DNA of 64,000 nucleotides from Epithemia pelagica (taxonomy: Eukaryota; Protista; Bacillariophyta). Where the stretch lies: NCBI GenBank assembly GCA_946965045.2, contig OX337228.1, positions 2,852,001 through 2,916,000 on the forward strand, written 5' to 3'. Position 1 is the stretch's first letter. The number at the start of each line of letters is the position of its first letter. A program made the translations under genes and the position numbers. This document shows, one piece after another, positions 1 to 64,000 of the stretch. The notes under the pieces were generated by a model. It worked only from the letters and a program-made list of their open reading frames with translations, had not been told where the DNA came from and did no database searches.

Positions 1-3000
1 GATCCTGACCCCAACCAAGTTGCATCTGATGACGACTCACCTGGCGTAGTCCCTGAGCATCCAGATGATTCAGATCCGGTTACACAATTTATCAACCAAG
101 CCATGACGACTGATATCAATCACCCGGCAACTGACCTGACTAGTGTTCTTTCTAACGCCAAGTCCAAGACGAGCAAGAAGGTTACTTTCAAAGCCAACAT
201 GCATAAACAAGCAGGACATGTTCCACGCTATTTGTTTTCCAGGAAATCTACTTTACCAGGAAATCAATTGATTGACCGTGGTGCTAATGGAGGACTTGCT
301 GGTTCTGACATGCGCATCCTTTCTAAGACTGGCCGCCATATCACTATTGTGGGTATTGATAACCATGAACTTACTGGGCTTCCTGTCGTCACATGTGCCG
401 CAAAGTTTGAGACCAATGATGGACCTATTGTCGGCATCTTCAATGAATATGCTTATTATGGAAAGGGCTTATCTATCCATGCTCCTGGTCAATTCGAGCA
501 TTTCGGACTTGCTGTTGATGAACGATCTGTTAAAGTTGATGGTAAACAACGCATCACTACACTTGATGGTCGTGCTATACCCCTTCACATCAAGGATGGG
601 TTAGCCTACATCCACTCCTTGGGTATCCCCAGCGACGATGACATGAATACCTTACCTCAGATCATCTTCACGTCACCCGACACATGGGATCCTGGTGTTC
701 TGGACCATTCGTATTCTCCCACACCCTCTGACAATGATCCTGATTGGAAACACGTCAAGACTGATGGTAGTATGTCGAACCATCCATATGACAACTATGG
801 GGAGTACACTGATCGTGTTGTTTGTAACCTCAATCTCCTTTTGGATCTCCCATACGATCATGGACCTGACGACGCACCCTTCTTTTCTATCTATGCTGAC
901 GCAGAAGGTAATGATCCTACACTTCATGCCTCTGTCCACCGTCGTTACCAGGAAGCGTATGACTGGAAGAAGTTCCGTCCATTCTTTGGTTGGCAATCTG
1001 AAGATGTTATTGCCAATACGTTCAAGCACACTACACGTAATGGTAGCATTACTTTTGACCACGACACCCTCAAGAAACATTTCAAGGCTCGCAATCCGGT
1101 CCTTAATATACCTCGACGCCATGAACCCGTTGCTACTGACTCGGTTTTCTCCGACACCCCTGCTGTTGACCATGGCGGTAAAGTCGCACAAATCTTTGTT
1201 GGTCGAGATACTCTGGTTACTGATATCTATGGGATCAAGTCAACCAAACAGTTTGTCAATACTCTTCAGGACAACATCCGGTTTCGTGGTTCCCTGGAGA
1301 CTCTTATCAGTGATGGTGGTTCATCTCTCATCTCTCAAAAGGTCAAAGACATTCTTCGCACTTTGCTTATTGGGGAGTATCGATCCGAACCTTATCATCA
1401 ACACCAGAATAAGGCTGAAAACCGTTACCAGACCGTCAAACGTATGACCAACGCTCTCATGAATGCCACTGGTTGCCCTGCCAACACCTGGCTTCTTTGC
1501 CTTGAGTATGTCTGTGACTTATTGAACCATACATCATCACCCACCCATTCCGGTCGCACTCCTCTTGAGGCTCTCTCCGGACGCCCACCCGACATTACTC
1601 ATCTCTTGTTCTTTCCTTTCTGGGATGAGGTTTACTACCGTGTCGACCCCGCTGAACCCAATTCTGGTTCATATCCATCTTCTTCTGATGAGAAACTTGG
1701 CCACTGGGTTGGTTTTGCTCACAACGTTAGTGATTCTTTTACTTGGAAGATTCTCACCCAGGATAACCAGATAATCTACCGTTCTGCCGTTCGCCGTGTT
1801 GAATCCACTACACCTAACCTACGTGTGGATCGACCTTCAGGGGAGGATTTGTCTGAGAAGGATGACAATGATAAGCAAGCTGACACTGTCTTCATTCGCA
1901 GTGATAGTGAAGATCCATCCAAACCAATGCCCACGATCGATTTTGACGACATGATAGGACGCACATTCCTATGCGACACAGAAGAAAATGGGGAGCGACA
2001 CCGTGCACGTGTCATCAAACGAGTCATTGATCTTAATGAAGAAGCAACGAAACAGGAAGAACGTGTCAAGTACATCTACCGAAAGACAAATTCTAATGTT
2101 GATGAGATGATATCCTATAATCAACTCATGGAGTATATCAAACGAGATAACCAAGCTCAAACCTCTGGAGATAATCTTTTCAGGTTCAGGGACGTCATTG
2201 CCCATCAAGGCCCACTGAACACAACTGATCCAGATTACAAGGGGAGCAAGTATAATTTGCTTGTTGATTGGGAAACTGGGGAGACTACCTATGAACCTTT
2301 ATCACTCATTGCCAATGATGATCCGATCACTGTAGCAATTTATGGAAAGAAACATGGTTTACTCAACGAACCTGGATGGAAGCATTTGAAACGTTATGTC
2401 AAAACAAGCAAACGTCTCATTCGAGCAGCCAAACAGTCAAGGATTAAACAAGTTCACCATTCCGTCAAGTATAAGTTTGGATTCCAAGTACCACGCAATT
2501 ATGAGGAAGCTGTCGCTCTTGATAAACAACATGGCAACACAAAGTGGCAGGATGCAACAGAATTAGAATTGTCACAGATCCAGTCCTACAAGACATTCAA
2601 GGATTTTGGGAAAGCCATCTTCATTAAAGGGAAAGTATCCAATGCACCTGAAGGATATCATAAGATACGTGTACATCTTGTTTTTGACGTAAAACATGAT
2701 GGACGACATAAAGCAAGACTTGTCGCAGATGGACATCTCACAAAAGAACCTGTTGAGACAATCTATTCAGGTGTTGTTTCCATTCGCAACCTCCGCATTG
2801 CCTTATTCCTGGGTACTTTGAATGACTTGGAAATATGGGGAGCAGATATTGGAAACGCATATCTGGAAGCCTTGACAGGGGAGAAAATTTTCATTGTCGC
2901 AGGACCTGAATTCAAGGAATTAGAAGGTCACATCCTGATTATATACAAGGCACTTTATGGATTGAAGTCATCAGGCGCACGCTGGCATGATATCTTATTC

Positions 3001-4230
3001 GATGTTTTGACAGACATGGGATTTTCACCAAGCAAAGCAGATCCGGATATCTGGATGAGGAAAGCACCTGGAGAAGACTGTTACGAATACATTGCCGTAT
3101 ACGTTGATGACTTAGCCATTATTTCTACTGATCCTGGGAATATCTGCAAGATCCTGAAGGAGAAATACAACTTCAAACTCAAAGGAGATGGACCTATTGA
3201 TTTCCACTTGGGATGTTGTTATACCAAGGATTCTGATGGAACATTAGTAGCAGATCCAAGACGCTACATTGGTAAGATGATGGACACTTTCGAACGAATC
3301 TTCAAGGAGAAACCCAAGAAAGCCAAAACACCCCTTATTGGTGGAGACCATCCTGAATTGGATGATTCTGAGCTCCTTGATGAAGAAGGTACTAGCCATT
3401 TCCAAACTCTGATTGGACAACTACAATGGGTGATCACTATTGGTCGTTTCGACGTCTTCACCGCTACAATGACGCTATCACGCTTTCGTGCTGCTCCGAG
3501 GAAAGGACATCTTGATAGAGCCAAGCGTATCTATGGATACCTTGCACATCTCCCAGAAGGCGCAATCAGATTTAGGATTGGAGAGCCTGATTATTCAAGT
3601 CTTCCTACCCAAGAATTTGATTGGACTCGCACTGTCTATTTGTATGCAAGTGAACGTATTCCTGAAGACTGCCCAACACCTCTTGGCCGCTATGTTACCA
3701 CAACTCATTATGTTGATGCCAATCTCATGCATGACATAGACACTGGTAAATCCGTCACTGCTGTTCTACATTTGTTGAACGGAACACCTATTGACTGGTA
3801 CAGCAAGAGACAGAGCACGGTGGAAACTGCTACCTATGGATCCGAGTTTGTGGCTGCAAGGACAGCAATAGATCAGATTACAGAATTACGACATTCTCTC
3901 CGCTACCTTGGAGTACCTATCCGAGAGCAAAGTTACATGTACGGAGATAACAGATCTGTTGTGCTCAATGCAACCGTTTCTCATTCCATACTATCCAAGA
4001 GACACCATCTTCTGTCATACCACCGAGTTCGTGAAGCCATCGCAGCAAAGTATGTTGCATTCTACTGGAAAGATGGAAAGACCAACCCTGCCGATATCCT
4101 TAGCAAACATTGGGATTTCGTATCTATCTGGCCCATGCTCAAGCCATTGTTGTTTTGGAAAGGAGAAGTTCAAGACCTCAACAAATCCAATGATGACAAG
4201 GCTGAAACGACGAGTTGTGGGGAGTGTTAG
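1..4230 (+). CDS. Copia gag-pol polyprotein (partial; frame is open from base 1)
   Basis: Protease LIDRGANGG; integrase DSVFSD...ISDGG...KAENRYQTVKR; RT DIGNAYL, ALYGLKSSG, YVDDL; RNase H YVDAN, EFVAA, GDN, NPADILSK. No stops. Confidence 0.95.
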   Translation, partial: DPDPNQVASDDDSPGVVPEHPDDSDPVTQFINQAMTTDINHPATDLTSVLSNAKSKTSKKVTFKANMHKQAGHVPRYLFSRKSTLPGNQLIDRGANGGLAGSDMRILSKTGRHITIVGIDNHELTGLPVVTCAAKFETNDGPIVGIFNEYAYYGKGLSIHAPGQFEHFGLAVDERSVKVDGKQRITTLDGRAIPLHIKDGLAYIHSLGIPSDDDMNTLPQIIFTSPDTWDPGVLDHSYSPTPSDNDPDWKHVKTDGSMSNHPYDNYGEYTDRVVCNLNLLLDLPYDHGPDDAPFFSIYADAEGNDPTLHASVHRRYQEAYDWKKFRPFFGWQSEDVIANTFKHTTRNGSITFDHDTLKKHFKARNPVLNIPRRHEPVATDSVFSDTPAVDHGGKVAQIFVGRDTLVTDIYGIKSTKQFVNTLQDNIRFRGSLETLISDGGSSLISQKVKDILRTLLIGEYRSEPYHQHQNKAENRYQTVKRMTNALMNATGCPANTWLLCLEYVCDLLNHTSSPTHSGRTPLEALSGRPPDITHLLFFPFWDEVYYRVDPAEPNSGSYPSSSDEKLGHWVGFAHNVSDSFTWKILTQDNQIIYRSAVRRVESTTPNLRVDRPSGEDLSEKDDNDKQADTVFIRSDSEDPSKPMPTIDFDDMIGRTFLCDTEENGERHRARVIKRVIDLNEEATKQEERVKYIYRKTNSNVDEMISYNQLMEYIKRDNQAQTSGDNLFRFRDVIAHQGPLNTTDPDYKGSKYNLLVDWETGETTYEPLSLIANDDPITVAIYGKKHGLLNEPGWKHLKRYVKTSKRLIRAAKQSRIKQVHHSVKYKFGFQVPRNYEEAVALDKQHGNTKWQDATELELSQIQSYKTFKDFGKAIFIKGKVSNAPEGYHKIRVHLVFDVKHDGRHKARLVADGHLTKEPVETIYSGVVSIRNLRIALFLGTLNDLEIWGADIGNAYLEALTGEKIFIVAGPEFKELEGHILIIYKALYGLKSSGARWHDILFDVLTDMGFSPSKADPDIWMRKAPGEDCYEYIAVYVDDLAIISTDPGNICKILKEKYNFKLKGDGPIDFHLGCCYTKDSDGTLVADPRRYIGKMMDTFERIFKEKPKKAKTPLIGGDHPELDDSELLDEEGTSHFQTLIGQLQWVITIGRFDVFTATMTLSRFRAAPRKGHLDRAKRIYGYLAHLPEGAIRFRIGEPDYSSLPTQEFDWTRTVYLYASERIPEDCPTPLGRYVTTTHYVDANLMHDIDTGKSVTAVLHLLNGTPIDWYSKRQSTVETATYGSEFVAARTAIDQITELRHSLRYLGVPIREQSYMYGDNRSVVLNATVSHSILSKRHHLLSYHRVREAIAAKYVAFYWKDGKTNPADILSKHWDFVSIWPMLKPLLFWKGEVQDLNKSNDDKAETTSCGEC

Positions 4231-4631
4231 AATTCTCACCGTCTATGGTGGTTAGATTCTACATCTCATCGATTCCCCATGTCACATAGCCTCGTGCTAT
4301 TGCATCATGCCATCTAGCTTCGAGCTATGTTCCCTAGCTTTGCGCTATATCGACCTATATTTCTTCGCAAATCATGAAAAGTGAGAATAGATTGACGAAC
4401 TCACTCTCAAGACTAAACTGGGTCGTGCGGTATTACAACGGACGTAAATTTGGCCGTTGCTTGGACATTATACTAACGCCCTAAGCGTACGCGCCCGAAA
4501 TCATCGAGCGCGCCCAAGCGACATCCGAGCGCTGTCGGTATCTATCCGACCCAACGGTCTAAGTATCCCAAGCACAACACACGATCACGCGAGACCATAT
4601 TTCCATTCCCACAATCTCCAAATTGTCAACA
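4225..4631 (+). repeat. Putative 3' LTR (~407 bp)
   Basis: Starts TGTTAGAATT directly after the GGGGAG PPT and overlaps the pol stop codon; ends AATTGTCAACA, an imperfect inverted terminus. The 5' LTR is outside the window, so the right boundary is inferred. Confidence 0.55.
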
Positions 4632-4899
4632 AGCTGCGCGCCATGAAAACAACTATGCCAACCCAAAGCAAGAGCTGTTGACCCTGTATATGTTATCCGT
4701 CCACATATACATGTCATATACATCACATGAATCGACTCCAACTATTCCAAACCTGTTGCCGCCAAGAACCTATGACACATGACCCTTGGCAGGACCGAAC
4801 ATTTCACGTAGACCTATCGTAGTAATCAACACACAATCTAACAATATCACCATTTATCACATCTTCTTTTGTGTCCCAACTATCCTTCTGATAGACTTC

Positions 4900-5295
4900 G
4901 ACTTGCTTGCTTCTCTGACCCTGAGAAGCTTGTATCGGTTGGTGACCTACCTGATTGTCTGCTCTACCGAGCATCAATGCCTCTGCAATTCCAAGAGAAT
5001 TGTAACAAAGCGAGGACACGTTTCACATGCCACCAGACTTTGAATTCTATTTGGGTATTGAAAAAGTCTTTTTGCAAAGTTATTTGCTCAATGCGTGGCA
5101 CACCTCCATTGCTTGGCAAACAATCGCACAGAGGACTTGTCCTAATCATGGTGGCAATAGTATTGCTTGCTGAGTCCCCAGTTATTTGAGAAGGCCGATC
5201 GAATGGCAAACCAGCCGCAGTCCTTTACACTAATGTGTGACAAACTTCATGATACGAATGATTGACCCAACAAGAGCCATCAACACTCAGGATGC
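4900..5295 (-). pseudogene. Possible degenerate hAT-like transposase remnant
   Basis: Fragments in different frames and in the right order: ILSVDGS, QITGDSASN, WRCATH*..LQKDFF, resembling the hAT DG, TDNAxN and CxxH motifs. Interrupted by stops and frameshifts. Confidence 0.3.
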
Positions 5296-5462
5296 CCCCT
5301 TCTTGTACAGAAGCATTTCTCAAGGTGGTAAGACGACGTTGAATGCAACAAAGTGCTCCTTCCACAGTATTCAATTGAACAGAAACGACCACACACGAGC
5401 AGGTTTTCCAGGCGCCGAACGCTCAAAACATCCGAACATGAGGCTATGGTAAAAATAAATGT

Positions 5463-5590
5463 GTATGAAGTTACTGTAGCCATAATAGGTTGGGAGGATG
5501 GGTCATCGGTTTGGTTGTTGTTTGATGTATGAAGTTACTGTAGCCATAATAGGTTGGGAGGATGGGTCATCGGTTTGGTTGTTGTTTGAT
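5463..5590. repeat. Perfect 64-bp tandem duplication
   Basis: GTATGAAGTTACTGTAGCC...GTTGTTTGAT at 5463-5526 and 5527-5590. Confidence 0.95.
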
Positions 5591-5953
5591 GGATTTCCAC
5601 GTTATTGGTAGTCAGTGGTTCGACCAATAACAGGGTCCGCGTCTGCTATATAAAATGCCACAAGGGTCCCTTGGGGTAGTAGAGATAGGAGCGACATGTC
5701 GGTGGCGATTGCAAGGGTCCATGGCTGTTGTTACAACCACAGCAAGATTGGCCTCGTGTTGTTTGCGTGGTGGTTGTTGTGAGTTTTCGTCAAAGTCGAG
5801 AAATCGCCGATTTTGAGGATCGCGCCTTGGGGGTGAGTATCAGAATGCACCCTCTCTCATTCACGACCAGGACTCACCCTTCCGCTAGGGGGTACCTGTA
5901 CCCCCGGAATGTGCATGGATCAGTGAGGGGGGTACAGGACCAAGAGAATTTTT

Positions 5954-7766
5954 CCCTCGGTATCAGTGTCCACTGCTTAGCTGTTTTTTGTCTGTGCCAC
6001 CTTCATAGGTTCCCATGTGGACACAGACAGGAAATTTCCTTTTTGACTCAAATGGAAATGGCTAAAAAGCAAATTGGCGCGCATACCCAGCTGGAGTTTT
6101 CACAGTTCATGAAACAGACGCAAGCCCAGCAAGCGGCCCTGCGTGGATGACGGTTGGTTGGTCTTCGCAGAATGCGCCATCCAAATCCGCCATAAAATCA
6201 CACAGAGGCCATCACAGTTCACAATGGCATGGCATGAATTGTCGCCTTTCATGCAATTGAGGTAAGTTTGAACGCACAAAATGTTTCCATGACAACAGCT
6301 CTTGTACTGTCAAACTAACTTCTCCCTCACTCTTGTATTCGTTTTTCTCTTCTGATATTCTCCATTCGCCAACTGTCTCTCTCCACTTCTTTGAGAGCAA
6401 AAGTTTTGTGCCTATGGAATGCCTATTCTCCATTTGAGCCTCGGTTTAAAATTGGAAGCCACAACATAAAGCTTCTTTTCTTTGAATTTTGGAGGAGTTT
6501 TTATCTGTAGTTTAGTTCTCATCTTTCATAGGTTTTGTAAGATCGTTGCAGCGTGTTATTTCCTTGTTTTCAACAACCATGACACTCTGAAGCAGGTAAG
6601 AAGCCATCTTCCAGCATATCCGATAGACTCTATGATCCATGACGACTACTCCTCTAGTTATAGGAGGACTACCGTAATTTGCGGATTCCTGTCCCCCCGG
6701 AATGTACAAAAATTAAGAGGAGGGGGACAGGATTACGCAATTTCGGATAATTTTTCTTAAGATTCCATTCACACACTACAATTAATTTCTTAGTAAATTA
6801 ATTTTCAACCTCGGGGTTGTAGAGAACGCTTGGTCGCACAATTCCAGTCAGGGGAAAGACCGTGCTTCAATGCGTAGCCTTAACCCTAATCATAATACCC
6901 ATCATGCTTTATCTCTTGTTTCTCCTCTTTGAATCACTCCCATGTAATGTCAGGCAGTGTGATAGAAAGCTCGGAACGTGAGGAATGTGGGGGTAACCCA
7001 TAAGCCCAGAAAGAACCTACAGATAAAAAGTTAGGGGGCCATGTACGTTTAAGGGGAGTGGGGGGGGACAGGACTATAGGGGGGACAGGAATCCGCAAAT
7101 TACGGTAGTGACAACAAGACGCTGCAGTTGTCGTCATCTAGATCTACCAATCAACGAAAGGTTCTGTGGTCAACACGGATGATGGATGGGCGAAACACAA
7201 TGATGAGTGTAAAAAAACATGCTTCAAAGATATGAAGACAACCAACCAACAATCAAACAGCACTACGAATAAAGCAAAGGAAAAGTTGTGGCAAATGGCC
7301 TACAATGACTTGTCCTCCGTTTCATTGCGACGAAATCAAAGGACAACAAACCATCAACTTTAACATGGACAAAGATAAATGAGATAACGTGTGAGAAAAC
7401 TATGCAGGGCATGAAAGAAGCTAAGAGACAAACAACAAGTAACAAGAGAGAAAACCAACCAAAATACTGCTTCAGGTCACAAGGATTCGTAAAGAGCTCG
7501 CTTCATGGTCAACGTCGATGTTTTTGACACCGCGTGAAATTTTTTGTGACGAGCATGAAAGGATTTCAAATTTGAATCGTGGTCACGGTCACAGGAAGGT
7601 GCCAACCGCCAACGGCTGCTTGCACGCCGGCATTTCCACCAGCACGAGGAATCATATTGGTGAAAAGGACAGACGAAAAGTGAAATTTCCTGTCTGTGTC
7701 CACTTGGGAACCTATGAAGGTCGCACAGACAAAAAACAGCTAAGCAGTGGACACTGATACCGAGGG
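5954..7766. mobile_element. Non-autonomous DNA transposon with 85-bp TIRs, CCC...GGG termini, flanked by TTTTT on both sides (piggyBac-like termini)
   Basis: 5954-6038 is the reverse complement of 7682-7766 with 2 mismatches; no coding capacity seen. Confidence 0.8.
6672..7105. mobile_element. 434-bp MITE with ~27-bp TIRs and probable TA TSD (Tc1/mariner-like)
   Basis: TA|CCGTAATTTGCGGATTCCTGTCCCCCC ... GGGGGGACAGGAATCCGCAAATTACGG|TA. The inverted match extends 2 nt further out (AC/GT), so the true termini are slightly ambiguous. Confidence 0.8.
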
Positions 7767-8209
7767 TTTTTAAGATTCCATACGCAAGGTACAATTAACT
7801 GTATAGTAATAGTCAACTTCAACATCGGAGTAGTAGAGAAGAGTTGGTCGCACTATTCCAGTTAGGGGAAAGACCGTGTGCTTCAACGCGACGCCTTAAC
7901 CCTAAGCATAATACCCATCATGCTGTATCTCTTGTTTCTCCTCTTTGATCCACTCCCATGCAATGTCAGGCAGTGTGATAGAAAGCTCGGAACGTGAGGA
8001 ATGTGGGGGTAACCCTATCACCAGGAAAGAGCCTACAGAAAAAAAGGGATGGGGACATGTACATCTGAGGGGGTGGGGGGTACGGGAATGCGAGGGGTAC
8101 AAAACACCGAAAATTACGGTAGTTTGATACCGTTCATATGATTCTTCGCTTGAATCAGCAGAAGAAATGGCTTTGGCTAGGTAGAAGCCCCAGAAACGTG
8201 CAAAAGGGG

Positions 8210-8281
8210 CTCCCGTACCAGGATTCGAACCTGGGATACTGGATTCAAAGTCCAGGGTGATAACCACTTCACTATACGGGA
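8210..8281 (-). tRNA. tRNA-Gln(TTG)
   Basis: 72-nt cloverleaf: acceptor stem TCCCGTA/TACGGGA, D-loop AGTGGTTA, anticodon arm CTGGA-CTTTGAA-TCCAG, T-arm CCAGG-TTCGAAT-CCTGG; a TTTT terminator follows. Confidence 0.97.
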
Positions 8282-8330
8282 TTGACTATAGAGTGGACAC
8301 ATAAATATACAAACTCCTAAAAGTTTTCAG

Positions 8331-9485
8331 ATGGATGATGGATGGACCTCAGGCAAGCTCTCACCCAACGAAATGTTTTGCGGCTTGCTAGAAAAGACAA
8401 GAGGAAACAAGATGGACAGTGACACTTTACCGGAAGCGAAGGACGTCAAGGTAGATGATGATAGCACAAAGAAAGAAGCCCACCAGGATGAGCTGACGCA
8501 AAAGACTCTGAAGAAGAAGAAGAAGAAACAAAAGAGTAACAACCTGGCTGCCTTGAGAGCGAAGGCGATTGGAACAGTGTCCTCCATAGAGTTATCGTTG
8601 TCTTTGAAAAAGTCTCATGACGAAAAGAAGAGTGGAAATCATTTGTTGTTTGCGGATGAATCCGACGAGGACCGTGGGGAATATGCAGAAATGCCTGAAA
8701 CTGGAGATTTGCCAAAGAATGCGACCGCGTCTCGCACAGACGATGACGACACGGACGATGAAGCGGAAGAAGTTAAAACAAGTTCTTTGCGTGCTCATAT
8801 GGAGCTTCATCAACAGCAAGAGCTCATTTCTGCGAGGGAATCTTCCATGATGTTTCAAGCGAGACGCAAGAAAGCAAAGAAGCGAAAGGCTAGAGACGAA
8901 GATGTTTTAGATTCTGGACGAGGAAAAGACGAAGCAAGTGATGTTGAGGACATTGTACTGGATGAATCATTTTTCAAACAGTTACAGACTGAAAGACAAA
9001 CTCAACAAAACCAACAGAAAAAGAAAAAGAAGCTGGCCCTTCAGGAGAACACTCGAACTAAATTCGTTGTTGAGGATACTGATTACAGCAATCAGAAAGG
9101 AGTCGCTCAAACTCTTTCGGTTGGAAATAGCAGCAGCAAAACAATGTTGCAACTAGTCGTATCTGCATCGAGTGGTCATGTCGAGGAACAGCAGCAAGAG
9201 CCCATGCGCACATACCAATCAACAACGGATCAAGCAAGATATTATTCCAAGAGTTCATTGATCAAGGGCGACGATATCGATATCCACCGTTCTTCGATAT
9301 CTTCGAAAATCAGACCTGACAAAGCGGCCAGCTCACCTTCCAAGGTTACTTGGAAAAGGTCAAGGAAAATGCATCGACTGTTGAATGCCAAAGCGCTACG
9401 AAAAAATCCAAAAAGTGGTTCCACGTTGGCGGCACCCATATTCTTTGTAACGCAAAGGTCTTCTGCCGTTAAAAAGAGCTCCTAG
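8331..9485 (+). CDS. Hypothetical K/D/E-rich protein, probably nuclear or nucleolar
   Basis: 384-aa ORF with poly-K runs and NLS-like RRKKAKKRK; no recognisable domain. Confidence 0.65.
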   Translation: MDDGWTSGKLSPNEMFCGLLEKTRGNKMDSDTLPEAKDVKVDDDSTKKEAHQDELTQKTLKKKKKKQKSNNLAALRAKAIGTVSSIELSLSLKKSHDEKKSGNHLLFADESDEDRGEYAEMPETGDLPKNATASRTDDDDTDDEAEEVKTSSLRAHMELHQQQELISARESSMMFQARRKKAKKRKARDEDVLDSGRGKDEASDVEDIVLDESFFKQLQTERQTQQNQQKKKKKLALQENTRTKFVVEDTDYSNQKGVAQTLSVGNSSSKTMLQLVVSASSGHVEEQQQEPMRTYQSTTDQARYYSKSSLIKGDDIDIHRSSISSKIRPDKAASSPSKVTWKRSRKMHRLLNAKALRKNPKSGSTLAAPIFFVTQRSSAVKKSS

Positions 9486-9646
9486 AAACAAAAAGTTTCT
9501 CATAGACGTACCGCATTTGATAGACCACCTACTCCTTCGACCAACATCGGAATCCTGTGTAATCGATATTTGAGATGTATCTATCTATTGTCAATGTCAC
9601 ATGTCATACGATGTGTTCTTGTCTGTCAATCACATGCACTACTAAT

Positions 9647-11274
9647 CTACATCAATCTTGACGAGAGTTCATTTCCATTCGATTGAGGAGAGTGGCGCTG
9701 TCGATGCTCAAACTTTTGGTCGCGTTGCCACTCTAGGTTTCTTTCCAAGCGATGTTGAATTTCCCGGAACATGACTGTGTTGTTATGAAATATATCTTCG
9801 TCCAAAGTCAATGATCCCAGCGATGAATTTTCGTCCAAAGCCTCTAAGAAGCGCTTTTCCCAAGAATGTAATGATGATACTGTAGTTGCCTCTGCAACAT
9901 CGTCTTCTCCTCCATTGGAATGTCCATAATTATTCTTGTCGTTCTCATGACGTTGGTGGTGATGGCGATTGCGTTTACGCACTAGACCTTCAAGAGAGAG
10001 ATGCAACAAACCCTTGAGAGATGGCAAGGCATGGACTAGATGTTCTTCAAGTCCAACTTTGCGTGTGATCTGGTTGAAGTTTAAGTTCAGTACAGCAAGT
10101 TTGCGATTCTTCTCCAAGGCGCAAAGTAAGAACTTGAAGGTATTGTCGTTCATACCGCAGAAGTTCAAGTGCAACTCTACAAGAGTTGAATTGTTCTGAA
10201 GGGAGCGCAAAAACTGCGTCAACGCATTGTCTGATGCCTGGGTGTCTTGCTTGCTTTGTGGTGCGGTTCCAGTTGCAATGGCGTCAGCGGTGCTCGGAGG
10301 GGTCAAATTGGCAAAAATTGATTTATTTCCCGTCAAATCCAAGACTTCAAGTCCTGAGTTCAATTGGATCAAGTACGCTGCTGTAAGCAATGAAATGTAC
10401 GACAAAGACGTGCATCGCGGGATTCTGAAAACACGAAAGCGCTTCATATAATCGAGATTCTTGACCAATTCCCACAAGCCCCTGAAAAAGTACGAAGAGA
10501 AAGAGTTAGTCATGAGCTCAAACCAATGAAGAGCGATAAAAGTAACGGTGTTGACGAAGCGACTCACTTGTCATGAATGCGACACCCTCCCAATTGAAGA
10601 TCTCGAAGGCCTGCCCCTTGTTTTAAAGCATCCGCCAGATTAACAATAGAAGATGATACCGGATTCTCATAGTCTCCATCTTCATCAAGAGTTAAGTCAA
10701 ACGACTCCAATCGCAGACGCTCTAATTGTGGGTTCCGCTGGGTAAAATTTCTCCATTGCGATGTGATTGGAATGTGGCCGTCTTCCGGAACAGACAAGAC
10801 GAGTTCCTTCAACGCCGGTGTGATTGGTGGCGGAATCTCTCCATTTTGGTCTGTTAGTGTCCTCTCCTCCTCATCTGCTGTCAGTTCCGTGAGAATACGC
10901 TTGACGTCAGCCGTGTGCCGCGGAAAGGGTCCTTGCAACTTCAACGAGACTAGATGCGGGCTTGCCTCATGTAAAATATCCAACAGTTCGGCCAAGAGTT
11001 TGGGTTCATGAACCTTTTTTCGATGATAGTGTTTGACATAACAATACTTGATGGAGATTGTGTTCATAGGATATCCAATCTCCCTCCCCATGCGTCGTAA
11101 ATCACCAGGGACCAAACAGGTGTTGTTTAAAATCAACGATTGAGTTGCTACTCCATCCTCATATGCATGATATGGAGGTGACATTGCTGAAGCAACTATA
11201 GGAGGATCCTCGTCGTAAACATCAGACTCGTCCACGCTTCGCGTCGTAATCGTCGTTGGAATGTATCGATCCAT
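9647..11274 (-). CDS. RNI-like leucine-rich-repeat protein, 2 exons (intron 10482-10567)
   Basis: Joins ORFs 10564-11274 and 9647-10567 via GTGAGT...TTTCAG, reading HDK|GLWELV; LRR motifs LEVLDLTGN, LVELHLNFCGM, LAVLNLNFNQI. Confidence 0.85.
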
Positions 11275-11630
11275 TGTTCAGCGTCGTCTCTTTCCACTTG
11301 GGCATTGAGAAGAGAAAATTGGAGACTAATGTTGTGTAAGTTATCATCATATTCTCGGAAAGCACCGATCATGTATCATGAATCATGATGGAACGAAAGG
11401 ATACATAGGATTTTTAGGATAGATGCCGGTGCCAGAGAATGTAAACATCTTCGCCTTTCGTCTAACTAAATCTAACTTCAACGGCTAGCACAACGGAAAA
11501 CTTTTTAAGTACATGCAGCATAAGCGATATAAGACCAGGACCAAGACAGCCGCGTATGTTTTGGTCGTGGATACTATCAAGATCAAAGAGCGCCCAACTC
11601 CAAATTCTGAATGATGTGGAGACCATTATT

Positions 11631-14240
11631 TCAATCATCGTCGGAGGGTATGGAGACTACTGACGAATGATCTGCATGAGATTCAAACATTGGCCGTTGT
11701 TTTGGTTGCGATTGTTTCTTTCTCTTTTTCGAGAAAAATAGCGCTTCAGTACCTTTGTCATACGCCACGCAAATTTCACGTCGCCGCGGCTTTCTGCGAC
11801 GGACAGCTGCCTTGGAAGATGGAGACTTGCTATGATGAGTATCATTTTGATCGACAAGTCGATTCTCGTCATCTAAACATGCTATGGTGGAAGCCTTCTC
11901 GTCTTCCTTGTCCCTCTCCTCGTCGTCTTCTTCTTCTCCGTGTCCAATGGGTCTTGCCGATGGTAGTTTATGAGGAGTCAACCTTTTGCGAGGAGTTTTG
12001 CGTTTTTCTGTTTTTGACCCCTTGGTGACATTGAAATTGTCACCTCTGTTTGCCACGTGGCGCGATAAGATCCTTTCTACTCTGGAAGGGCGGGTCGCCA
12101 TAGAAGTAGCTCGCGTTGTAGTGCTGTATGTGTTTTCATTCCCCATTGTCGTTGTCGTGGTTGTTGTTGTGGAAGAAGAATTGTTGTTGCTGTCGTTCGT
12201 AGTCGAATCGGGTGCTTGACGTTTCTTGCCTCGGCGTGTAGGTAGTGTGGCACGAATTTTCGACAGCAACGTGGGATCTAGTTCATGTCGTCCATGAACG
12301 TCATGCAATTTGGTTCCAGTTAGCAAGAAACCTCCATTTTGCGTCATGTTCATCGATGGATGGGTGCGTTGTGGCAATACCTGGTACTCTCGCGTCCATG
12401 CAGTAGTTAAGCGTAATTGAATCGCACATTTCTCTTCTTCTTGCAAGTATACAAAGCATTCTGTCAAGGGCTCCAAGTATTCACAGAAAATGACAAAAGG
12501 TGCACTTGGGGCTAGCAACGGCCACAGTTGTTGTATTGTATCAAGCAAGTCAACATTTCGGACAGCTAAAATCAAGGAATCGACGGGTTGTTGTCGTAAT
12601 TGTTGCGCACATTCGAGTGGGGATGGACGCGTCAACTTGCGAGCAAATCTCCCGGCTCGTTTTTCCAAGAATTGTTCTTGTTGTTTGATAGTCATGGTTG
12701 TTTTCAGATACTCGCGCGTATGGTCCTGTAAGGGACAAGGCCATTTGACGGCATCTCGATCCTGCGCTTCCGCATCGACATCATCTTCTGGTGCCGGCGG
12801 GGACTCCGCAAGATTCGCCTTGTTTGCTACTCCATCGGTGTTGTTGTCGTCATCGTCATTGTATGACTCGTTCGAACCAAAAACGTCAGAGCCATGAACC
12901 CATTGAATAGACGATAGGATTCCGAATGGAAAGTTGAACTTCAGCACCATGATTTCATTGGAAGATGGTTGTTGTCCTGTATAAATAGAGAAGACTTTGC
13001 CATATCCTCCAAGTCGTTCTGCGACGCTGCCTGTGATGATTCCGTGCACGTCCTCCCACACCAAGACGGAGTGACCGGCAGTAATATTGGCATGACTCAA
13101 CATGGACGCAAGGGTATCTGTTCGTAAATTGGCATAGCGTTTGGGGTCGCGGGCAAAGGTGGCTTGGCAGATGGTGCGTGCCGTACATTGAACCAGTCGA
13201 CAACGAACTTGATACTTCATTTGCTTCTTCAGAATGTACTTGGCCTGACTATATTCCGTCTTGGTGGCAAAAGTGGAAGAGTTTTGAATCAATTCATTGA
13301 CAATTTCACTTCCCGAAGTGCCCGTCTTCCGCCACTCTACCAAAGTTTGTTGATCCAAAGCCTGACTTGTATTGGAATCGACCAAATGACGGTTGTCCCG
13401 CTTTTCCGAAGCACTTTCAGTCTTGTTGACACTCTGTTCCTTGTCATCAGGAACTGGTTCGGTTTGCCCTTCTCCATGTAGGACAGCGGACCTGCTTCCA
13501 GTTGCAGGAAGGGAGGATGATGGTTGATCGAATATAGTATTGTCGGCGTTGGTCGCCAAACCTTTCTTTTCGGAAGTTTTTTCGACTGAGTTCGTCCCCG
13601 ATGCTGTCGTTCTTATATCTTCATTGGCGTCGTTACCATTGTTGGTACTAGTGTTGGTTGGAAAGCCATCGCCCTCATTGTTCTCGAGGTCTTCTCCTGG
13701 AGCTGTGGAAGAAGAGGCAGCAACCGTCGTAGGCACCAAAGGTTCGGAGGCAGGCAAGACTTGCAAATGATTGCGTTCAACTTGCAATACCGTTCCATAC
13801 AGTAAGCCAGCCAAATTAGAGGTAGGATAGGTTCGTCGATTAATTTTTACCCCCGCACCCTTTTTCACCTCGGCAAATAAATGACGTCCATCAGCAAAGA
13901 CCAGCAACACCCAATCTCCCCATTGCGCAATTTGATCCGAAGAAAACGTCACCAGATTCGTTGTCGGATCTTCTACGTTCTTCTGATCATTTGTGACGGG
14001 GGATACTGAAGTGGATTCGCTGGAAGACTGTGTTTGCACTTGTCCGTGTTGATGTTCTCGCCACCACCAGTGTGGATCCACGACGGGTGTTGTCGAGGGG
14101 ACATCCACGGCACTGGTTGTGGCTTCCATGGCATCAGCACCCTGCATGATCACATCACTTGTCTCATCATCTTGTTTAGAGGGGAGGGGAGCGGGTGTGG
14201 GTGGTTCGACCGCTGCTTGATCGGCATTCCCCGTCGACAT
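11631..14240 (-). CDS. TRM6: tRNA (adenine-58-N1)-methyltransferase non-catalytic subunit Trm6/Gcd10
   Basis: Gcd10p motifs DNRHLVD..SQAL, LIQNSSTFATKTEYSQAKY..KK..KY, LRTDTLASML, PSAPFVIFCEYLEPL, REYQVLPQRTHP. Start at MSTGNAD (14240) is inferred; the ORF opens at 14381. Confidence 0.92.
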   Translation of the reverse strand: MSTGNADQAAVEPPTPAPLPSKQDDETSDVIMQGADAMEATTSAVDVPSTTPVVDPHWWWREHQHGQVQTQSSSESTSVSPVTNDQKNVEDPTTNLVTFSSDQIAQWGDWVLLVFADGRHLFAEVKKGAGVKINRRTYPTSNLAGLLYGTVLQVERNHLQVLPASEPLVPTTVAASSSTAPGEDLENNEGDGFPTNTSTNNGNDANEDIRTTASGTNSVEKTSEKKGLATNADNTIFDQPSSSLPATGSRSAVLHGEGQTEPVPDDKEQSVNKTESASEKRDNRHLVDSNTSQALDQQTLVEWRKTGTSGSEIVNELIQNSSTFATKTEYSQAKYILKKQMKYQVRCRLVQCTARTICQATFARDPKRYANLRTDTLASMLSHANITAGHSVLVWEDVHGIITGSVAERLGGYGKVFSIYTGQQPSSNEIMVLKFNFPFGILSSIQWVHGSDVFGSNESYNDDDDNNTDGVANKANLAESPPAPEDDVDAEAQDRDAVKWPCPLQDHTREYLKTTMTIKQQEQFLEKRAGRFARKLTRPSPLECAQQLRQQPVDSLILAVRNVDLLDTIQQLWPLLAPSAPFVIFCEYLEPLTECFVYLQEEEKCAIQLRLTTAWTREYQVLPQRTHPSMNMTQNGGFLLTGTKLHDVHGRHELDPTLLSKIRATLPTRRGKKRQAPDSTTNDSNNNSSSTTTTTTTTMGNENTYSTTTRATSMATRPSRVERILSRHVANRGDNFNVTKGSKTEKRKTPRKRLTPHKLPSARPIGHGEEEDDEERDKEDEKASTIACLDDENRLVDQNDTHHSKSPSSKAAVRRRKPRRREICVAYDKGTEALFFSKKRKKQSQPKQRPMFESHADHSSVVSIPSDDD

Positions 14241-14428
14241 GGTCAGCTCATGTGGCCAAGGATCTAGGAGAGTACGTCCTACGCACCAAACATAGCTAGG
14301 AGTAGGCGGCATTAGTATAATCCCATCATAATCCCGTAGTCGGTAGGAACGTGGTATGCACGTCCTATTTGTCAAATCCATGTATGAGGTACGGAAATAA
14401 AATCGTTGAAATGATTCTAGCCGTAAGT

Positions 14429-17239
14429 TTACTGCGATGACGCTGCTGCACTGGTATTTACATAGAAAGATTGGTTTTGTGCGGCACCTTCGTATTCTTG
14501 GTTGTAGAGCATTTGGCCATCAGGATACCAGGACCAGACAAACGAATCTCGAGATGGAATTCCATTGTACAGTTCTTTCCACTTAAACAGACTTCCTGGT
14601 AAGAGATAAAAGTCGACCGACCGAGCTGACTCGTTCTGTAAAAGTGCTGGTTGAGCGGTGTACCGGTGGAATTCCCAAGATGGGTCATCGATTGGCATCA
14701 CGGGAGCGTTGGATAGTTTAAATTCTTGCAATGCTTGTTCTCGTGGGGTGTCCTTCCAATGCTGCAAGGAACTTTGACTGCGCGTCGTAGCCATGTCGCA
14801 TGGACGCATGTTGGGATGACTTCCAATCCAATATTCGGCCAAGTAGCGATCAGCCCCCACAATGTTGTCCACAGGTGGGAAATAAAATGTTTGATAGTGA
14901 CCTTCCTGCACCATCTTGTCGAACATGGCTTGGCGCTTCTGCTCCAATACGTTCCATGTGTGGATCCGGTTAATGTAGTCGCATGTTGTTGTCCAGACGT
15001 TGCCGGGAAAATGATGGTACGGCATTGGTTGAAAGAGCAGGCCACATACATCGCACCGATGTTGAGTGCTATTGGTGCCACCCATCAGTCCATTTGCGCA
15101 ATGATCACTGGTCGCGGCGTCTGTCATGGCTCGTCTCCAGTTGTCTTGACCAGCAAATAAAGGTCCATCCTTATCTTCCTGATGATAAGACCCCTTGTTG
15201 TGCATATAGATAATTTGATGGTGGCTTGATGTTGTTTGGCGCCTGTTCTTTTCATGATCCATCCCTGGCGCACAGAGTGGATGGATGTGTTTCAACGTTA
15301 AAGATTCCATCCCACTGTTTGAATGGCCCATATGAATGCATTGTAAACCGTGGCGCCGACACTCGCTCAGAACTACGGATACTGTTTCATTGCTCCCAAT
15401 GGAGACAAAGCGCAGTTGCACTGAAGTCAGTGTTTTTGCATATTGCTGCTTCACCACTGCGGATTCCGCTACTTGCCGGAGTTGGTCGATGATCACGAGC
15501 TTTGCCTTGGTTTTCCTTTGTGGTTCTCCTTTCAGAGTTGGAACAAATACATTGTAGAATATAGTGACTCTGCGGATGGGAGGAAAACTGTGTCCCGTCG
15601 TGGTCGACTCAGTCCACGGCGCTGAGATCGCGTTTTGCTGCTGTCCATCATCGGGTTTATCGATATTCATGGTACCATCAAAGCTACTGACATTGCGACC
15701 ACCTGGATACCAAGACCACACCCATGAATCACTATCCGGTGTTTCATTGTACATGACCTTCCATTGAAATAAACGACCGCGAAGAAGGTAGAAGTCGATA
15801 CTTTGAAGCAGCGTACTGTTGAGAATCCATGGTCGAGTCGCATAACGGTAGAAATCCCAGACACGGCTCTGAATTGGTGCAAGTGGGGCAGCCGTCAGAT
15901 GGAATTCAATTTTGGCCTCGGACAGCTTCGTGTCTTTCCAATGTTGAAGGGCACTGTGGTCATTCGACGAAGCAACTTGACATGGCCGCATCCGGGGATG
16001 AGAACCAATCCAATAATCGACGAGAAACTGCGCTGCTCCAACGCGGCTGTCAGACCCATCAAACAATAGGGATTCATACTGTGGCTGGTCAGGGTCGTTG
16101 TGGTCAACAATCGCTTGTAGCACTTCTTGGTGCTTTTTTTCCAAGGTCGACCAGTCACTATGAAGCCGAAGAATGTAGTCACATGTTGATGTCCATATAT
16201 TTCCGGGAAAGTGATGAAAGGGAAGTGGCTGAAACAAGAGACCACAAACATTGCATTTTTCTTTCTGCTTGTTGCGTGTGACTCCGTCAAAAAGGCCCTC
16301 CTGGCAATCCCTACTTAAGACGGCGTTCGTCATTGAGCGTCGCAAATTGTCTTGACCGATATAGTTTGGTCCATCTTTGCCCTCCTGGTGAAAGGACCCT
16401 TTGTTGTGTAAGTAAATGATCTGGTCCTCCTTGTTTGCGGCTGGAGACGAAGACTGCGATTCTGTATCTAACGTTTTTGCCACGCAATAGGGATGTATTT
16501 GCTTAAGTGTTTGTTCTTGCCAACCCCTATTGTAGTGACTGGTGTGGACGCACTCCCAATTATTTCTTTTGCACTCATCCATAATGATAGGTGTTGATAA
16601 ATTGCTGCCAATCGTTGCAAAGCGAAGGTGAACCCAGCTGGAAGTATGTTTACTTGCTTCCGCGATTTGCTCCAATTGCTCCAGAATGATATTCCTGGCC
16701 TTGTTGCGTCGAGGAAAGCGAGTAAATGGTGGTACGAAAACATTGTAGAATATTGTAAAACGCCTTGGCTTTGTTTCATTCGGACCACTCTTTGACATTG
16801 TTGTCGAGAGATTCATTGGAATGGAAGCCGTCAAGTTGGGTCGAGATTTGACGGTCGAGGAAGCTAATTCTCTACCAAATGCGCTTTCAGCCATCGCTTG
16901 ATCAGTCATGTCCACGGTCAACATTGTCGTCATGCGGTACATCATCATAAACGTATCCAATGTGATAGCAATCAAAACAGTAGTGATAGCCTGAAAACAT
17001 ACATTTCTTCGATGACTGTGTTTTTCATCGTTCTCCCTGCTGTCTCTTCGTCTTCGCCGTCCTTCGCGCGTGCGATATCTGCGTGCCTTGACCACATAAA
17101 CAATCGGTTTCTCGGTTGAACGCATTCTTGATTTCCGCGGTGGACAATCCTCGTGAGTCGATGCTCGATATGGCGTCTTCAGAAGAACGGTTGTGCTCTG
17201 GTCAGCCCTGCTTATGTCATCAGTTGCTGGACGCTGCAC
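14429..17239 (-). CDS. Type II membrane protein with two tandem copies of a putative glycosyltransferase-like domain
   Basis: N-terminal TM (AITTVLIAITLDTFMMMY); two ~350-aa repeats sharing TIFYNVFVP, IIY(L/M)HNKGS(F/Y)H, CxVCGLLFQP, HHFPGN(I/V)W and W(V/F)WSWYP-type ends. Confidence 0.75.
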   Translation of the reverse strand: MQRPATDDISRADQSTTVLLKTPYRASTHEDCPPRKSRMRSTEKPIVYVVKARRYRTREGRRRRRDSRENDEKHSHRRNVCFQAITTVLIAITLDTFMMMYRMTTMLTVDMTDQAMAESAFGRELASSTVKSRPNLTASIPMNLSTTMSKSGPNETKPRRFTIFYNVFVPPFTRFPRRNKARNIILEQLEQIAEASKHTSSWVHLRFATIGSNLSTPIIMDECKRNNWECVHTSHYNRGWQEQTLKQIHPYCVAKTLDTESQSSSPAANKEDQIIYLHNKGSFHQEGKDGPNYIGQDNLRRSMTNAVLSRDCQEGLFDGVTRNKQKEKCNVCGLLFQPLPFHHFPGNIWTSTCDYILRLHSDWSTLEKKHQEVLQAIVDHNDPDQPQYESLLFDGSDSRVGAAQFLVDYWIGSHPRMRPCQVASSNDHSALQHWKDTKLSEAKIEFHLTAAPLAPIQSRVWDFYRYATRPWILNSTLLQSIDFYLLRGRLFQWKVMYNETPDSDSWVWSWYPGGRNVSSFDGTMNIDKPDDGQQQNAISAPWTESTTTGHSFPPIRRVTIFYNVFVPTLKGEPQRKTKAKLVIIDQLRQVAESAVVKQQYAKTLTSVQLRFVSIGSNETVSVVLSECRRHGLQCIHMGHSNSGMESLTLKHIHPLCAPGMDHEKNRRQTTSSHHQIIYMHNKGSYHQEDKDGPLFAGQDNWRRAMTDAATSDHCANGLMGGTNSTQHRCDVCGLLFQPMPYHHFPGNVWTTTCDYINRIHTWNVLEQKRQAMFDKMVQEGHYQTFYFPPVDNIVGADRYLAEYWIGSHPNMRPCDMATTRSQSSLQHWKDTPREQALQEFKLSNAPVMPIDDPSWEFHRYTAQPALLQNESARSVDFYLLPGSLFKWKELYNGIPSRDSFVWSWYPDGQMLYNQEYEGAAQNQSFYVNTSAAASSQ

Positions 17240-17394
17240 TCGGTGTGTGGTCCGGTGTGATTTAGGTCCGGCGTTTAAACAAAGCCGTAAAAATTGGGAT
17301 CGTGGTTCGTCGCCTCAAATACTATCTACTTCTTCAATGTCCGATGTCTACTAGGAGTAGAGAGTGCGAAGGACGACTTACACTACTCCTACTA

Positions 17395-18114
17395 CTCCCT
17401 CCGGCCTTTTTTTATCGCACGATCTATTTTTCTAAAAATCAGTCGCATAAACACACGTCGTAGGACCTGGTACATTTCTACAGGAGGATGGCCGGCTCAT
17501 TCGGAGTCGAATTTTACAGATGAACATTCAATGTGACACGCGCCACAACTTAACTATCCTTCTATCGCGTGACACTTTTAACCGCTTTTGTAACAGCAGT
17601 CGAAGAACACATAGGAATCGACCACGCGCGCGTGCGTTGGATGAAATTTCGGGGGAGTTAATTAAGTCCACCGCGTGCGAGTTGCTCTGCGCACTCTCAT
17701 AGCCTACTTATGATGGATCGATGAACTCCAAAAATTTTGGCGACGAAAGACAAAACACCTCTGGCAAGGTGCCATTCAGATGGGGAAGGATAGATGAATG
17801 TCTATAGAACGTCCACAGTCATTAGCCGGCAAGTCTATGTACTTTACCCCCTCGCGGGCATGGCTGGAGGGTGCCATCCCTTGGGTGCGCCTGGGGGGCC
17901 AGAACTGGTACGCCAAAGTTTCGACTGCGTTTTTAGCCTCTTTTAGTTCCATGTAGCTCTCCAGGATTGTGAGAAGGAACATATAAATTATACATGGAAA
18001 TTTGAGTCTAGTAATAAGCTTTCGATCTATATAATTTTTAGCGCGAACGGGCTGACGCTCGAGACGTTATGTCATTTTTCTCAACTTCGTGCGATAAAAA
18101 AAAGCCGGAGGGAG
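17395..18114. mobile_element. Stowaway-like MITE (720 bp, TA TSD)
   Basis: TA|CTCCCTCCGGCCTTTTTTTATCGCACGA ... TCGTGCGATAAAAAAAAGCCGGAGGGAG|TA; 28-bp TIR with 1 mismatch. Confidence 0.9.
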
Positions 18115-18827
18115 TAGTAATTTTGTGGCGAATGGCTGATGGCGGTGCGGATGGCGGACGACCGACTCGCGCCCGCGCCTCCATGGCATTGGCAATTGAT
18201 CATGGGACGAATACTTAGGAATTCTATAGTTAAATGGTTAATGGTTACTTCCTAGTTATTATATTTTTGGACTGCCCACTACCACTAACTATGTACGAGC
18301 TCCACCGCACGAAAGTTCTTCACGCGGTAGCCCGTGCTTTCAGGGCCTCCACTGTTTTTTCTATAGTGATTCTAACTTGGTAGGAAGAGCATTACGGTCA
18401 TTTTGCACTGCATAACACCACCATGGCACACTCAAGCCGGTGTGCACCTCCAACGAAAGGTGCTAGCACTCCGCCGACCATCCAGGAAGCTTGATCTTCA
18501 CGTGTACCGTGGGGGAATGGACGGGAAGGGATGATCTGTGAAAATCTGTGGAGCTACAGGAAGATTTCGAAGACCTTCCATTTTTGGCAACCGGAGCGAA
18601 GGAAGTGACCGTGGAAAGAAGACGATGACGATCGATATAATGAATCCAGCATCTCTCTTCTCGCATCAATCAACTCGTCGTCATCGATTGGTCCGAACAC
18701 AACAAATGCGCGCCTCGTCCGTTGGTGGTTCTAACGCAACAAAAGCCTGACTAGTCCTAACAAAACAAGTGTCAACCGTGGGTCGAAGGGGCTTCTACTG
18801 CCATCAAGGATGGTGATGCCCGTGGTG

Positions 18828-19770
18828 CGGCTGCTTCCGACAACAGAGTTCGAGAGGAAGAAGAAGGAGTGGACGCCGTGGAGCTGTGGTGGCCTTGGTT
18901 GAAGAGCCTTGCGAGCGGCAAACTGTTTGGTTCGACAAGTTGATGAGCGGCGACAACGACCAAGACAGGACCACAGATGGAAACAACAACAACAACACCG
19001 AGGTTGTACTGGACCTAAGGACACAACAATAAACAACTGAAAGGTAGTGTTATGGTGCAACAATGGAGGGAGACTTCCCTTCACTTTTTGGCAGCCTCCT
19101 CGGCCGAGGATGTCGCCACAACCAGAACAGGATGGAGAATCACGACGACAAAACCAACAACCACAACGACCGAGCCATCGGATGGTGATGATGATACGAC
19201 ACCCTCAACCATGACCACAGACACAACCAAGTACATGTAACCAATTGGTTTTGGCCTCGCGTAGCAGTGCATGTCCCCATCATAACAATCAACTGGTTGG
19301 TTCGGCCGAGTGAAACACTTCGGGGCCACGATAATGACAATGACAACAAACACACCAATCACCAGCTGCTCTCCATCTCTGTCTCTCTCAGTTCTCCGGT
19401 TCTACAACAAGCGCAACAATCAACTTCTTGGTTTGGCCGAAAGAGACAATCCGGTGCCACGACAACGGGGCCAAACTCAACAATGAACTCCTCGTCTCGG
19501 CTGAATGCAACAATCTCCTATAACAACGACCACAAGCAGCAGTGGTGGTAACATAAAATAGGCTTATCATTAGGAAGCGGTTTGTACATTTTGCACTAGT
19601 ATGATTGTTGTTTTACTACTGTCGTACAGGAAGGGTAATCGCATACTCGTATCATGGTGAGAGGTTTCATCGGTACGAGGTAACCTTACGAGAAAATCAA
19701 CCGTGGATGAGGGGCAATTCATTTTACTCTTGGAAAATGTATGGTGTAGTGAATCTCGTTGGGCGGAAGT
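18828..19770. repeat. Degenerate dispersed repeat related to the interior of the 29597-31027 element
   Basis: 18828-18879 matches 30512-30560 and 19705-19766 matches 30884-30950, in the same order and orientation; ACA-rich low complexity. Confidence 0.7.
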
Positions 19771-20457
19771 CTCATCAGTTGGTGAAGCACGGGCTACTGC
19801 GCGAAGAACTTTCGTGCGGTGGAGCTCGTAGATGTAGATATGGGCGCGAGCGCGATGAGGTGCGCTTATGACGACAAGAAGGGCAATAACGAAGAGAAGT
19901 GGAACGCATAACTAGCAAGTAGGTTTGCACGCGGTATGCCGAGGCAATACACCAAGCTCGAAGCACGAATCACGAATCGAGGTCTATTGTACTTCGTACT
20001 CGTATGGTGCATACGAGTATGGACCAGTAACCTTACTTTTCTTGTTCAGGGAAAAATCTTGACTGACTGGCGTGCAGGGAGTTGCGAAGAAAGAATACAA
20101 TCGAAGATAAGTGAAGGAATACTGACTACTGCTACCTCTCTAGCTCTAGAACTACCTACCTAGTACTCCTACCTAGAATACGGCTAGGAGTGCGAATATC
20201 AATCATACGCATAGAAACGATGAAATCGTCCTTTTATATACTGAAATCGAGATTATCCTGATTGTGACATACACGAGGGGAGTCGTCAACCGGGGCCAAA
20301 GCGCCGGACGATGACATCGCCATGGTGTTACAGAGTATGATGGGAACATGAAAGCGGATACGGGATTTGTCGCCGTGCAAGCCCAGGGCACAACACGACG
20401 ACATCAGGATGCAACTGCCATCAGCGAAAGAATTGGGTCAAGAAATGAGTCTATCAA

Positions 20458-21399
20458 TTATTTGTCTATCATGGAAGACATATATTGTGCTTGAGCCACG
20501 AACTGAGCAAAAAGAGTGTGAGTCTGAGAAACTTGGCAGCAGCAATCGCGAAGTTCTTGCTCGACGGTATCTCTAGTCCAAAGTCCCTTCCTGTATTCGG
20601 ACTGAATGTCCGACACAACTTCCTGGATCCAGCATCGACGCTCCTTGGATTCCTGCTTTACACCAGGGATCATGTAGTATTCTAGACCAATCCAATCGAA
20701 ACCAGACTCTTGATCGGTACCCGAAGCGTTGTTAGGACTGTTGCTCTTTGCCTTTGCTTCAGATAAGGCTTGACCAGGCGCACAACAACCGAGATCAGTG
20801 TCCTTCTCTTGTCTCTTGTATAGTTTACCCATAATATCCCTTACAGCCTCGTTTTGCCGAATAATTTTGGATACATTTTCAAGCTCATAGTTAACGTTGG
20901 CCGCAAGTTGAATCAAATACATCAACGAATCGGAAAAGAACAAAGCTCCCTCATGTCTGTTGTTTTCTTGGTATTTGTCATGGCGGCGCTTTTGTCCCTC
21001 TTGCCGTTCCATAATGACTTGCCATTGAACGCGACGAACCTGTCTTTCCATCTCGAAACGAAATTGGTCATAGTCCGCTGCCGTATACCAAGTACATTGT
21101 TTGTCACCCTCTTCGTATTCTCGCGGGTAGGATCGGTTGTGTCTTTCGTTAAAGCGCACTTTCCGTCTTAGAGGACTCTTGTAAAGTGACCTTGTCACGC
21201 GAAGTACGGATTTGCTTCCTGGCTTCTGTGGTGTTTTCAGTTTGTTTACACTTTCATGCACCGATATGGTAGATCGTATGGATCGGTCGTCATAGTCATA
21301 CGGACCAATGCCTGAACATCCCTTGTTGTTCCGTAGTTGCTGCTGCTTCGGCGAGGGACTTGTCTTTTCGTGGCTTTGGGAGCTTTCAGTCTCAATCAT
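20458..21399 (-). CDS. Hypothetical protein of diatom type with a KVRF...WYT..DY..FR motif
   Basis: 313-aa ORF with ATG start; RRKVRFNERHN...CTWYTAADYDQFRFE. Confidence 0.75.
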   Translation of the reverse strand: MIETESSQSHEKTSPSPKQQQLRNNKGCSGIGPYDYDDRSIRSTISVHESVNKLKTPQKPGSKSVLRVTRSLYKSPLRRKVRFNERHNRSYPREYEEGDKQCTWYTAADYDQFRFEMERQVRRVQWQVIMERQEGQKRRHDKYQENNRHEGALFFSDSLMYLIQLAANVNYELENVSKIIRQNEAVRDIMGKLYKRQEKDTDLGCCAPGQALSEAKAKSNSPNNASGTDQESGFDWIGLEYYMIPGVKQESKERRCWIQEVVSDIQSEYRKGLWTRDTVEQELRDCCCQVSQTHTLFAQFVAQAQYMSSMIDK

Positions 21400-22813
21400 G
21401 GTGAAGATGATGGTTAACGATTAACGATCGACGATGTTGTGATTTTTGTTTTGATGGTTGTTGTGGTTTGTGGTTTGTGGAGTTTTTTCATAGCCATAGT
21501 CACTGAAATTTCTGCGACCACAAATACGCCCTACCATATTCGTATGCTTGTCCCCCGGCAGCGCGCAGGGATTTCAAGAACATAAATAGAATATTGTAAA
21601 TTGATTGTCCCATTCTGATCTCTTTCATGGATGACGCGATGATGATGATGTGTGGTTGGGCTTGGGGTTTGTGGTGCTACTCGTATGTTGCAATTATTGC
21701 TCACATTTTCAACTATTGCTCAACGAATTTCGAGTCTGCTTCGTCCCAGGACTTTTTGCCGGATGATGAAAGCTCAAAGCGGTCTTTCTAACCGTGCCGA
21801 GTGCTAAGAAGTCTTTGTCGCGAAAAACGGGGGCATCTGAATTTTTGACTATTAGGAAACTTGAGATGCGGACTATAGATGGAAACGAGCTTCGACACTG
21901 GCAACCCATCGAAGTGAAGTAAAACGCATTGCCCAGTGCTGCAACTTGTACAAATCCCAGTTGCTTCGTTTTGTGGTCTGTGCTTCTCTTTCTCATGTAG
22001 CCACGATTTCGAGGGTTCCAGAATAGAGCTCGCGATAACACACTGGGTGTCTTCTTGAGTCTTGGTTTGTTGTCAGAGGACACAATTTGCGTTTCGGGTC
22101 TTTCGCGTCTACAAGTTTTTTCCAAACTCAATCCCCAAATCAGCTTTTATTACATGGAAGGACTGCGATGTACCTGAAGGTCCCAACACGGAGATGCTCA
22201 CCACTCACTCATACATACCAACTGATTAATAATACCTCAATCCTCAATTTCTTCCAGATCATGGAGATATAAGAATTCCACACTGTGCAGGTTTGATCGA
22301 GCGATGAGCAAAATGCACAAACACTAGGTTGATATTTGCTTTACTAGTTGTTGCTCTCTTTTCCTCGCCGGGTAATCCCGGAGAGGGACACCTCATGAGC
22401 ACGCCAGCGAAAATCATCTACGACCCAGAGAATATTCGTACGAGAGAAGTGTAAACCAGCGGGTTGTGAGAAAAAGATCATCATAATGCGAATGTGTTAT
22501 TTGGGGCTATTTGAGTCAACAAGCTTTTTTCGATTCCTATAAACTACGACCAGTGCATGATCAAGGTTCGGGTGGTCTACCAAGACCAAGGTCTACGAGC
22601 TATTCCTACAAATCCAAAGCGAGAAACCAAACATGACTTGAAAGGTTTCACCCATTATGACGTTCCGTCTTCTCTATATTTCATACTGACCGTGGCAATG
22701 ATGAAAACAAATGTACCTCCAAAGCTCGTCCTGTATCATTCATAGCACGCGTTGGGCACACTCCACACTCACATCTGAAACCAGAATTTCGGTTGTGCAG
22801 CACAACAAACTTT

Positions 22814-24916
22814 TCATGCATCTTTCTTCAAAATATTTCTTGCGTCGGTCGAAGATGGATCGTGTTGAGCTTGTTCAGTCTCTTCGCCCGGCGACGAGTC
22901 CGCTTGTGTTTCCCACAGTTCGGCCCAATTTATCTTGTCCTTGGCAAAGTAAAGTTGTCCCAGATATTTTGGACCAACTTCTTTTACAAACGCTCGAATA
23001 TCGTCCTGTAAGTTCTTGCGAAGAGATGGCAATGCGGCCATACGACGACGCGTCGTACGATCTAGTCGCATGTACAAGGGTCGTAAATCCTTCCAGTCTA
23101 CCATCCCGGCTTCGGCAGCTACAATACCCATGTAGGCAAACAAAGGTAGACATCCGATGCATAAAGCAATCGTAGGTCCATCCATATCAGTCAACGTACT
23201 TAATGCAACACCATATACAGCCCATAGTGTTGGAACCGCAACGATACAGAAAAGCACCTTCTCCGTCAACATGACATCGTAGGCATTGATTTTTACTTTT
23301 GATTTTGCCAGTGCCCGTTTTCTTCGCCGCTCGGCGTACAAGCCAGCCAGAATCCCGACAGGAAAATTGATCAGAACAAACGGAATGGCGGCAACAGCAA
23401 TTAAAAAGAGAAGATGCAGCGTTTGGTACGTGTAATGAAGCACTTGGAGAACCATTGAAGGATGTTGCCATGTATCTTTGACGGAAAGGACGTCACGTTC
23501 CATGTGTTGTTCCGTCAGTGCGGGTACTTGATAGTCCCGCAATCCCAGTTCCTTCAACGCTTGGCGATATTCACAAACACGTTGGTACAATGCTTGCCAT
23601 TCCGCCGGCGGATCTGGGTGTTGCAGTAAGAGTTGGTATCCTTGAGCAAAGCGCCTTGTCAAATCTTGTTTCTCCGCTGCCTCCAAAGTTCCCTTCTTGT
23701 ACTGCCATAATCTTCGACAAGTATGGATCATTTCCAATGTTTCATAGTCAGGCGTGGACACCAAAACACTTTTCATGGAACGAACAATATCTTCTAATAA
23801 TGAATTGCAAACAGCACGACGCGCTTCACCTCCTTGTTGAAATTGTATCAAAGTGGACGCATCGACCATAGTCGGTCTTCCATATTCGATAACAGCCTTG
23901 CCACGCCAGCGATGTGCACGAAAGTAGTTGAGACCGACAGGAACGATTGGAATCTGAAGATTGTGTTTGTCAAGCGCAGAATAAGCAATGAGAGCTATGC
24001 CCACTTTGAGAGGCAACAATTCGGTGCGATCGTGGCTGCCACCTTCCGGAAATATTCCCACTGCGCCACCACTGGCCAATCGCTCCAAGACCTTGTCGAA
24101 GACTTCCGCAGTGTCAACCTTTTTCAACGCATCAAAACACTGAGGGTTGTTTGATTTTGGGAGTTCGTAATCGCCAGGGCGCCCACTGCCATCAACTGCC
24201 ATGTCAGTGTCACTGTCAATATGAACAACTTTGAAGCCATAGGATGTCCCTACAGGTCGAACCTTGTCGCCCGGAACGAGTTCGGACAGGAAACTCGTCC
24301 CGAATCCGTGAACCTTGATGGAATCCGTATCCGTAGCAGCGGGTTCGTCTTTTATTTCATTTGGTTTGTTCAATTCAGCTGACTTTTGATCATCACCACC
24401 TGTATTGCATGTCATGGCGATGGTTCCCTTTCCTTGTCGTGCTTCGTCTTGCGCACGTTTGACTGGCACAACATCCAGAGCCCACGCAATATCACCAATG
24501 ATTCGACGTTTATAGCTCGCTTCAGCCATTATGTAAGAGATTTTGCGTTGGCATGTACTTAATACCGAGACGGCATCAATAAACTGATTGGCATGATTGA
24601 TGGTGAACAGTACCGGTCCAAACCGGGGGATGTTCTCGACGCCAACTACTTCCACATGTTGGAAAAATATAGACAAGATGGAATGGAAAAAGGCCTTGAC
24701 GGCGAAATATAGCACTTGTTTGAATTCACTCAAGACCACATAAACCAGCAAGGCCAAACTGGTCGCAGCCCAGTGCCAGGGTTGAAGCCATGGCCATACT
24801 GAACAAAGGATCTTGATTGGGTTCAACTCATCTATTGATAGCAACACCAGAACGAAGTACACCGCGATCTGAGTCTTGGTGAAGTCGACATCGGTCATGA
24901 ATCGATTGGGTGCCAT
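22814..24916 (-). CDS. Glycerol-3-phosphate/DHAP acyltransferase (Sct1/Gpt2-like GPAT)
   Basis: PlsC blocks NHANQFIDA, IFPEGGSHDR, IVPVGLNY; N- and C-terminal TM segments. Start at MAPNRF is inferred; the ORF opens at 25066. Confidence 0.9.
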   Translation of the reverse strand: MAPNRFMTDVDFTKTQIAVYFVLVLLSIDELNPIKILCSVWPWLQPWHWAATSLALLVYVVLSEFKQVLYFAVKAFFHSILSIFFQHVEVVGVENIPRFGPVLFTINHANQFIDAVSVLSTCQRKISYIMAEASYKRRIIGDIAWALDVVPVKRAQDEARQGKGTIAMTCNTGGDDQKSAELNKPNEIKDEPAATDTDSIKVHGFGTSFLSELVPGDKVRPVGTSYGFKVVHIDSDTDMAVDGSGRPGDYELPKSNNPQCFDALKKVDTAEVFDKVLERLASGGAVGIFPEGGSHDRTELLPLKVGIALIAYSALDKHNLQIPIVPVGLNYFRAHRWRGKAVIEYGRPTMVDASTLIQFQQGGEARRAVCNSLLEDIVRSMKSVLVSTPDYETLEMIHTCRRLWQYKKGTLEAAEKQDLTRRFAQGYQLLLQHPDPPAEWQALYQRVCEYRQALKELGLRDYQVPALTEQHMERDVLSVKDTWQHPSMVLQVLHYTYQTLHLLFLIAVAAIPFVLINFPVGILAGLYAERRRKRALAKSKVKINAYDVMLTEKVLFCIVAVPTLWAVYGVALSTLTDMDGPTIALCIGCLPLFAYMGIVAAEAGMVDWKDLRPLYMRLDRTTRRRMAALPSLRKNLQDDIRAFVKEVGPKYLGQLYFAKDKINWAELWETQADSSPGEETEQAQHDPSSTDARNILKKDA

Positions 24917-25536
24917 CGTCAAGGAGACAGGTCTTGGGATTTGTATGCGTTGACAACAAGAATGAGAAGAGACACATCCATCATCTCGCAGCTCCCAACT
25001 GCAACTGTTGAATCTATTGGGAACGAAAATGAAACGTGGATAAGTCGCTTTTATGGAAAGCGCCACTTGCTATGTGCTCCTATGTCACATGTCATTACCT
25101 CTAGCGAGAGCTTTAAGGTTGAGCCACAAGAAGATGCGCCATCGCTCTAACAAAGTTGTAATGCAGACCATAAATAAATGGATCTCTCCTTACTTCCTTA
25201 CGATACTCGTGTTGAAGGACGTTCGTACTCAATATAGGAGAAGCTAATCAAAGCACATGGGCGGGCAGTACATTCGCCTACTACTCCATGTTTGTAATAT
25301 TCAAGCAGTTGCTTCGTTCGATGAATATTTCAAGAGTTCATCTTGTATGGAACTCAACAGAATCATGGCAACCGTCCACGAGCCACCTGACCTTGTCGGA
25401 CCTTGTCATTTGACTGCCCATTGTTGACACGCAGACAAGTCTTTTTCCGGATAGGAGATCGCCATCAAACAGCTTCAGTATACCACTGGATAGTGACAAA
25501 CAGGAAATGTCATGTTCCGCTGTTGTCTCCAATCGA

Positions 25537-28467
25537 TCAGGGTTCCTGTGTATCATCTTCGGTCGACGGGTCTGTTCTACTGGTTTTCGGAATTTCATCA
25601 GAGTGCCCATGCTCTTCTGAACTTTCTTTTATGCTTGGAATACTTGAAGCTGGGGTTCCAATTTCGTTCCTGCCTGAAGCGTCTACATCAAAGTCTGAGT
25701 CGCTGTATTCTTCAGATTGCTCGGCAAAACTCGGAAGCAACAAGTCCTTATTATTTTCCTCAGCAAAGGAAAGTTGGCGAAAGCTGGAGTCGTTCAAAGA
25801 TGAACTCTTCACGGAAAGCTCAGACAACGGCCCCAGGCCGGAAAATCCTGATCTTCTACTTGATTCTCGTAAAACAGCTTTCTTGTGAGTTGCGCTGAGG
25901 ACAGATTCACCAATTGTAACACCCTCCTCCAATCCTTTTATTTGGAAATTGACTTTCGGAATAAAAATAAACGCCAAGACACCAATGTTATCCAAAGCGA
26001 CGATTCCAGTAATGACAAAGAACGTGGCCTCGACACTGTCCTGTGCTGCAATCAAAATGGGCACACCGACAATAGCTACCTCCAGGGCAAATATTGCTGC
26101 CATGCTCAAGTATTTGTTTTCCTGATAGCGATTACTGACATTTCGGACCTTCCATAAGAGAAAGTGGGTAATCAATACCAAAACCATATGGTTCGCGAGA
26201 AGAGGTCCGAGAAAAGCCCAAACATCCCCATCATCATCCGACGGTCGACACCGCCCAACACTTTCAACTACCACAACACCATCCTCTACGTTTCGACCCG
26301 TTTCTTCTCTCTTGTACTCTAGAGGATTTATGATTGTCCAAGCTGTGAGAATAACAGCATCAACCACTAAAGGAACAATAATCGCATAAGAGCTGCTCCA
26401 GACACTGAACTTTGCTCTTCGTCCCAAAGTGCTGCTCTCAACAATCATACTTAGACGCAACGTCTTCGAGCATAGGCTTCCGTATTGAATGACCCATCCC
26501 ACACTATAAAGAATGGGTGCTGCCTTGCATCCCGCGGTCGCTTGATCAGTATCTTCCCCAGTCCCAGCTTGAAACAAAAGCCCAACAATAGAAGACGTGG
26601 AAACGATTCCACCAACACAAATTAACAACAGATATGGAATCTGTGCCAGACTAACAACAGGGTCCTTGCGATAGACAATAACCCAGCCAATAAAGAAAAA
26701 TGCCATGAGCCAGCTCACAGCAATAGCCACATAACCGAACGACAACATTCCATTTGACAACAGATTGTCTTCTACTCGCGTACAGTTAAACGCTCCGACT
26801 TCACCTTGCGTTGATGTTCCATCGGGACAAGCCGAGCACTCTAAATCCCTTCCCGGCGAAGGAGAGAACGAGTCTTTCGGACAAAGAGAACAAATGCCCT
26901 CTAACAGTGCCAGACGATCGTCCAACATAGAAGCGTTCGAAAACTCCCCGGGTGGACAAGCACTTGCGATCGACGCAGGGACAATAAGCTCAGTCTGTGC
27001 TTGACTGTCAGGAGAGAACAAAGAACTTTCAAGAGCAGCATAGGGCCGTGACTGCCATTGAATTGCCGCAGATTCACGTCCGTTGTTACGTTGCTTATCA
27101 TCGAACTGCACTGTACCAAAAATGGTATCCACTCGAATGTTCAACATGATGCGACGCAGCTGTTCGCGTCCTTCTGGTGTTGAAATGTCACCCAAAGGGT
27201 CCGGGTTGTTGTATACGCGATAGACGATATGCAGAAACCGAGCGTAAAACACTGGAATGGCATAGCTAACCAACATATCATATCCACCCAAGTATCCAAC
27301 CTTCGGGACATTAGACTCCAGCATCTCGATTCCGGAATCAAAATATTCATCAGAATACTGGAACGCGGAATGCCACTGACCCGCGCCTTGGACATACGGG
27401 ACCTGCTTTTGATTCTGTAAAGCCCATCCCCACGTTGCTGGCGTCATCCAGAGCGAGGTTAACAAACAGTGATTCTCTCGAAGTCTTGGCAAAATTAAAT
27501 CTTGCTCGGTTAGAGTGCACATATAAAGGGCGGGAGGAACGTCGGTTCTGTTGGCAGAGCCAGGAGGACAGATCTCGTCAACAACCTTGGTCATAGTTTG
27601 ATAATCTCTGTAGTTTTCAATACCGTCACCATCGTCGTCCTCAAACGGATCATACAGCACTGACACAACATCCGAAAACCCAGCTTCTTCCAACATTCTC
27701 AAAGCAGTCGCGCAGGTTGAAAAGAAGAATTCAGACCTAGTATTGTAGATCACTCGAACCGGTTGTCTCGCCACTCCTCCAGGTTGCGTTTCCGCCATGA
27801 ATCGAAGCTTTCGAATGGAAGCTGCCGTGTAGTCATCGCTAGTTACATGAAAACCAAATACCCAGGGATTTTCGGATGGATTGTAGAAGCTGGGCGGGCC
27901 AACTTGTGCGATTAAGATGGTTTCATGAGCCAATGCGAATTCTTTCTCGATCGAAGCTTTCTGTGAACACGTCCCAATGATGAATCGAAACTGTCCAGTT
28001 GTTGCTTCAAGCATTGTATTGAGTAGGTGCTTATGCAGAGCGTCGTAAGCAGCATTGCCCAAGAACGCAGGATTTCCTGCGATAACACTTATTAACTGAA
28101 ACCCGACATAGAAATCCTTACTGAAGCCAATAGCGAATCCTTTTGCATTATTATCGGCGTTCAGTTTCTCCATGGCGACCATAGAACCATCCCGATGGTC
28201 ATGACAGTTCGAAGCTGTCACCATCAAGCCCGTAACAATTAGATCGTATGGCCCAAAAGCGGTAGCATTGTACGTCTCCGTAGCGTTTGGGTCAACATGA
28301 TGAATTATGCAAGGTTCAATATTTTCGGTCGACGGGAGATTGAAGATCTCGAGAGACGACAGCTCACAGAGTTGCAGGCTTTCGAAGCTCAATTCATCTA
28401 CTGCCGAAATCACGGTCCAACTGCATGTTTGTATCAACAGCAGAATGAACGCTGAGATCCATGTCAT
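25537..28467 (-). CDS. Family C (GABA-B-like) G-protein-coupled receptor
   Basis: Signal peptide, large periplasmic-binding-type ectodomain (DTIFGTVQFD), Cys-rich CSLCPKDSF..CSACP, seven TM segments, KT.R and ..ENKY motifs, PK at the end of TM7. Confidence 0.88.
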   Translation of the reverse strand: MTWISAFILLLIQTCSWTVISAVDELSFESLQLCELSSLEIFNLPSTENIEPCIIHHVDPNATETYNATAFGPYDLIVTGLMVTASNCHDHRDGSMVAMEKLNADNNAKGFAIGFSKDFYVGFQLISVIAGNPAFLGNAAYDALHKHLLNTMLEATTGQFRFIIGTCSQKASIEKEFALAHETILIAQVGPPSFYNPSENPWVFGFHVTSDDYTAASIRKLRFMAETQPGGVARQPVRVIYNTRSEFFFSTCATALRMLEEAGFSDVVSVLYDPFEDDDGDGIENYRDYQTMTKVVDEICPPGSANRTDVPPALYMCTLTEQDLILPRLRENHCLLTSLWMTPATWGWALQNQKQVPYVQGAGQWHSAFQYSDEYFDSGIEMLESNVPKVGYLGGYDMLVSYAIPVFYARFLHIVYRVYNNPDPLGDISTPEGREQLRRIMLNIRVDTIFGTVQFDDKQRNNGRESAAIQWQSRPYAALESSLFSPDSQAQTELIVPASIASACPPGEFSNASMLDDRLALLEGICSLCPKDSFSPSPGRDLECSACPDGTSTQGEVGAFNCTRVEDNLLSNGMLSFGYVAIAVSWLMAFFFIGWVIVYRKDPVVSLAQIPYLLLICVGGIVSTSSIVGLLFQAGTGEDTDQATAGCKAAPILYSVGWVIQYGSLCSKTLRLSMIVESSTLGRRAKFSVWSSSYAIIVPLVVDAVILTAWTIINPLEYKREETGRNVEDGVVVVESVGRCRPSDDDGDVWAFLGPLLANHMVLVLITHFLLWKVRNVSNRYQENKYLSMAAIFALEVAIVGVPILIAAQDSVEATFFVITGIVALDNIGVLAFIFIPKVNFQIKGLEEGVTIGESVLSATHKKAVLRESSRRSGFSGLGPLSELSVKSSSLNDSSFRQLSFAEENNKDLLLPSFAEQSEEYSDSDFDVDASGRNEIGTPASSIPSIKESSEEHGHSDEIPKTSRTDPSTEDDTQEP

Positions 28468-29596
28468 TCTGAGAGCCCAGCTTTGCGTATGGTCCTCCAA
28501 ATTATTCCCTTATTCTGTTTTCTCTTGTAGTGGAAGTATGAAGTGGCGACCACAGAAGGCAACAGGGATGTCTTTTTGATTACAAGTTCCCCTCCATGAA
28601 GAAAATTACAATTAACAAACGAGTTCAATGCACTCTACCGCTGCTGCGTAGGCACGACACGGCATAAACTTTTAATTTTTTGTGGTTTGTTGCTCCGTTG
28701 GAGGCAAAGATCATATGAAGCGCTAAGTAGTATTGTATAGGGCTCTCGTTCTCCTATTCGTAATACAGAAGACGGCAAATATTTTACTCCTCGAGGCGTT
28801 AGGCCTTTGACCTCTATTTCACCGTGGATCGCGAGACGTCCGTCTCTCTGCCTTGGTAGGTAGTCTCTGGGAGGTAGTTCCACTTTGGTTATTCTTTAAT
28901 CTGGAGATCCATTTCGATTTTCGATTGATAGACGCCGCCATTTCGCGAGAAAGACCCGTGGCCAAGCAGAAATGAGCCACAACACTGGGGAAAAGCCGTT
29001 CGTTTACGACCACGGTATTCGTAGATGCCGAGGTACTGCAAAAGCTCCGAAACAACGAATGTTCATCGCAATGACAGCGACAAGAAACTATTCTCCCACA
29101 TGTGGATACCCCGGCTCGTCTTCGCCTGTCTTCGCCTTGTTTCGCTGTTTGAGATCAATACAATACGAATATATCCTCTTGGCAAAACTACCCTCATGTG
29201 TCCAAAGGAAAACTCCTGTGTTGCGATGTGACATGATGCCGGTCATGAGATCTCTTGATCCGGCTCTACCATATTCGACACACTTGACACACATTCTTCA
29301 TCTGGTCGCTACCAAAGTTGAGTCGACCGGAGGCGTGCAAACTGAGGAAATTGTTTTCAGACCCTCTGTCAAAGAGAATCTGACCATTGAACTCCATGGC
29401 GAATGGCGAATAGCGTACTGGTGCTGATTGACCTGTCTCTGAATTCTGAATAGATCGCATTTACGAATACACAGAAAGAGACCAGCGAGATGTTCCAAAT
29501 GCCAAAGGAAAACCACTCAAGGCTTGAGAGGAAGTTGGATGAATGATATTGTCTTCGTGTTCGGAATTCGGAAGCACCTCGACCCTCGAGCCCGAC

Positions 29597-31027
29597 GGGA
29601 ATAGCGAAATGACAGACTTTCATGACAGACTTTCGGATAAACTTTCAAAATGTTGACTGCTATACGGACAGACTATCCGGTTGCACTCCATGTCACTGTT
29701 GCTCTTCCACATGCACTCTTCATTTAAATAAAATGTCATTTTACTACAGCCCTTCTTGTCTCGTCAGTGCCACTTCAAATTCATGACGAGGATACCCCGT
29801 TTAACCCTAACTCTAAAAACGAATGTTTACCCGAATGTCTGTCATTTCGCTATTCAGGCCTGAAAAAGTGAAATGACAGACTTTCGGGGTAGTTGTTTGA
29901 CAGACATTCGGAGTTTCAGGTAGCTTTTTGACAGACATTCGGAGTTTCAGGTAGCTTTTTGACAGACATTCGGGAAAACTTTTCATTCTTGTAGTATCTT
30001 CTATTTACAATACAAAAAAATGTTCCCAACCAACATCATATCTACACATGATAGAGAGAATATTGCCTTTTAGTGTCTTGATTTCCCGTAATCAGACTGC
30101 TCGTTTGGACCCAACAATGATGGAACCAATCACGCCAAGGAAGCAGCAAACAATCACCTACCAACTACTCGCTGCCAACGAACAACGAACAATGACAACA
30201 CTCGGCAACAACAACAAAAAAAACCCGCACGCAACAATCAACTACTCGCTGTCACCGAACCCAGTGCACGAGACTGTGCCCGTCAATGACAACAAGAAGC
30301 AACAACGACATGCGGCGACTGCAGCAACGACATGCGACAAGACAGCAAGCGTCGACAACGACAGCGACAACAACAACATGCGGCTACAACAACGACAGCG
30401 ACAACAACAACATGCGGCTACAACCACAAGAACAACATACTCAACAATCAACTCCTCGTTTCTGCCCAACGGCAAAACAATCGGCGACGACGGCATGGCA
30501 ACAGCACCATTCGGCTGCTTCCGATAACACAGTTCGAGTGGAAGAAGGAGTGGACGCCGTAAACGAGAGCACCTTATCGAATCTTGACACTCTTACTGGA
30601 TGGTGAAACAACAATAAACAAAGACAAAGACAAATGGATCGATGCAGGCAAAAGACAGGATGGTGAACGAGGATGGATGGACGAAACGATTGCCTACGAG
30701 TATGACACATACAAGTATGTACAAAGCTAACTAGTACATGCTCTCACTCAATTAGTCATGTTCATACAAGTAGAGGAGGCGGGTTGATTGCTGTTGTGTT
30801 AGAGCCTCCTCGCCATGGTGTGTGTGAGGATAGTTTGCATATCTTGAGATTGAGCATCTCATTGATCGGTCGGTCCATGTGAGGGATGAGGGGCAATTCA
30901 TCTTAGTTTTTTACTTCGGGAAAATGTATAGAGTGAATCTCGTTGGGCCGAAATTCCCTCTAAAGTTGAAAGTTTATCCGAAAGTCTGTCATGAAAGTCT
31001 GTCATGAAAGTCTGTCATTTCACTCCC
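29597..31027. mobile_element. Non-autonomous foldback/MULE-like element, 1431 bp, flanked by a 12-bp direct repeat
   Basis: CTCGAGCCCGAC at 29585-29596 and 31028-31039; GGGA...TCCC termini; inverted subterminal arrays of the 13-mer ATGACAGACTTTC plus GGATAAACTTTCAA; internal 31-bp tandem repeat at ~29900-29972. Confidence 0.8.
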
Positions 31028-31361
31028 CTCGAGCCCGACCCCCTCCAAAAAAAATCCTTACGTCTGTCCGTGGCTCCATACATGACCGTTGAGTCGGGTC
31101 AAAACCCTATCCCTGTAAACGACTGCCATACTCTGCACTCTGCGGTCTCAAGTCTGTGAAGATCGCCTCTTGCGGTCATTCTCTCGTTCCAACAGAGGTA
31201 CCTCGCACTACCTCGCAATACCTCGCACCTATTGTAAAGGTCTGGATCTGTTTGATTCTCGTGAATCAAAGGCAACAAAACTGCCAACAACATCTCTTGT
31301 TTGGGACCTGTTTCTGCTTTGGCGCTTCTAAAAGGCTGCCTTCTTTTCTTCAACAATGAGC

Positions 31362-32130
31362 ATGAATATCTTCCGCCTCGCGGGAGACATGTCGCATGTC
31401 TTCAGTATCATCGTGCTTTTGTTGCGACTTCGTGTTGCCAAGAATGCGCAAGGTACGCTCCTGACCTCCCGGGAATACTAGCGCAACGCATCGATAATTT
31501 AACTCTTTTCTTCTTTCGTTTTTGTTTCTGCGGAAATGTCCAGGTATCTCGGTCAGGACGCATGAGCTTTATCTCTTAGTTTTCGCTACCCGTTACCTCG
31601 ACTTGTTCACCAGTTTCTATTCCATCTACAACTCAGTCATGAAGGTGCTATTTATTGCCAGTACGACGTCCATCATATACACGATCCGATTTAAGGAGCC
31701 AATCAAATCCACGTATGAAAAAGGCCAGGACACCTTCTTACACTGGAAGTTTGCGGTATTACCTTGTGCCATTGTGGCCGTTATCACCCATTTGCTTGGA
31801 TCAGGAATTGCAAAGTTCGACCTCCTGGAGTTGCTGTGGACTTTCTCAATCTACCTGGAATCAATTAGCATTTTGCCACAATTAATTGTTCTACAACGGT
31901 ACCGTGAGGTCGAAAACTTGACAGGGAATTATGTTTTCTTTATGGGTGCCTACCGAGCCTTGTACATTGTGAATTGGATTTACAGGGCAAATACGGAAAA
32001 GGGATACAAACATCACTGGGTGGTGTACTTTTGCGGTGTTTTGCAAACGCTCTTGTATGCGGATTTCTTCTACTACTACGTAAAAGCCAAGTCCAAGGGC
32101 AGCAAGCTGACACTTCCAACTGCGTCGTAA
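31362..32130 (+). CDS. ERD2: ER lumen protein-retaining (KDEL/HDEL) receptor, 2 exons (intron 31453-31543)
   Basis: MNIFRLAGDMSH...AQ|GISVRTHELY..VFATRYLDLF, WTFSIYLES..ILPQL, YRALYI.NW, QT.LYADFFYYY. Confidence 0.97.
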
Positions 32131-32512
32131 TGATGCAGATAAACCATTGCAAAAAGCGACAGTCTCGTGGGTTGGAGAAAATATGTTGTGCGGTTGCTCA
32201 AACTATGAATGTACTAAGATAGAGTTTCGTGATTACGTTTACATTTGTCAAGGGCATTTACTTCTTCGCAACAAGTGTGAAATTCTCTATTGTGCCTACG
32301 GAAAGTAATAGTATTGACTGAATCGATGGTTGTCCCTGTAAACCTGGCCTTACGTCAGGTCAAAGAGTTGCTGAACAAGCCTTCAGTTGTCGACTTGTGT
32401 CTGTTTAGATTAGACTATGATCAACACGGAGGACTCGCAGCGACAAAACTGTGTACCAAGCTCACATGAAAGATTTCGAGTCCCATGCATAACGCTCTTA
32501 TCCGCTGCCCGA

Positions 32513-33232
32513 CTAACGGCGGGATGCCTTCCCCATCCGTTTCTCTTGACTCTTTCGCATGGCTGACTTCTGTTTCCTTGTCATCACAGTGATCGCCTCC
32601 CGTTGTACTATCAACTGAGTATTCTCAACAGTCATCGGTAGTGCTTTACCTTCAAGCTTGCGTTTCCGTAGAACACGTTGCATTAAGGAGATTGTATCGA
32701 ACTGCTGAAGAAAAAGGTTCAAGTCTTCGATCGATACCTCAGCTTTGTTTATTGCCTTAAGTTTCTCGAGTTTGCTCATGTCCTCAAGGTCTTGAGCTGT
32801 GCATTCCGCTCCTTTTGCTGCAATGAGTCCTTGGACTGCACTGTACATCTTTCTTGCTAATTGTAACTCGCCGTTGGAACCCATACCAGGAATCTTGGCC
32901 TTCCAACTCTTAACGGTGTTCTCCAACTCCTTCGACATATCATCAAGAGTCCAGGAGTCTGTAGCTGCCATGGCCTCCACGCGTTTCTCATAGTCTTTTT
33001 GCGCTTGTCTTTCCTGAGAATTCTTCCACCAATCAACCGGATTTATATTGAAAGAGCTTGCAGCTGGGGACGAAGAACCGAACTGTCTGATTGACCCATA
33101 AGTGCTTCTGTTGTTCTTCAAAATATCAGATGACTTTGTAATGGGGACTTCTAGTCTTTGAACAGCATGTGCTACTCGCCCCCATCCTCTACTGTGATAG
33201 TATGATTTGAATATAAAAACCCGACTGCTCAT
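32513..33232 (-). CDS. Hypothetical protein with a mitochondrial-type presequence and an Ffh/SRP54 M-domain-like region
   Basis: N-terminus is R/S-rich and nearly free of acidic residues; WTLDD...KIPGMG...IEDLNLFLQQFD..LM. The ORF opens at 33298. Confidence 0.6.
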   Translation of the reverse strand: MSSRVFIFKSYYHSRGWGRVAHAVQRLEVPITKSSDILKNNRSTYGSIRQFGSSSPAASSFNINPVDWWKNSQERQAQKDYEKRVEAMAATDSWTLDDMSKELENTVKSWKAKIPGMGSNGELQLARKMYSAVQGLIAAKGAECTAQDLEDMSKLEKLKAINKAEVSIEDLNLFLQQFDTISLMQRVLRKRKLEGKALPMTVENTQLIVQREAITVMTRKQKSAMRKSQEKRMGKASRR

Positions 33233-33365
33233 GGTCGATCTCGTTCTATCGAAAAGATTGGATGGCGGCGGATAAAGGGACATGAGACATGACATCAATG
33301 TCGCGCAGGGCGGTGCAGATAGTTTGTCGCTCTAAGGTCGCGTAAAACTGACGCACAAAAAAGAG

Positions 33366-35000
33366 ATGTGCCACGCGGCATGCCATCATCTGCCAGATTG
33401 TTCAAACAATCAACAGAATCACAAGACAGGTACAAATCACGTTTCGATGCAACCAAAGAGAGATTCGAGTGTGATGAATGCCAATAAACAACAAATCAAG
33501 CTCCTGTTCTATTCCACCCTTCTCTTTCGTTTGCGTGTGGTATGCGCATTTGTAAATCAAATTGCCAAAGTTCAATTTCAACATGTAGGGCAGTCCGTAT
33601 CTGCCAAAACATTTCTTCATTCTAAACTCTATTCTCAAGTCTTCGTCGTTGATAGTGGTGACAACGACGACGACGATGATGATTATGACGACGACGAAGA
33701 GGATGAAGATGAAGATGATCGAGATCCATATCTCGATGCAGCCTCTTCTGAATTTCTTGACGATCCTAGTGAAAGGCAAAGTGCCACCAGCAGCATTGTG
33801 CCTTCTGATCCTGGTCTTTCGTCCCCGACGACGGGGGTTGACTGGGGAGGCGCACTGGGCCGATTACGGGAAAGGGTAGAGGATTTTGAATCAGGCGATT
33901 CGAAAAATCCTTCGAAAGCGCTCTTTCGATTAATGTCGAGCGAGTCACCGAACCAAGCAATTGGTTCGTTCATTTCGAGGGCGAATCCACAGGTAATCGA
34001 AGCAATGTCCAGTGCTGTTAGCAGTCTTCTGGGAGGATTGGCAAATCCTCAGATTGGTGTTCAAATGATAGTGAAAGCTTCCGGTGAAAAAATCGGATCA
34101 TTGTGCTTCCAACTCCAAATGACCGGGTACATGTTCCGTAACGCGGAGTATGTCATGGCGTTGAAGAAAATAATGGACATATCGAGTTCTGCCACCCTGG
34201 ATGATTATAAGGAAGCTTTTGACAGACTGGATCGAGACGGATCTGGATATATTGAAGCTAGTGAAGTACGACAACTGTTGGATCAAGTATACAAGGGTGA
34301 GACGCCATCTTTTGAAATCAATGCTTTTGTCAAGTTTTTCGATAAGGACGATGATGGACGAGTCTCATGGGAAGAATTCAAACTCGGACTGGGGACTGCC
34401 ATGGCCCAGCAGGCACAAGAAAAGTTGAAACTACGAAAGATGCTTTCGCCCTCTACTGATACTTTGTTCCAGAGAAAAACGGAAGATGAAGAGGACGAAT
34501 TTCCGGATATCGAGACTTCTGTCTCAGGGACATTGGAAGTTGAAATGGAAGACGGAACGACTGTGGAAGTTGATGCCGCAGATTACTTGCAAAATCTCAA
34601 AGAAGAGGCAAGGACGCTCAAAGAGGCGTTGCGCAAAGAGAAGTTAGGAAATGCAGGTGCTTCAGGCCAGCTTGCTGAGTTGCTATCTGGGGCACCCGAG
34701 GGCCCCACAGAGGACGACACATTTGGTGGCATCGCTAGCTACATTGCTTCGCGACAGGGTGATATCAAGTCATTAACAGAAGGTATCAGCCCTGAGATCG
34801 TGGATGCGATGAAGATGTTGGTGGACTTCGTACTTGAAGGGGGAGCCAGCAAGAAGGGTAGCTCGATGCCCAAAAAAGAAGAAATGTCGATGGAAATCCC
34901 AGCATCAGCGTTGCAACAGCTAGCTCTTTGGCAACTCATTCTTGGATATCAACTACGAGAGGTTGAAGCAAAGGGAGATTACATCAGGCTCCTCGAGTAA
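33366..35000 (+). CDS. Probable plastid protein with tandem DUF760-like domains flanking an EF-hand pair
   Basis: Signal peptide ending VCA-F; QLQMTGYMFRNAEY and WQLILGYQLRE DUF760-like ends; EF loops DRDGSGYIEASE and DKDDDGRVSWEE. The real start may be a downstream ATG. Confidence 0.8.
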   Translation: MCHAACHHLPDCSNNQQNHKTGTNHVSMQPKRDSSVMNANKQQIKLLFYSTLLFRLRVVCAFVNQIAKVQFQHVGQSVSAKTFLHSKLYSQVFVVDSGDNDDDDDDYDDDEEDEDEDDRDPYLDAASSEFLDDPSERQSATSSIVPSDPGLSSPTTGVDWGGALGRLRERVEDFESGDSKNPSKALFRLMSSESPNQAIGSFISRANPQVIEAMSSAVSSLLGGLANPQIGVQMIVKASGEKIGSLCFQLQMTGYMFRNAEYVMALKKIMDISSSATLDDYKEAFDRLDRDGSGYIEASEVRQLLDQVYKGETPSFEINAFVKFFDKDDDGRVSWEEFKLGLGTAMAQQAQEKLKLRKMLSPSTDTLFQRKTEDEEDEFPDIETSVSGTLEVEMEDGTTVEVDAADYLQNLKEEARTLKEALRKEKLGNAGASGQLAELLSGAPEGPTEDDTFGGIASYIASRQGDIKSLTEGISPEIVDAMKMLVDFVLEGGASKKGSSMPKKEEMSMEIPASALQQLALWQLILGYQLREVEAKGDYIRLLE

Positions 35001-35120
35001 ACAACGCGACCGCAGGGGAATGCAAATAATGTAGAATGTTTCATATGCACAGTAGATAATCCTTTAGATATCAGAGATTTCACAAGCAGGAATTCTTGTG
35101 TTCTTTTCCACCTTCCACCT

Positions 35121-35453
35121 CTACATCTGTCCTCTTGACTGACGATCCAACCGGTCCTTGTGTTTTATTTTGTACTTTTCCCATGCTTCTTCACCGTTAT
35201 GAATAGCAAGACATTTGTTCAACTCTTTCAATTTGCCTTGACAGCGGAAGACGACCATCAAGCCAGTTTCTTCTGCACACTCAGCGAATTCTCCCAGCTG
35301 CGGCTTACAAATTGCCAAGGCCTCGTCTTTGAGATCGCGACGGAGCAGATCTTCAGCACGACGACGAAAACTTAACCTTGACTCCCTTGCATCATCTTTA
35401 ACCCTTGACTTGTACTCAGCACTATTTGTAGTATCATTTACCGGAGTCGTCAT
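35121..35453 (-). CDS. Twin CX9C mitochondrial COX assembly protein (CMC1/CMC2 family)
   Basis: CKPQLGEFAEC...VVFRCQGKLKELNKC. Confidence 0.85.
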   Translation of the reverse strand: MTTPVNDTTNSAEYKSRVKDDARESRLSFRRRAEDLLRRDLKDEALAICKPQLGEFAECAEETGLMVVFRCQGKLKELNKCLAIHNGEEAWEKYKIKHKDRLDRQSRGQM

Positions 35454-35776
35454 ATTGATGTCGGACTGTGAAGGTGGTGGGAATGGGCTCCTGGTTCAGT
35501 TCATCGTGTGTCGCGCGATCCGTCGTGATCGATGTGTTGGTTGGCAGAGAGTCTGTCCGTCGTCATCCAACGTGTTGGCTGTTGGCTACAGCCGCTCGGC
35601 AGTCCCGTAACCCAAGTCGCAAATCGCAAACCCATTCATTACGAAGACAAAAAATCCGATCTTTGGAACAAGAAAGACGAGACGAAATAGTGAAGTGAAG
35701 TACATCGAGGACGATAACACCGAAGACAGCCGCAATCCGATCCCTCGGCACGAACAGTCACCGCAAGAAAAGGGGT

Positions 35777-38700
35777 ATGCTGCCAGAGGAGCAGGACGCG
35801 GACCCGCCATGGGCCATACCGGCTAGTAACACGTTTCCCATGGCCGAAGCACGACCCAACCGCCAACCAAAAACCGATCCACCCCCGCCGATCGGTTGGA
35901 AACACATACAACGCACGGCGGCCCAAACATGGACCATGGAATCCCTCCATGGTCTCCAAAAACACAAACCAAATCAACACCATCGACCCCGACATCGCAT
36001 CGCCCGTCACCATGGTACAACCCAGAAACCAGCGATAGCCAAAAACACCGAGTCCAACGGACACAACAACACGGCGCAACTGCTACGGAGTAGCAACACC
36101 AATCCCCCAACAAGCCAGCAAACTACAAAACCAACAGAGCAAATGACCAGGCCGAAAAAGACGATGACTTCGCTAGACCACGGGCCCACAACAACAACAA
36201 GCGACAGACACGAAACAAGGCACGACGACCCAAGCCACGTCGACAACACTAAAGGCCACCAACCACTCCCCTGCAAAAGCATTCGTACACCAGCAACGAC
36301 AACACAAGAGTCGATGACCCAACCGACCGCCACCAACCAAACAGACACAAGCAGGGCACGCACCAGGCACCAGACCGGCTGCCTGCCGCCACCAAAAGGA
36401 GTCATCCGGCAACTGGAACAAGCCTTGCAAAGGGTCACAGCAGCAATGAAAATGACCCTGCCACCACCAAACCAAACGACCAGGCATTCTCACAAAACCA
36501 GTGAAAACTCCGTTTTTCACCCGAAGCCCAGACCGGAAGCACCAGCAAACCAGACCGAACACCACCCGCCAACGATGCAAGTCCACTCCAAGCCCTCTGC
36601 AGGCCGCCGCCCGAACCGTTCAACCAACACGACGGCCCTCGGCCCGATTCCCTTTGTCGAGACAAAACTGCCCAACAACACCACCGCCATCACCCCCGAC
36701 CGCCCCAACAAAAACAAAGAAAACCAAAAAACCAACAAAAACAACACCGCGAACAAGAGCACCACCACCTACAACACCGACGAAAACACCCAAACCAACC
36801 AGAACCATTACGAAACCATGGACAACAAACAGGAACAGGAGAACAACGTCCACAACAACAAAGAGACCCAGCCCACCACCAACAAAACAAACAGCCACAA
36901 CGACGCCGCCGACTCGGACGACGAAAACCCACCGAACAACAACGACCAAGGAACACCACGGGCCAACCCGTACCTTAAACCGAAGGGCGAAACGACACGT
37001 CCGCCGTCGCCCGAACCGAAAACACTTATTCATCTACACGTGGCGATCAACCATCACCCCAACCCACAAGTCGAGTCAACTCTCCCACGGCTCACCGAAC
37101 AAGCCTTAAAGACGCATTTCAATGAAGTCTTTTTCCACCACAGCAAACGAGAAGAGCCCATGTGGCTCCAAGTCCATTCGGCCGATTTCCTGGAGACCAA
37201 GCAGTCGGGAACACGATCTTTTCGCCACAACAACCAACACGGGTCACACAAGGGAGGAGGGCACACCTCCACGTTCCACGTAACCCTCTCACCAGCACCT
37301 GCCAACGACGTTTTCGATTCAGAGATCTTCATCGAACAAGGACTCCGATTCGTGCTACAAATGTGGCACAAACACCATAACGACGACTTTGTGTACGATG
37401 AATTCGATTCACAGACGGTCCTACCGCCCGGAACGAAACAATCGAACCCGACAATCAATCCTCGCTTCGACCAGATCAACGTGTACCACCCAGCCTGCAA
37501 CAACAGGAAGAGTGACACGTTCGGAATCATCGTCGGTGTGCCCGCCCAGACAATCAAACATCGCCGGGCGGCACTGGATCTCACGTCCGACATCCAGAAC
37601 ACCCTCACCCCTCATCTCCCTAGGAAGTTGCACTACATGGACTTCTTCAACCACATCGGCTGCCGTACGGGGACATTTAGCGGCGAGCTCAAGAACAAAC
37701 AAAAAGGACAGGTTCCAGCCATCTACGTCACGGCATCAACGAGAAACAACTTCGAAGCATTGCTTCGAAGCTACAACGCCTACATGGCCGCAAATCGCAA
37801 CACCGAAATGAAATGGAACAAAAACAACATTCAGCTGATTCCCATGCCAACCAGTCAATCCAATCGGACAGCAACACTGGAAGCAATCAAGGACATCGAC
37901 CAATTTTTTAGTGCGTGCATACGCATCAAGCTCAAACCAATCAACCCAGAAGCGACCGATGGAGATTGGAAACAACTTCGACAGCTACGCGAATTCGTCG
38001 CTGTATTCCCGGAATACAACAACGAGGACCCAGATGCGCAATACTACACCCTATACCTGCGCAAGACCCCTGACACACACATGCTCACCACCAACACCAT
38101 CCGCCAGTTCACCGACTTCCCGAACAACATCCTTCTCCCCACCCTGGCGGCCGTGACCGCGACACCTCCGAGACAACCTACAAACAACCAAGACCCGGCA
38201 ACTCCGACTTCTTCTAGCCACACCAACCGACTCGTCGCCTTTACCAACCGTCTTCTCAGGCGCAAACACAACAACCTAGACGAAACACCAGCCGACGAAA
38301 CACCTGCCGAGACAGAAGACAACGGACCCGAGACGCCAAACAGGCACAACCATTCAAGCAACCAGCCAAACAAACGGAGTGCAGCCGCCATGCAACCAAC
38401 AGAGGAAGACGACAAAGACCCATACGACGACGGCACAGATTGGACAACAGTAACAGCGACAGCCCACCACATCCAGAACCAAAACAACGAGGTCGACGAC
38501 CGAAAACCAGCAGCCAAACGGAACCAATTCGCCCCTTTGGCCGAACAACAAGACGACCAAACAGCTAACGACGACATGATGGACACGGAAGAGTCCGACG
38601 ACCACTCACGTGCCCTCATCGGAAGCGACGACAACGGAGACAACCATGAACAAGACGACCATGAGTTTTCAGCCACCACCATGCAAGAAATCGAACTCAT

Positions 38701-38911
38701 ATTCAAATATGTGGCGGCCAACAACCCCTCACGCATCGACGAAATGCGCGAGTTTCTAGAGCATACAAAATCGTTTACGAACGACATCGACGCGCAGGAT
38801 GCTTGGCGCTTTGCCCAGTCTTTAGTCCAGACCGGCAACACCAACATCGCCGACTCGCGCACCGGCCATGTGGTCCCGCATGACAAATGGGCCAAAGGGC
38901 CAAATGAGTGA
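35777..38911 (+). CDS. ORF1 of the non-LTR element (1044 aa, no recognisable domain)
   Basis: Long intact ORF with T/N/P-rich termini and a globular core; its stop overlaps the ORF2 start (ATGAGTGA, 38904-38911). Confidence 0.75.
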   Translation: MLPEEQDADPPWAIPASNTFPMAEARPNRQPKTDPPPPIGWKHIQRTAAQTWTMESLHGLQKHKPNQHHRPRHRIARHHGTTQKPAIAKNTESNGHNNTAQLLRSSNTNPPTSQQTTKPTEQMTRPKKTMTSLDHGPTTTTSDRHETRHDDPSHVDNTKGHQPLPCKSIRTPATTTQESMTQPTATNQTDTSRARTRHQTGCLPPPKGVIRQLEQALQRVTAAMKMTLPPPNQTTRHSHKTSENSVFHPKPRPEAPANQTEHHPPTMQVHSKPSAGRRPNRSTNTTALGPIPFVETKLPNNTTAITPDRPNKNKENQKTNKNNTANKSTTTYNTDENTQTNQNHYETMDNKQEQENNVHNNKETQPTTNKTNSHNDAADSDDENPPNNNDQGTPRANPYLKPKGETTRPPSPEPKTLIHLHVAINHHPNPQVESTLPRLTEQALKTHFNEVFFHHSKREEPMWLQVHSADFLETKQSGTRSFRHNNQHGSHKGGGHTSTFHVTLSPAPANDVFDSEIFIEQGLRFVLQMWHKHHNDDFVYDEFDSQTVLPPGTKQSNPTINPRFDQINVYHPACNNRKSDTFGIIVGVPAQTIKHRRAALDLTSDIQNTLTPHLPRKLHYMDFFNHIGCRTGTFSGELKNKQKGQVPAIYVTASTRNNFEALLRSYNAYMAANRNTEMKWNKNNIQLIPMPTSQSNRTATLEAIKDIDQFFSACIRIKLKPINPEATDGDWKQLRQLREFVAVFPEYNNEDPDAQYYTLYLRKTPDTHMLTTNTIRQFTDFPNNILLPTLAAVTATPPRQPTNNQDPATPTSSSHTNRLVAFTNRLLRRKHNNLDETPADETPAETEDNGPETPNRHNHSSNQPNKRSAAAMQPTEEDDKDPYDDGTDWTTVTATAHHIQNQNNEVDDRKPAAKRNQFAPLAEQQDDQTANDDMMDTEESDDHSRALIGSDDNGDNHEQDDHEFSATTMQEIELIFKYVAANNPSRIDEMREFLEHTKSFTNDIDAQDAWRFAQSLVQTGNTNIADSRTGHVVPHDKWAKGPNE

Positions 38912-41900
38912 CCGAAAGACAAAACCCCCCCGACACTGTCCAGTACCCGACTGCCCATGGACGGTGCCATCATCATCAACCAACCCCCATGCCTCCCTGA
39001 AGGAACACCTAATCACCGAGCACAGCGAAACTCACCCATCAGACTACCTCACACCCCAATACTGCAACCAACACGGCTTTCATCCATGCCCCAAATGCGA
39101 CACGCCCACCGCCATCTTCACTACGGAAGGGCATCTAAGACAACACGTAACAAAAAAACATAGTAGGACGAAAACAAACCTCCAGTTAGTCCTACAAACC
39201 TACCGACATTCCCAACCAGAAACTGAGAGACAATGGAAAGATAGCTTAGCTTATCTGCACAAACTGCAGCTTTCACCACCACCATTCCGCCGAAGTATCT
39301 GGCACAAACTAAAGCCTCCAATCAAAGCAGAATTTTACACAACATACAACACGGTTGTGTCTTGGATCCTTGAAGCAACACCACCCCTGTCCCCCTCAGT
39401 CCTGAAGGATGACAGACCACCACAACACGACATCGACGCCAGTCCCTTTTGGAAACTGTTAATTCTATTAGAATCCCTCCTGCTGGCACCAATCAAAGGA
39501 ACAGTGCACCTCACCTATGCAAACGCCTTTCGAGCCCGGCTCTCCTGGTTTAAGACCGGCAGACTTGAAGAACTCCACAACATCATCTGGAATCCAACAC
39601 CACTCCCGAAACAGGGAGCAAGCAACAAGAAAAAACAGAAACAACGACATCAGCAACAGCATCACCCCTCTCAGTCCGACCAACTGCCACAATGGCGTCT
39701 CCACTCAGCTCAACAATTAGCCGACCTTGGCAATTACCAAGCAGCAGTCAAACGACTCACAACAAACACACCACCAGCAACATTGACCGCACCAAGAGTC
39801 GAACGTTGCCAGAACGAACTCTTTCCACAAAGACAACGACCACCCCCGTCAACAAGATCACATGGTCAAACAACAATGGGACCCCCAGCCGCACAGTATT
39901 TAAAGCTGACAGACGAGTCCTTTGAAAGGGCACTGCGGCAGATGACACCGGGGACGGCCTCTGGACCGTTCTCCACATGCATCGACACCATCGTGTCGAT
40001 GGCTCTCCACAAGACAACAAAAGCGCCGGATGCAACAAGACCGTACTTTCGCAACATCAAGTCACTCATACAACTCGTAGTGACTGCCCAAGTACCAACA
40101 ACAATCCAACCAATTCTCGCCAGCAATTACTTTCTTGCTTTGCATAAAGACATGAACAATCTGGAACGGCTACGACCAATTGGGATTGGAACAGCCATCC
40201 GAAGAGTAGCAGCCAAGACAGCCCTGGTACACCTTACCGATGCCATTCAACCCCTCATGCTCCAAGGAGGCCAGTACGGCATACAAGTACCCGGGGGGGT
40301 CAATTTTGTCGCCCAAACCACGTCCATGGCAGTGCGACAATACATCGACCGCAATCCAACAACGACAGATTCATCAACAACATCAACAACAACCGAAAAC
40401 CAGACGACAACGACAAACCCATCAACACCATCAACAACAACCGACAGTCGGGCGAGACCGCCGAGCCGAGCACTGGTCATGCTAGGTCTAACAAATATGT
40501 TCAATAATGTGAGCAGAACTGAAGCAAGAAAAATCTTGTTAGAGCACGACGAAACAACACCACTGGTCCCCTTGTTTGACCTGTTAACACAACACACCTG
40601 CAAGCAATGGTACTTCGACGAAAACAAACAAGCAAAGTTTTTACGGCAAGAAGAAGGGTTCCCCCAAGGCTGCCCTTTGAGCCCGCTATTCTCCTGTCTC
40701 GTCTTACTGGCCTTAACAAACAAGCTGAACAAAGAACAAGCCAAAAGAGCACAACAACGACAGCGCAACAACAACCCACACGACGACGAAATGGGCGGAA
40801 TAGGACACACCGCATCCATCATGGATGACACATCAGTGTGTTTGCCCCACTGCGACGTCCCATGGTTCCTAAAACGTTTCGAAGCACTCGGGCAGCCCTT
40901 GGGAATCATTTTGAACAAAAACAAAACAACAATTCTTACCTCCACCAACGGTACACCCCCAGACACGCTAGACCCAACCGACAAACAGTTCCTCGAACAA
41001 GCGCTGTCGTTCCTTTCTCCCGCCGACCCGGCAAAAGCCGAGATCACAAACGGGGTACGATTTCTCGGACAGCCTATAGGTTCTTGCAGCTTCGCCCAGC
41101 AATACATCCAAAACAAAGTGAAAAAGATGCATCACAAACTAGACTGTTTCTTGCAACTGCCAGACCTCCAGACCAAACACAACCTTTTCAAATTCACCAT
41201 GGTATCGTCCCTGTTGCACCTGCTACCATCCGATGTCTACCTGGCACACACAACAACAAATCCAAGAACGACGCTTTGGTCCAGCCCAACAACATTAGAG
41301 ACAGAAAAAATCGTCGCACGCTTTCTATCAGAACTCACCTCGCTCCCCGAAACCGAGATCAGCACTTCGGCTTGCCTCATTGCGGCAATGCCACAACGAC
41401 TTGGAGGCCTCGGCTACCAACAAGCGGCCACATCGGCGTACCCACGATTGCTAACCCAAACGGCACGAGCAATCGCCTTAGCAACCTCGAGAGAAACACC
41501 CATCCCAAAAGTCCACCAAAGGGAACTTAGCAATTGGAAAGAAAGCACCGATGAGTGCATGACAATTTTCAGAAAAACACTTTCACTCTACGCCAAAGAA
41601 TACGCAGAAGAACAATTGTACACACCAAAGAGGTATGACCATACCACTCACAACAGACTACTCCATCACACAGTCCAAGAACATACCCTACCGCGCTTGG
41701 TAGCCAAAACCCCACCAGAACAACGAACCTTCCTCCCCGGTTTATTGTCGCCTCTCACCAGTTTGGCACTGTCCCTTCCTTTGACAGCAACACAGTTTCG
41801 CTATCCAAACAAAGTATTCCAAACGGCAATCAAAAGAAAATTGCGGCTCCCCTTGTTCGTGAACGATCCAACCCAGTCTTGGCCATAGAAATGTCGCTGC

Positions 41901-42845
41901 TCCAAAACCAAGACAATTGACCCCCTGGGAGACCATTTGTTCTCATGCACCTCCGCTTTGAAAACAGCCCTTTCGAATGCAATTTGAGACACCTTATTCG
42001 ATGTACTACGACAACTCGCACCAGCAGCTGGAACAGTCGAAACCACCCACGACGTCCACGTTGAGCCACCTGGTTTGGCTCCGCAACATGAGCGAAACAT
42101 ACGGCCCGCCGATGTCGGGATGCTCCTCCGCAAGCCACACCGCAACGACCACTTTCAATATGTGGCAATAGACATCACCATTCCCCCGCCTCAACAACCT
42201 TTGCCAATCCACGACCCGTCCGACCACAAAACAATAGCCACAATGGCATCAAGGGCGCATCACGAGGCAGCAAGGGCTAAGTTTTGTCGGGATCCACAAA
42301 CAGCAACACACCTGCTCCACAACGGCGTTTATCTCTTACCATTCACCGTCGACCACCTTGGTTCCTTGGGATCCTTCGCCGATACCCTTCTATTCCCATC
42401 AGAATATCGCCACCCAACCTTATCAACAACCGAACCTCCGCCATGGAATAACCCCTTTTTCGGAAAAGACGAAAAGAGAAGCAAATCACATCCAGCGGCC
42501 TACGCACTCTTCCAACAACTAAAAGAAGCCCCAAACAACATGCTTACAAAGGCAAACAAAAACACAAAAAAGTTTAGCTATCCAGAGGCTAACATATACA
42601 CAATCGGACATTTTGCCAAAGCCTCACTGGGACATGCAATCATCTCGGCACTGGCCAACCACGCCAATAATAACATCACAGCGATCCAACATCACCAATC
42701 CAATCGAAAAACTCGAATCACACAATTGCAAAATCTGGCAACACCATGTTTTGCACCAGTCACTCCGATCTACTCCCCGGCTCCAATGGCACAGTTCATC
42801 ACTGCCACGGACACAACCCCACTCCTTTGCGAACTCCCCGCTTAG
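38904..42845 (+). pseudogene. ORF2: zinc fingers, reverse transcriptase, CCHC knuckle and REL endonuclease, with two in-frame stops
   Basis: CPVPDC..H...H and CPKCD..H....H; RLRPIGIG, GFPQGCPLSP, IMDD, FLGQPIG; CRC..DPLGDHLFSC; RPADV..AIDIT. Stops: TAG 41886 and TGA 41985. GGT at 40485 sits where the catalytic Asp is expected. Confidence 0.88.
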
Positions 42846-42927
42846 GAGTCCCACTTTCCCATAGACAGTAACGTACTAAATAAAAAAATTATAAACACAA
42901 AAAAATCATAGAGCAAAATCGATTACG

Positions 42928-44067
42928 ATGTTGGACTTCACGTCGCCAGGAAAACCTGCCATTGGAAGTGTTATTTCAGTTAGGAGCCCGGCGTCATGCT
43001 TGTCCTTCCATTCCACCGGGAAGCGAATGTTTGTCGCATCGGAAGGAGATTCTAAGCTGCATGTGATTGATTGCTTAAAGGGAAAGGCAGATCGACCCGC
43101 ATACCAGTTTCAACGAGAAACGATTCGCTTGGTACACGCTACGTGAGTAGAGGAGGCTCATTAACGATCAGTTCACTAAACACCTGGACTTATGTAGTTA
43201 TTCGGTTCATTTTTCAACAGTCACCATGAAGATTGTGTCCTTTGTACGAGATCGAGCAAATCATCTTTACCTCAGCCTCCCAATCAACAGTTTGCAATCA
43301 ACTACTTGTCCATTTATGACAATAAGATTCTTCGAAAGTTTCGAGGGCACACGGATGAGGTGACTTGTCTCAGTCAGTCACCTGAAAATGATACTTTTCT
43401 CTCATCCTCCAAAGACAAGAAGGTTCGATTATGGACTCTTCAGTCTGCGGGTTGCTTGGCTGAATCTATGCTCCCCACAGAAACCAGTTCTCCCTTGGCA
43501 GCGTTTGATTCAACAGGGCTTGTGTTTGGAGTAACTGCGCAAATGGACAGTTTACAAGGATTCCACTTGCACTTGTATGACGCTCGAAATCATGGTGCAG
43601 GGGCGTTTGCCGAACTCAAAGTCTCTCATTCGGACTTAACCGAGGCCATTCTGAAAGCCGCCCCTTCAGCAGCCGCTCAAACTCCCGTAACACGTGACCG
43701 AGCTGCTCTATTGGCGCAACAACCATGGACCAAAATGCAATTCAATACTTCAGGGACACAGATTCTGATTGGGTCTGGAATGGGTGTATCAATACTTCTG
43801 GATGGGTTCGAAGGCACGATTCAAAAAGTCTTGCTGAGTAATCGGTCAAGTTCGTCTGCTGTTTCATGTTTCACCGGAGATGACGAGTACGTTTTGACGG
43901 GCAACGATGAAGGAACAATCGATTGTTGGCAAATAGATACTGGGTCGGTGATACGTCGTCTCGACACGGGGGCCGGTGTACCTGTGGATCAACTTTCCTT
44001 TAATCCTTCCTATTCGCAGTTTGCTTGTGCGGCGTCCCGAGATGTCGCAATGTGGATATGGAATTAA
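42928..44067 (+). CDS. WDR82: WD40 protein WDR82/Swd2 (COMPASS), 2 exons (intron 43143-43220)
   Basis: YLSIYDNKILRKFRGH, SPENDTFLSSSKDKKVRLW, LYDARN..GAF, KMQFN; GTGAGT...CAACAG splice restores the frame. Confidence 0.88.
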
Positions 44068-44124
44068 CTTGAAGTTGAAGTCTTTGTATTTTATATTTTA
44101 CTCTACCGTGACGCAAGGGTGGTC

Positions 44125-44499
44125 TTAATTCGCCAGAACATCGTTGTCTTTTCTCCATTTTTCGCACGCTTGTTGAAAAGCCGTTGTGAGATGATCGGTC
44201 TCTCCACCCAAGTCTTCCAAGGCATTAGATAGAACTTCAGCAGGAGGGACGTTGGGAGTGTTGGTTTGGATCTTTAGATCGATGTAATGTACAAGAGGGT
44301 GTGGGTGAATGTATCCAGCGAAACGAACTTTAGGGTCTCGTAACAGTTGGCATCTCAGAAGGTTTCCAACGGTGTGATCCTCTTTATTGAAGCGGAATTT
44401 GCCGGCATTAGTCACCTTAGTGTCCGCCGTGTATACAATCTTTCTTTCGTCATTATCTTCATCCAAAAGGAAGGACGCCGATCGTTCCGGTGCATTCAT
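44125..44499 (-). CDS. RPB11: DNA-directed RNA polymerase II subunit RPB11
   Basis: MNAPER..FLL, FNKEDHTVGNLLR.QLL.DPKV.FAGY.HPHPL. Confidence 0.95.
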   Translation of the reverse strand: MNAPERSASFLLDEDNDERKIVYTADTKVTNAGKFRFNKEDHTVGNLLRCQLLRDPKVRFAGYIHPHPLVHYIDLKIQTNTPNVPPAEVLSNALEDLGGETDHLTTAFQQACEKWRKDNDVLAN

Positions 44500-44872
44500 G
44501 TTCGTCTCTCTTGTCTGCGGCGTCTTTTGTGTTGTGTCTCGGGAAGACGTACCGACGAATGACATACGGTATATACTACACGTACTAGGAGTAGTACTTT
44601 CTACATAGTGCTAGGAGTAGCTAGCTAGGAGTAGGGCGGAATGTTGACTCACAGCAAAGCAACAGGCAGCCTACTCCTACCTACATCTTGGGGCATAGAC
44701 CCAATCATTTTCCGACATTTCGTCTACAAGTCCAGGAACAATTGCAAGAGTTTGTTCTAAGGATTTGGACAATTTCTATGATAGTCTAGCATAACAATCA
44801 AGTCGCAAATTCACCCCAAGAAGAAGCTCTGCCTCTGCAGAGGAAAGCCGAATCGAGTTAGGAGTTGAAAGA

Positions 44873-45370
44873 TCAACAGAAGAAACTTCCATGACACTGA
44901 AATAATCGGACCAAGAGTAGAAAATCTGTCATTCCCAACAAGAAAATCGTGACGTAGAGCTTACGCTTTCGATCTCGATATTTGTTCTGCAATGCCACCA
45001 TTTCTTGTTTCGCTCGTTCCATAGCCTGGCGCATTTCGTAGACATTCTCGTGGGCGCCGCTAATTTGCTGTCGTTGGGCTGTCATTTGATTCAAAACCGC
45101 CGTCGCAGTGTTGTCCGCTTGATAGAACGTGGACGTAGTATCTTCCAAAGTCTTGGTCTGATCTCTCGCATAATGAACTGGAGGTTGATATGATCCGCCC
45201 GCTGATCCACCACCACTTTGTTGATATGATCCATAGGAAAAGTTTTGCTTTGTGTTCGAGTTGTTGCTACCACCCATGTTGGCCCTTTTCATCGTCTTCT
45301 CAACATTATCTGTCCGAATATGAAAATGAAATGGGCGTGAGACCGTGACGGCTCTCGCGCGAGTTTGCAA
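44873..45370 (-). CDS. Tail-anchored SNARE protein (Qb/Vti1-like)
   Basis: Heptad SNARE motif with QRQQI zero layer, then a basic patch and a C-terminal TM. Start uncertain. Confidence 0.65.
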   Translation of the reverse strand: MQTRARAVTVSRPFHFHIRTDNVEKTMKRANMGGSNNSNTKQNFSYGSYQQSGGGSAGGSYQPPVHYARDQTKTLEDTTSTFYQADNTATAVLNQMTAQRQQISGAHENVYEMRQAMERAKQEMVALQNKYRDRKRKLYVTIFLLGMTDFLLLVRLFQCHGSFFC

Positions 45371-45512
45371 AGATGGACAGTCCAGTGCTCATCGTGGCGC
45401 GCGCGATACGATATACATCAATGCTCCTGATCCGTGACTTCCGAGTCATGATTCATGATGCGATCAAAAAGAGACACAAAGAAGAACCACCCAAGACAAA
45501 CCCATAACTACG

Positions 45513-46502
45513 ATGAAGTTGAGAAGACGGATCTTCTTGTCCTTAGTTTCACTGGCATTCACTCCTCTATTGACGGCCAAAAACCAAGGGGTATCTTGCA
45601 GGTCCTCCATAGGATCCAAACGGTACAACAATCCCAATCAATTTCGTGTTTCGAGCATCAAAGGCGATCCGTACGGCAGCGATGACGATTTCGAAGCAAC
45701 ATCCTTCACTTTTGCGCCTACAGTATCTGTTCAAACCGCTGGAATGAGCCTGTTCGTGTCGGAATCTCCGAAGTCGGCTGAAATCATACAATTGATACGA
45801 AAAAGTACAGCCCTCTTTCCTTCACTCATGGCAACCGCTCTGTCGTCTTTGGGGATTTTCGTGTCTTGGCAGATCCCCCGTTTCAGGCATACATTGCAAT
45901 CATGGACTGTTGCGAGCAGGTACAACCTCGATCAAGGCAGATGGCCATCTCTGGTTCTTTCAGCAATTTCACATTCCTCTGTTACGCACATTTTCTTCAA
46001 TCTTTTGACTTTGTTGTCCTTTGGACCATCCGTTCAACGATCGTTGCAATCGACTTCTCTACAACCATGGCCTATATGGCCGCTACTGTTGGGTTCTTCG
46101 ATTTCAGGATCTGGCATGTACCTAACTTGGCAGGCCGTGGTAGCCGCCGTCGCTCGATCATTAAACCATCGTGTGTATTCAACAAGATCTGGCTGTATGG
46201 GATTGTCGGCGGTCACATGCGCTTTGGTGGCTGTCCATAGTCGCATGAATCCGGACGCACGCTTGCAAATGTTGGTTGCTGGAGTGATACCTGTTCATAT
46301 GTCAGCACATATTCTGCTTTCTGTATTGTTTGCTTTTTCTGTTGTGGCAATGCTGGTCACCTCGAACAGGGAAGGTGGCACCGCTCATTCAGCTCATGTA
46401 GGTGGCCTCCTTTTTGGATTAATGTATCACGAAATCTGGACGCGTCGCTATCGACTTGCCTGGAGAATTCATCAAGCAAAGAGAAGATTTTTGTCAAATT
46501 AG
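45513..46502 (+). CDS. Rhomboid-family intramembrane serine protease, probably organellar
   Basis: W.SLVLSAISH..VTHIFFNL, GLSA (catalytic Ser), AHSAHVGG (catalytic His). Confidence 0.88.
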   Translation: MKLRRRIFLSLVSLAFTPLLTAKNQGVSCRSSIGSKRYNNPNQFRVSSIKGDPYGSDDDFEATSFTFAPTVSVQTAGMSLFVSESPKSAEIIQLIRKSTALFPSLMATALSSLGIFVSWQIPRFRHTLQSWTVASRYNLDQGRWPSLVLSAISHSSVTHIFFNLLTLLSFGPSVQRSLQSTSLQPWPIWPLLLGSSISGSGMYLTWQAVVAAVARSLNHRVYSTRSGCMGLSAVTCALVAVHSRMNPDARLQMLVAGVIPVHMSAHILLSVLFAFSVVAMLVTSNREGGTAHSAHVGGLLFGLMYHEIWTRRYRLAWRIHQAKRRFLSN

Positions 46503-46666
46503 GCGAATCGCTATGTGAAATATCTGCTTTTCCTTGGAAGAAGTGACCATAGTTTGTTTCGATTGTTGACAGGGTATTCATAGGAATGGTTTGGATGAAG
46601 ATGGGGTCTGGAGGACTCTTATGACACTTAATCCTACTCCTAGGAGTACGACTTTGCATTATGTTA

Positions 46667-47439
46667 GGCTATCTCCACCCGAGCGCCGCTATGCTGACGT
46701 ATTGGGGCTTTCTGATTGGCCTCGCTATCCGGATAGCGGATTAGCGGAGCCAAAGGAAAATAAACTCCACGATCTCCGTAAAAAGAACGCCGCTATCGTA
46801 CGCATTGCGCATATGCCCTCTCTTGTTTCGGTTAAAAAGGGGTGCGGCTTGCGGAATTCAAACAAGACAATCAACGAGAGCACAAAGCATAAACCAAAGA
46901 TGGAGGACTCGTTGTTTTCCCTCTTCATTGTTGACTGTCATGGTGAATCATGTTATTGTTCATGGCCAATGTAGATGTAGGTTGTAGGTTGCAGTCCAAT
47001 CGTCCTATTGTATTCCCTGTCCGATTTCCGATTGATTGTCTGATAATCGAACACATCAATAGTTTGAATGATGCATTTGTTTGATTGTTGCATTCCTTCC
47101 GATCCGTGATCCTCGAATCATCTTGCTGTGCATTTGCTGTGCATGGTTCTTGTCCCATTGTAGGAAGTAGGGAACACAACAATGGAAAAAGAGATGGTAA
47201 GCGATCGTCACAAATCAGTATTGTACGTGCCATTGCCATGTTTTCGACAAGAGAGATACTGTTGGCAGCAGCCGTTAATTTATTCGTGCCGACGGTTATA
47301 TTTTGCTCCGCTATCCGCTATTTTCCCCGCTATTCGGGGCCCCACATAGCGGCAAAAATAGCGGATAGCGGAGCTGTTTAGCGGTTAGAGGAGATGGTGG
47401 AGTTCGATAGCGGCCCCGGGTCCCCGGGTGGAGATAGCC
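46667..47439. mobile_element. Tourist-like MITE (PIF/Harbinger), 773 bp, TTA TSD
   Basis: TTA|GGCTATCTCCACCCG ... CGGGTGGAGATAGCC|TTA; many subterminal CGCTAT/ATAGCG motifs. Confidence 0.9.
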
Positions 47440-47848
47440 TTATCCAACACTACCTAGCTAGTTAGGAGTACTCTCTAGTAGGAGAAAAAAAAAACTGGAA
47501 ATCTATTAGGAGTATAACGCTGCCGCACGCACCACGCATGATGACGCCGACCGACGCGCCGGGCCTAGAAAACTAGGCGAGGACTAAATAGGGTAGCTTG
47601 AGAGGAGCTCAAGCTAGTCCAGCATAATGAAGAATGACGGGACGCCATAGGAGTACTCTCTAGTACTGGAACATCGCGAAATTGCCTTTTGCGCCTGATG
47701 TTAGCAACGTCGGCCACGGACACTCCTAGCAAGTGAAATAGAAGGTAGTGAAATACTGGAGAACTAACTAGGAGTAATATTTACTGTCAAGATCATAACT
47801 GAAAGCACCGTCAGGCCATAGTGGTCGTTGTTGTTCTTCGAATGAGAT

Positions 47849-48921
47849 TCAGTCCTGAACCATATGGGTGGCATCGTCGTCATCATAGTCATAGTCGTCA
47901 TCATCATTGCCCCTGCGGTTATTGTTGTTGTTGTTGTTGCGGCGTCGGGTAGTTGGGGTGGTAAACACGCGGATCCCACCCTCTTTCTTTTTGTAACGCT
48001 TCTCCTTAGCAACAAGATCGACGGCAAGGATGAAGACCATCTGCTGCACTCCACCAAGATGAAAGTCGGTGTCGTTGTTTCCAAAGGCTTGGACTTCCCA
48101 GCAAGAAATTTGTTCCTCAACTGGAAATGGAAGCTTCACACTCTGCGGGTCGCCCATCAGACGTTGTTCCACGGAGCCATCTCCGTGTTTTTTCTTGATG
48201 CTGTCGACTGCCATCTTGTAGGCAGTGGCCTTGTGGGTGTTTTCGTTGATCTCGTCATTCGCAACAAATAGACGGTCATCGCTCACAAAGAATGGAGGAA
48301 CTATAACTCCGAGTTGAAGCTCTTGACCACCGGGACTGACCTTGGGGCGGTAGGCACTGTTTGGCAGGCCATAGACCAAAAAGTCAACACTGCAGTGTTT
48401 TTCGTCGGCTTCTTCATACTCGTAGAGGAAGTAGGGAAACGCCACATCCATGGAAAAAGGCTTCTTGGTGGGGGCCTTACCGACACTCATCTTTCCCAGT
48501 AGCTCTGTAATACCGTCCACTTGTTCGTCTTCGTTCTCGTCCTCACTGACTTCTTCACCGTTGTCACTGCCGTCCACCTCTGCTTCGTCGTCCTCCTCTT
48601 GTTCAGCAGCGCCGGTGTCCTCTTCTAGTACAACACAAATGAGTTAGACATGCAGTAGTTGAAACACTCACATCCGTGGTACTTACCTTGAGGCTTCCGA
48701 CTACCACTCAACGTCTGATCCACGTTCCACTGTCGTGCCTTCTTTCGGAAGAGGGGAGCAAAGTTACGGTACTTTCGCTCCGGAAAGTGCTGCTGGCGGA
48801 CTTGTTCAATAGCCTTTTGGTCTAAATTTGTGGTCGAGACCCCACCTTTAGACACAGGCTTGCTGAACAACACGTGAAGCTTGGCGTCGTTGTCCTTGCC
48901 CCATTTACCGGTGTCCGACAT
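47849..48921 (-). CDS. Transposon accessory protein (336 aa), 2 exons (intron 48625-48686)
   Basis: GTAAGT...TACTAG splice joins MSDTGKW...RKPQ to the acidic linker and the 47849-48577 ORF in frame. Basic helical N-domain, acidic linker, beta-rich C-domain. Confidence 0.8.
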
Positions 48922-49342
48922 CAGTTTTGTGGTTTTATGGCATGTTTTCCGGTTTTCCGGTTTATCAGAGAGATTTGAGACTCGTTGTTTTCTACAAGAA
49001 CAACTTGATGTGTGACAGATCACACATGGGGAGACGAAACACATGACTTTGATCGGACACGATGGATCGGGTCTACTTGAAGACTCGTGTCCCATGGCAT
49101 ATGTGATCCATGTTCATTGATGTAGGGCAATGTTATTCTTTATCTATGTAGGCAATTGTATGGATCGGTGATCGGTGTGCATCCTCAGCCCTTTGTGTGT
49201 GCTACGTGACACAACAAACCACAATGGAACAATGGATCCAAGAACTGATAAATGAAAAAATGATGGAGACAAACGACACACACACAACATAGGATTAGTT
49301 ACGATGAAGCTAACCAAATAATGAAGATAAGCTGAAAACTCA

Positions 49343-49620
49343 AAACGGCAGATCGGAGCTAAACGGCAGATCGGAGCTAAACGGCAGATAGGAGCTAAAC
49401 GGAAGAAAGGCGAAAAACGGAAGAAAGGCGAAAAACGGAAGGAGCTACGAGAAAACACGTAGGATTTTGTACTAGGAGGCGATAAACGGAAGAAAGGCGC
49501 TAAACGGCAGAAAGGCGCTAAACGGCAGAAAGGCGCTCAACGGCAGATCGGAGCTAAACGGCAGATCGGAGAAAAAAGGCAGATCAGAGCTAAACGACAG
49601 ATCAGATCTAAACGGTAGAG
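49343..49620. repeat. 18-bp tandem array (~14 copies in two blocks)
   Basis: Units AAACGGCAGATCGGAGCT and AAACGG(A/C)AGAAAGGCG(AA/CT). Confidence 0.92.
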
Positions 49621-50111
49621 CACGTCGTAAGTAGGACTGATCCATCACCATCTGATATTCGGAAGTTTGAATTTTTTTAGCTTAAGCCTTCTTATGGAAA
49701 GCAAGCAATGATTCTGTCTTCTTTATGTGCTGATCCCCGAGTCGCATCACACCAACTCGATGTCTTGGGTCTTGGACAAATTTTTAGACTCTGTAGCTAC
49801 TCAGAGACTGCGTGTACTCGTTGTACTCTGTGATTTTCAATCGAATCATTTACGAGTTTCTCATGTTCCCTATTAGATATCGGCCAATGGAAGCCATTCA
49901 GAAATTTCCAATGCATCTCATGTTCTTGTGGGCTGTTCTTGTAACTTTATAACTACACTACTATTACATCAAAAATGGGGAAAAAGTATCTAAAGGGCAT
50001 AACTTGTTGAGTCTCCGTTGGTGCACCTCACACGATCCATCTCCCGCACTGCGAGAGCCGCACACTCAAATCTTTATGTGAGAGTCCTCTCCTCTCTCGT
50101 GTCACAGAAGA

Positions 50112-51078
50112 ATGGATTTGCCAGATCGAAAGCGACAACGGTCCGAAGCACCTCACGCCGATGATGTGCTGAGGATTGCGCGTGGGATCTGGGGACGCGA
50201 TGGCCTTAGAGAGCGTTCCACCCAGACCGAGGATCTGGAGTTTCGGAGCTTTTTTGGGTGTTCGGTGGCAGTGTTTTTGTCTTTGTGGTCCTTGCTGGGA
50301 ACGACCGACACCATACCTGAAGGGGGCACAATCACTCATTTGTTGTGGACCCTTCTATTTCTGAAGGTCTACTCAAATGCAAAGTCATTGTGTGCCCTTG
50401 TAGGTGGGGTTGACCCGGAAACCTTCCGCAAGTGGACGTGGTTGTTCATTCCGGCAATTGCTAACCTAGAACCCCTAGTGGTAAGTGGTGCTACTTGTTG
50501 TGAAAGGGATGTCGGTCTTTTCTTATCTAACCCCATTGCTACAGATAATATTTGAAAATAGGTTTAAGAGAGATGTTGGCAATGACTGCCTTATGTCAGT
50601 GGATGGTACGGACTTTCGCATACAGGAGCACGGCCGGAAGTTCTTTTCGTTCAAGTTCAAAAAGAGTGGTCTCCGGTACGAGGTAGGCCTTTGCATCCTC
50701 ACTGGAGACATTGTGTGGATCAATGGTCCGTATGAGTGTGGGTTGTGGAATGATCTTATGATCTTCCGCAACTCCCTACTCTCGCACCTAGAACCAAACG
50801 AACGCGTGGAAGCAGATGATGGGTATCTCGGAGAGCATCCGAAAAAAGTCAAATGCCCAAAAGGCTTCGCCAATCCACCCCAAACAAAAAGAATGCAACA
50901 ACGTGTTCGTAGTCGCCAGGAGACAATTAACAAGAGGTTTAAGCTTTGGGGCTGCCTCGCCCAAACCTTTCGACACGACCTCGATCAGCACGGAGATGTT
51001 TTCAGAGCTGTTGCCGTAATTTGCCAGCTCACAATAAACAACGGTGAACAACTCTTTCAGGTTGACTACAAAGATTAA
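50112..51078 (+). CDS. DDE transposase (DDE_Tnp_4/Harbinger-like, 300 aa), 2 exons (intron 50481-50544)
   Basis: N-terminal HTH region (LLWTLLFLKVY..ETFRKW); catalytic SVDGTD, EADDGY, RQETINKRFK; phase-0 GTAAGT...CTACAG intron. Confidence 0.92.
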
Positions 51079-51490
51079 TTTATAGCGCCTAAGGAATGTT
51101 AGTTGTCTATTTGTATGCCAATTGTTTGTATCCGTAGGTTAACAGGTTGCAAGCTACAGCTCTACCTGCTACGAGCCATTGCTAGGAGTGTCCGTGGCCG
51201 ACGTTGCTAACATCAGGCGCAAAAGGCAATTTCGCGATGTTCCACTCCTAGGAGTAGCTGAAATCGGGCTTTAGCAGTCGCGAATCGAAAACATTTTCGC
51301 GACCGGCGATGTTCCACGGGGGATTGCGGTGTTGCGTCAGTGCTTTTCTTCGTTGAAGTCAGTGCTTTGTGTTTGTGTCGGTGTCAAGGTCAAGAGAGAT
51401 CGACACCGCCAGAGAGGGAACGCACCAAGACCGCTTCTCGTCTTCACATTGCCTCATTCTTGACGGCTGTCTCTCCCTTACTTTTGGACA

Positions 51491-54289
51491 ATGAGAGGGC
51501 CCTCGTGCTCGAAAGAGCCTTCTTCATTGGTCTTTCTTACAGTAGTCGCCTGTTGGGTTCATGCGTCTGCTTTCGCCCCGAGAAATTTTCCTTTGTCTCA
51601 ACAGAGAACCTATCGAAGGCTTTTACCGAACTGTGCTGTCAAAGAGTCGCAAGCAGTAAAGGAAAGAGTCAATGGTGAGACAAAAGAGAAAGCCGATCAA
51701 CCAATCACTCTGCGAGTTAATGGAGATGAAAAGATATCAGAATACGGAGCCCGGGATAGGAGAACGATGGACGCGATGGATGAGGTTTACCTCGCAGCAG
51801 AAGATTTGTCTGAATTTATGCAAGAGGTAAACAGTCTCGTTTCTCAAGGCACCGCTGATATTCTCAACAACCTTACAGCCAATGTGGATGAGAAAGTTCG
51901 CTTGCCATCGGACTCGGCGAATGAGCTCTCTACCCTGTTGGCGGACATGACGAGGGATATTCAACGAGCGCAGCAAGATGAATTAGAGAGACAACTGAAG
52001 GAAATTGAAAAAGTTGTTCTGGGACCATTGGAAGAGCTTGCCTTCAACGACGTCCCATTGTTTCAGGGCAACGCCTCGCTTGCACAGAAGAGTGTGATCC
52101 CAGAGGCCGTCATCAGAGGCCCCCCAGCTAGCGAACTCGTCTTAATTGGAAAAAATTCAACTTTGGCTTTGACCAGTCAGAGAACATCTCGAGATATTCT
52201 TGCAAACTGGAACGTGGCTCCCTTCTACTATTCAATCGCACTCTTGGCCCGATGGGTCAGGAAGGCTTCTTATCCCTCAATTTATGCTTTGCGGTTTGGG
52301 AAAAGTATCGCGTCCGTCTTTAAGAGCAACACCGGGGCCCGTCAAGGATCCAAGGCCGTGGAAACCGGGGAAAACTTACAGTCAGGGTGGAAACGAACTG
52401 GCGAGATTGCATCCAAGGGCGCAATTGCGAAGAAATGGGCAATTATGCGCAGGTCAGCAGAAATCTGGGCGTACTTCTGTTCCTTTTATTTGAAAGATCG
52501 TCGAATCTCGGCCAAGTATGAAAGTGGACAGTGGTCGGAGGAGAAGTTCAAAGAAGAGCGATCGAGGTTAGGCGCTGAGGTGACTCAAAACTTGCTCAAG
52601 TTAGGCCCAACGTTCATCAAGGTGGGCCAGCTTTTCTCTACTCGGATAGATATTGTTCCAAAAGAGTACATCGATCAGCTAAAGCGACTGCAAGACAATG
52701 TTCCTGCTTTTTCGGGTGATCTGGCGGTGAAGATTATCGAGGAAGAGCTGGGGAAACCAATTAATGAGCTGTTTGATGAATTCAACAAAACCTCTTTGGC
52801 AGCTGCATCGCTTGGACAAGTCCATGTCGCACGAAAGGGGGATGAGTTGCTTGCGATAAAAGTGCAACGACAGTACTTGCGTGAACTGTTCGAAGTGGAT
52901 CTTGGTCAACTTCGTCAGGTTGCTGCGTTTGCTGATGCTTTGGATCTGACCTCGGAAGGAGGCTTGTTGGATCGAAATACTCAGAGAGATTGGGTAGGAG
53001 TGTTTGAAGAGAACAAACGCTTGTTGTATGAGGAAATTGATTACTTGAATGAAATGAAAAACTGCGACAAGTTTCGCGAGAACTTTGCCAAAATGAAGCA
53101 CATCAGAGTACCGAAGACTTATCCCGAATACACAACGGGCAGAATCATGGCCATGGAGTATGTTCCTGGCATCAAGATAACAGATCTGCAAAGGATCGAC
53201 GAGGCTAACCTTGACCCAGTTGAAATAAGTACCAAGATGGCCCAAGCGTTTTTGGAACAACTCTGTCGACATGGCTTCTTTCATTCTGACCCACATCCTG
53301 GTAACGGTACGTCCACAGCTCATTCGTTTGCTTTGCAACGCGGAACTAACCCCGCCATTTGTTTGTTGGCTTTAGTTGCGGTCGAAAGAATGCCAAATGG
53401 AGAAGCCCGGTTGATATTCTACGATTTTGGGATGATGGATTCCGTGGATGCCATTCGACGAAAGTCAGTTGTGGACTTCTTCTTTGCGATATACTATGAT
53501 TGCAACGTCAAAGATGCATGTGACGCGCTAGAACGAGTGGGAGTCTTACGAACTGGAGGTGACTACGATCGCGTTGCGGTGGAACGTGTGGGACAAGACT
53601 TTATTGATCGATTTCAAGATACATTGAAGGCCGACGGGAAATGGGACAATGAACTCACGGAAGAGGAACGAAAATTCGAATTGCGCAATCGAAGAAAGAA
53701 ATTGGGTGAAGAATTTCTGTCCCTCAACCGGGATAGCCCGTTCATATTCCCTCCTACTCTGACATTTGTGTTTCGCGCATTCTTCTCCGTCGATGGAATC
53801 GGGAAAACGTTGAATCCTAACTATGACTTGACCCGACTGACTTTGCCGTACCTGAAAGAATTGCTGGATCTCAAGGACGGGTCTGCGTTCAAAACGACTC
53901 TTCTCCGGCTCGGAAAGCGTGTTGGATTGCGACCCGAAGATATCAATCAAGCAGTGACACAACCACGACGTACGGCCAAAGTTGAAGATATTGTAACGCG
54001 GCTGGAGCAAGGGGATTTCAAACTGCGTGTTAGGGCGCTCGAAGTGGAACGGCAAATGGAGCGAAACAAGATGACACAGCGCGTCACCTTTCAGGCGGTC
54101 CTGTCGAGTCTGTTCCTTCAAGGAGCCATGGGCGTGATTGTGTCGGGAATGGTCCCACCGCCTGTTGCCAAACCACTCACTCGTGGACTTCTGGCCGTTG
54201 CCGCAGGCCTTGGTCTCGTGGGCGTTCCCTTGGGCCTCTTCCGCATCAACAAACTCGATAAATACAATGAACGGTATGGTGTAAAGTGA
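51491..54289 (+). CDS. Plastid ABC1/UbiB atypical kinase (ABC1K7/8-like); intron 53307-53375
   Basis: Signal peptide + ASAFAP; [46 protein letters not shown]|V, FYDFGM. Confidence 0.92.
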
Positions 54290-55798
54290 GGTCACACTCA
54301 TATCACCTCAGGAAAGGGAAAAAGCCTGTCGCTTGCTTCTATTTCCACTAATGTTTCTCCCCAGTAAGCCCACACACCGTCGACTGCTGTTGTCATGGCC
54401 AACCATGAATGAACGGCAAGAAATCCACGACATTTTTTCATTTTGGTTCGAGAAACACAGCACTCGAATGATTTCGGCAGGACAGATGATTAATATACTG
54501 GCTTGTTCTATCTACCTCTTGTTACATAGATTCTCCGCAAAAGGCAATCCTCGAGAATACTTCTAGGATTTTGGATTTTCAGATGCGACATGGCACATTG
54601 TTAAAACGGACGACGATTGGGATACACCTAACGCTTCTGCTGTTGTTGCACGTGTGGACCAGCTACATGTTCCGCGCACCTCTTTTAGTGGGAAGAAGAT
54701 CCAAGACCACAGACGTGACTGTTGACTTTGTCTTAACTCGCAACAACCGATCATGACAAAAATTCCCCGTTCTTGTGTTTTTGTTACTCCGCCAGCGGAT
54801 CGTGCGTATTGATATACTTCTTCCAGTTCCAGGGATATCCCAGTCGCTCTCTCAAGTTGCAAGACGAATGAGAATGAGCCCCGAGGAAGCGAGAGAAACT
54901 AGAAAATGCAAGATTGAATGAGAGAACTACCCGACTTTTTGAAAAACAGACTCAGTCGCACCCACAATTGTGTGATAGTTAGTGCACCTCGACAGGACAA
55001 AAGACAATGCAATCCGACTATTAGCCAATCAGAAACCAGCTACACATAGGTTTGGTCATCCGCATAGCCTTTCAACAGACAATCAAACAATTCAACGGTC
55101 CACAAATGCGCAAGTCCAGCCAAATACTTAGACAAAAATGCGCCGGACGTCCCCGTATAATAATGTAGAGTGGTCTTGCTGTATACAGATACTTAACGAA
55201 TCTGATTCCCGGGATGCAGGAATTCCATCCAGTGTTTGTTAATTTTGTCGTCGTTGCGAGTCGTTGATGCATGGCCAAGGCCAATCTTGGCTCCGTGGCC
55301 AAAGTCACGCCTGCCAACACGGACGAGCTGGTCGACACAGGAAAAGCCATGATCTGTAGCGTGGGAGATGCGCTACTAGTGCGAAGCTTTTAGCGTCTTG
55401 GTCTCTCGTTCCATGTCGGCAAAAAAATAAACACTTTGGGGCTGGTTGGCAGAGCGAGGGCACACAAACACGTCGCTGTCCACTGATAACTGATAGCCCT
55501 TTTGGTGCGAGGAACATTCATCGCTGCTTCCAACCAGGCAACGGAAGCACTTCAAGTCATTTGTCACCACACCATGGCTTCGATTTCATCGACAATATTC
55601 GTGCCCCTGCATGAACGAGGCCATGTTCATGCTGGAAGACCAAGACGGCGGAAAGAGAGTGAGACATGGATGGAGCACCAGTATGAACTGCTTACTTGCT
55701 TATTACGCCGACGGAGAAGACGAGTTTCTAAGAATGAATCTGAGATGAACCATGAAGAAAGAAGACCAAGACGAACAAGACCACAGGGCTTCAACTCT

Positions 55799-58189
55799 AT
55801 GATGCGCTGGTCCTCCAGTTGTCCGCTGAGGGTGGCTGTTTTTAGTTTGTATTTCTGGTATGCCAATTTGAGTGTCGTGAATGCTCAAAGCGGTGCTCCG
55901 AGCCAAAGTTCGATCCCAACGTTTGTTCCCACTGTATCAATGGCACCTTCTACAACGCCCACGGAATCGCTTGCTCCGACTTCTCGGCCCACTTTCAGTC
56001 CGTCATCGATCCCCTCCGTGTCGCTACAGCCTACAGCACCTCCAACTTTGTCGGAGGCCCCTACGACGTCGCCGCAACCTTCGGCAGCGCCGACACAATC
56101 CAATGTTCCGACGCAGTTGCCGAGTTCTGTTCCCTCGCTGCGTCCGACTGTTTCATCGGAACCCTCGGCTCAACCAACCCGCTCCATGCAACCTTCCAAC
56201 ACTCCCACGATTTCTAGTCATCCGTCTGTTTCACCGTCTGTCACCCCCACGACAAGTTCACAACCTTCCGCTCAACCTTCCTCCACTCCATCCAAACAGC
56301 CTACAGCTACCCCATCCAACGCTCCCTCCTCGATTCCCACATTATCGACGCCTTTGGTAGAAAGTCGGTCCTTCCGACAGCAATTTTTGCTTTCCGAACA
56401 AGAGTTCAACGCAACTGCTGGATCAATTGTGACTCTTCTATTTGAAAGTATAACTGATATTTTCCACCCGCAACCGCAGAGAGTGACCACAACCTGTGAA
56501 ATTTTGGGACAAACGCCCTTTCCCTGTTTCGAATCAGATCAACAATGTGTGGTTTCCGGTTCGAGCTTACCCATTACCAGTTTATTTTCGACTGATGTGG
56601 ATTACTCTTGCACATGGTCGTCCGTCGTTACCGAAGTGGAAGGGTCCGCAGTCGATTTCGAATTGTACGTGGACCAGAATACCGACACAATATTGAGCCA
56701 GATGCAAGATCTGTCCTTGCCAGTACTGAATGTATTTGGAACGCGTCCGATCGCCGTCGAAGAGCCTCCTCCTCCGACCGGTAGTCCCAGTATTTCTGCA
56801 CAACCCACCACAGCCACACCAACATTGGCGCCTACAGGAACCCCTTCAGTATCGGCCAATCCAACAAGAACTCCTCATCCAACTGTGAGTCCAACTCAAT
56901 CCAGTCGTCCGACGACGACAACTGGACCAAGTACAACGCCGTCTGTGACTCCAAGCTTGTCGGTTTCTCCTTCCGTGAGTGCCGAACCCAGTGTCTGGCC
57001 CTCATTGTCACCGAGTGCACTACCAAGTAGCCCTCCATCCTTGCGTCCGAGCGGCTCTCCCACTCGACCTCCATCGCCCCCGCCCACTCGTGTTCCTACA
57101 AGGGCTCCTAGTACGGCGGATCCGACTAGGTCCCCCTTGTCATCGAACGCGCTGGCGGACAGCAATGGGGGCCAAAGTGATTCCGGTCAAGGAACCACTG
57201 TTATTGTGGTGGTAGTGGTTGTCGCAGTTGTAGCGACACTGGTTGCACTCGTTGCATGGTTTTGGAGAAGACGGAAATCGGCTGACCCCTACTACTATGA
57301 ACAAAACGAGGCCCCTGTTGTCCCGGATCAAAGACAGAATGGGGCCACTACCATGGCACCATGGCCTGTCACTACCAAGAGAATTGGATCTCATGATATA
57401 GACTCTGATATCGGCGTTGCCATTGTTTCTCCCAGTGATTCATTAGTTTCTCGGCAATCCCTTTTGTCGGTGGGAGAATCAGGGTTGGGCGACGAATCTG
57501 ATATTGAAGCCGACAATACGAGGAATCTCCAAGATGAATTTGATCAGTTCAAAGATCAGAACATTGAGCAACTTCGTTCCGATGTCGAAGGAAATGTATC
57601 AGGCTTTGAAGGCATTATGAGCGCTGCGGTAACGAAGGCACTCATGGGTGACGACTACCCACATTTGGAGTTGTCAAGCGAGCTTACTTGGGGCTGCTCA
57701 GCCAATGCGACAGGTGCAGACATTGAAGCCAGTGTTTTGTATGAAGTCAATGCATGGTTAATCCGAAAAGAGAATGCATCCGTGGATCAGAAACGAGCCT
57801 TCATGCAAGATATCCTGAACCGAATGGTGAGCAGTGTGCGATTTGGAGTGCTGCCAGCCGAAGATGCGTCTCGGACCATTCACGAATCGGCGGCACTTTT
57901 GGGGTTGCAACTCGCACACCAACTTCCAATGACTACCATCATTATTTCCGGTATGCGCAAAACAAGCGGGCCCTCGCAAATGAAGGCCGTCTTGCGAGAA
58001 TTTGGAGAATTGGATACCGTGGCGGCCGCTTCGGGTCAACGGGGATTTGGTATAGTACGATTCCGAAATCCAAAGTCTGTGGATCGGGTGATGCGGCGTT
58101 ATCGCAATGGAGAGATTGTTATTCAGGATGTTGCCATCCAAATGAAATTTCTCACACCTAGTGGGCAGGTTGAGAGTGGCAAACGATAA
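55799..58189 (+). CDS. Single-pass membrane protein: P/S/T mucin-like ectodomain, TM, cytoplasmic RRM-like domain
   Basis: Signal peptide (VAVFSLYFWYANLSVVNA-Q), PSxxPT repeats, TM followed by WRRRK, C-terminal IIISGM...FGEL...RGFGIVRF. The ORF opens at 55502. Confidence 0.8.
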   Translation: MMRWSSSCPLRVAVFSLYFWYANLSVVNAQSGAPSQSSIPTFVPTVSMAPSTTPTESLAPTSRPTFSPSSIPSVSLQPTAPPTLSEAPTTSPQPSAAPTQSNVPTQLPSSVPSLRPTVSSEPSAQPTRSMQPSNTPTISSHPSVSPSVTPTTSSQPSAQPSSTPSKQPTATPSNAPSSIPTLSTPLVESRSFRQQFLLSEQEFNATAGSIVTLLFESITDIFHPQPQRVTTTCEILGQTPFPCFESDQQCVVSGSSLPITSLFSTDVDYSCTWSSVVTEVEGSAVDFELYVDQNTDTILSQMQDLSLPVLNVFGTRPIAVEEPPPPTGSPSISAQPTTATPTLAPTGTPSVSANPTRTPHPTVSPTQSSRPTTTTGPSTTPSVTPSLSVSPSVSAEPSVWPSLSPSALPSSPPSLRPSGSPTRPPSPPPTRVPTRAPSTADPTRSPLSSNALADSNGGQSDSGQGTTVIVVVVVVAVVATLVALVAWFWRRRKSADPYYYEQNEAPVVPDQRQNGATTMAPWPVTTKRIGSHDIDSDIGVAIVSPSDSLVSRQSLLSVGESGLGDESDIEADNTRNLQDEFDQFKDQNIEQLRSDVEGNVSGFEGIMSAAVTKALMGDDYPHLELSSELTWGCSANATGADIEASVLYEVNAWLIRKENASVDQKRAFMQDILNRMVSSVRFGVLPAEDASRTIHESAALLGLQLAHQLPMTTIIISGMRKTSGPSQMKAVLREFGELDTVAAASGQRGFGIVRFRNPKSVDRVMRRYRNGEIVIQDVAIQMKFLTPSGQVESGKR

Positions 58190-58381
58190 TGTACAATACA
58201 CAATGTTGTCGGGTATCAACATGAATGAAAGAAAGGCACAATCCCTGTTAACGTTCTGCCACTTGGATCTTCATATTCTTCCTCTATCTGTTTATTCTTC
58301 AAAATAATTAGTATTAACTCAAAAAATGTTCCTCTTCCCTCTTCCTTAATTTCCGTATTAAGGGTATGCGTTCAGTTCGGT

Positions 58382-58485
58382 TCGCTTCATCTCTTCTCAA
58401 AAACGTGCTTATTTGCACTGTGTCTGTTTGTTCTCGCTTCATCTCTTCTCAAAAGCGTGCTTATCCGCACAGTGTCTGTTTGTTC
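58382..58485. repeat. 52-bp tandem duplication (4 mismatches)
   Basis: TCGCTTCATCTCTTCTCAAAA...TGTCTGTTTGTTC twice. Confidence 0.9.
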
Positions 58486-58627
58486 CTACATCGCTGAAGA
58501 CTCTGTCCCTCGCCTATTTGCAAAGTTGAGGCATTCCGCTGCCTTGAATATTGTGACTTTTTTAGATATGAGTTACGTCTCCAAGGCTATCTGAAAGCGC
58601 GGCTTAATAATATCTCGAATACTTCCA

Positions 58628-59260
58628 CTAAATGCTGCTCTCACACGCTAATTGTACCATCTTCGTTAAGGCTTTATTGGGATACCATGTCGAAGAAGGC
58701 TCATCCATATTATCCTCTAGATCATTGCAACGTAAACCGCCTGTGCTAGCTTGAAGAAGAGCCTGACATGCACCGTCTCCCTCGTGAACCGTTGTTTTGA
58801 TAGCTTCTTGGAACTGCTTTCCAAAGTCTTTGCCAAATGCTTGAACCGCTTCTTTTGCTTTGCTACCATCCCCTTTGATAACGTCGCCAAGGACGGAGTT
58901 ATTCAACACAATCAGTACAACAGGGTTTCCACTTGTTTCCAAGTTCGAAGCTATTCGCATTGCGACTGGCCCAGGCTTTTGGTCGTGAAGAAGGGCGGGT
59001 GCTGTATACCAGCCCACAATGCGGGTTTCTGTTTGTGTTTCAATCAACCCTATGGCGGTCTCGAGCAGGGGTTGAGTTGGCGTTGTGTGAGCGATGGGTA
59101 CAGCCTCATCGAGGGATAACGTCGCTGTCGTCTCGTCAAAAGAACCTAAAAGTGCACCATGAACAACGTCGCTTTTATGTTCCGCAGCATGAAGTATCAT
59201 GCTACAGAACGCATCGGGATGAACAATTACTTCGGCAGGATCTTTCATCGTCGCTTCCAA
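58628..59260 (-). CDS. EMC8: ER membrane protein complex subunit 8/9 (UPF0172, MPN-like)
   Basis: AFCSMILHAAEH...VHGALLG, DEAVPIAH, IVGWY.A. Confidence 0.8.
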   Translation of the reverse strand: MEATMKDPAEVIVHPDAFCSMILHAAEHKSDVVHGALLGSFDETTATLSLDEAVPIAHTTPTQPLLETAIGLIETQTETRIVGWYTAPALLHDQKPGPVAMRIASNLETSGNPVVLIVLNNSVLGDVIKGDGSKAKEAVQAFGKDFGKQFQEAIKTTVHEGDGACQALLQASTGGLRCNDLEDNMDEPSSTWYPNKALTKMVQLACESSI

Positions 59261-59846
59261 TTTTGGTTGTCGTTGTTATCAAGAAAAGATATGCTTGGGA
59301 ATAGGGCATAGGGAATAGGGAATAGGGATAGGTGTGTTCCTACGAGCTCTACCTACTCCTAGCTAGTAGTAACTACTCCTACTAGCTCTGGAGATGGAGA
59401 AGTGTCCTATTATTCCTCGCTAGCTCTAGCTAGAGGTATAGGTAGCTCTAACAACTCTAGTCAGACAGAGCAACCTTCATTGAGTTAAGAAGAACGACTA
59501 TGAGGCGATACCATGATCGGATGCATATCCTCTGGAGGAATTGGGGAAGAGCATATGGTATGGACAACGGAAGAGATTCCTTGTGAGACAGGAGTATTTG
59601 TCTCGGAGCAACAATCTCCGATCATCGTTCTGGTGTCTCCAATCCGTGTTCGCTGTTTGTTGGGGCGCGTTGGTTCGCCACCTGCTCTGTAATGCTTGAG
59701 CGCTCTCCACAGCTCAGTACACCCTTACACCCTTTCGGTTGCTCAAGGGTCTTGTTCTGGTCTCATCTGTGCTTTATGGGCGTCCTCTTACTGAGAGTTT
59801 CTCACAACAGAAATTGCGGATTCTGTTCTAGGTAAGTTCATTGACG

Positions 59847-62800
59847 CTAGTTTTCGTTCCCCGAAAGTAAGCCATACTCGACCCAAAGATTTTCCAAGGT
59901 GTCAAGGTTTACAGGCTTTCCGACCACGGCGTTGGCTCCACATTCTCGAAAAAATTGAACATCTTCCGACAACATATTACCCGTTACACCAACAACAAAC
60001 ATATCAAATCCCGAAGATCGAATTGCTTTTGTGGCAGTCGGCCCGTCCATCACAGGCATCTCAAAGTCCATCAAAACGCAATCAAAGCTTGCTCCACCTT
60101 CCATGATTTTGTCCAGCGCGATTTGGCCATTCTCAGCATCCTCACAAACATGGCCTCTCATTTCCAGCAGTCGACGAAGCAACTTGCGGTTGGAGCTGAC
60201 GTCATCAACAACCAACAAGCGCAATACACTTGACTCAGACGAGACAAATGGTATCTTTGATGTCTCAGTATCTTCTGTTGTTTGTGGGCTATCACTGAGC
60301 TCAACATTTCGAGCTCTATGCAAGGGTATGGTTAGCTCAAAAGTAGTTCCTCTCCCTAAACCCTCTGACCGGGCCGATAGGGTCCCATTGTGTTTTTCAA
60401 TAATGCCTTTCGAAATCCAAAGTCCAAGGCCACTCCCACCCCCGTGTTGAAGCTCTCTGGCATTGAATTGGACTCCTTCTTTAAAAAGATTCTTCAACTG
60501 CTCCTGCGTCATTCCAGCACCCGAATCAGTCACCGACAGCAGTAGTTGTCCGTACTGAAGCATAGGTATCTCGTTTTTGTTTTTTCGATGAATGACTCCA
60601 CCGCGTTCGATCAGATAATTCCTTCACCAGTCCGTGAACATGAATAGAACCACCTGTTGGTGTAAACTTTATGGCATTGGACACCAAGTTCCGCAAAACT
60701 TTTTTTAGACGAGATTCGTCACCCATTAGACTCAAGTGCTTGATTGCCGCTGGCAAGGCGTCAATCGATTTCACAGCTCGATCCTCGTCGGAGCCCTCAG
60801 GTTCGATTTCTATAGACCAGTCCAAGGAAATCTGCTTGTTTGTGGCGGGTAAACGGAATTCATTCACGACCCGACTTATCAAATCCCATGTTGGTATTAC
60901 AGTGATGTCCAGAGCCAGATCCCTTCTTTCGATTTTGTCGTAATTGAGTATATCATTTAGTACGTCAACGGCGTTTTGCGTACTCGTTTTCACTTCCTGG
61001 AGCAGGTTCATGCACTCCTCTGCGTGACCCAGACACTCGGCATCGTCAGCGGTCGAACAGCTAGCTCTGTGCTCTTCCAAAGAGCTGCAAGTGCACAACG
61101 CACTGTGGGGAATTCGTGCAACTGAAACAGGATGCGACACCGACTTTTCTTCGGAAGAAAATCTTGGACCACTATCGACCAAATCCTGCAAGGTGGTGTC
61201 GGCGTCATCCGGGGGGAAAGTTTCAACGTCCGATACAAATGTTTTCGAATTGTTTGCCACATCTTCAATAAGCTTCACAGTACGCTTATCTGTAAGAGAG
61301 GGAACAGTGGGATCGACTAGAGGCTTTTCTTGCGATTTGTCTGAATGGGAACTCGGCTTTACCATCGTTTCTCCAGAGAATCCACAACGGATTTGATTTC
61401 GCTTGTAATCACATCCAAACCCATGCAAACAGCATTTAATGGAGTCCGTACTTCATGCGATACAAAGCGCATGAAGCGGCGCTTGGCCTCCAGAAGATCT
61501 CTTGTTGCTACTAAGTCTTTGCGGACAAACGAATCATAAAGGTAAAATAAAAGTGAAGTCAAGATCATGATCAGAAGCGTTCCGATCAGCGCAATTCTTG
61601 GGTTCCGAGTCTCGTAGGCATCATAGTAATCGTCACTTGGATAGATCGCAAGATTGTAAACGGGAGACCCCTCTGCGAAAAGGTGAGCCGGCGTCAGTCG
61701 AATCCATTTTTTTCGAGAAGGATAACTTCGATCGTGGTTGTCGCCATTAGAGCTATTTACAGGAAAAGCAAAGAACCAGTGAGTCATACCGTATGAGTCA
61801 CAGATTGTATCTTCACGAAAAACGTACTGGCTGACCACATTTCCACAAGATATTCGATAGGTATGAGATTCCCATTGGTTGGAAAGAACACAGTCAACTC
61901 CATAAACGGTTTCAGCAAACACATTTTCCAAGAGAGTATCCCAAACCGTTAACCCCATCACAATACCGGTAACCTAAAAAATTATCGTTAAGATGTCGTT
62001 CATCAAGAGGTAAACATTTCACGTTCATCATCGGTGAACCTACCGAAAAGCGGTCATTAACAGGCCGAATGGGCTGGAAGATCGGTGAGGCCGGACCCCG
62101 AGTTCGAAACTTTCGAACTTGCGTCATCGGCAATGTAACGGCACACCCAAGGTCCGCTTCATCTTGATAACTATAGGGATGAGTGCGTTCAAGATCCTTG
62201 TTATCTCCAGATGAGGATGATTCGTTCATCTTTTCATAGACACAATCTAACATTCGTTCAATTGCAACGCCCCGAACAGGATCTGAATGGAGATCAAACA
62301 TCAGTACAGGATCACTGCCTTCGTCCACATGAAATATCGGAGTCAAGATCTCGTACGAACAATTGAAGCGGCATTTCCCCAAGTTATGAAAACGTTTGTC
62401 AGGCGACGACGAATTCGGATTAACAGCCCAAAGGCCTCTCCCGAATGATGAAACCCCTGTGTTGTTGGGGAATGGACGAGGTTTGTTTGTATTGTAAAAG
62501 AAGTCGTAGGCATATTTCTCCCACTCGTCCAATTGATCCGGTTGCACAATCCATGCCACAGCGGTGTCGACACTTTTTGTGGCATTTGTAGTCCATTTGC
62601 AATGCGTTCATAGCCTGGAACATGAACAAAAGGGTACTCGGAGGCATTGGGTAGAACCTCTGCTATTATCGATGACATCGTTATGGTGAGCCAACGCCGT
62701 GCAAGAAGAACCATCGATGCTTCTGTGAGAGCTCGATCAGCGATGGAATCAAAATGTGTATCTGCTAAGTCGCGTTCACTGTTTCTGAGCATGTAGAAAC

Positions 62801-62888
62801 CAAAAGTCCCCAAAATTACGGCCGCAACAATCAGGCATAAAACAAAAAGAAGGCGGCCTATTTTGATGGCAGAGTCCGTATCGAGCAT
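59847..62888 (-). pseudogene. Membrane-bound hybrid histidine kinase (TM-sensor-TM-HisKA-HATPase-REC), frame disrupted
   Basis: FVSHEVRTPLN, LRNLVSNAIKFT, VTDSGAGM, GSGLGLWI, VVDD..DFEMPVMDG..KP; intron 61974-62043; frame breaks near 62585, 61368 and 60600. Confidence 0.8.
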
Positions 62889-63404
62889 TGACCTTGAGTT
62901 AGGGCCGTACCCAGAGAGATCATCCTCTCTGTATTGACCGAGGATTGTCTCTCATTGGTGTCGAAGAAACTGAATCTCTCTCTGGATTTTCTATCGTGCC
63001 TTTCATCTTCATGATGATGCGCTGCAAACAAATTGGAGTAAGAGGGGAACAGATCCAGTTCTTCACGAACGCGCAAAGGGAAGCGAGATGCGAGGTCAGA
63101 GAGGTAGAGAACATAGAACATGTTTTTTGTTTTTGTTTTTTGTCGCATGTTCGCTGTGGCTTAAAATGAGAAGGGAGAAGGGAGCGCCACGAATAAGATA
63201 GATAGAGAGGATAGCAAGGGTAGTCCTTTCACTTCACCAGCTCCATGGCGCTACAGAGAGCTAATTTTTCAACAACAAAAAAGATTGTGAAAAACGACTG
63301 ATAGTGTCTTCGACAAAAGAAAACTGTGCTTGTGGTTGCATACCCTAGCACATTGAAACTCTCCTTACCACGTAGTTGTCCAACAAGAAGGGGGACACAG
63401 GAAC

Positions 63405-64000
63405 ATGACGGTTTCCTTGTCGCATCAAAGGACCGAGTCATTGAAGGCTGCCTTGGGCAAGATGGAATCGACGACCAAGGCAGCTTTCCGGTGTGCGGAT
63501 CAGCTCGCAAGCCGAGCTGGGCAACTAGATTCTCTTACAAGCCCAGCATCGGATTCGTCGAACATGCTTAGTCGTGCCAATGTCAACTTAGCCGCGACCC
63601 TCATTCTGATACGAGAAGCTAAAGAAAAGTTTGATACAGGGTCTGATTGTGAACCAGCGATTGAGCGCCTGCACAAGGGTGTCTTATCGTTCCAAGATCG
63701 ATTGAATAGAAACAAATCCACAAATACAACCAATCAATCCGCACTATTGAAACAAAGTCGGGTCAATCTCACGGAGCAAGATATCTATGCTGCAGCTGAT
63801 TCCATGGAAATATTGAGAGATGCATTCAGATACTTTTCTCAGCGGTCCAGTTGGAGAGCAACCCCTGGGACACTATCTAATTTGGAACGTTTGTATAAAA
63901 TGGGTGAAGATAGCATGTGCTTGCTTGTCACCTTGCATTTGAAATCAGCTGGACAAGGAGCACGGCCCCAACGAAACAAACCCGCAATTTCACCTGCTGT
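63405..64000 (+). CDS. Probable exocyst subunit Exo70, N-terminal part (runs off the window)
   Basis: My own translation from ATG 63405 is open to the end: LKAALGKM...QLDSLTSPASDSSNMLSRANVNLAATL...KFD, which resembles the Exo70 N-terminus. Confidence 0.55.
   Translation, partial: MTVSLSHQRTESLKAALGKMESTTKAAFRCADQLASRAGQLDSLTSPASDSSNMLSRANVNLAATLILIREAKEKFDTGSDCEPAIERLHKGVLSFQDRLNRNKSTNTTNQSALLKQSRVNLTEQDIYAAADSMEILRDAFRYFSQRSSWRATPGTLSNLERLYKMGEDSMCLLVTLHLKSAGQGARPQRNKPAISPA

Follow-up and report, generated by a model that had tools for sequence, protein, structure and literature searches.

An intact minus-strand reading frame of 239 codons (32513..33232) lies near the middle of the window, by which we mean the whole 64,000-nucleotide stretch of Epithemia pelagica DNA that was analysed. 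The question it raises is what kind of protein resembles the M domain of Ffh/SRP54, has no other domain of that protein, and begins with something like a mitochondrial presequence. An earlier reading, made from the letters alone and here called the sequence-only reading, had suggested a stand-alone, RNA-independent vestige of Ffh that would act on the ribosome or on nascent chains in stramenopile mitochondria. That suggestion is supported, and it is in essence the view that the literature takes of the MAP67/mL105 family. Our answer is that the reading frame very probably codes for the diatom MAP67/mL105 ortholog. This mitochondrial protein, encoded in the nucleus, would have arisen from a mitochondrial Ffh that lost its N and G domains.

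The coding sequence runs from the ATG at 33232 to a stop codon at 32513-32515, and is complete and intron-free according to the list of open reading frames, the sequence itself and a contig of run X5. This contig has a 91-nt GT..AG intron removed in the neighbouring gene and thus derives from RNA (cDNA), yet it crosses the whole reading frame unspliced and continues to 33244; since it is gapless through the frame, the gene has no intron. Its end lies 12 nt upstream of the ATG and marks a short 5' leader (33233..33244, minus strand) up to the apparent upstream limit of the transcript. Two more in-frame ATGs, at about 33295 and 33283 (some 22 and 18 codons upstream), follow an in-frame stop. As the contig stops short of both, 33232 is favoured as the start, being the first ATG of the transcript, which is suggestive evidence given that contigs cannot prove where a transcript ends. 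The depth of run X5 is zero in the bin 33265-33395, and coverage is back at 33430 in the divergent neighbour. A metatranscriptome, X1, holds a 259-nt contig over 32510-32768 with three differences.

Both neighbouring genes are unrelated to MAP67/mL105. A gene for a KDEL/ER-lumen-protein-retaining receptor (31300-32130, plus strand; PF00810, E 2.5e-52), whose intron (31451-31541) is the one joined in the X5 contig, converges on the 3' end of the mL105 gene, and because a single RNA-derived contig covers the two, their 3' ends are about 380 nt apart at most, or overlap. On the other side, a divergent plus-strand reading frame of 544 aa (33366-35000) has a long Asp/Glu-rich tract ahead of two DUF760 stretches (PF05542, E 1.2e-30) and an EF-hand pair (PF13499, E 2.3e-12). 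Its true start is probably downstream of 33366, since the RNA-derived coverage begins at 33430. The GAT/GAC-rich acidic tract at 33658-33788 is hit by many unrelated contigs from all four runs, and the depth spike with loose ends found there is a low-complexity artefact and not a feature of the locus. Between the mL105 gene and the DUF760/EF-hand gene, about 185 nt (33245-33429) have no coverage in run X5 and are probably a short bidirectional promoter region.

Searches with the single protein reach its relatives with some difficulty. A word-indexed protein search returned the query itself only, the family being too divergent for shared 5-mers, and an NCBIfam scan of the protein alone gave chance matches only (E > 0.02). 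With phmmer against PDB sequences the top match was 6z1p_AT, at a modest E of 0.0017 (query residues 70-220); this chain, mL105 of the mitoribosome of Tetrahymena, carries the name 'Signal peptide-binding domain protein'. The M domain of E. coli Ffh (5aka_5) was matched weakly by the same search, at E 0.3. A synthetic PPR-DYW entry in the PDB, matched at E 0.007, was rejected: the match consisted of several sub-threshold stretches of 30 residues on a repeat protein, and it was gone in the profile search. An exhaustive HMMER search over 1.84 billion representatives yielded 148 others at E <= 1e-3, 98 of them at E <= 1e-10, with matches spanning query residues from about 50 to 239. Nearly all are stand-alone proteins of 70-315 aa, the two exceptions having 399 and 600 aa, and this, together with the mere 239 aa of the diatom protein, agrees with the earlier statement that an NG GTPase domain is absent. 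Named relatives include a hypothetical protein from the diatom Epithemia, and XP_002181531.1 of Phaeodactylum tricornutum, which has 240 aa and shares 43% identity without gaps over residues 65-239 (E 8e-50). The latter has the automatic UniRef name 'Signal recognition particle SRP54 subunit M-domain domain-containing protein', and it is a clear ortholog from a model diatom.

The evidence becomes much stronger when the family is taken together. Alignment A1, with 83 of the 148 relatives, was the basis of a family profile and of the AlphaFold2 model. The profile matches 6z1p_AT with an E of 5.2e-21 over profile positions 32-241, near its full length, and the next PDB matches are solely M domains of Ffh/SRP54 (E 1.7e-5 to 2.7e-4). 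None of the mL105 chains of Polytomella, Chlamydomonas and Toxoplasma was found by the sequence profile, even at E <= 10; the structure search alone found them. The sequence-only reading had proposed a search with the Pfam model SRP_SPB (PF02978), and the outcome is divided: the protein itself matches no Pfam family at E <= 10, SRP_SPB, SRP54 and SRP54_N included, but ten of the 83 aligned relatives do match SRP_SPB, the best with an E of 2.1e-10. Homology to PF02978 is thus supported through these intermediates and through the fold. The nearest clusters in the ESM-Atlas are diatom proteins described as 'SRP54 subunit M-domain containing', oomycete and ciliate proteins with PF02978, and plant and chlorophyte proteins with SEC-C; this range is the published spectrum of MAP67 and supports membership of the family.

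The AlphaFold2 model (mean pLDDT 83, pTM 0.70) has an all-helical body with helices at residues 65-90, 96-108, 121-140, 154-164, 168-194, 202-216 and 219-238. In a structural search against 48,161 representative chains the best match was a chain of the large subunit of the Toxoplasma mitoribosome (9i05_AI, Z 13.2, 161 residues aligned over model residues 72-239), followed by mL105 of Tetrahymena (6z1p_AT, Z 11.4, 80-239) and another chain of the Toxoplasma large subunit (9g6k_Le, Z 11.2, 5-238). The M domain of archaeal SRP54 from M. jannaschii with a bound signal sequence came next (4xco_D, Z 9.2, 86-191), ahead of chains from the mitoribosomal large subunit of Chlamydomonas (7pkt_S, Z 8.0, 84-231), Ffh of Thermus (T. 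aquaticus; 2ffh_A, Z 7.8, 93-190), the Polytomella mitoribosome (8a22_Ub, Z 7.5, 81-194), the SRP of Bacillus (4ue4_C, Z 7.2, 95-189), mammalian SRP54 (2j37_W, Z 5.8, 95-190) and an archaeal M domain (2jqe, Z 5.4, 93-197). From the descriptions of those ribosomes in their papers we infer that 9i05_AI, 9g6k_Le, 7pkt_S and 8a22_Ub are mL105/mL119. Helical folds may give middling Z scores by chance, and unrelated folds appear from a Z of about 5, but all of the ten top matches are mitoribosome chains or M domains of SRP54/Ffh, and thus belong to one family. Foldseek returned the identical order with weaker statistics. Structure prediction, which had been named earlier as a check, therefore came out in favour of the M-domain likeness, and sequence profile and fold together show that the protein belongs to the MAP67/mL105 family.

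The anatomy of the protein can be read against Ffh. The M-domain-like helical core, defined by the profile and the structural matches, comprises residues 94-194 (32651..32953, minus strand). The stretch that had been aligned by eye starts within it, with WTLDDMSKEL from residue 94 (nt 32953), and ends with ISLMQR at residue 186 (about nt 32675); phmmer puts it in the same register (KLPGMG / VQDVNRLLKQFD), and the profile values given above confirm that the likeness is real. Ahead of the core is a long conserved helix in residues 65-93 (32954..33040, minus strand; helix 65-90 in the model, pLDDT 77-98), which aligns with Tetrahymena mL105 from residue 124 of that protein and with the Toxoplasma chain 9i05_AI from model residue 72. 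The counterpart of the finger-loop start of Ffh, according to the alignment to the E. coli protein, lies at residues 110-121 (W-KAKIPGMGSNG; 32870..32905, minus strand), where KLPGMG in Ffh corresponds to KIPGMG in the diatom protein and the local pLDDT falls to 74. Its residues are well kept among the 83 members: W110 in 76, K113 in 64, P115 in 59 and G116 in 55. Further on, the Ffh helix VQDVNRLLKQF corresponds to SIEDLNLFLQQF in the diatom protein.

The part that binds SRP RNA in Ffh has changed much more. The HMMER alignment to Ffh places the counterpart of its helix-turn-helix at residues 141-165 (32738..32812, minus strand), and both halves of the motif are degenerate, just as the sequence-only reading had it: AKGAECT stands for SMT..ER and LEKLKAINKA for RKRRIAAGSG. 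Across the family the GSG columns hold A/K/E, A/G/S and E/D/G. The diatom protein would accordingly bind no SRP RNA. The 239 residues contain neither an N domain nor a G domain of the SRP type (GTPase), and what lies upstream is the in-frame stop and the divergent neighbour gene.

Behind the core there is a basic C-terminal extension, residues 195-239 (32516..32650, minus strand), which is evident from the conservation, the model and the alignments and consists of a G-K-x-L-P motif and two helices. P199 is invariant in all 83 aligned members, and G195, R189 and R191 are each found in 73 of them; residues 201-239 hold 11 R+K against 3 D+E. The extension aligns to 6z1p_AT through chain residue 286 and to 9i05_AI through residue 488. 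Since the structural matches to Ffh/SRP54 stop at about residues 190-197, whereas those to the mitoribosomal chains run on to the C-terminus, the final 45 residues represent an addition specific to the family. They probably correspond to the anchor by which mL105 reaches into the exit tunnel, a role that we take over from the Tetrahymena protein (PMC7326499).

The N-terminal extension, residues 1-64 (33041..33232, minus strand), differs from all this in composition, predicted structure and conservation, and is a probable mitochondrial presequence with a linker. Among its residues 9 are basic, 2 are acidic and 15 are Ser or Thr. The description of the N-terminus as rich in R and S and nearly free of acidic residues was accurate: residues 1-60 have 9 R+K, 13 S and 2 D+E, and the first 25 residues are without any acidic one. 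In the model residues 1-60 have no secondary structure (pLDDT 43-57), and the extension cannot be aligned with that of the Phaeodactylum ortholog. The amphipathic moment is moderate, with a maximum of 0.58 around residues 15-32. Among the relatives, 78 have an extension that starts with M and has a median length of 71 aa. Basic residues make up 12% of this extension, Ser/Thr 24% and acidic residues 3.8%, while the core is 13.6% acidic. This is the trend of the diatom protein too. Import into diatom plastids takes a bipartite route that needs a hydrophobic signal peptide. Nothing like such a stretch is found at the N-terminus of this protein, and the highest 15-residue Kyte-Doolittle window (0.77) is at residue 132. 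The composition of the N-terminus fits a mitochondrial presequence, argues against the signal-peptide route to the plastid, and suggests a mitochondrial location.

Much is already known about the family. [quoted passage not shown] The MAP67 family was defined by Pyrih et al. (2021, PMC8321541) as mitochondrial, Ffh-related and with the M domain only, and they equated it with mL105 and obtained an HHpred value of 99.66% against PF02978. It occurs in most major eukaryote lineages, the exceptions being Metazoa, Fungi, Discoba and Metamonada, and is too divergent from the M domains of Ffh for a meaningful tree (PMC8321541). Their Table S7 lists stramenopile members from Blastocystis, Phytophthora and Ectocarpus, all predicted to be mitochondrial, and no diatom by name (PMC8321541). 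The same study reports full-length mitochondrial Ffh and FtsY from a few protists, as had been stated in the sequence-only reading (PMC8321541). In Polytomella, according to Tobiasson et al. (2022, PMC9576764), mL105 sits at the tunnel exit, where it touches a density ascribed to the Oxa1 insertase and overlaps with the place taken by mL45 in mammals. The tunnel-exit protein of Chlamydomonas was first named mL119 and is seen in situ at a membrane contact (PMC8660880), and the mL105 of Toxoplasma has an 'anchoring helix' inside the tunnel (PMC11742926). We came across no report of a biochemical test of what mL105 does, in any organism.

With this background the work of the diatom protein can be sketched as follows. 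The basic, acid-poor N-terminal residues, about 60 in number, would direct import into the mitochondrial matrix, as their composition suggests here and as TargetP predictions and proteomics indicate for other family members (PMC8321541). The mature form, about 175 residues long, would then sit at the exit of the polypeptide tunnel on the mitoribosomal large subunit, where the M domain of Ffh sits on bacterial ribosomes, and its basic C-terminal helices would be anchored into the tunnel. Such a position is known from cryo-EM of Tetrahymena, Toxoplasma and Polytomella/Chlamydomonas, and the conservation of sequence and fold suggests it for the diatom; ribosome association would thus be extrapolated from alveolates and green algae. 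The M-domain-like core may touch the emerging nascent chain, the Oxa1 insertase, or both, and could in this way couple the translation of hydrophobic, mitochondrially encoded proteins to their insertion into the membrane, with no need for SRP RNA, a GTPase cycle or FtsY. It would then be a functional equivalent of mammalian mL45 and yeast Mba1, a role that has been proposed in the literature. A bolder version, which we find unlikely, is that the diatom protein may have kept a working hydrophobic groove and be a protein-only, one-domain SRP. As a true selector of nascent chains, and not a passive tether for Oxa1, it might discriminate, among the mRNAs of the mitochondrial genome, between those for membrane proteins and those for soluble ribosomal proteins. 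The conservation of the finger-loop start and of the core helices would be in keeping with this.

A rival idea is that of a soluble, mobile chaperone of the matrix, a minimal SRP that binds signal peptides and cycles on and off the ribosomes and is not a constitutive mitoribosomal protein. Several observations would suit it: the M-domain core is conserved throughout the family, including W110, K113, P115 and G116 of the finger-loop start, the mature part is fairly rich in methionine (10 Met in 171 residues), and Pyrih et al. proposed that MAP67 binds N-termini that resemble signal peptides (PMC8321541). The structures that show permanent binding come, moreover, from lineages other than diatoms. 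Still, the protein is stably bound in purified mitoribosomes wherever a lineage has a structure, and the part that is best conserved is the C-terminal anchor, with P199, R189, R191 and G195 kept at the frequencies given above. In view of this strongly conserved anchor we consider a mobile chaperone quite improbable in diatoms.

Could the reading frame instead be a fragment or pseudogene of a plastid (cpSRP54/ptFfh) or cytosolic SRP54, or an M-domain protein that is targeted to the plastid? Genes for ptFfh and cytosolic SRP54 do exist in diatoms, as tree labels in a published supplement show (PMC8321541), and the M-domain similarity is there. A decaying fragment is nevertheless hard to reconcile with an intact frame within an RNA-derived contig and with its conservation in other diatoms, where the protein likewise stands alone and is equally long, and the profile match to mL105 is sixteen orders of magnitude above that to any Ffh/SRP54; the N-terminus, moreover, has no hydrophobic signal peptide for entry into the plastid. 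The chances of such an origin appear to us very small. We give just as little credence to a fortuitous likeness of some unrelated small helical protein. The profile matches, at 5e-21 to mL105 and around 1e-5 to several independent Ffh entries, the ten top structural matches from one family and the ten relatives that match PF02978 directly all speak against it, even though the protein itself has no Pfam match and helical proteins often reach a middling structural Z. A diatom MAP67/mL105 is the reading that we retain.

The protein is, then, an ordinary ortholog. The literature already covers its family, where that family came from, in which lineages it occurs (stramenopiles among them) and where it sits on the ribosome. 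The gene adds one more member to a family whose description dates from 2020-2021 and whose proteins have been seen on mitoribosomes of three lineages, the ciliates, apicomplexans and green algae. What is gained is a sound annotation as mL105/MAP67, with 239 aa, a start at 33232 and no intron. The reasoning from the letters alone proved to be sound, although it did not recognise that the family had been described before. Diatoms are genetically tractable, and the gene could help to test the function of mL105.

Compared with the known systems, the diatom protein has nothing that differs in kind from MAP67/mL105. Like these it is a stand-alone, M-domain-like protein in the range of about 200-300 aa with a presequence-like N-terminus and without N and G domains, and like these it combines a degenerate RNA-binding motif with conserved basic C-terminal helices, at about 20% identity to the ciliate protein. 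The SEC-C or SecA-like additions at the C-terminus of MAP67 in Chloroplastida and Centrohelida are absent here, as they are in other stramenopile members. With the M domain of bacterial Ffh/SRP54 it shares the helical fold over residues 86-191 or so (Z 9.2 to 7.2), the KxPGxG of the finger-loop start and a V-x-D/E-V/I-N-x-L-L-x-Q-F helix. It departs from Ffh in having no N and G domains, in the loss of the residues that bind SRP RNA, in the extra N-terminal helix and in the C-terminal anchor, and it presumably works without SRP RNA and FtsY. To mL45 of mammals and Mba1 of yeast the likeness is one of proposed function, as a link at the tunnel exit to the Oxa1 insertase. [quoted passage not shown]
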